Sequence record: PX216937.1
Direction: 5' to 3' (one strand)
Source of the DNA: a phage
DNA length: 41,268 nt
The notes under the pieces are model-generated. The model was not told where the DNA came from, made no database searches, and saw only the letters and a program-made list of their open reading frames with translations. Below are positions 1 through 41,268 of the stretch, piece by piece (the first letter of the stretch is position 1; each line of letters opens with the position of its first letter). Made by a program: the position numbers and the translations under genes.

Positions 1-198
1 AGGGACACAGAGAGGACTACATATAGTGGTCATAAGGTCCCACTAAGCACTACATCTAGTGGTAACACCCAAAGTTAACCCAATGTCTCACATAAGGATT
101 GACATTAAGTAAACCATAAGTTAACATAAGGGGTGGCACTCTTTGGGTGGAACTGAAGGAGGCCATAGGGGGGAACTCGGTGTGTATGAACTATGAGA
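1..198. repeat. Direct terminal repeat (copy at the phage right end); identical to 41071..41268
   Basis: Bases 1..198 (agggacacagagaggactacatatagtggtcataaggtcc...ctatgaga) recur exactly at 41071..41268. T7-like genomes carry terminal direct repeats of about this size. Confidence 0.85.
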
Positions 199-428
199 TA
201 CCCACTCAGATTTTTCTGTAGGATTCTTAAAGGGGTACATCAAGTATCTCATAAGGTTAACCACAGAGTGGCTATCATAAGGTGAGACTACGTGAGAGAC
301 CCTAAGAGACCCTGTAGACCATAGAGGGTACATAAGGGTTACTCTTAGAGTTGACTTCTTACAGTGATTATAGGGAAGATGTATATCGACCATAATCACT
401 AAGAGCGCGCTAAGCGCCAATGAGCAGT

Positions 429-584
429 CTAAGGAACACAAGTGAGTAGAGAACAAAGCAGAGTCTCCAGTTCACCGATGTGTTCAACACTAGATGCGAG
501 ACCAATGGAAGCAGCAAGTACAACGAGAAATTTATAGGTCACTCGATGCGTTGCTAGTGTCTTAAGCACGGATAGTAATCGCAT
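429..584 (-). CDS. 19.5: gp19.5-like small protein (51 aa, MRLLSVLKTLATHRVTYKFLVVLAASIGLASSVEHIGELETLLCSLLTCVP)
   Basis: Not in the ORF track (under 60 aa). Found by translating the minus strand downstream of phiOR; preceded by AAGGAGG; recalled similarity to T7 gp19.5 (HRVTYRFLVVL motif). Confidence 0.6.
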   Translation of the reverse strand: MRLLSVLKTLATHRVTYKFLVVLAASIGLASSVEHIGELETLLCSLLTCVP

Positions 585-742
585 AGAGCGTCCTCCTTGT
601 TATACTTGATGGTTACACTGATAGTTAGGGATGTAATTACAATTACTATCATCCCTCACTGTAAGGGTCTCTTAGAGTTAGTCACTAAGTATGCACTTTG
701 CATATGCAGTCTTTAAGTGTCTTTAAGTTGTCTTAGGGTGCC

Positions 743-765
743 CTTCCCAATAGTGAGTCGTATTA
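743..765 (-). promoter_or_regulatory. Phage RNAP promoter (phiOR-like), minus strand TAATACGACTCACTATTGGGAAG
   Basis: Top strand reads cttcccaatagtgagtcgtatta, the reverse complement of a T7-type 23-bp promoter; lies between gene 19 and gene 19.5 as phiOR does in T7. Confidence 0.8.
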
Positions 766-852
766 ATTTCTTCATGTATATCAGTAAGTTACTTAACGGT
801 AACGTAGCGGTACTAAGTGCTTACCTATGCACCTTTCCCGCATACTTATCTA

Positions 853-2613
853 TTACCACTCAATGAAGCAGCTAGAGTCTCCGTCGTCCTCGTAGTAGAT
901 GTCCACGCCACCAACATCGTAGCTATGGATAGCATCACCACCAATGGTCTGTTTCTCCATGTGGTGTTCAAGGAACTCAAGGGTCATCTCTTCTTCACCT
1001 ACACGGCTGTCCACAAGCATCCCTTCACGCAGGAACTCGATACCCAATGCGATAGCATCAAGTCGGTCATCGTGTGCCACAGCGCCTCGCTCACGGGTCA
1101 TACGGGTCATCTGATAGAACGCACTGTAGCGAACATCATGTTTCCCATCTAGGTCACGAGCAGTCTGATAATCTTCACGGATAACCTCATCACGAATGAC
1201 CAGCTTGTGCGCACCCATCAACGGCTCGATAGTATCGCAGATTCGCATCTCCTTCATGCCCTTAGCACGGATTTCCTCTAAGGCACACTTGTGGTGCTTC
1301 AGAAGAATCGGAGAGAAAATCTTACCGAACATACCGTCACCAAAGTTGGACTCATGGACTACTGTCTGTACCTTCCACTGCTTGGCCTTCTTAGCGAGCT
1401 TCTCTAGGGTAGCATCTTCGTAACCACCACGGAACCCACCGACTTCCATCAAGTAGATATAACCATTAAGTGAGTATAGTACTGCATACCCGGTCTCATC
1501 CTTACCACGACCACTTGGGTCAATGACCAGAATCTTAGACTGATACTCAGCGGTACGAGAAGAGCACGTATGGAACGCATGGATGTCATCACCCTTCAGA
1601 CCAACGTTAGGAAGTTCCTCATTGCGGTTCTGACGGTTCGGCAACCACTGGTAAGACAATGGGGCACGTTCAGGGTCCACAGCGCACACGATAGCGTCAC
1701 GGAGGCGTAGCGGGTACTTCTCGGCATCACTAAGGTTCGGGTTAAGCATGAACTGGAGTGTGTAGCCAGCTTTACCATATTCGAGTTCACGTTCACGGAG
1801 GTCATCCATATCGAATCGAACAGGGTCAGTAGGTTGACCACGGAGTAACTCGAAGCCCTCATCATATTCAGCCTTAAGCATCGGAGCCAAGCGGTCCCCA
1901 TAGTAGAGAGCCTCAGCGTCATTACGTGGATACTGTGCAGGCCAGATTACTGTGCTGTACCCTTTGTTATCCTCAAGTTCCTTATAGAGAGTCATCTCGG
2001 TTTGAGGTGTCCCAAGGTAGATAACACGAGAGGTAGGCAGCGGCTTAAGTAACGCAGCAAACTCAGTTACCAACGTCCAGAGCTTCTCACGGGCAGAACT
2101 CGTAGAGCTATTACCGGGAACCTCAACGTCATCCGCGATGATAATGTCAGCACGGCTACCAGTCAACTGACCAGTGATACCTACAGACTTCACAGAGGGT
2201 GAGTGGTCTGGTTTAGCCAATCCAACGTCGAAGCTAATCACAGAGTCTCGCTGTCCCGGTCGAGGTTTCAACTCAGAGAGGAACGGCAGCAGGTCAATGA
2301 TGTTCTTGATGAAGATGGAGTTAGCATCAGCACGTTCCTTAGAGGCAGACACGATGAGCACCTTGAGTTGAGGGTCACGCCATAAGACCCACACAACGAA
2401 CGCACAGGTGATAAAGGACTTGCCGATACCACGGAACGCCTGAAGGATAAACTTCTTGTGGTCGCCGTTAGCGAGTGTACGTGCCATATCAATCTGACAC
2501 TTGGTTGGTTTAGGTAAGTTCAGAGCCTTCCATAAGACGAACAGGAAAGCGACGAAGTCACCCTTAAGTTGCGCTATGATTAACGCATTCTTAGCTTCTT
2601 GGGATTGTGACAT
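853..2613 (-). CDS. 19: Terminase large subunit (DNA maturase B)
   Basis: 586-aa ORF; same length and terminal position as T7 gp19; Walker-type motif region (GIGKSF) present. Confidence 0.95.
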
Positions 2614-3059
2614 TACTTAGCCTCCTTCTTAGTTTGCATTTCTTTGATTGTATCTTGGAGCGCACGAATCCACGCATCCCCTCTTTGAGTTACTCCGATA
2701 AGACGCTTACTAAACTCTTCGTCAAGTTCGGCTCGACCATCAACGAGGCATCCACCGTTATCTTGGAGTTCTCGTGTGGTAGCTGATAGTTTGACGCGCA
2801 AGCGCTTACCATCGTTACGCAAATCATTAATGACCCTATCAGTGCTGCCTTCCAGCGCCGCAAGGTCTTCTTGGTATTGTCGTGAGATTTCGTTGACAGC
2901 AGTCTGTTTATTCGCAGTCGCCTTAACTTTCTTAATGTACTCATTGTGCACCTCCTGTTCCCATTTAGTGTTAGCTTTGTCATATCCATGGTTATACGCA
3001 AGGGTAATTCCCAAGGCAAACGCAGCGATTATGGCGTATCTCTTTAAATTCTTGAGCAT
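2613..3059 (-). CDS. 18.5: Rz-like i-spanin (gp18.5)
   Basis: 148 aa with an N-terminal transmembrane segment and coiled-coil-like remainder; position and size match T7 gp18.5. Confidence 0.8.
2690..2944 (-). CDS. 18.7: Rz1-like o-spanin (gp18.7), embedded in 18.5 in another frame
   Basis: Internal Met of track ORF 2690..3019 gives [11 protein letters not shown]...[17 protein letters not shown]...SLMVEPNLT, a lipobox-like Cys context and close recalled similarity to T7 gp18.7. Confidence 0.7.
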   Translation of the reverse strand: MSTLRKLRRLRINRLLSTKSHDNTKKTLRRWKAALIGSLMICVTMVSACASNYQLPHENSKITVDASLMVEPNLTKSLVSVLSE

Positions 3060-3157
3060 AACTACCCTCCCGTATTTTCAGATTTCAACGTGCGTTACCG
3101 CGAGTTGTGATAAAATATCATAAAGACCACTAGATGTAGTGGCCTTGAGTTATTCTA

Positions 3158-3427
3158 TCAGTTCAGTGTGTACTTCTCATCTTCAGTGAGACCGTCAGCG
3201 CCCACTAGGTTCTGGTACTCTTCGAGTCCATCTGCCAGGCCACCAAGGATGTTACGGTCTGGCTGTAACTTGGAGACTTGGAACTTGTGGCGCTCTAACA
3301 GTTTCCCGATAGCGTTGTACAGTTGAGGTGTGCGCTTATCATCATCCTGAAGGTCTTTCAGCATACGTTGAGCCATCTCAGTGTCCAGCATCTCAAGGAA
3401 TTGAATCAAGGACTTATCATTAGACAT
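3158..3427 (-). CDS. 18: Terminase small subunit (DNA maturase A)
   Basis: 89 aa, same size and position as T7 gp18. Confidence 0.85.
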   Translation of the reverse strand: MSNDKSLIQFLEMLDTEMAQRMLKDLQDDDKRTPQLYNAIGKLLERHKFQVSKLQPDRNILGGLADGLEEYQNLVGADGLTEDEKYTLN

Positions 3428-3626
3428 CTTTACCCTCCTTCTTCCATTTGATAATCACATCGACTACCTTGGCACCAATTTGAGCCACTGTGTAGGCAAT
3501 TGCAGCTACATAGAACCACTCGTTAAGGGACAGTCCGAAGAACAGACGGGCAGCACCATCGGCTACACCTGTCCCTACAATCGGAGCAGCCTTCACTACC
3601 TCGTTATTAAAATCTAATGAAAGCAT
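3420..3626 (-). CDS. 17.5: Class II holin (gp17.5)
   Basis: 68 aa MLSLDFNNEVVKAAPIVGTGVADGAARLFFGLSLNEWFYVAAIAYTV..., nearly identical to recalled T7 gp17.5. Confidence 0.9.
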   Translation of the reverse strand: MLSLDFNNEVVKAAPIVGTGVADGAARLFFGLSLNEWFYVAAIAYTVAQIGAKVVDVIIKWKKEGKDV

Positions 3627-3740
3627 AAAACCTCCAGTTTAAAAGCGGGTCGTCCGTGACCCAAAGTTGTTACCATACATTGGTCATCGTGTAGTTAGCC
3701 TCTACCTCCACAACCTTCGATGACTCAATACCATTCTATT

Positions 3741-3775
3741 GATAAACTAACCCGCCGAAACGGGGTTTGTTGTTG
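3741..3775. terminator. GC hairpin followed by a T-rich run in the 157-bp spacer between gene 17 and gene 17.5 (candidate terminator/attenuator, orientation ambiguous)
   Basis: Top strand aacccgccgaaacggggtttgttgttgtt: short GC stem, small loop, then a T-rich tract (reads as a plus-strand terminator; a weaker minus-strand reading also exists). Confidence 0.3.
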
Positions 3776-3783
3776 TTATATTA

Positions 3784-6495
3784 TTAATCAGCGTAAAGCA
3801 TTAAGAACATAATAAGCTCTTCATAACGGATTCCATACCGTACACCAGCTGGTTTAACTGTTACAACTTCCTCTAACGTTTCTGGATTAATGCTTCTTTC
3901 AGAAGATTCTTCCCACTCGTCCTTGCACCAGAATGCGTAATCCTCTGGTTTAAGTCCATGCTTTGTTAGGATAGAACCAACGGTTTGCGCACCAACACCG
4001 AAGTGGATACGTGCAGATGCTTCCCCCTTAAGTACTATAGCGTCAGTAAATTTGTAGCGAATAATATTCTTACGAATTTCATTAGCCGCATTTCTTTCCG
4101 CACTCTCATTCACTGCTGGGGTTTTTTTCTTCAGTGTTTCATCGGAAGTAACAATGGTGCTTGAAGCAGCATAAATAGCACTCCACCGATGATCCGTGTA
4201 ACCAAATACCGTAGAGTTATCGACAGCAGGTAAAATACCATTATACCCTTCAATAATGAGGTCACCCTTAGGGTTACCAGAAGACGACTTACCATCATAA
4301 CTAGTAAGGGTGATCCCCTTAGTGCCCCCAGTAGTTGTTAACATAATACCAGCATTGGTAGCACCCAAGAGCTGAATATCGCTATTATCATTACGCAAAT
4401 CCTGTACAGGTGCTTCAAGTACAGTTGACGTGAATTTCCATTTCGTATCAGAAAAAAGTTCGACCGGTTGCACGTCATCCTTCTGGTACATCATGGCTTT
4501 AACACCGGAGTCCTTGCGTCTTACACCGATTGCGTTTGGTTGTGACCCGGACCAGTTAGACGCGAAAGTAAACCCGTCAAATTCCACTACAGACTCATAA
4601 GGATTGCTGGTATCGTTATTGATGGGTTCTGTAATAAAAATCCATCCCCAGTCGAAATAGTTATTATAAGTCCCTACGTTAGCATCTATCTGATACGCCC
4701 GGGTGCACACCTCCCCATAGTAACCGTAGAATCTCAGGTTCCCAGCAACTTGTGAGTCTGAGCTTACGGTTTTAACCACACGCACACCACACGGTACATC
4801 TGCTGGTCCAGTTGCTTTGGTTATATTCTCACAAGAACCACCAAACACACGAAGTGAGTCCGTGCTTTCAATCCAGAACGCACAGTTTCCCGTTACGTGA
4901 ATTGGGTTGTAAATAGTGATTCTGGTGTTGTTGTTGTCGCCTGAAACACTCCGGTTGAATCTAAACCCGCAGTCAACGTTTTCAAATACTGGATTTTTTA
5001 TGGTGTGATAATATGCAGCACTATTAGCCCCAAAAACTGTTGGTCCCGGTTGCAGTAACACCCCTACAGAGACGTCTGTCGCTTTTGGGTTGTTTAGCTG
5101 ACAAAACTGTTGCGATACACGTGCAGTAGTTTGTGTGAGGTCTTCCGGGCTTATTGCGTATGCCACTACTTCTGTGAAACCATCTGGATTTATTACCGTA
5201 GGGTTAGTTACGATGCAGAAATCATGGCTCATTCTTAAGCATGTGATACCAGAAGCTCCTGCTACGATTGTTGTTCCGGTGAAATCAATATACCTTGTAG
5301 ACGTAACATCCTGCGTATACGAGCCATCGAATTTCATTACAAGACTTTGTGTTATGCGATATCTCGCACCTACTCTTCCTGTTAATTTACCAAACGGCAC
5401 AATCTCCAACCACGACAATGCCGCCAGCATCGCGGAGGTATCATTAGTTACACCGTCGCCAATAGCACCGAACTCTTCAAATGATTTTATTGTCGTAGCC
5501 CGATGGGCAATCTGGTCAATTGTTGCACCATGCTTTGTTAGATTAGATCTAATAGACGCATCACCAACACTAACCCACTTCCCTAATCCAATCCCACCGG
5601 AAGTTTCAGGAGTTGAACCAGCAGGGATGTTCTTTGGAAGCGTACCATCCCAGCGGTAATACTCACCATTCTCTTCCCACAGTAGTACCTCGTTCCATGT
5701 TACAACGTTGAAGCCTTTCTCGAAGGAGCGACGGGTAACATAGCCAATTCGAGCAGATGCCTTGATACTATCAGCGATTCGTCGTGCTTCGTCCTCGCTA
5801 TCCTTAGCGTTTCCAGCATAGCTACCAGCAGATGCTGCATATTGTCCAGAAGTATTCTTGAACTGCTCGGCTTCATTCCGGAATTCGTTAGCCTCATCGC
5901 GCCATTGCTTTGCGTTCGTAGCGTGGGTGCTGGACTCGTTCTTAAAGCCCTCCGCTTGATTTCTGAAAGTATCAGCCTCATTGCGGAACTGTAGGGCCTC
6001 ATTACGTGCCTGCCATGAGTTCTGGTTCATGGTCTTAAGTTGACCAAACGGAACAGCGTCTCGGTTATCCACGGCGTTCACTAGGTTCATGATACGACGA
6101 CCACGTGCATCCAAGTGACCATCATTATTGACCCCAATGGTATCCGCAGTTAGGTCTCGTGCTTCTTCAGCAACGTGAAGCGTTTGAATCTGTGCAATGT
6201 TCAGGTCATATGCGCGAAGGATTGAGCCATCAGCAAAGTCAACCAGACGGTCTGTCGCGGAGGTGAAACGACGAATCTCAATGGAGTCATATCCATCAGC
6301 AGCCGTCCATGCACGAGTTGTAGTGATTTGTGTCTTAGTGGTGAACCGATAGTCCTGATTGAGAACCAGTTCCTTACGGTCTTTACCAATTAGAGTTACC
6401 GTCACAAACTTACGCGCTAAATATTCGAAGGTGATTGCAAAGTCTACAGCACCAGTCAGCGGGTAAGTCATTACGGTACGAATTTTAAGAGCCAT
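3784..6495 (-). CDS. 17: Tail fibre/tailspike (gp17): T7-like N-terminal attachment domain fused to a long divergent C-terminal module
   Basis: 903 aa versus 553 aa in T7. The first ~250 aa match recalled T7 gp17 (ARKFVTVTLIG, DGSILRAYDLN, VNNDGHLDARGRRI, NQNSWQARNEALQFRNEA); the rest does not. Contains GDGVTNDTSA and a C-terminal SDETLKKK motif. Confidence 0.9.
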   Translation of the reverse strand: MALKIRTVMTYPLTGAVDFAITFEYLARKFVTVTLIGKDRKELVLNQDYRFTTKTQITTTRAWTAADGYDSIEIRRFTSATDRLVDFADGSILRAYDLNIAQIQTLHVAEEARDLTADTIGVNNDGHLDARGRRIMNLVNAVDNRDAVPFGQLKTMNQNSWQARNEALQFRNEADTFRNQAEGFKNESSTHATNAKQWRDEANEFRNEAEQFKNTSGQYAASAGSYAGNAKDSEDEARRIADSIKASARIGYVTRRSFEKGFNVVTWNEVLLWEENGEYYRWDGTLPKNIPAGSTPETSGGIGLGKWVSVGDASIRSNLTKHGATIDQIAHRATTIKSFEEFGAIGDGVTNDTSAMLAALSWLEIVPFGKLTGRVGARYRITQSLVMKFDGSYTQDVTSTRYIDFTGTTIVAGASGITCLRMSHDFCIVTNPTVINPDGFTEVVAYAISPEDLTQTTARVSQQFCQLNNPKATDVSVGVLLQPGPTVFGANSAAYYHTIKNPVFENVDCGFRFNRSVSGDNNNTRITIYNPIHVTGNCAFWIESTDSLRVFGGSCENITKATGPADVPCGVRVVKTVSSDSQVAGNLRFYGYYGEVCTRAYQIDANVGTYNNYFDWGWIFITEPINNDTSNPYESVVEFDGFTFASNWSGSQPNAIGVRRKDSGVKAMMYQKDDVQPVELFSDTKWKFTSTVLEAPVQDLRNDNSDIQLLGATNAGIMLTTTGGTKGITLTSYDGKSSSGNPKGDLIIEGYNGILPAVDNSTVFGYTDHRWSAIYAASSTIVTSDETLKKKTPAVNESAERNAANEIRKNIIRYKFTDAIVLKGEASARIHFGVGAQTVGSILTKHGLKPEDYAFWCKDEWEESSERSINPETLEEVVTVKPAGVRYGIRYEELIMFLMLYAD

Positions 6496-6540
6496 AATGT
6501 ACCTCCTTAGTTGGGTATGATAAAGGGAAGCTGTGTGAGC

Positions 6541-6563
6541 CTTCCCAATAGTGAGTCGTATTG
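6541..6563 (-). promoter_or_regulatory. Phage RNAP promoter (phi17-like), CAATACGACTCACTATTGGGAAG
   Basis: Reverse-complement promoter match immediately upstream of gene 17. Confidence 0.8.
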
Positions 6564-6564
6564 A

Positions 6565-9500
6565 TTACTTCTTGTCAGACTTAAGGTGAACACCATTGGC
6601 CTCATAGAACTTGATGAGCATCTGTTGGGAGATTGGGTCGTTAGGAACCATCTCTCGGTGAGCATTCATTAAGCCAGTCATCATCTCACGCTCGGTCACT
6701 TTGTTAGGAGCCGTAAGGACACCATAAGCATTTCGACCAGCAGCAAGAGTGGCACCAGCGAACCCAAGAGCAGGAACCTGTTCACCAATAGCGCCCATAA
6801 TGGAATCACCCATGTCACGAGAAGTTACCGCCTTATTGCGTTCACGCTTGTCATCACCTTTCGGTAGAATCGTAGAGCGAACCATAAGACCTTGGTCGTA
6901 GCCCGCAGCACCCATAAAGAAGTTAGCGATACTCAACGGAGACCCAAGGTGTGAACTTCGGGAAGCCGCAGCGTAGGCAATCATCTTAGGGTCCAGAGCT
7001 TTCTTCAAGTAATCCTTCTGTTGCTCTTTAGGAAGACCAGCAGCTTTCAAGTGAGCCTGTGCCACGTAATAGGAACCAGCAAGACCACCAGAGATAGCAT
7101 AGGTCAGCGCCATGTCCATAGCGCGATGGTTCTTAAAGGCTTCGTTGCCAGAGCGGATAAACTTAGAGTTCATCGACTTGATGACAAACGATTTAAACTG
7201 AAGGACTAACTTAGCGGTAGCACCAAACGCATGGGAATCCTGTAAGGAAACCTTATGAGGTCGGAGCATCGTCTCATCAGCAACCTTATCAGCTAAACGC
7301 CATAAGTCCATAGCACGAGGGTCATTAGCCAGCTTACGCTTATCCTTGAAGGTGAACTTACCGTCTTCACCACGAGTCACGTTCTCTCGGATGAGAGCCT
7401 GAATGCCTTCCCACTGTTCCTTAGAGATACTCGCAGACTTCAGCATGTCACCTTTAATCCACTTGTTGGCACCCTTGCCTGTAATGGCATGAGTTACCAC
7501 ATCACCCATCACGCCCTGCCGGGCCATGTCCAGAAGGTAGTTTGACGTACCATTGAGGAACTTGGTCAGAGGTGAGCGAGCCGCCAGTTCTTGAGTTGTG
7601 TGCTTAATAGAACCAACAACCTTAGCTGCAACATCAGGTGTATCAGTTGACTCACGGAGTCGCTGAATGATGTCTTGACGAGTCGGTCGGATTAACTGGT
7701 CGAACTCTTTACCGAACACCATAGAGTGGAGTTCTTTGAGTTCACTACCGGAGACTGGCTTGTTGCGGAACGCTAAGTCACGCAGAGCCGGAATGCCATG
7801 AAGCATCGCACGAATGTTACCCTTCGCCAACATACCGGAGATTTCAGTTAGGTTCTGCAAGCCCATATATGCGTTCTTCGTAAAGAAGGACATATCGGAC
7901 AGAGCGCGAACCATAGTGTCACCTACAGTATCCTGATTACGTCGAGCACGACCAGTGAGAATCTTAACGGTATCCTTAAGTGCTTCCACTTCACCTTTCA
8001 TCGTGCCCTTCCCTTCTGACTTCTTATCGAGAGCCATAATGGAATCCTTAAGTTCAGCAGTCGTCTTCCCTGTGCCACCCATGATAGCAATATCTCCATC
8101 AACACGGCGGTCATAGGCTGGCATAACGTGTTTCATATCGAAGTCACGTAAGTCATTCACAGAGAACTGTTGTCCGTTAGGGAGCGTTACAGGCATGTCA
8201 GAATCGAACAGGTTACGGGCTTCAAGGAACGAGTTGTTCTCAATACCCACGAGACCCTCAATGTTATCGTCAATGACACTTGAAGAGTTGAACTCATCTG
8301 TCTTCGCAATACCATAAGCCTTATCGCTGGCATGTTTCATCACCATCTCTTCGGTTACAGCCTTCGGGTCGATGCCCAAGGTCTCCGCTAAGTGCTCATC
8401 TACACGAGCCTTAACTTCTGGACGTGAACGGTAAGAGGTCATCCAGCTTGCAGCGATTGCTTCCTGTAAACCATCAGAGCCACCAAGAGCCTGTGAGTAC
8501 AACTGCTTGGCTTCCCGTGAGTACACATGAGGAACGTAAGTCCCTTTGTGACGACTGTTAGGGAAGATGGAAGTTGCCTTGTTACCGAACATCGACGGGT
8601 TCTCCATCATCTCACGCTTGAGGTCAAAGTGTTCCTTCATGATGTCCATCACCTTACGCTCTGCCTTGGTCAAGTTAGCCTGAAGTTCAGGACGCTCGAT
8701 AGCCACAGCAACACGACGATAGATTTCTTGACGGGCACCTTGAGCACCACTCTTGAACATACCCACAGACCACTCGGGGTCAGCCATAGCTTCCTTCATT
8801 GCACCATAGAGGTCATTGTAGGTTCGCTGGTTGGTACTGTGTAGTCGCTCTTTGATGTCAGATGCGGTAGCACCGAACTTACCATGTGAGCCAGACTCCA
8901 TCCCTGTAGGTGAGCGCACTAAGTCCTTAGCGAGTCCACGGATTTCGGCATGTTCAGAACGTAGAGTTCTCAGACCGATTTCACTCAGACCACGCATAGG
9001 CAATCCCCAAGCAGCACGTTCAGGGTCCACTTCAGCGAACTCTCTGGCTGTCATAGGGTTCGCTAGGTTGGTATCACTAATAATGGAACCATCACGCAGC
9101 ACTACCGCACCCGGTTCAGTTTCGAGAGGTGCATACTCAACGCCGTTGTGCTGTGAGAACACTCGGTCTTCACTAGGAGGCATACGACTTGCATCATATC
9201 CACCAGTGTTACGGGCAGTCTCACGAGCCTCGAAGCGCATCTGTGTAGCAGAAAACGGGTTCTCAATCTGTTCAGCGCCAGACTTACGGAGACCCGCAGC
9301 AACACCATCAGCAACCGCAGTGAGTCCCCCAGCAAGCAGCATACCAGCAAGAGCAGCTTCCGCATAGTGAGCATGACCACCAGCAATGGATGTGCGCAGA
9401 CCCTCAGAGGCAACGTTGAGTGCACCAGCTTGAGCACCAACCATCAACGCCTTGTTCACCAGCTTGAATCCATTGGCTGTAGTCCCTGCTAGTGGGACGT

Positions 9501-10512
9501 AGGTCAAAGGGTCCACACCAGCACCAATCAGGCCAGCAGACAGCTTGGCACCAAGTCCAGCTTCAGCAGCCTTAGCGTCAGCCTCGAAGTTCTCGTTAGC
9601 CAGCTTGATTAGCTCATCAAGGTTCTCAGCGGAACCGCCAAGCACAACGTTCATGTACGCAGGGTTCTTCACTTCTGTGCGAATCTTATCGAGTTCTTCA
9701 GGCGACCAAATATGACTATTAAACCGTGTCGGTTGAAGTACATCAGTGAGCACATCAAAACCATTGTCACGCTTACCAGCACGGAAGGCAACACCCAAGG
9801 TTGAGTTGGAGAGTTCTGCTTCAGCAGCACTACCGAATCCGAAGAAGGTTGAACGCTCATTGGCTTCGTCAAGAGTTGTTCCTTTTGCTTCCCAATAGTC
9901 TTTACCGAACGGCTGATTGGGAGCGGCCTGTTCTTTACCTTGAAAGGACATTTCGTGAGACTCAGGGAGTTCTGTAGTTACCTTTCCTTTCTTCCCGATA
10001 CCACTCATAGCAGCATCGAACGGAATCCCTTTACCCTTTGGGGTGATACCACCGAAGGACTCAATGTCACCACTCTTAGGAGACTTAGCGACATCCAGAA
10101 GTGAGCGCAAATAGTTACGCCCTTCATCCCCAATACCAGCAAAGTTACCGGAGTCGTAGGCTTCCAGTTGAGGCTTACCATTTTGGCCTTCGCCTTGGTT
10201 GTACGCAAGGGCAGCTTTCAGTTCGTCCCCGTTGTATTTCTTAACGAGGTCTGCAAGGTAACGAGCACCAGCATCAATAGACTTAGCCGGGTCGTTGAAG
10301 TCCTCATCGTTCTGGAGACCGTAAGCATTACCAGTTGCCTTGGTGAACTGCATGACACCTCTCGGTCCTGTTGGCGATTGAGCCGTAGGCTTAAAGCGGG
10401 ATTCTACCCAACCGACCTTCCGAAGAAGGCCATAGGAGACTCCATGTGTGTCAGCAGCTTGTTGAAATAACGCATCATATTCATGCGGTTCGTTCGGGTT
10501 ATACTTATCCAC
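6565..10512 (-). CDS. 16: Internal virion protein D (gp16) with N-terminal lytic-transglycosylase-like domain
   Basis: 1315 aa (T7 gp16 is about 1318); N-terminus contains an SLT-like motif (GWVESRF...GVMQF); position after gp15. Confidence 0.9.
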   Translation of the reverse strand: MDKYNPNEPHEYDALFQQAADTHGVSYGLLRKVGWVESRFKPTAQSPTGPRGVMQFTKATGNAYGLQNDEDFNDPAKSIDAGARYLADLVKKYNGDELKAALAYNQGEGQNGKPQLEAYDSGNFAGIGDEGRNYLRSLLDVAKSPKSGDIESFGGITPKGKGIPFDAAMSGIGKKGKVTTELPESHEMSFQGKEQAAPNQPFGKDYWEAKGTTLDEANERSTFFGFGSAAEAELSNSTLGVAFRAGKRDNGFDVLTDVLQPTRFNSHIWSPEELDKIRTEVKNPAYMNVVLGGSAENLDELIKLANENFEADAKAAEAGLGAKLSAGLIGAGVDPLTYVPLAGTTANGFKLVNKALMVGAQAGALNVASEGLRTSIAGGHAHYAEAALAGMLLAGGLTAVADGVAAGLRKSGAEQIENPFSATQMRFEARETARNTGGYDASRMPPSEDRVFSQHNGVEYAPLETEPGAVVLRDGSIISDTNLANPMTAREFAEVDPERAAWGLPMRGLSEIGLRTLRSEHAEIRGLAKDLVRSPTGMESGSHGKFGATASDIKERLHSTNQRTYNDLYGAMKEAMADPEWSVGMFKSGAQGARQEIYRRVAVAIERPELQANLTKAERKVMDIMKEHFDLKREMMENPSMFGNKATSIFPNSRHKGTYVPHVYSREAKQLYSQALGGSDGLQEAIAASWMTSYRSRPEVKARVDEHLAETLGIDPKAVTEEMVMKHASDKAYGIAKTDEFNSSSVIDDNIEGLVGIENNSFLEARNLFDSDMPVTLPNGQQFSVNDLRDFDMKHVMPAYDRRVDGDIAIMGGTGKTTAELKDSIMALDKKSEGKGTMKGEVEALKDTVKILTGRARRNQDTVGDTMVRALSDMSFFTKNAYMGLQNLTEISGMLAKGNIRAMLHGIPALRDLAFRNKPVSGSELKELHSMVFGKEFDQLIRPTRQDIIQRLRESTDTPDVAAKVVGSIKHTTQELAARSPLTKFLNGTSNYLLDMARQGVMGDVVTHAITGKGANKWIKGDMLKSASISKEQWEGIQALIRENVTRGEDGKFTFKDKRKLANDPRAMDLWRLADKVADETMLRPHKVSLQDSHAFGATAKLVLQFKSFVIKSMNSKFIRSGNEAFKNHRAMDMALTYAISGGLAGSYYVAQAHLKAAGLPKEQQKDYLKKALDPKMIAYAAASRSSHLGSPLSIANFFMGAAGYDQGLMVRSTILPKGDDKRERNKAVTSRDMGDSIMGAIGEQVPALGFAGATLAAGRNAYGVLTAPNKVTEREMMTGLMNAHREMVPNDPISQQMLIKFYEANGVHLKSDKK

Positions 10513-10535
10513 TTGGAACCTCCTATCGTGGTCTG

Positions 10536-12815
10536 TTAGTCTTTACCAGTCAGCGTATCCAGAATACCCTTGCCACTCACGCTATCGTACATGCTGCCAG
10601 AGCGCTTAGGCTTCTTAGCTTCACGTTCACGCTTGCGGTTCATAGCTCGTGTATGTAGGGTTCGCTTGTTGGCATCTTTGAGTGCCTTGTTACGGGCTTC
10701 CTCGTCCAGCTTCGCTTGGTTCTCTTGGTACATCTTCGAGAGTAACTGCTTGTCGTACCGAATGTTTACCTGTCCGGTTGTATCCATCAGGTAGATAGAG
10801 TCACCGCGCTCGAACACAGTGAGTTGCTTGTTAGTCACCCAAGGATTCGTCTCAGCGAGTTTCTTAGCGGCTTGGTCGATGATGTCCTTACCTTGTTTCC
10901 AAGAGTCCGGGTCATCGGTCACACGCAGAGAGTTTCTCGTTAAGACACCAATAGTATCACCATCAACACCATCAGCAGTGAGAGTCGTAGTGTTCTCTTT
11001 GAGATACTTATCGACCTGTTGCATTGCCAAATCCGCGTTACCTGTACGGTACTTAACGGAGTCGTAAATCTTACGGGCACCTGCATCAAGTGTTGCTGGC
11101 ATACGGGACAGTTCAGGAGACTGTGAGTTGTTCTTCAGAGAAGCCCACGCCTTATCATCCTCGTACTGCATCTCTTTGGTAAGAGACTGTCGAGCCTTGT
11201 CAGCATCTAAGAGAATCTGCGGGTCAATCCCTTGGTTGTCCATCATGTCCATAGTGAGGAACATCTCAGCCTTATCAGGATACAACGCAGCGAACAACTC
11301 AGGGTCAGCATTACGAACACGACGAAGAGCATTAAGTGCCACTCCACCATCTTCCGGCATCTTCCCGTTAATCACAGCGGACGTCCATTCCTTCTCAGCG
11401 TCACCAATCAGTTCACCAACCGCAGTACGGAAAGCACCCTTCTCGGAGTCAGCCTTGAGGTAGTCCAGCTTCATTCGGTCCTTCTGTTCATTAGGGATGT
11501 TCATAGCATCAATGTCAGCCAGCTTCTTGTTAGCATAGTTAACCATATCACTATGGGTGAACTCACCAGTGTTCTCGTTGGTAGGCATATCGCCATACGC
11601 AGTAGACACGTACTGACCATTGAGTCGCTTCTGGAACTGTGCATCAATGACATTCATCTTGTTCATCGACTTCTGTTGCTTGTCCATCTGCTTGGCTAAC
11701 TCAGCGGTCTCCCGCTTCATCCTGTCCTGCATCTGCGTCTGTGCATTGATTAACGCCTGACGTTCAGGTGTCATCTCTTCGCCCGGTTGCAGTGTGTCCA
11801 GTTCAGCCTTGATGGATTGCAACTGTTCCCAGCCAATGTTCACGTTCTCTTGGTTCAACGCAGAGTTCACATTAAGTTGGAACGCCTCGGTCTTCTTAGC
11901 ATTCAACTGGAACTCATTATGTTGAGCCTTAACCATCAGATTGTTCCACTGTTCGGCACCCATCAGTTCCTTGAAGGTAGTCTCCTTGCCATGAAGTTTG
12001 ACCTTACGGTTCTCAATCTGTTGCAGGAACTGACCACCGCCCTCACGGTTAACCACGTCAGAGAGGCCTTGGCTAATCATGGTGAACGCTTGGTCATCAC
12101 TAGGGATACTACCGGTCGTCAATCCAGCACTGAAGTAGTTCTCAAAGAAATCACCAGCATACGGAGAACGTAGGGTTTCCGGGTCGTTCAACACAGAGTT
12201 CAACTCAACTCGGCTATTGATTACAGCACCCTTCTTAGCTTGGTCGCTAAGGAAGTTATCATGTGCACCATAGAGAGCAATGTTACGCTCGGTGATGTCG
12301 GAGTTGAATCCCTTCTGATAGTGCTCATCAGTCTCGTCGATACCGAACTGTTCAGCATAGTTCTTAGCGGCTTCTTGTAGTCGGCTGTGACGGAACTCTT
12401 CCAACTCCTGACGAGTGCGGAACTCACCGTTCTTAACCTTCTGTGCCACCTCGTCATCAACTAAGTAGGCAGCGTTACGACCAGTCTTAATCTTCAAGGC
12501 TTCCATCGCGTATGGGTCATCCTGATACAGCAGTGTACCATTCTTAATGGCCTCTCGACGTTGTTCGGGAGTCAGCTTACGAATAATCTCGTTAGAGCGT
12601 TCGTCTGCTTTATCCTTCTGATACTGGTCATACTTCATATAAGCATCTGCGCCCATCTCAGCAAGTTTACCTACAGTACCAATCAGTGCAGACTTCTCAG
12701 CATACTTAGGGTCTTCATAGACGGTTGCAGCCTTCACTTCCACACGACCAGTGCCCCGCAGACGACTAGTAGACGGAGCGTTCATGCCACCCAATGCTTG
12801 AGCTAACTTACTCAT
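10536..12815 (-). CDS. 15: Internal virion protein C (gp15)
   Basis: 759 aa, largely helical/charged; size and synteny match T7 gp15. Confidence 0.85.
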   Translation of the reverse strand: MSKLAQALGGMNAPSTSRLRGTGRVEVKAATVYEDPKYAEKSALIGTVGKLAEMGADAYMKYDQYQKDKADERSNEIIRKLTPEQRREAIKNGTLLYQDDPYAMEALKIKTGRNAAYLVDDEVAQKVKNGEFRTRQELEEFRHSRLQEAAKNYAEQFGIDETDEHYQKGFNSDITERNIALYGAHDNFLSDQAKKGAVINSRVELNSVLNDPETLRSPYAGDFFENYFSAGLTTGSIPSDDQAFTMISQGLSDVVNREGGGQFLQQIENRKVKLHGKETTFKELMGAEQWNNLMVKAQHNEFQLNAKKTEAFQLNVNSALNQENVNIGWEQLQSIKAELDTLQPGEEMTPERQALINAQTQMQDRMKRETAELAKQMDKQQKSMNKMNVIDAQFQKRLNGQYVSTAYGDMPTNENTGEFTHSDMVNYANKKLADIDAMNIPNEQKDRMKLDYLKADSEKGAFRTAVGELIGDAEKEWTSAVINGKMPEDGGVALNALRRVRNADPELFAALYPDKAEMFLTMDMMDNQGIDPQILLDADKARQSLTKEMQYEDDKAWASLKNNSQSPELSRMPATLDAGARKIYDSVKYRTGNADLAMQQVDKYLKENTTTLTADGVDGDTIGVLTRNSLRVTDDPDSWKQGKDIIDQAAKKLAETNPWVTNKQLTVFERGDSIYLMDTTGQVNIRYDKQLLSKMYQENQAKLDEEARNKALKDANKRTLHTRAMNRKREREAKKPKRSGSMYDSVSGKGILDTLTGKD

Positions 12816-12829
12816 AAACTGTACCTCCT

Positions 12830-13435
12830 TTATTTACCTTGTCCGGTAGACTTAGCATCTGAAGCCCTAACCTTAGAGGCCACCTTCTTGCCTAACTTAT
12901 TGGTTAACGGACTACCAGCAGTAGCCACATCGACCAGCTTGGTTAAACCTAAACCCAATGGGTCAATGATTTGTTCCAGCTTGCCTTTCAGCTTAGGTTC
13001 AGACTTGTTGATTTCATTAATTTGACTCACTGTGTTCTCTCGGTTAGCAATACGCTTTCCTAAGATGACACTGTAGTCTCGTTGGTAGTTCTCAGTGAGA
13101 CCTTGGGACTCTCGAAGGAAGTCACCCTCAGTAACGCGAGCTACACGTTCCATAGAGTTACCCTCAAGCATCCCTTCACCGATTGCCGCACGGATAGTCC
13201 CCATGTTTCTCACACGGTTCATATTCGCTTGTGTCATCTCTTGGACAGTGGAGTCTACAAGGTCACGTTCCTCTAACTTAAGGTTCGCATCTGTGTAGTT
13301 CATCTCCTTAATCATCTGCCAACTTTGACGACGACCTTGGTCAATCTGTGCGGCCTTCGCCTGTTCTCCTTGCATACCGCCCATTACCATAGACACGCCT
13401 TGCATTGCGATAGGGATTGCAGCCATCCAGCACAT
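12830..13435 (-). CDS. 14: Internal virion protein B (gp14)
   Basis: 201 aa beginning MCWMAAIPIA...; recalled T7 gp14 begins MCWAAAIPIA; synteny. Confidence 0.85.
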   Translation of the reverse strand: MCWMAAIPIAMQGVSMVMGGMQGEQAKAAQIDQGRRQSWQMIKEMNYTDANLKLEERDLVDSTVQEMTQANMNRVRNMGTIRAAIGEGMLEGNSMERVARVTEGDFLRESQGLTENYQRDYSVILGKRIANRENTVSQINEINKSEPKLKGKLEQIIDPLGLGLTKLVDVATAGSPLTNKLGKKVASKVRASDAKSTGQGK

Positions 13436-13437
13436 GG

Positions 13438-13848
13438 TTAACCTCCTATTGTGAATAATTGGAATTGGTTACTGTCTCCAGTAAACGCATTATGGAACAC
13501 CGCACCGATGGACTTCAAGAACCTAATGTGGGACTTGTTGCCTAGCCATACATAGTTCCAGATTACTGGATACTGTTTCAGCATTGTATCGCGGTACTCT
13601 AGAATGAGCTTGCGGAACTCCTTACGTGACTTCAGACTTAATCTCCATACTTCAGCGGACGTTACGAACCACACTTGGTCTCCACGGTTCCCTCCAATTG
13701 CCACAGGAATCCCATGAAGAGACATAGTGACACACTCAGAGGCTGGTGGGAAGCTAGGTTCAATCCCATAGGCGTGAGCCTCAGCAATGTCTTCTGGAGA
13801 TGGTTCGAATAATTTAAAGTCTCTTTCTGTTGTTGGTCGGATAATCAT
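13438..13848 (-). CDS. 13: Internal virion protein A (gp13)
   Basis: 136 aa (T7 gp13 is about 138); position between the phi13-like promoter and gene 14. Called on synteny and size only. Confidence 0.7.
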   Translation of the reverse strand: MIIRPTTERDFKLFEPSPEDIAEAHAYGIEPSFPPASECVTMSLHGIPVAIGGNRGDQVWFVTSAEVWRLSLKSRKEFRKLILEYRDTMLKQYPVIWNYVWLGNKSHIRFLKSIGAVFHNAFTGDSNQFQLFTIGG

Positions 13849-13878
13849 AGAGTTTCTCTCCTATAGTATAAAACCCCC

Positions 13879-13901
13879 CTTCCCAATAGTGAGTCGTATT
13901 G
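13879..13901 (-). promoter_or_regulatory. Phage RNAP promoter (phi13-like), CAATACGACTCACTATTGGGAAG
   Basis: Reverse-complement promoter match between gene 12 and gene 13. Confidence 0.8.
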
Positions 13902-13929
13902 TTCACTAAATGAGTCGGGGTGTTTACGA

Positions 13930-16311
13930 TTAGATACCAGAAGAGCGACGCAGGTAGTTACCTTCCCAGCCACAACCAATCACGTTAAGTGGGGTCGTGT
14001 GGTCGGAGATAATACGCACTTCGTTCAACTTGGCGTTACCAGACACGGGGAACCGGAACTGCCCAGTACCAACGTTGAGTCCACCAGTGCGTAAGGCATT
14101 TGAACCCAACCTAGCTCCTGCCATGTCATAGCTGAAAAGACGTGAGGTGTTCTCTACTTCCACAACGAACGCACCAGAATCCTCATAGTTGACCCATGCG
14201 CGTCGAAGCTGTAAGCGACCAATGTCCTCGGTAGCTGTTGAGCCATCATCCTCTGTCTTCTTGATGAGGAACTTTGAGAACACATACCGAAAGTCAATAG
14301 CCAATCCAATGTACACCTTCTCACCCTCTCGGTTCCCATCAAGGACCAAGCGAGGTTCACCATTAGGCCATCCACCATGCGGCTCATCGAACCATGATAC
14401 CTTACCATCCATCGCCACAATGTAGAACTTACCTAAATAGTTCTTCATTCCGTAGAATTGACTTGGATAGATAACAGTCTCATACGTGTCATCATCGTAG
14501 GAACCATAAGGGATTGTTATTTCCAGCTTGTTATCTATGTAGATGCGGTAAGGTTCTTCAGGGTAGTCAATGGAGTTCTTTGTGAAGTGTGCCCGTGCCA
14601 TCCACGTATGGGACTGGTTGCGTAACAGAAGGTACATAGTGGAACCAATAGAATCACAAGCCAATACAGTTACGTTACTCCCTAGTTCCCAATGAGACCA
14701 CGACTGTTGCACATTTTCCTCATTCAAGTACAGAAATTTGTACATGAAGATTTTGCTTGGGGCGTTTGCGGATAACACCGAAACGAAGTTCTCAGTGCCA
14801 GAGCCTCGAATGGAGAACACACCATTAGGAATGTAGCTAGGAACGTGAGCACTCATGTCCTCCGCAGACTTCACGGAGCTAACATCCTGTACCGCATAGT
14901 ATCGGTTGATTGATGTATAGGATGCACGAGGTGACGCAAAGTAGACACCACGCCCAATACCAAAAGGTCTCGCCCTGTCTGACACATCGAACTCGGTCGT
15001 TAGGTTCAACTCAACTGACTTCGGTGAGAGGATACCAGAGGCAGATAATACGAACTGTGCTTGGTCAGACCATAGGAGCAACTCTTCGGAGAACGGTACA
15101 GCATATTTAAGCGTACTGATTCGGTTGTGTGACACAGCAACGTCGATTGGGTCATCATCGGATAGGTTGGCAACCGATGCAGGGAACAGTGAGAAATACT
15201 TGGATGTACGAGACATCACAATGTTTTCACCAGCAAGAAACCCTAAGCGGTTCCTGAAGAAGAACACATCGTTAATCCGCTGGTCTACGATAGACGGGTC
15301 GGGGTTAGTATTCATGTCACCACACTTGCGCTCATCCCATGGCAAGGCTTCCATCTTAAAGGAACCATCGGCCTGTCGAATCAATGCGTGTGGCATGGTT
15401 GCCCCATTGAGTCCCTTCTGTACTCCCCATCCGGCTACTTCCTTCCACACTTTACGTGCTGCATCGTACTGTACATAGAACGCATCGGAAGTCTTAGAGG
15501 TGTCGCCAACGATTTGTACGGAGTATCCATTAGGAGCCTCAGAGGGTAACTTAGTGAATGACTGGCTGGTGTGCATTACCGCAGACATCAACTGTCCACC
15601 ATAACCATCCTCTACCTCGACCTTCCAGATTGGTTCGTCACCTCGTGACACAATATGAATGAACCCAGCACCCTCGTTGACAGTCCATCCCCAAGTGTTT
15701 GCACCTCCTTCTCGAAGTAGCTGTGCCATCTTCTTAACGAGCCATTGTGCATCCGTCTGTTCAACTTCAGTGGCATTGGCACCATCAGCAATCTTATAGG
15801 ACGCAGAGATACCATTCAGTCTAATCGTAAAGGTACGACCATACTGACCACCACGGATGTTAATGAGACACTCGCCGTCTTCTCGAATAGTGTAGATAGG
15901 GTCTTTGTTGGCTTGAACAACCTTAGAGCGGTTCACTACGAACGTGTAGTCTGCCACAGTTACCATCCTTAAGTCATCCCTAGGGTTAGCACAGTTAGCA
16001 TATGAAGTGTCACCATGTACAACATACTCACGCCCATTGAGGTCAAATACTTTGATACCGCTTCCAGTGAACACAACGTAATACTGTTCGACGCTGTCAC
16101 GGTTTATTAGGTGAACTAAAGGTGCGCCACCAAGGAACCCAGCGTCACCAATAGTTTTCGTAAAGATGAAAGGTGGCCTCTTCTGGAGACCTTCAGTTTC
16201 AGACGACCATCCGTTAATCTGTTCAGCGCCCTGCTCGGGGAACCTTAAGATGTCTGGCTGTTGACTGATACCGCCTTTCAGGTTCTTGACGGATTGTGAA
16301 ATAAGAGCCAT
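13930..16311 (-). CDS. 12: Tail tubular protein B (gp12)
   Basis: Start placed at the internal Met (MALISQSVKNLKGGISQQPDILRFPEQG...), which matches the recalled T7 gp12 N-terminus and has AAGGAGG upstream; 793 aa. The track's 815-aa start is an upstream extension. Confidence 0.9.
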   Translation of the reverse strand: MALISQSVKNLKGGISQQPDILRFPEQGAEQINGWSSETEGLQKRPPFIFTKTIGDAGFLGGAPLVHLINRDSVEQYYVVFTGSGIKVFDLNGREYVVHGDTSYANCANPRDDLRMVTVADYTFVVNRSKVVQANKDPIYTIREDGECLINIRGGQYGRTFTIRLNGISASYKIADGANATEVEQTDAQWLVKKMAQLLREGGANTWGWTVNEGAGFIHIVSRGDEPIWKVEVEDGYGGQLMSAVMHTSQSFTKLPSEAPNGYSVQIVGDTSKTSDAFYVQYDAARKVWKEVAGWGVQKGLNGATMPHALIRQADGSFKMEALPWDERKCGDMNTNPDPSIVDQRINDVFFFRNRLGFLAGENIVMSRTSKYFSLFPASVANLSDDDPIDVAVSHNRISTLKYAVPFSEELLLWSDQAQFVLSASGILSPKSVELNLTTEFDVSDRARPFGIGRGVYFASPRASYTSINRYYAVQDVSSVKSAEDMSAHVPSYIPNGVFSIRGSGTENFVSVLSANAPSKIFMYKFLYLNEENVQQSWSHWELGSNVTVLACDSIGSTMYLLLRNQSHTWMARAHFTKNSIDYPEEPYRIYIDNKLEITIPYGSYDDDTYETVIYPSQFYGMKNYLGKFYIVAMDGKVSWFDEPHGGWPNGEPRLVLDGNREGEKVYIGLAIDFRYVFSKFLIKKTEDDGSTATEDIGRLQLRRAWVNYEDSGAFVVEVENTSRLFSYDMAGARLGSNALRTGGLNVGTGQFRFPVSGNAKLNEVRIISDHTTPLNVIGCGWEGNYLRRSSGI

Positions 16312-16336
16312 TAGAGACCTCCTTAAGTTATTACGA

Positions 16337-16927
16337 TTAGCGAGACAGCAGACCACCAGTGAAGGCATCACCGTCAAGCATGTTGAAGTTACCGAAGTCT
16401 AACTCGTATTCGGTGCACTGCATTTTTGCTTCCTGTTCCTCTTCAGCTAAGACAGCATCAATCTCAGGGGCACCAAAGAATCGGTTGTTAAACTGACGAG
16501 CGGCCTTTGTGACAATCCAATGGCGGAAGCACTCAGGCATCTCATAGAACTCTCGCATTCGGATGATAGTCACAGTGATAGGGTCTTTGAAGACATCAGT
16601 GCGGTTCTCTCGGTCATACACATAGCCGCCACGATTGACGTAAGCGGTAGTACCTCCTTCAGAGAACACAGCAAGGTAGTCGGACATGTAGGGAATCAGA
16701 CCGTTGAACACATCAGGTAGCAACTGTTGGCCTTCCTCGATGTTGAACGTCCAGCCCTTGGACTGAATCTGACGGTTAATCTTATTGAGTATTCGGCGAG
16801 CGTTAGCAACGTCAGCGTTAGCATCACCCTCCAGAGTGGACACAGGCGGTTCACCGATAGAGGCCAAGATGTCATTGACTGCATTCAACTCTTCGCCAGT
16901 CTCTAGGGTAGTCTCATAGGAACGCAT
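16337..16927 (-). CDS. 11: Tail tubular protein A (gp11)
   Basis: 196 aa, MRSY...[51 protein letters not shown]; near-identical motifs to recalled T7 gp11. Confidence 0.95.
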
Positions 16928-16935
16928 ATTGATTT

Positions 16936-16958
16936 CCTCCCATTAGTGAGTCTATTAG
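16936..16958 (-). promoter_or_regulatory. Degenerate phage-promoter-like element between T-phi and gene 11 (CTAATAGACTCACTAATGGGAGG)
   Basis: Keeps the GACTCACTA core and GGGAGG start region but lacks one base and has substitutions in the -17..-12 part relative to this genome's consensus. Confidence 0.4.
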
Positions 16959-16963
16959 TGGTA

Positions 16964-17005
16964 CGAAAAAAACCCCTCAAGCACCCGCGAAGGCACCCAA
17001 GGGGT
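16964..17005 (-). terminator. T-phi-like intrinsic terminator downstream of the capsid gene
   Basis: Minus-strand AAACCCCTTGGGTGCCTTCGCGGGTGCTTGAGGGGTTTTTTT: GC-rich stem with G-U pairs and a U-run, resembling T7 T-phi in sequence and position. Confidence 0.75.
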
Positions 17006-17025
17006 TTCATATAGTTTACTTACTG

Positions 17026-18179
17026 TTCAGCAGCCAGTTTCGCCGCCTTGTTAGCAGCACGGGTACGAGCAGCTTTCTGTTGTGGCGTTAGCTCTTGCTC
17101 AACTTCAGTAAGGGACTTAGTGTCCCCTACGAGTTTGCGAGAAGTTAAGCCGCTGTGAAAACCAGTGCACCTACTGCTTCAGGACGCAGACCACCGTGAC
17201 CCATCGCGTACTTAGCGATAATCTGGTCAGCCTGATAGTTAGCACGACGAGCACGTTCCAGCGCCATATCTTTCAACTTAACAGTACCAACGGCAGAGCG
17301 GTGACAGAACAGACCGACCACGTTGTCCAGAGCAACCTTATCATTACCAGTAGCAGTCGCAGGGAATGCGTGTTTCTGTTCAGAAGTTGCATCTTCACGG
17401 TCATTACCAGCACCACCAGCGGTCAAATGAGGAACTTCAATAACTTCGAAGCCCATGACGTTGCGGATAGAACCGGTAGACGGGTCAATCAGTGCCTGAT
17501 AGTTTGCAGCGTTAGGCATCAGAGCCGCCAGAATAGCAGAGTAGTTATCAGGAGTGGTGTAGAAGGTACGGTCAGCAGACGGTACATAGTTCTTAGTCAG
17601 ACGCGCACGAGCCAGAGTCAACTGTGCAATGATTGCCTGACCCAGCTTCACTTGGTCACCTTGCAGGTCAGCCGCAGTGCCTACTCCCAGAACACTTGCA
17701 GTACCCAAGCCAGCGATGTTCTCGTTGCTTGCAGCCGGAAGGTTACACAGTTTAGCCATTTCAGCCAGAACCGCGCCGTCAGCAGCCAGAGCCAGAGACT
17801 CACCCAACTGAGCGGTATATTCGGAACGCACGTCATAGTGGTTCATTGCGTCTTCGATGTCGTAAATCAGAACGTCAGCAGTCAGCAGTCCATCAATGTT
17901 AATGGTCTTCTCAGTGTGCTTCATATCTTTACGTTTATCATCAAGGTTCTCACCCGGTTGCAGGTAAGCAGCTTTGGTACGACCCAGCACAGGGAACTGC
18001 GCGGACTTACCGGACTGAATAGAACGCACGAGGTGTTTGTTCATAGTTACGGAGGTACGGGTAAATGCAGTCAGAACTTCACCACCAAAGACCTTCAGGA
18101 ACAGAGCCAGTTTATCACCAGCGCTCATGCCTTTACCTTGGTCCTTACCAATCTGTTGTCCACCAGTAATGTTAGCCAT
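17026..18179 (-). CDS. 10B: Minor capsid protein 10B, predicted by -1 frameshift near the end of 10A (extension about 43 aa)
   Basis: GGTTTTC lies 4 codons before the 10A stop. The -1 frame beyond it is open for about 43 codons (HSGLTSRKLVGDTKSLTEVEQELTPQQKAARTRAANKAAETGC) and ends just before the terminator. T7 makes 10B by -1 frameshifting at the same place. Confidence 0.45.
17145..18179 (-). CDS. 10A: Major capsid protein 10A
   Basis: 344 aa, MANITGGQQIGKDQGKG...KLALFLKVFGGEVLTAF...; close recalled match to T7 gp10A. Confidence 0.97.
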   Translation of the reverse strand: MANITGGQQIGKDQGKGMSAGDKLALFLKVFGGEVLTAFTRTSVTMNKHLVRSIQSGKSAQFPVLGRTKAAYLQPGENLDDKRKDMKHTEKTINIDGLLTADVLIYDIEDAMNHYDVRSEYTAQLGESLALAADGAVLAEMAKLCNLPAASNENIAGLGTASVLGVGTAADLQGDQVKLGQAIIAQLTLARARLTKNYVPSADRTFYTTPDNYSAILAALMPNAANYQALIDPSTGSIRNVMGFEVIEVPHLTAGGAGNDREDATSEQKHAFPATATGNDKVALDNVVGLFCHRSAVGTVKLKDMALERARRANYQADQIIAKYAMGHGGLRPEAVGALVFTAA

Positions 18180-18322
18180 GTTGAATCTCCTTCTGTTGAT
18201 TTATGATAAAAGTTTAAATGTGTGAGGTACTACTTGAAACGAGTTGGTTCTCATTGTGTATCACTCAGAGGAAACACGAAGGACTCGAACCTTCAGACCA
18301 GACCTCACTCAATCTGGATGTG

Positions 18323-18345
18323 TCTCCCAATAGTGAGTCGTATTA
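18323..18345 (-). promoter_or_regulatory. Phage RNAP promoter (phi10-like), TAATACGACTCACTATTGGGAGA
   Basis: Reverse-complement promoter match; about 145-nt leader to the gene 10 ATG at 18179. Confidence 0.85.
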
Positions 18346-18347
18346 AT

Positions 18348-19247
18348 TTAGAAGTTACTGTACATCATCTTGCGCTCAACTTCCGCACGGAACTTACTGT
18401 CGTGACGATAGCGAGGGTCGGACATTGCAGCAATCATCTCAGCCTGTGACTCAAAGCCAGACTGTTTTGTTCGCACAGGTGCAGCAGGTACGGCACGTTT
18501 AGAGATACTACGGGCAGCAGGTTTACCGAAAGTCTTCGCACGGCTTGCACCAGCGAGATTCACGATAGCCTTCACAGTGGAAAGGTCACGGTTCTCCAAG
18601 GCACTAATCAGAGACTCAGCAGCATCCGGGTTGGACACTTCGAGGTGATTGTAGATTGCTTGGAACTGTGCTTCACCGCCAGCATACTCCATAACGGACT
18701 GAACATACTGTTCTACCAGAGCTTCCTGACCACGGATGTAGGAGTCAACGAAGGACTTAGAGTAACCAGCTTTAGCCAGTTCTTCATAGGACTCTTCGGA
18801 CAGACCATCTTCGCCGTATTCTTGCTGGATTCGGATAATGGTTTCTTCTGACAGGCCACGTTCAGCCGCCTGATTGACCATCTCTTCGAAACCAGCTTCG
18901 TGCTCTTCGAGTTGACTTGAGGCTTCGTTCAGTTCATCTGGAACGTCACCAACTGGTTCAAACTCTTCTGAACCTTCTTCGTAGTCGATTTCACCTTCTT
19001 CGGTTACTTCCGGTTCACCATCAGTGGAGATACGAATCTCAGTGCGGTCTTCGTCCTCTTCACCAAACGGGTCATTACTACCATAAGGGTCGTCATTGTG
19101 TGCTAACTCAATGGAGTCATCGCCATCACGGGCAGCAACATCAAGTTCAAGCATTGCCTGTTCGTGGTCAGTCGGAGTAGACCCGCCAACAACCGCAGAG
19201 TTCACACCGAAAGATGCGTAAACGTCAGCATTAGATTCACCAGCCAT
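18348..19247 (-). CDS. 9: Capsid assembly/scaffolding protein (gp9)
   Basis: 299 aa, highly acidic; size and position match T7 gp9. Confidence 0.85.
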   Translation of the reverse strand: MAGESNADVYASFGVNSAVVGGSTPTDHEQAMLELDVAARDGDDSIELAHNDDPYGSNDPFGEEDEDRTEIRISTDGEPEVTEEGEIDYEEGSEEFEPVGDVPDELNEASSQLEEHEAGFEEMVNQAAERGLSEETIIRIQQEYGEDGLSEESYEELAKAGYSKSFVDSYIRGQEALVEQYVQSVMEYAGGEAQFQAIYNHLEVSNPDAAESLISALENRDLSTVKAIVNLAGASRAKTFGKPAARSISKRAVPAAPVRTKQSGFESQAEMIAAMSDPRYRHDSKFRAEVERKMMYSNF

Positions 19248-19300
19248 ATTTGTATCTCCTTTGATAATGAAATTCAGAACTCAAAGGGAGGACGTATGTC

Positions 19301-19323
19301 TCTCCCATTAGTGAGTCGTATTA
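19301..19323 (-). promoter_or_regulatory. Phage RNAP promoter (phi9-like), TAATACGACTCACTAATGGGAGA
   Basis: Reverse-complement promoter match overlapping the end of gene 8, upstream of gene 9. Confidence 0.8.
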
Positions 19324-20928
19324 ATTTGGAACCATACCAGCCTGTTCAGCAGCAGCTTGCATGTTCTCAGGACTTGCAGTAGCCAATGCACCAGCACCAG
19401 CACCAGCAGACGCAGCAGCATTCTCCATAGCCGTGCTTTGTGCAGCCTCAGCCATCTCCTGTTGTTTCTCTTCAGGTGTCTTAAGGATACCAGAAGTGTC
19501 GATGCCGATAGCGTTCGCAATGCGCAACTTAATGGTCGCAATGTTGATGTCCGGGTCATTCTGCATAGGAGCAAGAGCAGACCACGCAGCGATACAACGT
19601 TCCAGCTTATCGAGGTCTTGACCACGACCCAATGCTTCCATCCCGGTACTGATAGTAGGCTCAACGGCCTCTTTCGGTAACTCAGGAATCTGATTGGTTG
19701 CTTGAAGTTGTTTCAGCAGGACACGAACCATAGGTAACTGAAGTTCCTGTGAGAGAATCGAATAGACACCACCAAGGGTATCTTCCAGTTCCGATGCAAC
19801 ATAACGAATCTCTTCGGCTGTCACACGCTCACCAGTACGCTGTACCGCAGAGTTCAACATAAAGGCATAGGAAAGTCGACCTTCAATCTGTTCACTCACA
19901 GCTTTCGCTACAGAGAAGTCAGCGGCCTTTTCCAACTGAAGGAACGAGATGTCTTCTGGACGACCAGACACAAAGTCACCTGTCTGTGCTTTCGTTAAGC
20001 GGCGAACCTGTGTAATACCAGCCGGGTTAACCAAGCCGATAACTTTAGCACTAATCATTGACATCTTAACGATAGCTTCTTGGAGGTTCTCAAGGGACCG
20101 TAAGTCACCTAAGTATTCCTCACAGTAAGAACGACCATATGACTCTCCGTCAATACGCACCATGCGAACCGGGATATACGGACAAGCGTCCACCGGATAA
20201 GAAGCATCTGTGCCATCAACTTCAACGCCATCAATCTCTTCGTACTTGAGGTACTCACCAGATTCTTCGTCAAGATAAATGTGTGTGTACACATCAATCA
20301 TTTCGTCGCCTTTATGTTCCTGACCTGAGTCCATAGAGTTTCTTACGTCTTCTGGCAGTGCTGCATAAGCAGTCTTATCCAAGGTCACAATCTGTAGTAC
20401 CGTGCCGAATGCGTCTCGTTGGACAACATAAGAAGACAAGCGGTATAGCTTCATGGGATTGTAAGTGCCTTCAGGTTCAGGAATGTAGAGCAGAGCGTTA
20501 CCTGCAACGACCAACTGCTTGAGGGTCTCAAAGAGTGTCACACGGTATGAGTTCGACTCGATGTAGTTCATCAAGATTCGCTCGACCATAGAGAGACCTT
20601 CTTCGACCTTTGCTAGTTCGGCTGGCTGTGCAACCAATTGTTTCGCTTCGAACTCAGAGATGGTTAGCTTCATCCACGTCTGCATAGGGAACAGAGCGAG
20701 CATGAGCTTAGAGGCCAAGTTGTTCAAGCCACGAGCACCAACTGCTTGCCACGGAGTGGTATAGTCAGTAGAGGCGTTGTCGGAGTCTTTAGGGAACAAC
20801 GAAGGGATGGTGTACTTCGCACAGTTTTCCGCACGGGTCTCATAGGAGTTCCGGTCGTTCTTCAATGCGTCATACACCGCCTTGGCACCATTCTCCGCGA
20901 AGCCTTCACGTTTCTGTGAGCTTGCCAT
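19321..20928 (-). CDS. 8: Head-to-tail connector (portal) protein (gp8)
   Basis: 535 aa (T7 gp8 is 536); synteny between 7.3 and 9. Confidence 0.9.
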   Translation of the reverse strand: MASSQKREGFAENGAKAVYDALKNDRNSYETRAENCAKYTIPSLFPKDSDNASTDYTTPWQAVGARGLNNLASKLMLALFPMQTWMKLTISEFEAKQLVAQPAELAKVEEGLSMVERILMNYIESNSYRVTLFETLKQLVVAGNALLYIPEPEGTYNPMKLYRLSSYVVQRDAFGTVLQIVTLDKTAYAALPEDVRNSMDSGQEHKGDEMIDVYTHIYLDEESGEYLKYEEIDGVEVDGTDASYPVDACPYIPVRMVRIDGESYGRSYCEEYLGDLRSLENLQEAIVKMSMISAKVIGLVNPAGITQVRRLTKAQTGDFVSGRPEDISFLQLEKAADFSVAKAVSEQIEGRLSYAFMLNSAVQRTGERVTAEEIRYVASELEDTLGGVYSILSQELQLPMVRVLLKQLQATNQIPELPKEAVEPTISTGMEALGRGQDLDKLERCIAAWSALAPMQNDPDINIATIKLRIANAIGIDTSGILKTPEEKQQEMAEAAQSTAMENAAASAGAGAGALATASPENMQAAAEQAGMVPN

Positions 20929-20941
20929 AGTGCCTCCTTAA

Positions 20942-21232
20942 TCAGATATTCAGACCGCCGCCAGAACTGCGAGCGACACTCAGAGATTTCTTGCCACCAG
21001 CACGGGCTTTCTTCTTACCTGATTCAGTCTGTGCATCATCTTCGGTCTCTACGTCACCCTTTGTGGGTGCTTCGATAATCTGTGCCGGAGGTGGAGCGGC
21101 CTGTTCCATTACCTGAACACCAGACTTCTCGCCTTGACCAAGTACACCACCTACAGCACCCACAGCACCTTTGGCAACCTTCTCAATTGGCTTAGTGATT
21201 TTCTTAACGGCCTTTTTGATTTTCTTACCCAT
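20942..21232 (-). CDS. 7.3: Tail/virion protein gp7.3
   Basis: 96 aa, MGKKIKKAVKK...ESGKKKARAGGKKSLSVARSSGGGLNI; C-terminus near-identical to recalled T7 gp7.3. Confidence 0.85.
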   Translation of the reverse strand: MGKKIKKAVKKITKPIEKVAKGAVGAVGGVLGQGEKSGVQVMEQAAPPPAQIIEAPTKGDVETEDDAQTESGKKKARAGGKKSLSVARSSGGGLNI

Positions 21233-21234
21233 GA

Positions 21235-21621
21235 TTATACCCTCTTGAATACGTTTCGAATTGACCCATCGTGTTCATGTGCACAACGGGAGACCCACTG
21301 GCAACCTCTACGAGTCGCCTCAGCTAACACCCAGCGCCAGACCCAAGGTGCGTACCCTGAGCGAGGCTTAATGACTATATTGGTTATATCCAATATATCG
21401 CCCTTACGGTGTATGTCATTGCTGATACAGAGCGCTACATAAGCCACAGGATAACCCTTGGCATTCTTAAAGTAGAACTCTTCGTACCCAGCGTCATCCA
21501 TAAGCCCATCCACGTAGTCAGCGTACTCGCTTAACGTAGTGAACCCTTCTGGCAACCCTAAGTGCGCCACAGTCCAGACAATAGCAGCCGAGCGTTCTGT
21601 GCACTTATGTACTGTAACCAT
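21235..21621 (-). CDS. 7: gp7-like virion/host-range protein
   Basis: 128 aa; position between 6.7 and 7.3 as in T7 (gp7 is 133 aa). Called mainly on synteny. Confidence 0.6.
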   Translation of the reverse strand: MVTVHKCTERSAAIVWTVAHLGLPEGFTTLSEYADYVDGLMDDAGYEEFYFKNAKGYPVAYVALCISNDIHRKGDILDITNIVIKPRSGYAPWVWRWVLAEATRRGCQWVSRCAHEHDGSIRNVFKRV

Positions 21622-21639
21622 TTACCGAACTCCTCCTAA

Positions 21640-21918
21640 TTATCTCTTCTTAAAGACACTGGTACGAATACCAGACTTAGTTTTATTCTTGGCTGCATTA
21701 TCAGCCTTCTTGGACTTCTCATCGGAGTCATCCAGTTTAACCTTCAGGGACTTCTTGCCACCAGTTGGCACCTCAGAAGAGGTTCCGGTGTCCTTATTGG
21801 TATCATCATCGCCACCAAAGAGGATGCCTTTCGGTTCCTCAGTGAGTGGTGCAGGGTCTACCGCTCGGACTTTGTTAGTGTCCACTTTAGGCGTTTTAAT
21901 CTTAGGCGACCAGCACAT
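21640..21918 (-). CDS. 6.7: Head protein gp6.7
   Basis: 92 aa beginning MCWSPKIKTPKVDTNKVRAVDPAPLT; recalled T7 gp6.7 begins MCFSPKIKTPKMDTNQIRAVEPAPLT. Confidence 0.85.
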   Translation of the reverse strand: MCWSPKIKTPKVDTNKVRAVDPAPLTEEPKGILFGGDDDTNKDTGTSSEVPTGGKKSLKVKLDDSDEKSKKADNAAKNKTKSGIRTSVFKKR

Positions 21919-21937
21919 CAGATTACCTCCTGTTAGA

Positions 21938-22183
21938 TTAGGATTCTGCCTGTTCCTTACGGATTGCCTCCATGTCGTCTAATGTTTGAGACGCATAGTT
22001 TAGACCCGCGAGGAACCCAGCGATGTAGCTTTCAGACCACCCAGCCTGTTTCAATCGGTTGATAAGACCAGACTGAATAGCATATCCAGCATTGTATTGA
22101 ACCTGTAGGTACTCCATAGTCGCACGAGGCACATTAGGAATATCTTGTGGGTTCTCCATATGCTTCTTAATAGGGGTTAACAT
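21938..22183 (-). CDS. 6.5: gp6.5
   Basis: 81 aa beginning MLTPIKKHMENPQDIPNVPRATMEYLQVQ; matches the recalled T7 gp6.5 N-terminus. Confidence 0.8.
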   Translation of the reverse strand: MLTPIKKHMENPQDIPNVPRATMEYLQVQYNAGYAIQSGLINRLKQAGWSESYIAGFLAGLNYASQTLDDMEAIRKEQAES

Positions 22184-22235
22184 AGTTAATGTTCTCCTTA
22201 AAGTTAGAACTTAAAGTAGGTATCATATAGGCACC

Positions 22236-22258
22236 CCTCTCAATAGTGAGTCGTATTA
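22236..22258 (-). promoter_or_regulatory. Phage RNAP promoter (phi6.5-like), TAATACGACTCACTATTGAGAGG
   Basis: Reverse-complement promoter match upstream of gene 6.5. Confidence 0.8.
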
Positions 22259-22286
22259 ATTTCACTGTCGAGAAGAATGCCTAGAG

Positions 22287-22373
22287 TTACACACTCTTAG
22301 CTATAAATGCAGCCCACACCATAGAGAAGGCTACGGCTGTGAACATCACGAGCGCAACTGTTCCGGCGACCAT
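22287..22373 (-). CDS. Possible small hydrophobic protein (28 aa, MVAGTVALVMFTAVAFSMVWAAFIAKSV), gene 6.3 position
   Basis: ATG with AAGGAGA 7 nt upstream, overlapping the 3' end of gene 6 in another frame. T7 has a small gene 6.3 here. Not in the ORF track because of size. Confidence 0.35.
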   Translation of the reverse strand: MVAGTVALVMFTAVAFSMVWAAFIAKSV

Positions 22374-23260
22374 AGGTAAATCTCCTTGTCGATAAAGTTG
22401 TACTCTTCGAAACGCAGGATGCGAGCCATCTGGCCCTGCTTAATGATTTCCTGCTCGGTCATCCCAGCTTTCGCGCCAAGTGTCACAATGGCTTCCCATA
22501 GGGTTCGCTCACCAATGTCAACCTTTTTCCATTCGAGAACTGTCTGTCCCTTACGAGCACCAGACTTGAAAGTTTTCTCAACCTGTTCAAAGGCATATGG
22601 GTTCTCCAGCCACTCAGCGGTAGTCTCTCCCCAGCCCGGAATGCCACCATAGCCATCTGTCAAGTCACCTTTAATGGTCTGATAGATGTGCCAGTAGTCG
22701 GCAGTCGTTTGGTCTTGAGTCAAGATGTTACCAGTAGTGCACCACAAGAAGTCACAATCAGGGATGGTCTTAAAGTCCTTATCACAGGAGACCAGCACAG
22801 CCTTATTGAAACCAAAATGTTTAGCACCAGACCCAATGATTCCCATTACGTCATCACCCTCTAAGCGAGGCTCAAGGATAGACGTCCAGTCCTCACAGGC
22901 TTGAACACGCTCGATGAACGCACGGTAGCCTACAGGCTTACGGGATGCCTTACGGTTCTCCTTGTAGGTAGGGTCCACCAGTTCCTTACGCCAGTTCACA
23001 GAGTCAGTGAAGGCCAATACGATAGGCGCATCACGCCAAGCCTTCTTACGACCAGCATAGGACTTGATGGAGTCTACCAGAATGTTCCACGCTTTCCCGT
23101 GGTCACACTCTAACGACCAGCAGTCATCTCCCCAGTCGGTTTCTACTTCACTTGCTGCCATTGCCTGAAAGACAAGCCAGTCACCGTCCATCACTAGAAC
23201 ACCTTTGTCGGATTTACCTTGGCGAAGTTCATAATATTGTTTAAGAGTTAAAGCAGCCAT
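22346..23260 (-). CDS. 6: 5'-3' exonuclease (gp6)
   Basis: Start at the internal Met (MAALTLKQYYELR...); VMDGDWLVFQAM, APIVLAFTDSVNWRKELVDP, CDKDFKTIP, CDFLWCTTGNILTQ and AKAGMTE.IIKQGQMARILRF match recalled T7 gp6. Confidence 0.95.
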   Translation of the reverse strand: MAALTLKQYYELRQGKSDKGVLVMDGDWLVFQAMAASEVETDWGDDCWSLECDHGKAWNILVDSIKSYAGRKKAWRDAPIVLAFTDSVNWRKELVDPTYKENRKASRKPVGYRAFIERVQACEDWTSILEPRLEGDDVMGIIGSGAKHFGFNKAVLVSCDKDFKTIPDCDFLWCTTGNILTQDQTTADYWHIYQTIKGDLTDGYGGIPGWGETTAEWLENPYAFEQVEKTFKSGARKGQTVLEWKKVDIGERTLWEAIVTLGAKAGMTEQEIIKQGQMARILRFEEYNFIDKEIYLWSPEQLRS

Positions 23261-23261
23261 G

Positions 23262-23648
23262 TTAGTCCTCCACATGTTGATATGATTTGTAGTTCCTGAT
23301 AGCTAGAACGCCCTTGTGATCAATGCCATAATCAGCACCAACCTTGCGGGAACTTCTTGAGTCCTTACGGATAGCTCTCACCTGTTCATCAGTCAGCTTG
23401 GCCTTTGAGTGTCTACCGCGTGTCACGCAGTCCATCACATTGTCCCGCTGGGTTCCCAACTCAAGGTGTTCAGGGTTGACGCACAAAGGGTTATCGCACT
23501 TGTGGCGAACCACAAGCCCATCAGGGATAGCCCCAAAGGTTTGAGTGTATACCAAACGATGTGCAGCCCACTTAACTCCATCAACCTGAATCTGACCATA
23601 GCCACGGCCCGTTGTGTAGCCCGTCCAGTTAATACACTCAGTAACCAT
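23262..23648 (-). CDS. HNH endonuclease (homing-endonuclease-like), at the T7 gene 5.9 position
   Basis: Start at an internal Met whose ATG overlaps the gp5.7 stop (TAATG). Contains ...GYGQIQVDGVKWAAHRLVY...VVRHKCDNPLCVNPEHLELGTQRDN..., a typical HNH signature. The track's 147-aa start overlaps gp5.7. Confidence 0.8.
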   Translation of the reverse strand: MVTECINWTGYTTGRGYGQIQVDGVKWAAHRLVYTQTFGAIPDGLVVRHKCDNPLCVNPEHLELGTQRDNVMDCVTRGRHSKAKLTDEQVRAIRKDSRSSRKVGADYGIDHKGVLAIRNYKSYQHVED

Positions 23649-23857
23649 TAGACACAACCTCCCATCTTCTTCAGGAAACGGACACCAGCGCCTGTTACTT
23701 CCCAAGCGCCAGCATTACGCCCATCAACCGATAGGCAAGAGATATGGCCACGACTCGCAGCCTCAGCCACCAGTGACGCATTGTTGCGCACATAGTTCGA
23801 CTGAAAGGTCTTAGGGCAGCTTTTGATAGCCGCCAGTACACGTAGATAATCACCCAT
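23648..23857 (-). CDS. 5.7: gp5.7
   Basis: 69 aa, MGDYLRVLAAIKSCPKTFQSNYVRNNASLVAEAASRGHISC...; near-identical to recalled T7 gp5.7. Confidence 0.9.
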   Translation of the reverse strand: MGDYLRVLAAIKSCPKTFQSNYVRNNASLVAEAASRGHISCLSVDGRNAGAWEVTGAGVRFLKKMGGCV

Positions 23858-24150
23858 TACTTCACCTCGCGAATAGTTGCAGGTGCAAACTTAATGCCCT
23901 CTCCGTTGTGCTCAATGCCCATCTCACGGATTTCATTACGAATGCCCTGCTTAACAGCAAAGGCAACAACACCATCGGCACCATGAGTAAGAGCCTGTAC
24001 GAGTAACTCTTTGTCCTGTGCACTTACGAACTCACCATCACGAACGCTGCGAGCCAAATCTAAGATGCGTTCCTTAATCATATCCTCAGTCTCAGAGTCA
24101 ACCTTTACGGTCATTTCGAATGATACTTTAAAACGTTTAGTAATAGCCAT
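23857..24150 (-). CDS. 5.5: gp5.5 (H-NS-binding protein in T7)
   Basis: 97 aa, MAITKRFKVSFEMTVK...SPATIREV-type ends; size and position match T7 gp5.5. Confidence 0.8.
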   Translation of the reverse strand: MAITKRFKVSFEMTVKVDSETEDMIKERILDLARSVRDGEFVSAQDKELLVQALTHGADGVVAFAVKQGIRNEIREMGIEHNGEGIKFAPATIREVK

Positions 24151-24472
24151 GATATTTCTCCTTTGCTTCTAAGGTGATGACCTTCCGTTCTCGGTTAGTC
24201 TTGATTATATGTTCCCTCTTAGGGATACATTGTAGGTGCTCTATGTTACAGCACCCGCGATTCAGGCATAGATGGTCTATCTCATACCCTTCTGGTATCT
24301 TTCCGTGCCTTAACTCCCACACGAATCTGTGAAACATAAAGGCAAACTTAGTACCCTTTCGGGAAGACCCTATGCTATACCGGAAGTATCCATCTTGGTT
24401 CCGCTTATGGGAGACGCAGACAATACATCCAGTCGGCATGGTGTGAAACCTGAGCGTGGCAACGCCTCCCAT
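24137..24472 (-). CDS. 5.3: HNH endonuclease (gp5.3-like)
   Basis: 111 aa with H...YEIDHLCLNRGCCNIEHLQCIPKREH, a classic HNH/zinc-binding motif; T7 gp5.3 is also HNH-like at this position. Confidence 0.8.
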   Translation of the reverse strand: MGGVATLRFHTMPTGCIVCVSHKRNQDGYFRYSIGSSRKGTKFAFMFHRFVWELRHGKIPEGYEIDHLCLNRGCCNIEHLQCIPKREHIIKTNRERKVITLEAKEKYHGYY

Positions 24473-24483
24473 AGTCTACCTCC

Positions 24484-26622
24484 TTAGTGACATACCGCCC
24501 AATTCGGACCCATCTTTCCTTCAGTATCTAACTGACACCGGAAGTTAAAGTGGTCGCCTACCCAGCGCATAGCCTGTTGGGATACTTCGATTACAACTTT
24601 GGCAATCTCTTCTGTACGGCAAGCAAGCTGTTGCTCATCGTGAATCCACCCCATGAGGCAGAAGTCACCATCCCAGCCATGTTTGTAGCCCATCTCAAGG
24701 AGCATCTCTTCTGTCTTAACAATCCACAGTTTACAAATCAGAGCACCAGCAGACTGCAACAAGGTGTTCAACGCAGCGTGAGGACTACGGACGTGTACTT
24801 TACGACCATCCAAGCCACGAACCCAACGACGTTTCCAAGTTACTTTCTGTTCCCCGCCAACCCACTTAGAGTCCTTGACGAGTGTCCCTGTGATTGCTTC
24901 ACGTAACGCAGCAATAGCCGGAGTTTGCTCAAGGAAGTTCTTGATGAGTCGCTTACCGTCTTCGGCAGTACCACCAACAATCTGTCCAATCTTCGCAGCA
25001 CCAGCACCATAGAGGAACCCATAGATAAACGTCTTAGCGTTATCACGAGTAGGCAGACCAGCAGCCAATTGGTTCTTCGTATGGATGTCACCAGTGAGGA
25101 TAGTCTCAACGTACTCACCCTCATCATAACGATACATGAAGTGGCCCAAGCAGCGTAGCTCAAGGCCGGACGCATCCACACCAACTTGAATCCAAGGGTC
25201 TCCGATATAGCAAACTTCACCGTCGATAACCACCTTCTTCTTGTTATGCTCAGCACCGAAAGCAGCACGGCAAGGTTCACCATATGCAGCACGGATTGAA
25301 GGCACCTGTGCCACGTTAGGGAAGCTATGGGTTGCACGTCCAGTTACCGCACCGTTCGGGTTAACGCTTCCGTGAATACGACCATCATCTCCAATCATTC
25401 GGAGCCAGCCGTTATCACCTTCAGCAACCTGACCGATACGCTTCTGAATCATAAGGTATTCTTTAATCAACTCAATGCAACGCTGTGCATCCGGGTCGTC
25501 TACCTTAACGTGCTCTAAGACCTCATCGTCTACCTTTGGTGCACCACTAGGAGTGAACTCAACGGGCACCCAGCCAGCTTTGGTAAGCACACGGGTGATG
25601 TGGTCTCGGCTCGCAGGGTTAAACACAACGTGCTCAACCGGAGTATACGGAGCACCCTCAACGTAATCGCGGGTATCCAACTCACACGGTTCTAAGCCTT
25701 CACGTTGCTTCTTGTTCTTAGGCTTCTTAAAGATTCCACCCTGTTTCGGGTACTTCACACGAGGATACTTGGTGAGCGGCTTTCCGGTACGAGGATGCCT
25801 GAATGCTTCAGTACCGCCCTTAGCGGAGTACCATGAGCCAAACGTATTGGTTAACTCTACGAGTAGCTCACCACGTCTGCCAGCGAGTTCTGCGTAGAGA
25901 TTCTCCAAGGACTTGATGTCAATAGGAAAACCGTTACGTTCCATCTTAGCTAACAACCATGCAGCATCATGTTCCAGTTTGACAGCCTCAATGCTACCAT
26001 TCCAGAAACGGTCTGCTTCTGTGCTTCCAGCGGGTGTCTCGTTAGGGAAATAGAAAGTGTTACTACACAGTTTCTCAAAGAGTGCCTTGGTGACTACAAC
26101 GTCTTGAACGTTATATTCCATCATGTCTTCATTGAAGAACAGCCACTCCATCCCGTCTTCGTAGTCATCACCAGACTCTTCCAGTGACTTCTTAAAGTCG
26201 TCCTTGTACTCACCCTTCATTTCGCCTAAGCGGTAGCCCCATGCTTCCAGAGCGTGAGACCCAAAGCGACTACCCGGTAGCTTGCCAGCACGGAGCAGCC
26301 CAGCATCGGTGTCTTTGATGTTAGAGTAAATCAGTCGGGACATCACTAGGGTGTCCAAGACGTTCTCTTTCGGGAACTTAACGTCGCGGCCTAATAGTTT
26401 CTTGGCGAGCAACTCAATTACCGGGATGTCATACTTGTGACCGTTGTGGAACACAATGAGACCACCGCGAGCAACCTCAGCTTCGAGAGCATCAATGTAT
26501 GCCCCAAAGTCATCAGGTCGATAACGGATGTACTGGTCAGTTGTGTAGTCGTAAGTCACCGCACAGTGAAATTGACTAACGTTGTGCAGCAACCCGTTTG
26601 TTTCGATGTCGGATAGTAACAT
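24484..26622 (-). CDS. 5: DNA polymerase (gp5), family A with 3'-5' exonuclease domain
   Basis: 712 aa (T7 gp5 is 704); begins MLLSDIETNGLL (exonuclease Exo I motif DIE); synteny after gene 4. Confidence 0.97.
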   Translation of the reverse strand: MLLSDIETNGLLHNVSQFHCAVTYDYTTDQYIRYRPDDFGAYIDALEAEVARGGLIVFHNGHKYDIPVIELLAKKLLGRDVKFPKENVLDTLVMSRLIYSNIKDTDAGLLRAGKLPGSRFGSHALEAWGYRLGEMKGEYKDDFKKSLEESGDDYEDGMEWLFFNEDMMEYNVQDVVVTKALFEKLCSNTFYFPNETPAGSTEADRFWNGSIEAVKLEHDAAWLLAKMERNGFPIDIKSLENLYAELAGRRGELLVELTNTFGSWYSAKGGTEAFRHPRTGKPLTKYPRVKYPKQGGIFKKPKNKKQREGLEPCELDTRDYVEGAPYTPVEHVVFNPASRDHITRVLTKAGWVPVEFTPSGAPKVDDEVLEHVKVDDPDAQRCIELIKEYLMIQKRIGQVAEGDNGWLRMIGDDGRIHGSVNPNGAVTGRATHSFPNVAQVPSIRAAYGEPCRAAFGAEHNKKKVVIDGEVCYIGDPWIQVGVDASGLELRCLGHFMYRYDEGEYVETILTGDIHTKNQLAAGLPTRDNAKTFIYGFLYGAGAAKIGQIVGGTAEDGKRLIKNFLEQTPAIAALREAITGTLVKDSKWVGGEQKVTWKRRWVRGLDGRKVHVRSPHAALNTLLQSAGALICKLWIVKTEEMLLEMGYKHGWDGDFCLMGWIHDEQQLACRTEEIAKVVIEVSQQAMRWVGDHFNFRCQLDTEGKMGPNWAVCH

Positions 26623-26630
26623 TGTGTTTA

Positions 26631-26757
26631 CTCCTTAAGCGGATTGATAAGTGGGAACAGAGTGTCTGTCCCATTAGTGAGTTGTACTGATTGCTCAGAA
26701 GTCTTGACCATCGTCTTCTGGTTCCCAGCCGCTATCTCCATCTCCTTCATCTTCAGG
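26631..26757. repeat. 127-bp exact duplicate of 27911..28037 (gene 4 3' end plus phi4.3 promoter and Shine-Dalgarno), inserted directly upstream of gene 5
   Basis: Base-by-base comparison: ctccttaagcggattgataagtgggaacagagtgtctgtcccattagtgagttgtactgattgctcagaagtcttgaccatcgtcttctggttcccagccgctatctccatctccttcatcttcagg occurs at both sites. Confidence 0.9.
26666..26688 (-). promoter_or_regulatory. Duplicated copy of the phi4.3-type promoter (AGTACAACTCACTAATGGGACAG) about 45 bp upstream of the gene 5 start
   Basis: Identical to the promoter at 27946..27968; lies within the duplicated segment. Confidence 0.7.
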
Positions 26758-26868
26758 ATCAGGTCGATAACGGATGTACTGGTCAGTTGTGTAGTCGTAA
26801 GTCACCGCACAGTGAAATTGACTAACGTTGTGCAGCAACCCGTTTGTTTCGATGTCGGATAGTAACAT
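26696..26868 (-). pseudogene. Truncated second copy of the gene 5 5' end (first 37 codons plus RBS; exact repeat 26758..26884 of 26512..26638) fused in frame to the duplicated gene 4 tail (20 codons); potential 57-aa ORF
   Basis: 26758..26884 is identical to 26512..26638. Reading from the duplicated ATG gives MLLSDIETNGLLHNVSQFHCAVTYDYTTDQYIRYRPD followed in frame by [20 protein letters not shown] and a stop. Below the track's size cut-off. Confidence 0.6.
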
Positions 26869-26887
26869 TGTGTTTACTCCTTAAAGT

Positions 26888-27286
26888 TTAACGATGGGTG
26901 TATCCCATATAGTCTTTCGCGTTGATTACCTTCAGGTTCTCAGCTTTGATTCCAACGTTGTTACTGGTCACTAAGGTTCCATTAGGAGCAATGCGGGACA
27001 CTCGTGAGCACCAGCAGATGTTGCCAGCGACCGTGCGCACGTACCACAGAGAGGATGTCTCAGTTGATGCGCAGAAGTCACCTGCCTTAATGTGGGTCAT
27101 GGTGTCCTTATCGAACAGCTTGGTGTTTGCCTTGGCAGGTTTCACCCATTGACCACGAGAGCGAGTCCACCCTAAGTTCTTCAGGATGTGTATCGCAGAG
27201 TCACGAGCACATTCATACTCTTTGACATCAGCCAGTTCAGCTTGCAGCTTAGAGATTTCAGCTTCGATTACATTACGATTACGCAT
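26888..27286 (-). CDS. 4.7: Hypothetical protein at the gene 4.7 position
   Basis: 132 aa (T7 gp4.7 is 135); its ATG directly follows the phi4.7-like promoter. Identity by synteny and size only. Confidence 0.6.
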   Translation of the reverse strand: MRNRNVIEAEISKLQAELADVKEYECARDSAIHILKNLGWTRSRGQWVKPAKANTKLFDKDTMTHIKAGDFCASTETSSLWYVRTVAGNICWCSRVSRIAPNGTLVTSNNVGIKAENLKVINAKDYMGYTHR

Positions 27287-27293
27287 AGTGTTG

Positions 27294-27316
27294 TTCTCCC
27301 ATTAGTGAGTTGAATA
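27294..27316 (-). promoter_or_regulatory. Phage RNAP promoter (phi4.7-like), TATTCAACTCACTAATGGGAGAA
   Basis: Class-II-like variant of the promoter consensus immediately upstream of the 4.7-position ORF. Confidence 0.7.
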
Positions 27317-27319
27317 GAT

Positions 27320-27378
27320 TTCATACAAAAGTTAATCACGAAGGCCACCCGGAGATGACCTTTAGTTTAACTCTTTTA
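27320..27378 (-). promoter_or_regulatory. RNase III-type processing hairpin (R4.7-like)
   Basis: aaagttaatcacgaaggccacccggagatgacctttagtttaactc is one of a family of related imperfect hairpins (also 33741..33810, 34270..34400, 39787..39840, 40210..40265), placed between genes as T7 R-sites are. Confidence 0.5.
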
Positions 27379-27678
27379 GATTCCAGACTTCGCAGACAGC
27401 ACCATGCCCTCTTCGCCAGCCACTTTGGACAGCAGGAGTTCACGAGTCTTGTCTTCACCTACAGCCACAGTAGCAGCTACAGCAACGGAAGCCAGCAGAC
27501 GACCTGCCTGTGTGTCATCCAAAGTTACACGCTGTGTGTGCGCCTTGGTGGACTTATGGTCTTTCCAACGGTAGACCAGAGTGACCTTGCCATTACGGAC
27601 GTTGATGTGCACTCGACGAGCATACTGGTCGATGGTGTCGGACAGACGGATCGTGTTGCCGGGGAATTTAATAGCCAT
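27376..27678 (-). CDS. 4.5: Hypothetical protein at the gene 4.5 position
   Basis: 100-aa ORF between 4.3 and the R4.7-like hairpin; synteny only. Confidence 0.55.
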   Translation of the reverse strand: MAIKFPGNTIRLSDTIDQYARRVHINVRNGKVTLVYRWKDHKSTKAHTQRVTLDDTQAGRLLASVAVAATVAVGEDKTRELLLSKVAGEEGMVLSAKSGI

Positions 27679-27691
27679 AATGTGTCACTCC

Positions 27692-27904
27692 TTACAGGAA
27701 GAATTTGTTGAGGTCGGTTGCTTTAGCTGCAATCTTAGCAGCAGACGTTACGCCAGCACTTGCATCTTCAGACAGCAGACGGGCCTGTTTAGCCAAGCGT
27801 TGAGCCTGTTCAGCGTCCTTACGTGCCTTGTCGTTCAGACGTTTAGCTTCACGGAAGTACATTTTGACTACCAGCTTACCAAGAGTATTGATAAATTTAA
27901 ACAT
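27692..27904 (-). CDS. 4.3: gp4.3-like small protein (70 aa from the internal Met MFKFINTLGKLVVKMYFREAKRLNDKARKDAEQ...)
   Basis: Internal Met has AAGGAG 7 nt upstream and lies downstream of the phi4.3 promoter; the track's upstream extension overlaps the promoter and the gene 4 end. Confidence 0.65.
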   Translation of the reverse strand: MFKFINTLGKLVVKMYFREAKRLNDKARKDAEQAQRLAKQARLLSEDASAGVTSAAKIAAKATDLNKFFL

Positions 27905-27945
27905 TGTGAGTCTCCTTAAGCGGATTGATAAGTGGGAACAGAGTG

Positions 27946-27968
27946 TCTGTCCCATTAGTGAGTTGTAC
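27946..27968 (-). promoter_or_regulatory. Phage RNAP promoter (phi4.3-like), AGTACAACTCACTAATGGGACAG
   Basis: Promoter-like 23-mer between the gene 4 stop and the gene 4.3 start. Confidence 0.7.
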
Positions 27969-27975
27969 TGATTGC

Positions 27976-29785
<1,810 letters not shown>

Positions 29786-29835
29786 AGTGGTTACTCCTTA
29801 TACAATTTTAGCGAACAAAGGGAGAAACCTTTCGG

Positions 29836-29858
29836 TCCTCCCATAGTGAGTTCTATTA
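29836..29858 (-). promoter_or_regulatory. Phage RNAP promoter (phi3.8-like), TAATAGAACTCACTATGGGAGGA
   Basis: Reverse-complement promoter-like match just downstream of gene 3.5. Confidence 0.7.
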
Positions 29859-30311
29859 ACCCCAATCGCTTGTGACCAGTTCTCCAGTCTTCAGCCAGCG
29901 GCTCAAGTTGAAGGACGGACAGGCTTTAGGTGCCACGTCATGGTGGGCCATCAGCTTAGCACCGGGATACTTAGCGAGCAGGGTCTGCAAGAGACCACGG
30001 AGTTCGAACATCTGTGCTGGCGTAAAGTTAGCTTTGAACTTACCCTTATCGTCAATGCCACCTACGAGGCACACACCGACTGACTTACTATTCCAGTCCT
30101 TAACGTGAGACCCTACGACATCGACCGGACGGCCTTCTTCGATTGTCCCATCACGGCGAATAATGAAGTGGTAGCCTACATCAAGCCAGCCTTGTTCTTT
30201 ATGCCACTGACGGATTTCACGCAGCCCAATATTCATGGACGCTTTGGTTGCGCTACAGTGGACAAAGATTGCTTCTGTCACAGCGCGTGGTTTGAATTGT
30301 ACCTTACTCAT
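29856..30311 (-). CDS. 3.5: Lysozyme / N-acetylmuramoyl-L-alanine amidase (gp3.5; RNAP inhibitor in T7)
   Basis: 151 aa; AIFVHCSATK, REIRQWHKEQGWLDVGYHFII, GVCLVGGIDDKGKF.ANFTPAQM and APKACPSF match recalled T7 lysozyme. Confidence 0.95.
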   Translation of the reverse strand: MSKVQFKPRAVTEAIFVHCSATKASMNIGLREIRQWHKEQGWLDVGYHFIIRRDGTIEEGRPVDVVGSHVKDWNSKSVGVCLVGGIDDKGKFKANFTPAQMFELRGLLQTLLAKYPGAKLMAHHDVAPKACPSFNLSRWLKTGELVTSDWG

Positions 30312-30754
30312 TTCTTCTTCACCTCTTTAAATTTATCGAATGGAACATCCTTAGAAGGCTCTTTCAGCCAATCAACTGGAATTAACTTGTCAGCAAACAG
30401 AATGCCATGCTTCTCGCACCACTCACCGTAACTGGTCGGAGACCCTTTGTACAGCTTGGAGCGGCTTGAAGAGAACACGATGCGTACATCAAGTTCAGGG
30501 TACTGTTCACGAATCAGCAAGTGTTTCTTGCGGTCCTCACTGTCCCACAGACCTTTGGTTTCCACAAAGATGCCATTAGGTAACAGGAAGTCCGGGCAAT
30601 AGGTATGGTTGCTTGCAGGAATAACATAGGGTACTCGCCAACGCTCATAGTCGAACTTAATGTTCTTTGACTCAAGCTGTTTGCTTACCTTGTCCTCCAA
30701 GCCAGAGCGAAAGGCACCCACACGAGTGCCCCGACCTGCATATCCCTTAGCCAT
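30308..30754 (-). CDS. 3: Endonuclease I (Holliday-junction resolvase, gp3)
   Basis: 148 aa; VGAFRSGLEDKVSKQLESK, VPYVIPASNHTY.PDFLLPNGIFVETKGLW and HLLIREQ.PELD.RIVFSSSR match recalled T7 gp3. Confidence 0.95.
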   Translation of the reverse strand: MAKGYAGRGTRVGAFRSGLEDKVSKQLESKNIKFDYERWRVPYVIPASNHTYCPDFLLPNGIFVETKGLWDSEDRKKHLLIREQYPELDVRIVFSSSRSKLYKGSPTSYGEWCEKHGILFADKLIPVDWLKEPSKDVPFDKFKEVKKK

Positions 30755-31452
30755 TAGAAGTCGCCATCTTCATCTTCATCGTCTTCCGGTTCTTCGTTCC
30801 AACCAGAATCATTTTGGGGACGTTGACGGGCCTGGCTCTCATCAGCTTCGTAGCCATCTTCTTCGATTTCATCACCCCAATCGTCATCACCACCACCGAA
30901 CTCGACCAGCTTAATCAGCATCACGGAATCCAGTTGCAGCTTAACGGATGCACCTGCCACAGCAGACCAACCATAAGGGAACAGGGTGTATTTAATCTTC
31001 AGTTCAGAGCCACCTGAGATAGCCGGACGCTCACCACGAATGCGCTTACCTTTGGAGTCCACAATAGCCAAGTCGATTGGTTTGTTCTCACCAGTCTTCT
31101 TGTCAGTGAACGAGCCGTAGCACTTGAAGTTGAACGTAGTGGTTCCATCTTCGTTATCCATGAAAGGCATGTCGCCAACGTATGGCTTCAGCGGTTTCTT
31201 ACCCTTGACAACTTTCGGCGGGTTCGCTTCGTACTCTTCGAGACGTGCAGCGTAGTCCGTTTCGTGGGCTTCGACAATCTCGTCAATCATTTTCTGACAG
31301 CGAGGGTCGTCGTTGGATACAGTCAGTGACACTTTGTAGACACCACGTTCGTTCTTGAAGTCACCACTACCGAAGTCTGGTTTAGCCAGATAGCAGTAAG
31401 GTTCAGCAACACCACGAGCGGAAGTGAATACTTTACGTTTTGCGAATGCCAT
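30754..31452 (-). CDS. 2.5: Single-stranded DNA-binding protein (gp2.5)
   Basis: 232 aa, the same length as T7 gp2.5; FTSA.G.AEPY.Y.AKPD, RGVYKV, KDPRCQ.M.DEIV and EEYEANPP motifs; acidic C-terminus ending DEDGDF. Confidence 0.95.
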   Translation of the reverse strand: MAFAKRKVFTSARGVAEPYCYLAKPDFGSGDFKNERGVYKVSLTVSNDDPRCQKMIDEIVEAHETDYAARLEEYEANPPKVVKGKKPLKPYVGDMPFMDNEDGTTTFNFKCYGSFTDKKTGENKPIDLAIVDSKGKRIRGERPAISGGSELKIKYTLFPYGWSAVAGASVKLQLDSVMLIKLVEFGGGDDDWGDEIEEDGYEADESQARQRPQNDSGWNEEPEDDEDEDGDF

Positions 31453-31499
31453 AATGTTTCTCCTTTAGTTTCTGAAAGTTAAAAGTGGGAAACGTTGTG

Positions 31500-31522
31500 T
31501 CTCCCAATAGTGAGTCCTATTA
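31500..31522 (-). promoter_or_regulatory. Phage RNAP promoter (phi2.5-like), TAATAGGACTCACTATTGGGAGA
   Basis: Reverse-complement promoter match between gene 2 and gene 2.5. Confidence 0.8.
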
Positions 31523-31711
31523 AACCTTACGGTCTGGACGGATGCGTGTCACTGCGAAGCCAGCCGGGACATATTGCCACTCAGCTAACTCGTTGGCCTC
31601 TTCAAGAGACACAGCGAACACAGGTACTTCGAACGATTGGCCTTGGCCTTCTACCGTTGCGAAGAACTTCTTGTCACCGTTGACCAGTGACCCTTTGTTT
31701 AAATTGCTCAT
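31520..31711 (-). CDS. 2: Inhibitor of host RNA polymerase (gp2)
   Basis: Internal start [59 protein letters not shown]; close to recalled T7 gp2 ([11 protein letters not shown] identical). Confidence 0.9.
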
Positions 31712-31886
31712 TGTCCTCTCTCCTTCCACTGATTATATAACTCTAAGTAGTCGGTGTTGCCTGTCTTTTCAAACATACGCTCACACCATTCACTTGGTTT
31801 TACCATATTCCACCTCGATAGCCCGATACATTAAACGAAGCAATGCACCTACTCCAGCACAAATTAATCCGAAGTATAGAATGTCA

Positions 31887-32231
31887 TTAAGCATAGCACT
31901 TGTCCTTATGTTTCTCGTAAAGTTCACCATAGAACCCAGCTTTCGACATGTCCTTCTCTAAGAATGCCAGTTCGGATTTCTTACCAGCACGGAGGCGGTA
32001 CTTAAGGATGTTCCCTAAGCAGTACCCTTTGAACTGTTCGCGGGTCATCGACCGGGCAATCACTTCGATAGCCTCAATGTCATCAAACAACATATAGTGG
32101 CTCGGAGTCCGAACACCCTCTATATCTTGTGGTTTGTTAACTATTGGCTTACCAACATGCGGATAGCGGTCGTCACCATTACATGCTTCACAGTACGTGG
32201 TGCTATCACATCTTCCTGTGTTACGTGACAT
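31887..32231 (-). CDS. 1.7: gp1.7-like protein (nucleotide kinase family in T7), short form
   Basis: 114 aa; the C-terminal about 70 aa (IEGVRTPSHYMLFDDIEAIEVIARSMTREQFKGYC.GNILKYRLRAGKKSELA.LEKD...KHKDKCYA) matches recalled T7 gp1.7, and the N-terminal C..C..DDRYPH motif is kept; T7 gp1.7 is 196 aa. Confidence 0.85.
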   Translation of the reverse strand: MSRNTGRCDSTTYCEACNGDDRYPHVGKPIVNKPQDIEGVRTPSHYMLFDDIEAIEVIARSMTREQFKGYCLGNILKYRLRAGKKSELAFLEKDMSKAGFYGELYEKHKDKCYA

Positions 32232-32494
32232 TAGAACACCTCCTTGATACGTGCAATGACCAGACGGACTTTAGGGAAACGGGTGACGAGAACCGGAATG
32301 AAAGGCCGGGAGCCAGTGGTCGCTTCTTTATATAATCCAGTCGTAATCACAGCGTGAACACGGGGTGCTAACTCAATGGTCGAACCAAGCACTTTAGGGA
32401 TGACTGCGTGTTTCTCAGAGGCAAGAACCGTCGAGCGGTCAGCACCACGAGCCGAAAAGATACCATTAGATTTATTGAAGTGAAGTCTTAACAT
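32231..32494 (-). CDS. Hypothetical early protein (gene 1.6 position)
   Basis: 87 aa from the Met preceded by GGAGGA, immediately downstream of the phi1.6-like promoter; synteny only. Confidence 0.55.
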   Translation of the reverse strand: MLRLHFNKSNGIFSARGADRSTVLASEKHAVIPKVLGSTIELAPRVHAVITTGLYKEATTGSRPFIPVLVTRFPKVRLVIARIKEVF

Positions 32495-32500
32495 TTGTGT

Positions 32501-32523
32501 GTCCTCCATATGTGAGTCGTATT
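32501..32523 (-). promoter_or_regulatory. Phage RNAP promoter variant (phi1.6-like), TAATACGACTCACATATGGAGGA
   Basis: Promoter-like 23-mer with deviations around -4..-1. Confidence 0.6.
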
Positions 32524-32602
32524 AGCAATCAGGCCAGCAGTTGTCGTCAATGATAACGAGGGCAAACGTGGCAACAATGATAGCAACAATTAGAAATAGC
32601 AT
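32522..32602 (-). CDS. Possible small hydrophobic peptide (26 aa, MLFLIVAIIVATFALVIIDDNCWPDC)
   Basis: ATG preceded by GGAGGAA directly downstream of the phi1.5-like promoter. It is the in-frame 3' part of track ORF 32522..32836, whose upstream part overlaps the ligase gene and is rejected. Confidence 0.35.
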   Translation of the reverse strand: MLFLIVAIIVATFALVIIDDNCWPDC

Positions 32603-32623
32603 GAGGTCGTTCCTCCATAGTGA
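32601..32623 (-). promoter_or_regulatory. Phage RNAP promoter variant (phi1.5-like), TCTATTAGACTCACTATGGAGGA
   Basis: Promoter-like 23-mer immediately downstream of the TE-like hairpin. Confidence 0.55.
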
Positions 32624-32626
32624 GTC

Positions 32627-32658
32627 TAATAGAAACGCGAAAAGGCCAGCCCCTGTTA
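32627..32658 (-). terminator. TE-like early intrinsic terminator downstream of the ligase gene
   Basis: Minus-strand GGUCAGUCC-UUAACA-GGGGCUGGCC hairpin (with G-U pairs) followed by UUUUCGCGUUUCU; T7 places TE after gene 1.3. Confidence 0.55.
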
Positions 32659-32678
32659 AGGACTGACCGTTTGTTGGT

Positions 32679-33719
32679 TTACATCTTGACCGTTGGGTCT
32701 GACTCGACACCACGGAACATAACGAACGATGGGTGACGCAGAGAACCGTCTGGAGTTTCCTCCATGTAGGCAACCTGACAGGCGTGTCCATCGTAGAACT
32801 TCTCGCCCTCAATGTTAACCGTATTGGTGAACTCATCCATCAACGCTTGGCTGATATTGTTAGCTGAGACTACGCGACCGGACTCCAAGAGAACCTCGAA
32901 GCCAATCACTTTACCTTCATTAGCCAGACCCGGAGTACCCCAATTGAGTCCAACGATGACACCATCAGCTTCACATTCAGGCTTCATCTTCCAGTAGCCA
33001 GACTTCTTGCCACGCATGTAGAAGCCCAGTGGGTCTTTGACTACCAGACCTTCATGGCCATCGGCACGGGCTTTCTCATAGAGGGCATTCAGTTCTACCA
33101 TATCGTACACTTCGTAGCTCTCAGAGATGTCCCATTCGATTTCAGGGAAGTGCTCACGAAGAACAGGAAGCATAGCCTTAACGTGCTCACGCATCAGTAG
33201 GTTCATCACTTCGTAGGTCTCACCGGAGACCATAGAGTCAAACGGCATGACACCATAGAGAACAACCTTTAGTTTCTCAGGTGATAGCATGAATGGGTGA
33301 TTCTTACGGATTTTACCGTACATATCTACAGCTTCCACAAAGTTCTCGTCTGTGTTGAACTCAAGGTTCTTATCCTTAACCCACTTGGTCCTCAGTAAGC
33401 CAGACCCCGTGTTAAAGTCCACGCCTTTGACCATCAGTTCACCATCAAGCATGAAGCCATCAGGGAAGATACAGCGGTCATCCTTCAGGAGCATCTCCCA
33501 GCGCTTGTCGTACCCGTTGAGATGTGACAGAGAGGGAATCTCTTTAGATACGCGAGAGAGCCACAGTGAGTCAGCAGTGTTGTCAACTACAATGTTACCA
33601 CGAACGCCATCATATTTAATGTCAGCAATCAGGTAGCCAGCTTTGTCGAGGGCTTTATTAACGGCAGACTCAACGAATGATACAGCTTTGTGTGGGTTAG
33701 TCTTAAATGTGATTTCCAT
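32679..33719 (-). CDS. 1.3: ATP-dependent DNA ligase (gp1.3)
   Basis: 346 aa; KTNP.KAVSFVESA, active-site AEIKYDGVRGNI-type motif (ADIKYDGVRGNI), GFMLDGELMVKGVDFNTGSGLLRTKW, EGKVIGFEVLLESGR and ETPDGSLRHPSFVMFRG match recalled T7 ligase. Confidence 0.97.
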   Translation of the reverse strand: MEITFKTNPHKAVSFVESAVNKALDKAGYLIADIKYDGVRGNIVVDNTADSLWLSRVSKEIPSLSHLNGYDKRWEMLLKDDRCIFPDGFMLDGELMVKGVDFNTGSGLLRTKWVKDKNLEFNTDENFVEAVDMYGKIRKNHPFMLSPEKLKVVLYGVMPFDSMVSGETYEVMNLLMREHVKAMLPVLREHFPEIEWDISESYEVYDMVELNALYEKARADGHEGLVVKDPLGFYMRGKKSGYWKMKPECEADGVIVGLNWGTPGLANEGKVIGFEVLLESGRVVSANNISQALMDEFTNTVNIEGEKFYDGHACQVAYMEETPDGSLRHPSFVMFRGVESDPTVKM

Positions 33720-33740
33720 GATGGAACTCCTATGTATGTG

Positions 33741-33810
33741 TTATTGGTTAATGTTTAAGCAAAAGTTAATCACAAAGGCAACCCGTGAAGATGACCTTTA
33801 GTTTAACTCT
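33741..33810 (-). promoter_or_regulatory. RNase III-type processing hairpin (R1.3-like)
   Basis: aaagttaatcacaaaggcaacccgtgaagatgacctttagtttaactc, a paralogue of the 27320..27378 element. Confidence 0.5.
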
Positions 33811-33833
33811 TTCGCAATAGTGAGTCGTATTAC
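33811..33833 (-). promoter_or_regulatory. Phage RNAP promoter (phi1.3-like), TAATACGACTCACTATTGCGAAA
   Basis: Reverse-complement promoter match overlapping the gene 1.2 stop codon. Confidence 0.7.
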
Positions 33834-34102
33834 TTCCAGTGCTTCATATCACTGTGAACCTTGCGGAGCCATTCAGTCTGTGCATTACAGCGAACGTCTT
33901 CGTCTGACTGTTCGAAACACTTAGCGGTCAGCATTAAGCCGTTCCGTAAGACCACTCGAAGTGTCTCTCCGGCGACCATCCGTCGCTGTGCGAAGTCCTC
34001 ATAGCGATAAGTCTCAACGACCACATTTGCATCATGGTCTTCTTTAAGTCGTTCGATAGCGTCTTTGTATGCTATTAAGTTACCACTGTATAAGCGACCC
34101 AT
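33830..34102 (-). CDS. 1.2: gp1.2 (dGTPase inhibitor in T7)
   Basis: 90 aa, begins MGRLYSGNL and ends HWK; recalled T7 gp1.2 begins MGRLYSGNL and ends DWK. Confidence 0.85.
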   Translation of the reverse strand: MGRLYSGNLIAYKDAIERLKEDHDANVVVETYRYEDFAQRRMVAGETLRVVLRNGLMLTAKCFEQSDEDVRCNAQTEWLRKVHSDMKHWK

Positions 34103-34251
34103 TAGAGTGCCTCCTTCCAGTTGCGTTTCTCAGAGTTGCCACGTTGTGTCTTGTGGCGTTTCTTCATGCGGTCTTTACGTTCCTGCCATTCAGCACCATG
34201 TTCATTGATTACGTTGTTGCGCTTAGTGGTCGGTTCAAAGTTGGTACGCAT
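34102..34251 (-). CDS. 1.1: gp1.1-like small basic protein (49 aa, MRTNFEPTTKRNNVINEHGAEWQERKDRMKKRHKTQRGNSEKRNWKEAL)
   Basis: Found by translation (under 60 aa, not in the track); stop overlaps the gene 1.2 ATG (TAATG); basic composition and position resemble T7 gp1.1. Confidence 0.55.
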   Translation of the reverse strand: MRTNFEPTTKRNNVINEHGAEWQERKDRMKKRHKTQRGNSEKRNWKEAL

Positions 34252-34269
34252 AATATTGTTTCCTTCTGT

Positions 34270-34400
34270 GTAGTTAGTGGCAGTTAATCATGAAGGCCAC
34301 CACATCCATCCTTTCCGGTTCGACGGTGTGATTTTCCTACGTCCTACTCACTGGTTTGACAGCTATTCGGTAACGGGAGGTGATGACCTTGAGTTTAACT
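34270..34400 (-). promoter_or_regulatory. Extended RNase III-type hairpin region (R1.1-like)
   Basis: Starts and ends with the same arms as the 27320/33741 elements (ttaatcatgaaggccacc ... gatgaccttgagtttaac) but has about 70 extra bp inside. Confidence 0.45.
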
Positions 34401-34407
34401 TTCAGTG

Positions 34408-34430
34408 TTTCCCATTAGTGAGTCGTATTG
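34408..34430 (-). promoter_or_regulatory. Phage RNAP promoter (phi1.1B-like), CAATACGACTCACTAATGGGAAA
   Basis: Promoter match; the stop codon and last five codons (DNTTH) of the upstream ORF are encoded within it. Confidence 0.7.
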
Positions 34431-34972
34431 TCTGCAACCTTACGTGCAATCTCAATGCGACCAGCTACGTCTTTCTTATAATAGGTGAACTCTTTGCGCT
34501 CACCATCAGTGCACGTCTGTGTCAGCAGGTAGCGGTCCGATTGTTCTTTCCAGTGCAAACATGTAACCTCTTTGCCGCAAGACCCTATGCCTAGCTTGAA
34601 CTCAGTGCGCTTCCATCCAGCATCCGGGATGTGAGCAGTAAACTTGATAGACGTGATGTCACTGTGAGTGTACTCACGGATGGTACTCTTTGCCTCTTTA
34701 AGTTCCTTGCGGTACTCCACTGCCTCAGCGCGTAGACGCTCAATGAGTTCTCGTTGGTTCGACATGTCATATTGTTGTTCGAACTCTAAGGTACGGATTC
34801 GACCAGCCAGTTCCTGCTTCTCTCGCCATCCGTCTTCAAGTCTCTCTTTGAGTGCGTGAGAGTTCTTCTCTTCTTTGATTAGCTTGGTGAGAAATACCTT
34901 TGAGCGATTGTAGTATGTTGCTGCAAGAATGGTTGCCACGAGAGCGCCTACTGAAGTGATGAAAGTAAACAT
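34415..34972 (-). CDS. Hypothetical membrane-anchored protein with coiled-coil and Cys-rich C-terminal region (gene 1.05 position, between phi1.1A and phi1.1B)
   Basis: 185 aa from the Met preceded by AAGAGGAAA: N-terminal hydrophobic helix (FTFITSVGALVATILAATYY), charged heptad-like middle, C-terminal C-x6-C-x2-H...C-x3-E. No T7 counterpart that I recognise. Confidence 0.6.
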   Translation of the reverse strand: MFTFITSVGALVATILAATYYNRSKVFLTKLIKEEKNSHALKERLEDGWREKQELAGRIRTLEFEQQYDMSNQRELIERLRAEAVEYRKELKEAKSTIREYTHSDITSIKFTAHIPDAGWKRTEFKLGIGSCGKEVTCLHWKEQSDRYLLTQTCTDGERKEFTYYKKDVAGRIEIARKVADNTTH

Positions 34973-35032
34973 GATTATGTTTCCTCTTAAAGTTAAACTT
35001 AAAGTTATCTTAAAGTAGGGAAACCCCAAGGG

Positions 35033-35055
35033 TCTCCCAATAGTGAGTCGTATTA
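35033..35055 (-). promoter_or_regulatory. Phage RNAP promoter (phi1.1A-like), TAATACGACTCACTATTGGGAGA
   Basis: Consensus match 8 bp downstream of the gene 1 stop. Confidence 0.85.
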
Positions 35056-35062
35056 GATTCCG

Positions 35063-37714
35063 TTAGGCAAACGCAAAGTCTGACTTAAGGATTTCTTGGA
35101 GGTCAAGAGCGCCTTTAGCTGGCATCTCAGGCATCTTGTCAAGCTGTGACTCGTGCAACTGGTCAGCAAACTGTTCATAGAAGTCTGCAAGTACATCGTT
35201 CTCTTCGTAAGTGTTAACCATCGTTTCACGCACTGCTTTAAACAGGTTGCCAGCATCAGCAGGAATAGTACCAAAGGAGTCATGAATCAGTGCAAAGGAT
35301 TCCACACCGTAGACCTCATTGGAGCGAACCACAGTCATGCGCAGGTGACTACCATCCATTGAGTGAACAAAGTTAGGTGCGATGCCTGACTCCTGCTTAC
35401 GTGCGTCAATTCCGCTATCCTTGTTGGTGTTCACGGTAGGCTGCAAACGAATCTGCCCCAAGAACATCAGGTTCAAACGAGTCTGTACTGGCTTCTTGTA
35501 TTCCTGCCAGACCGGGAAGCCATCAGGAGTTACCCAATGTACCGCGCAGCGCTTGCGGAGAACCTCTTTAGTCTTCTTGTCCTTGACTTCAGCAGCCAGA
35601 AGTTTAGCAGCAGACTTCAACCAGTTCATCGCTTCAACCGCTGCGACAACTGTGACCGTTACAGCGTTCCAAATCAGTTTAGCCATATAGCCAGCCGCTT
35701 GGTTCGGTTGAGTGAACATCAATCCCTTGCCATCGTCGATAGCGGGCTGAATGGTGTCCTCAAGAACTTGGTCACGGAAGCCGTACTCTTTGGAACCGTA
35801 AGCCAACGTCATGACAGAACGTTTAGTGACCTTGCGGGTTACACCGTATGCCAGCCACTGACCAGCCAGTTCCTTCGTGCCTAACTTCAGCTTCTCAGTG
35901 ATTTCTCCCGTGTCCTTATTGGTCACTGTCTCTACTTCGTTGTCGGTCCCGTTGATAACATCTTGATTCAGGATTTCGTTAACACGGTCAGCAACAATGC
36001 GGTAGATGTCTTGGACTTCCTTGCTCGGCAGCAGGTTAACAGCGCGTCCACCTACTTCATCACGCAGCATTGCAGAGAAGTGCTGAATACCAGAGCAAGA
36101 GCCATCGAACGCCAGCGGCAGAGAGCAGTTGTAGTTCATACCGTGGTGCTGCACACCTGCATACTCAAAGCAGAATGCGAGGAAGCAGAACGGAGAGTCT
36201 TGTTCAGCCCACCAAGTGTTAGCAATAGGGTCAGCCGCAACGCTCATGATGTTCTCGTGGTTGTCCTCAATGAACTTGATGCGTTCTGCAAAGTCCACCT
36301 TGTCCACACCAGCAGTGTTTGCACCGTGAATCTTCAGCCAGTAGTACCCATCGACACCAATCGGTTTACCTTTAGCGAGCGTTAACAGACCCTTGGTCAT
36401 GTCGTTGCCTTGCGGGTTGAACATCGGTACAGCGTACACACGACCGCGCCAGTCCATGTTCATCGGGAACCAGATAGCTTTAAACTGTGCGAACTTATTG
36501 GCTTGTCCTAACATGAACTCCATGCTCATGCGACGAGACACGCGAGCCTTCTCTTTGCGATAGATTGCGGAGGCCGCTTTCTTCCACGCTTTCAGAGCCG
36601 CTTCGTTCGTGTCGATGTCTTCAGGTTTGACCGGAAGTTCACCACGTTCGAGAGCAGGTACATCTTCAACCGGGCAATGCTTCCAGTTCACAATCTCGTT
36701 GACCACTGCCAGAACCTTCTTGTTAATCTTCCAAGGAGTATTCTGTGCGATGTTCACCGCCTTGTAAACTTCAGGCATGTACACGTCGTTGTAACGCTCA
36801 AGTCCCTTCTTGGAACCAGTGCGAACCAGAGAGAGAGGCTTGCGACCAGCAGCCCAATATCCACCACCTACCGGAGAAGTCCAAGGCTTCGGCGGGACCA
36901 CACAAGGTTGGTACATTGGAGCGATTGCAGCCAGTGCGCCAGCACGTTTAGATAGCAGGTCAACATATTGCTCGGTTAACTGGATGTACTCACCATCCTT
37001 CTCAACGTTACCAGCAAACGGTCGGTGTAACTCAACGAGACCAGTAGACCCGATGAGCAGTTCCAACATGCGCACACCAACGTGGATTGATTCTTCAGGT
37101 GTCCATGTAGTCCACTTGGTTTGCAGTTGACCAGCATCTAACATCTTGCCTTCTACAGCTTGCATGAATGCTTTCTTGTAGACGATACCAACGCGCTTGT
37201 TCAGTGCCTCCTGTACGTGATTCTTAAAGTGTTTCGCTTCTTCATCACGAATGCGTCCGAAACGTAACTCATCTTCAATGCTACGACCAATCTTAGTGGC
37301 GACCGATTGAAGGTTCGTGTATTCCTCTTTCGTCAAGCAAGCCAGTGTGACCTTCAGTGTGATGAATGCGGCAGCTTCCGGTGCAATCTTCTGTACCAGA
37401 TTGTAGGCCACTGGACGCTTGCCACGCTTAGCTTCCACTTCGGTGAACCAAGTGTTCCATGCTTCAATGAACTTCGGTGCGAGAGATGACAGGAGCGGTT
37501 TAGCCACTGCGTTATCACCGAATTCACCAGCTTTGATTTGACGTTCCATAGCCTTCAGGAAACGCTTCTCGCCTTCGGTGTGCGCTTCGTGTTCCAACTC
37601 AAGCTGCGTAGCTGCAAGCTGTGCGCCATAATGGTCAGCCAGAATGTTGTACGGCTGAATTGCGTTAGCGATGTCAGAGAAGTCGTTCTTTGGTGCGTTG
37701 ATTACGTTAGTCAT
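35063..37714 (-). CDS. 1: Single-subunit DNA-directed RNA polymerase (T7 RNAP family)
   Basis: 883 aa, the same length as T7 RNAP; long identical blocks (GRRPLALVRT-like, KAIWFP.NMDWRGRVYAV, GNDMTKGLLTLAKGKPIG, DSPFCFLAFCFEYAGVQHHG, LPLAFDGSCSGIQHFSAMLRDEVGGRAVNLLPS, specificity-loop region NTNKDSGIDARKQESGIAPNFVHS, C-terminal FAFA). Confidence 0.99.
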   Translation of the reverse strand: MTNVINAPKNDFSDIANAIQPYNILADHYGAQLAATQLELEHEAHTEGEKRFLKAMERQIKAGEFGDNAVAKPLLSSLAPKFIEAWNTWFTEVEAKRGKRPVAYNLVQKIAPEAAAFITLKVTLACLTKEEYTNLQSVATKIGRSIEDELRFGRIRDEEAKHFKNHVQEALNKRVGIVYKKAFMQAVEGKMLDAGQLQTKWTTWTPEESIHVGVRMLELLIGSTGLVELHRPFAGNVEKDGEYIQLTEQYVDLLSKRAGALAAIAPMYQPCVVPPKPWTSPVGGGYWAAGRKPLSLVRTGSKKGLERYNDVYMPEVYKAVNIAQNTPWKINKKVLAVVNEIVNWKHCPVEDVPALERGELPVKPEDIDTNEAALKAWKKAASAIYRKEKARVSRRMSMEFMLGQANKFAQFKAIWFPMNMDWRGRVYAVPMFNPQGNDMTKGLLTLAKGKPIGVDGYYWLKIHGANTAGVDKVDFAERIKFIEDNHENIMSVAADPIANTWWAEQDSPFCFLAFCFEYAGVQHHGMNYNCSLPLAFDGSCSGIQHFSAMLRDEVGGRAVNLLPSKEVQDIYRIVADRVNEILNQDVINGTDNEVETVTNKDTGEITEKLKLGTKELAGQWLAYGVTRKVTKRSVMTLAYGSKEYGFRDQVLEDTIQPAIDDGKGLMFTQPNQAAGYMAKLIWNAVTVTVVAAVEAMNWLKSAAKLLAAEVKDKKTKEVLRKRCAVHWVTPDGFPVWQEYKKPVQTRLNLMFLGQIRLQPTVNTNKDSGIDARKQESGIAPNFVHSMDGSHLRMTVVRSNEVYGVESFALIHDSFGTIPADAGNLFKAVRETMVNTYEENDVLADFYEQFADQLHESQLDKMPEMPAKGALDLQEILKSDFAFA

Positions 37715-37740
37715 TGTTGCCTCACGTTGTTAAGAAAGTT

Positions 37741-37790
37741 TATCTATAAAGGCCAGCAGTCAGTGCCGACCTTGAAGATACACCTTATCA
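37741..37790 (-). promoter_or_regulatory. RNase III-type hairpin (R1-like) between gene 0.7 and gene 1
   Basis: Minus-strand AAGGUCGGCACUGACUGCUGGCCUU imperfect hairpin; no phage promoter here, consistent with host-RNAP transcription of gene 1. Confidence 0.45.
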
Positions 37791-38888
37791 GCCCATCAGT
37801 TTAGCGTCAAGTACCTTGTCGATGTTCAAAGGGAGACCCGCTTGGATTGCGAGGCGGTCCCCTAGTAGCCACTTAAGGCCGTTCACTTGGTCAATCTTGC
37901 GTATCGTTGCATTACCATTACGCAGCCAGAAGTCATGCCATGCAGACCCCATGAGCATCTCGGCACGGCGTTCGTTGCGCTCAATCGCACCGCGTTCCCT
38001 GCGGATTGCCATAAAATGTAAGCGGTCACGTTCAGCTACCTTAGCACGTAACTTACGGTTGCGCTTACGGCGTTTCATGTTAGATTTCTTGTTCATCCAG
38101 TAAGTGCCTTTAGGGTCACGCTTGGCCTTGCGGTTGCGACAGCGTTCAATGATGCGCTCGTTAGCTATCGCCTCAACCTCGGCAATCAGTGCTTCAGGGT
38201 CCAGAGGAAAACCGTCCTCACGTTCACGGTCATGTGAGAAACTCACCGGGTCAGTGATGTACGGAACATCGTTATCGTCGAACATAATGTTCCCGCTGTG
38301 CATGTCGAAGGACGCAATGCCATGGAAGAACTCACGAATCAGCTTGCATGTCTCAACAAACTCCCCGTCCCACCCAGTGCGGAAGTCATAAGCCCCAGAG
38401 TTCCACTCAATAACCTCACGTGCAATATCAGCGTACTCGTCGTGCACCTTGTTACCAAGTGGCGCACATTCATTCAGGGCATCGAGAACCACCGTGTAGC
38501 AACCTGCATGACGTGCTACGTGATAGACGTTAGGGATACCCGCTCGGCCTTGGTGCATCCTACAGAATGCAGTGTATGCAGCACCTGAATCCTCTTTCTT
38601 AAAGCCAACCTTGATGACCCGACCCGGTAACAATTCGTGCGAGTAGGCCGCGCTAAAGTGACCATTGCCTAACATGCGGAACCCTGCATCACGCATCAGT
38701 GCGCCCAATGTGTGCCACCAGTCCTGATACTCCAAGCCGTTCGAGCCATCGGTGTCGTTACCATCGCATGTTTCACCGTTCACGATGTCAGCAGCCAGTG
38801 CAACCAGAAGAGGCTGGCGCTTGTCCAAGTCGCTAATCGGAAGAGACTTGATGATTGCCAGACGTGCCTGAATGTCGGTGTAGTTCAT
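37788..38888 (-). CDS. 0.7: Serine/threonine protein kinase with host-shutoff region (gp0.7)
   Basis: 366 aa; ETCDG, GFKMLGNGHFSAAYSH.LLP.RVIKVGFKKEDSGAAYTAFCRM.QGR.GIPNVY, HAGCYTVVLDAL, GWDGEFVETCKLIR.FF.GIASFDMHSGNIMF and DVPYITDPVSFS match recalled T7 gp0.7. Confidence 0.95.
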   Translation of the reverse strand: MNYTDIQARLAIIKSLPISDLDKRQPLLVALAADIVNGETCDGNDTDGSNGLEYQDWWHTLGALMRDAGFRMLGNGHFSAAYSHELLPGRVIKVGFKKEDSGAAYTAFCRMHQGRAGIPNVYHVARHAGCYTVVLDALNECAPLGNKVHDEYADIAREVIEWNSGAYDFRTGWDGEFVETCKLIREFFHGIASFDMHSGNIMFDDNDVPYITDPVSFSHDREREDGFPLDPEALIAEVEAIANERIIERCRNRKAKRDPKGTYWMNKKSNMKRRKRNRKLRAKVAERDRLHFMAIRRERGAIERNERRAEMLMGSAWHDFWLRNGNATIRKIDQVNGLKWLLGDRLAIQAGLPLNIDKVLDAKLMG

Positions 38889-38909
38889 TAGATTGTGTCC
38901 TATTTAAGT

Positions 38910-39128
38910 TTAAGAAATAGCGTTCAATGTATTGGTTAATGCTTGTTCGAGTGCTGCGAGCTTCTGTGCTTTGACCTTGGCCTTTCGTCTATGCCATGCA
39001 GCCCGCTCCTGTTCCTTGCGTCGTTCGAGGTTGTTCTCACGCCAAGTTCTCACGATACGCCTGTTTGCTGCATTGAGTGTACCATTAGACCTATAGCCTT
39101 TCTTCAGTTCATCAGTGTGTTGCAACAT
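38910..39128 (-). CDS. Hypothetical small basic early protein
   Basis: 72-aa ORF, Arg/Lys-rich, coiled-coil-like; lies in the early region between the SAMase-like gene and the kinase. Confidence 0.5.
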   Translation of the reverse strand: MLQHTDELKKGYRSNGTLNAANRRIVRTWRENNLERRKEQERAAWHRRKAKVKAQKLAALEQALTNTLNAIS

Positions 39129-39324
39129 AGAAGATACCTACCTTGTTAGCCTTAAAGCGCCCGTTGAGTTCACGGACTGTGAATCGTGGTAGAAAGCCAT
39201 ACTTCAGGTGCGAGAAGTTAGCCTTGTGTACCTTGAGACCCTTGCGGAAGTCCCGAAGGAAGTACGCCCCAATCAGAGCGTACATTGTGATTACGAAGAG
39301 TGCGACCATTAGACCACCTTCCAA
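39112..39324 (-). CDS. Hypothetical small early protein with N-terminal hydrophobic segment
   Basis: 70-aa ORF (the true start may be the internal Met MVALFVITMYALIGAYFL); overlaps the SAMase stop by a few codons. Confidence 0.45.
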   Translation of the reverse strand: MEGGLMVALFVITMYALIGAYFLRDFRKGLKVHKANFSHLKYGFLPRFTVRELNGRFKANKVGIFYVATH

Positions 39325-39764
39325 CCACGTCCGAACTCATCGACCGTGTAGTTACCAGTCAGTTCAGCATCTTGTGCGACCATCTGGAAAGACCCAATGC
39401 GCTCAGTCTTCCAACCACCCAAGCCACCAGCAAAGATTAGTGCGGCGCTGTGAGTCTGTGCCTTATAGACCAGCACACAGTCTTGCTCATAGTCGTTACA
39501 AGCCAACCGTGCGACACTTACAGCTTGTGCCTTGGTTGTGCAGCGTACTCGGATGGTTTGCTCTTCAGCGGGTGACTCCATGCCAGCCTCATGGTAACAA
39601 CCTGTCAAGTCAGTAGACTCAACACTGCCATATTCCATCGGTGCATTGCGTAAGCTGTTGACTAAGCGACGATGACGGCTAAGGTTATCCAAGTGGTGCA
39701 GGTTAGAGCGGAACGCTGATACCAGTACATAGAATACGTTTGCAGGCTCGTTAGTGTAAATCAT
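39309..39764 (-). CDS. S-adenosyl-L-methionine hydrolase/lyase (T3-type SAMase-like anti-restriction protein)
   Basis: 151 aa, MIYTNEPANVFYVLVSAFRSNL...YGSVESTDLTGCY...VRC..KAQA..VARLACN..EQDCVLVYK.QTH...TIDEFGR.W.V; strong resemblance to the T3 gene 0.3 SAMase as I recall it (152 aa). Confidence 0.8.
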   Translation of the reverse strand: MIYTNEPANVFYVLVSAFRSNLHHLDNLSRHRRLVNSLRNAPMEYGSVESTDLTGCYHEAGMESPAEEQTIRVRCTTKAQAVSVARLACNDYEQDCVLVYKAQTHSAALIFAGGLGGWKTERIGSFQMVAQDAELTGNYTVDEFGRGWKVV

Positions 39765-39786
39765 GATAGTGCCTCATTATGTGTGT

Positions 39787-39840
39787 GTTAGTGATAATCA
39801 AAAAGGCCACTCGCTAGGAGCGACCTTGAGTTTATCACTC
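39787..39840 (-). promoter_or_regulatory. RNase III-type hairpin (R0.5-like) between the Ocr and SAMase-like genes
   Basis: gataatcaaaaaggccactcgctaggagcgaccttgagtttatcac; imperfect hairpin of the same family as 40210..40265. Confidence 0.5.
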
Positions 39841-40179
39841 AGCAGACTCTTCGACTTCCTCAAGATATTCGTCCAGTAAGTCCTCAGCGTCTTCCCAAAG
39901 GTCAATCGTTAATTGCTCATAGATACGTGCTTGCAGAATACGGATTACATCCTTGGTGTCCGGCATCAGACCAGAATCCTCAAACTCAAGGTTAATGCCT
40001 TCGCTTGCCATTACGCTGAAAACCTCGCTGTAGTAGTGCGGAACAGCATTATCAGCAGCCATGTGCACTGCATCGTGCAGGCCATCAGTGTCACGGATGT
40101 CATCATAACGGATGTTTTCTTTCAGCATTTCGTAAGCGTGGTCAAAAACGTTGTTATAAGTCATGTTAGACATAGCCAT
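39835..40179 (-). CDS. 0.3: Ocr (overcome classical restriction) DNA-mimic anti-restriction protein
   Basis: 114 aa, [48 protein letters not shown]...[56 protein letters not shown]; near-identical to recalled T7 Ocr. Confidence 0.97.
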
Positions 40180-40209
40180 CTTGTGTTACCTCATGTGGTT
40201 GTTAGTCAG

Positions 40210-40265
40210 TGATTATCAAAAAGGCTCCTCGTATAGTGCTTTCGAGTCACCTTGAGTTAATCACT
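40210..40265 (-). promoter_or_regulatory. RNase III-type hairpin (R0.3-like) upstream of the Ocr gene
   Basis: Minus-strand GUGAUUAACUCAAGGUGACUCGAAAGCACUAUACGAGGAGCCUUUUUGAUAAUCAC imperfect hairpin. Confidence 0.5.
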
Positions 40266-40534
40266 ATCGGCTTCGTCACTGTTTAAACGCTAGTGCGTTC
40301 ACGTCATCCCGTAGTTCTTGACTACCTGTCTCGCAGTAGGGAATTACACGACCAAATTGTTAAAGAACTTTAAGTGCAGGTTTGTTAGCACCGAGTCACT
40401 TTCAGTGTGTGACCTCACAAGAACGTTATGTATGTTTCCGACAAGCTCTTTATTATCGTGGTCGCTTGTGCTTTCGGCATCTATCCACTATGTCGCGTTT
40501 TTACACCTACGACACTCGGTGTCTACTGCGATAC

Positions 40535-40564
40535 ATCTTACATCTTGTTGTTGCTGCTTGTCAA
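40535..40564 (-). promoter_or_regulatory. Host sigma70-type early promoter (A3-position): TTGACA - 18 bp - TAAGAT
   Basis: Minus-strand TTGACAagcagcaacaacaagatgTAAGAT; the hexamers are the same as those I recall for a T7 early promoter. Confidence 0.55.
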
Positions 40565-40630
40565 CTACTTTTGTTTGTCACCGTGACACCTCATGTTGTT
40601 TCATAGGGCGACCATTTGTTGACGACTGCT

Positions 40631-40659
40631 ATACTACGTTATTGCTTTCGTTGAGTCAA
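40631..40659 (-). promoter_or_regulatory. Host sigma70-type early promoter (A2-position): TTGACT - 17 bp - TAGTAT
   Basis: Minus-strand TTGACTcaacgaaagcaataacgTAGTAT. Confidence 0.5.
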
Positions 40660-40765
40660 CCACTTTCTTATGTCTGGTTGATGACTACTTGAGACCCTTC
40701 AGCATTACCAGATAACTCGCGGTCTTGTCTGGTAGTTGATAGCGTTGTGTCTCTCAACGGTTGCT

Positions 40766-40794
40766 ATAGTCTCATAGTTGTTTCTCAGAGTCAA
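40766..40794 (-). promoter_or_regulatory. Host sigma70-type early promoter (A1-position): TTGACT - 17 bp - GACTAT
   Basis: Minus-strand TTGACTctgagaaacaactatgaGACTAT, followed by ...GAGAGACACAACG, which resembles the T7 A1 initial transcribed region (GAGAGGGACACGG). Confidence 0.45.
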
Positions 40795-40869
40795 CCATTA
40801 GTTGAAACTTTAAGTAGTCTTAGAGTCTCTTTAAGTTAGACATATAGAGAAGGGCAATCAACATAGACC

Positions 40870-40892
40870 ATTCTCAATAGTGAGTCGTATAG
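40870..40892 (-). promoter_or_regulatory. Phage RNAP promoter (phiOL-like), CTATACGACTCACTATTGAGAAT
   Basis: Promoter-like match near the genome left end, upstream of the sigma70 promoters, as phiOL is in T7. Confidence 0.65.
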
Positions 40893-40959
40893 CTGTATGG
40901 TCTTTAAGGCTGGTCTAATAGTGGTAACGATAGGTGTCTATAGACTGAAGGCACCGACT

Positions 40960-41230
40960 GAAGGTTAACATAAGGATAGGCAGCCATAAGGATAGACATA
41001 AGGTTAGCGTAGCTAATAAGAGGTGACATAAGGTGTTAACTCTAAGAGGAAACATAAGGTGATTACAGATAGGGACACAGAGAGGACTACATATAGTGGT
41101 CATAAGGTCCCACTAAGCACTACATCTAGTGGTAACACCCAAAGTTAACCCAATGTCTCACATAAGGATTGACATTAAGTAAACCATAAGTTAACATAAG
41201 GGGTGGCACTCTTTGGGTGGAACTGAAGGA
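40960..41230. repeat. Array of CATAAGG heptamers (about 9 copies, with CTAAGAG variants) at the genome end; similar copies at 100..350
   Basis: Repeated acataagg/ccataagg/tcataagg at irregular spacing across the terminal repeat and adjacent unique sequence at both genome ends. Confidence 0.6.
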
Positions 41231-41268
41231 GGCCATAGGGGGGAACTCGGTGTGTATGAACTATGAGA
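41071..41268. repeat. Direct terminal repeat (copy at the phage left end); identical to 1..198
   Basis: Exact 198-bp identity with the window start. Confidence 0.85.

Follow-up and report, generated by a model that had tools for sequence, protein, structure and literature searches.

Tandem Ocr and SAM lyase genes in the early region of the Berlinvirus genome PX216937.1

The window analysed here, the whole stretch of 41,268 nucleotides of sequence record PX216937.1, is a complete genome of a Berlinvirus (a T7-like podophage) with 198-bp terminal repeats. Its early region consists, in this order, of promoters, an R0.3 hairpin, the gene for Ocr, an R0.5 hairpin, a SAM lyase (SAMase) gene, a 0.6A-like gene, more small ORFs and then the 0.7 kinase. 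A preliminary description of this DNA had located an Ocr gene at 39835..40179 and a SAMase-like gene at 39309..39764, and both ORFs lie exactly at these coordinates on the minus strand. They are intact and full length, and each has its own GAGG Shine-Dalgarno motif upstream (8 nt upstream for Ocr). Ahead of the two genes and on the same strand, a consensus scan gives a candidate host-RNA-polymerase 'A' promoter at 40631..40659 (sigma-70-like, TTGACT-17-TAGTAT, 9/12 matches) and a second sigma-70-like early promoter at 40535..40564 (TTGACA-18-TAAGAT, 10/12 matches). Taking promoters A1-A3 of T7 as the model, we think that these sites probably play the A-promoter role. On the other side, a gp0.6A-like ORF of 65 aa (39112..39309, minus strand; phrog_2385, E=4.8e-28) begins with an ATG that overlaps the SAMase stop codon (TAATG). 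This ORF, the homologue of which is labelled 0.6A in the BA14 and 285P annotations, is the usual gene 3' of the SAMase in Berlinviruses, and it is collinear with SWJM-03, JSS2 and SPLA4.

Ocr is a gp0.3-type DNA mimic of 114 aa, which had been described as a near-identical homologue of the T7 protein, and the comparisons bear this out. It matches Pfam PF08684 with 204.1 bits (cut-off 25; E=4.3e-61; profile positions 1-100/101), phrog_2568 with E=1.7e-54, and T7 Ocr in PDB 1S7Z/2Y7C with E=1.2e-66, residues 1-112 being aligned on 1-112 without gaps. The identity to T7 Ocr is 93%, with eight differences in 112 aa. As in T7, it is the first gene behind the early promoters and the R0.3 hairpin. 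With 29 D+E residues and a pI of 4.05, its acidity equals that of residues 1-112 of T7 Ocr. A difference lies at the C-terminus, ...EEVEE-SAE, where the reading frame is fused to the three final codons of gene 0.4; instead of SAE, the T7 protein has YEEDEE as its last residues. Two acidic residues of T7 Ocr are substituted, D33G and D63N (full-length numbering, Met=1), corresponding to D32G and D62N in the 116-aa numbering of PMC3439906, and one is gained, N103D. The acidic patch at aa 59-73 is critical according to mutagenesis, in which the changes were tried only as a combined multi-residue mutant that lost inhibition (PMC3439906); five of its six residues (E59, D62, E64, E66, D67 and D73 in the numbering of that work) are kept here, D62 being replaced by N. 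Versions of Ocr that end at residue 99 or 109 remain able to block restriction (PMC3439906), so we expect the natural truncation near residue 111 to be tolerated; in the same work, the form ending at 109 had lost the inhibition of EcoKI methylation.

The SAMase gene encodes a protein of 151 aa that was said to resemble the gene 0.3 product of T3, and this likeness is confirmed by 67% identity over the full length. The protein matches Pfam PF23780 (S-AdoMet_lyase) with 135.9 bits (cut-off 28; E=1.1e-39; profile positions 1-132/133), and the T3 SAMase in PDB 7OCK/8BB1 with E=4.5e-62 over residues 1-150. Judged by these scores, the family matches of both Ocr and SAMase far exceed chance similarity. 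For the SAMase, a comparison of the SAM-lyase residues with T3 and Svi3-3 had been proposed. In an alignment with T3 and seven other phage SAMases, the five SAM-binding residues G55, Y57, E68, Q94 and D95 are all invariant; these T3 positions are equivalent to G56, Y58, E69, Q104 and E105 of Svi3-3, from which the roles of the residues are known (PMC7877911), and the T3 mutants E68Q/Q94A support these roles (bioRxiv 10.1101/2023.02.27.530186). Most positions by which the T3 enzyme contacts MetK are kept as well, namely I2 and T4 in the N-terminal part and Q103 and T104 in the beta4-beta5 loop, while K5 is replaced by N, a residue common to A7 and P694. Besides this substitution, the protein differs from the T3 SAMase by a one-residue deletion near position 123 and a diverged C-terminal third; moreover, its gene, unlike that of T3, is not the first of the early operon. 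Neither the Ocr nor the SAMase protein found an exact-sequence match in a large assembly index.

An RNase III-type hairpin had been proposed between the two genes, and folding of the minus strand supports it: the R0.5-type structure at 39790..39839 has -22.6 kcal/mol and z=-4.7, none of 200 shuffles being as stable, and its 5' arm overlaps the Ocr stop codon. A second, R0.3-type structure precedes Ocr at 40207..40266 on the same strand (-20.1 kcal/mol, z=-4.6). Both are formed by a lower stem, an internal loop and an upper stem, and they are direct repeats of each other (81-86%). The hairpin before Ocr is 93% identical to the lone hairpin before the SAMase in JSS2, and the one between the genes has 95% identity with the hairpin that follows gene 0.4 in P694. 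A search of 37500-41268 against Rfam with a permissive E-value gave zero matches, so the hairpins are without a curated family; we regard both as probable RNase III cleavage sites.

The pairing of Ocr with a SAMase is real and uncommon, but no fewer than twelve sequenced phages are already known to have it. Descriptions of T7-like phages usually mention either gene alone, as the preliminary description stated in agreement with the BASEL paper (PMC8594841); for the gene 0.3 locus, reviews and papers on phage collections present Ocr and SAMase as mutually alternative. Ocr is present in 572 records and SAMase in 516; as the union is 1061, only about 27 records have both, and dual carriers thus make up about 17-27 of the 1061 records having either gene (~2-3%). 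A scan of IMG/VR with the SAMase alignment returned 21 loci, among which the dual carriers are only the GenBank phages A7, P694 and IME15. Within the literature searched, we found no papers discussing the co-occurrence.

The order of Ocr followed by SAMase was known before from Shigella phage vB_ShiP-A7 (MK685668 / NC_048180), also a Berlinvirus, in which ORF43 is an 'antirestriction protein' and ORF42 a 'SAM hydrolase'; the A7 paper gives both genes in a table and does not comment on the pairing (PMC8427288). A7 is collinear with positions 40432-39449 of PX216937.1 at 89%, and it shares the order of Ocr, hairpin and SAMase, a 114-aa Ocr ending in EEVEESAE (96% identity), the loss of gene 0.4 by the same deletion, and the leader of the SAMase gene together with its first ~18 codons. 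By sequence comparison, however, the two SAMases differ in the body, which is T3/P694-like in A7 and SWJM-03/JSS2-like in PX216937.1, with an overall identity of 69% at the amino acid level, and a different 0.6A-like gene follows in A7. Eleven further carriers have the opposite order, with SAMase first: Escherichia phages P694, P151, AV103 and Ebrios, Salmonella phage RPN15, Enterobacter phage IME278, Aeromonas phages avDM11-UST, PZL-Ah1 and KFSA9, Stenotrophomonas phage IME15, and Klebsiella phage phi1_066062. They come from at least four genera, with Berlinvirus, Teseptimavirus, Teetrevirus and Kayfunavirus among them. In these phages an Ocr-family gene and a T3-type SAMase gene likewise lie adjacent or at most ~1 kb apart upstream of the 0.7 kinase, but gene 0.4 is mostly kept after Ocr, and some Ocr proteins are divergent or extended (for example, 174 aa and 43% identity in Ebrios). 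Dual carriers therefore occur with either gene order, in four or more named genera as well as in unclassified phages, and with Ocr proteins of divergent types; the catalytic residues are retained in all those aligned.

Comparison with carriers of a single gene helps in reading the history of the locus. The closest whole-genome relative, P1338 (96%), has Ocr without SAMase, and the closest SAMase donors are without Ocr. SAMase-only Berlinviruses, such as Salmonella phages SWJM-03, JSS2 and SPLA4, Yersinia phage PYPS50, and BA14, have SAMases 92-96% identical to the one studied here, followed in the same order by 0.6A, small ORFs and 0.7 kinase, whereas a lone R0.3 hairpin stands immediately before their SAMase and there is no Ocr. 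Relative to them, a unit of ~427 bp formed by one hairpin and Ocr is extra in PX216937.1, the order SAMase-0.6A-0.7 is collinear, and the single hairpin of JSS2 matches both hairpins. From this gene order, Ocr appears as an added cassette and the SAMase as a gene at its native Berlinvirus position. Insertion of a SAMase into a T7-like Ocr-0.4 backbone was considered and rejected, everything downstream of the SAMase start being collinear with SAMase-only Berlinviruses; because of this collinearity, we place the insertion of Ocr ahead of a resident SAMase. The earlier suggestion that the SAMase sits where T7 has gene 0.4 is thus only partly retained. The SAMase does follow the hairpin that lies after gene 0.4 in P694-type (T7-like) phages, but it occupies its native Berlinvirus site, with gene 0.4 deleted and Ocr added.

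The loss of gene 0.4 can be followed in comparison with P694, which has two copies of GAGTCTG at a distance of 173 bp (3418 and 3591 of the P694 sequence compared). Deleting in silico the stretch between these copies gives a 114-aa Ocr ending in EEVEESAE, matching that of PX216937.1, where the GAGTCTG joint is at 39843..39849 on the minus strand. The deletion between these microhomologies left Ocr joined to the final three codons of gene 0.4, and this gene is therefore lost; as read from the alignment, the removed stretch comprised the acidic Ocr tail and nearly the whole of gene 0.4. No gp0.4 homologue was found anywhere in the window. In IMG/VR, A7 is the sole match of the junction-specific 19-mer GTCGAAGAGTCTGCTGAGT; four metagenome hits, in which neither of the two proteins is encoded, are due to chance. 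A further joint lies within the SAMase gene. In a sliding-window identity scan, positions 39845-39706 are 90-100% like A7/P694, and positions 39705-39106 mostly reach 90-100% with SWJM-03/JSS2/SPLA4, against only 30-85% with A7. The crossover zone maps to 39705..39725, at about codons 14-20, within the invariant NVFYVLVSAFRSNL stretch, and by this change of affinity the SAMase gene is itself a recombinant.

Taken as a whole, these observations are best explained, and in our opinion with good probability, by two co-expressed early genes that give layered protection against SAM-dependent, DNA-binding defences (type I R-M, BREX), the pair having been assembled by recombination. Expression, enzymatic activity and any benefit of having both genes are predictions of this explanation. 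Most likely, host RNA polymerase would transcribe Ocr and SAMase together in the first minutes of infection, and RNase III would cut at the flanking hairpins, leaving separate stable mRNAs, each translated from its own GAGG site. The SAM lyase would cleave SAM into MTA and homoserine lactone; it would probably also bind MetK, as the T3 enzyme does, so that resynthesis of SAM is blocked. Deprived of SAM, type I R-M and BREX would be starved, and possibly also further nucleases that depend on it. Ocr and SAMase would strike one defence class at two independent points; a host enzyme resisting one of them could therefore still be disarmed by the other. As for the origin, an Ocr cassette from a T7-like lineage may have been placed before the resident Berlinvirus SAMase with the related RNase III hairpins as homology, gene 0.4 may then have been removed by the 173-bp microhomology deletion, and the module may later have passed between Berlinviruses via a crossover in the conserved 5' end of the SAMase. 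In favour of this explanation we also cite the purifying selection on both genes seen in the low pairwise dN/dS values, which mostly capture the time before the genes were joined (for Ocr, 0.05 against A7 and 0.11 against P1338; for SAMase, 0.105 against SWJM-03 and 0.17 against A7). Against it weigh the rarity of the pair, the N in place of K5 in the SAMase, and the two acidic residues that Ocr has lost.

The same facts can be read with less or with more function. A second anti-restriction gene may add little because the known targets of T7 Ocr and T3 SAMase (type I R-M, BREX) largely overlap, and either gene alone is evidently enough for related phages, as P1338 has only Ocr and the SAMase donors lack it. 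The pair could then be a redundant by-product of recombination in the early region, which in T7-like phages is a mosaic hot-spot with repeated RNase III hairpins at its borders; one gene would be a neutral passenger of no measurable effect and would eventually be lost. The near mutual exclusivity of the two genes, the presence of only one of them in the nearest relatives, and the several recent recombination joints in the early region are all in line with this. We still judge it unlikely, since neither ORF is damaged and the catalytic and acidic residues are retained, and since PX216937.1 and A7, which have the same Ocr-delta-0.4 junction, have diverged after it (Ocr dS ~0.29) and neither has lost a gene. 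Moreover, the recurrence of the pair in two orders, at least four genera and with different Ocr types goes beyond pure accident in genomes of ~40 kb constrained by packaging. At the other extreme, the pair might be a positively selected, horizontally mobile two-gene counter-defence module, repeatedly assembled in Studiervirinae because the inhibitors are non-redundant. SAM depletion may, for instance, act on SAM-dependent defences to which Ocr cannot bind, or on variants resistant to Ocr; losing gene 0.4 may, in this lineage, be a natural escape from defences sensing Gp0.4-FtsZ (CapRel type), and the RNase III hairpins may be recombination 'linkers' for shuffling cassettes. We find this possible, although for now it is a tentative reading.

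Two other readings concern the SAMase. It might serve mainly for host takeover, in that a collapse of the SAM pool and a block of MetK would shut down host methylation, polyamine synthesis and cell division, and it might partly replace gp0.4, which would leave Ocr as the sole anti-restriction agent. The T3 SAMase is indeed toxic and MetK-binding (bioRxiv 10.1101/2023.02.27.530186), and gene 0.4, which encodes the FtsZ inhibitor of T7 (PMC13423816), is deleted exactly at the Ocr-SAMase junction. But SAMase is the only anti-restriction gene in T3 and in SAMase-only Berlinviruses, and T3 needs it against type I R-M and BREX. P694-type dual carriers also keep gene 0.4, for which reason the SAMase is not a general substitute of it, and nothing in the present data links SAM depletion with division arrest, so that a role mainly in takeover seems to us highly improbable. 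Even less credible, indeed barely worth retaining, is that one ORF is unexpressed or a decaying pseudogene, as would be the case if termination at the intergenic hairpin silenced the SAMase. In a promoter/terminator scan the upper stem of this hairpin and the following TTTGATTATC do have a weakly terminator-like score, but equivalent hairpins of related phages also lie within operons, between expressed early genes, and the full length, good Shine-Dalgarno motifs and low dN/dS of both ORFs argue against decay.

Layered early protection by two co-expressed genes is thus the reading that we prefer, even if the gain in knowledge is incremental, as Ocr and SAMase are well characterised and the pair is already in public records. 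Dual carriers show that the exclusivity of Ocr or SAMase is a strong tendency and not a rule. With these phages one can ask, in a naturally occurring setting, whether mimicry of DNA and depletion of the cofactor duplicate or complement each other against type I R-M, BREX and further defences that depend on SAM. Such phages may infect broader host ranges, which is relevant for phage therapy. Moreover, the junctions of this locus, with hairpin repeats, a deletion at a 7-bp microhomology and a crossover within conserved 5' coding sequence, give an example of how early anti-defence cassettes are exchanged.

The tandem reported in the preliminary description, an Ocr gene followed by a SAM lyase-like gene with a hairpin between them, was confirmed in full, since both ORF identities and the intergenic hairpin match. 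The product of the first ORF (39835-40179, minus strand, 114 aa) is Ocr, as it matches Pfam PF08684 (E=4.3e-61) and the T7 Ocr structures 1S7Z/2Y7C (E=1.2e-66) and differs from T7 Ocr at 8 of 112 aa (93% identity). That of the second (39309-39764, minus strand, 151 aa) is a T3-type SAM lyase (SAMase), matching Pfam PF23780 (E=1.1e-39) and, over its full length, the T3 SAMase structures 7OCK/8BB1 (E=4.5e-62), with 67% identity to T3 SAMase. The active site was checked as well. SAM is bound in Svi3-3 by G56, Y58, E69, Q104 and E105 (PMC7877911), whose T3 counterparts are G55, Y57, E68, Q94 and D95; E68 and Q94 are the sites changed in the inactive T3 mutant E68Q/Q94A (bioRxiv 10.1101/2023.02.27.530186). 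None of the five varies when the window protein is aligned with the SAMases of T3 and seven other phages, four of them dual carriers, that is, phages with both genes. Of the residues by which the T3 enzyme contacts MetK, I2, T4, Q103 and T104 are kept and K5 is replaced by N. Pairwise dN/dS is low for both genes. For Ocr it is 0.05 in comparison with Shigella phage vB_ShiP-A7 (A7) and 0.11 with P1338, and for the SAMase 0.105 with SWJM-03 and 0.17 with A7.

Bases 1-198 and 41071-41268 of the window are perfect direct terminal repeats of 198 bp, so that it represents a complete linear T7-like genome (41,268 bp, both repeats counted), stored in the reverse of the T7 convention. The phage is a Berlinvirus (Studiervirinae). 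Its top whole-genome match is Escherichia phage vB_EcoS_P1338 (P1338), 96% identical across 94% of a 24-kb query; SPLA4, P694, JSS1 and others come next, with 90-92%. On the minus strand, two sigma-70-like promoters (40631-40659 and 40535-40564) lie upstream of Ocr, which is preceded by a hairpin at 40207-40266 (-20.1 kcal/mol, z=-4.6). The intergenic hairpin at 39790-39839 (-22.6 kcal/mol, z=-4.7) is built of lower and upper stems with an internal loop between them, and the two hairpins are direct repeats with 81-86% identity. Both ORFs have a GAGG ribosome-binding site in front.

The junction between the genes can be read by comparison with Escherichia phage P694, in which Ocr, ending in ...EEVEESEEYEEDEE, is followed by gene 0.4 (product ending in ...NNKAIALESAE) and then by a hairpin of the R0.5 type, one of the RNase III-type hairpins of the T7 group. 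The window has this arrangement minus 173 bp between two GAGTCTG copies, with the joint GAGTCTG at 39843-39849 on the minus strand (compare 3418-3597 of the P694 comparison record, L002). When the 173 bp were deleted from P694 in silico, a 114-aa Ocr ending in EEVEESAE was obtained, an exact match to the window. Gene 0.4 was thus lost through this GAGTCTG-to-GAGTCTG deletion, and no homologue of it was found elsewhere in the window. The suggestion that the SAMase occupies the position of T7 gene 0.4 is therefore right only approximately, because gene 0.4 is deleted and the hairpin before the SAMase is of the R0.5 type, 95% identical to its P694 counterpart. The deletion is common to the window and A7, the sole match to the joint among IMG/VR and JGI metagenome contigs. 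Since T7 Ocr cut C-terminally at residue 99 or 109 still blocks restriction (PMC3439906), the natural truncation should be tolerated; the number of acidic residues is unchanged. The T7 gene 0.4 product is an FtsZ inhibitor and also a trigger of the CapRel(Ebc) defence, from which T7 escapes through gene 0.4 loss-of-function mutations (PMC13423816). The deletion could represent natural escape from defences that sense Gp0.4.

Compared with the SAMase-only Berlinviruses SWJM-03, JSS2 and SPLA4, the window has about 427 extra bases, corresponding to a hairpin plus Ocr. The whole stretch that begins with the SAMase start and runs via 0.6A to the kinase is collinear with theirs. The SAMase is therefore at its native place in this backbone, and Ocr is the added cassette. 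These phages have one R0.3-type hairpin (the type found before Ocr in the window) immediately 5' of the SAMase, which matches both window hairpins; JSS2 981-1040 is 93% identical to window 40266-40207, and collinearity picks up again at 39839. P1338, the nearest overall relative, shows the opposite state, Ocr followed by 0.4 without SAMase, so that the early region is very mosaic. The SAMase gene itself is a recombinant. In a sliding-window comparison, 39845-39706 (hairpin, leader and roughly the first 18 codons) matches A7 and P694 at 90-100% identity, whereas 39705-39106 mostly shares 90-100% identity with SWJM-03, JSS2 and SPLA4 and only 30-85% with A7, which places the crossover inside the coding sequence at 39705-39725, in the codons of the invariant NVFYVLVSAFRSNL stretch. 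Identity profiles suggest, as the simplest history, a cross between an A7-like donor of Ocr with 0.4 deleted, the R0.5 hairpin and the SAMase 5' end, and a JSS2-like SAMase-only Berlinvirus.

A tblastn search with fused Ocr and SAMase, requiring one locus covering at least 80% of both proteins, returned 17 records, or 12 distinct phages, among 50,697 phage records. Separate searches found Ocr in 572 records and SAMase in 516, with a union of 1061; by inclusion-exclusion, approximately 27 records, RefSeq/GenBank duplicates included, have both genes anywhere in the genome. Gene order and junction in A7 are the same as in the window. Unlike the window, P694, P151, AV103, Ebrios, RPN15, avDM11-UST, IME278, IME15 and Klebsiella phi1_066062, each checked, have the SAMase first; PZL-Ah1 and KFSA9 are similar to avDM11-UST as judged from the tblastn table alone. 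Dual carriers belong to Berlinvirus, Teseptimavirus, Teetrevirus and Kayfunavirus, with divergent Ocr types. Studiervirinae have been described as having either Ocr or SAMase (PMC8594841), and the A7 paper tabulates both genes without comment (PMC8427288); no paper on their co-occurrence was found in the limited library searched. Judged by sequence, the preliminary interpretation is correct, and the window is a further instance, in a Berlinvirus, of a pair that a dozen deposited phages already have annotated. What the analysis contributes is the anatomy of the pair's assembly, a modest gain.

Type I R-M and BREX are known targets of Ocr and of SAM lyase alike. We think it quite probable that the two genes are co-transcribed early, processed by RNase III and directed at SAM-dependent DNA-binding defences at two independent points. 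Host promoters would transcribe them together, RNase III would cut the shared transcript at both hairpins, Ocr would stop such defences from binding DNA, and the SAM lyase would deplete the cofactor and probably block MetK. The main rival, that the pair is a neutral by-product of recombination and its members fully redundant, seems unlikely to us, although two observations support it: Ocr and SAMase are nearly mutually exclusive, and relatives live with one gene alone. The junction of the window and A7 is the same by descent, and both genes have stayed intact over an Ocr synonymous distance of about 0.29 since then, which argues, without proving it, that the pair has been maintained. Minor alternatives to joint action against defences are that the SAMase serves mainly in host takeover, possibly replacing the lost FtsZ inhibitor gp0.4, or that one member of the pair is not expressed.

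Annotation of these genes is often erroneous, so that dual carriers are hidden from keyword searches. T3-type SAM lyases are widely labelled as SAM-dependent methyltransferases (phrog_2226 and many RefSeq and pharokka-style records, such as NC_048180, NC_028863, NC_071009, OR413582 and others), the Ocr gene of P694 is a 'protein kinase' in GenBank KP090454, and an intact SAMase ORF of P151 (2549-3001 of its comparison record, L003) carries no annotation in PP083182.

Downstream of the SAMase, also on the minus strand, are a gp0.6A-like ORF (39112-39309, 65 aa; phrog_2385, weak DUF3149 match, hydrophobic N-terminus), a basic 72-aa ORF (38910-39128; phrog_8393) and a protein kinase of the gp0.7 type that includes a shut-off domain (37788-38888; phrog_2828, E=8e-178). 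Gene content between SAMase and kinase differs among close relatives. JSS1_004, the homologue in the related phage JSS1, is reported to counter Dnd, CRISPR and other defences (PMC12345140), so that the number of counter-defence genes in the early region is at least three. The sequence gctatacgactcactattgagaatgg (about 40870-40895, minus strand), which lies close to the left end of the genome and upstream of the early promoters of host type, resembles a promoter of the T7-group phage RNA polymerase, comparable to T7 phiOL.
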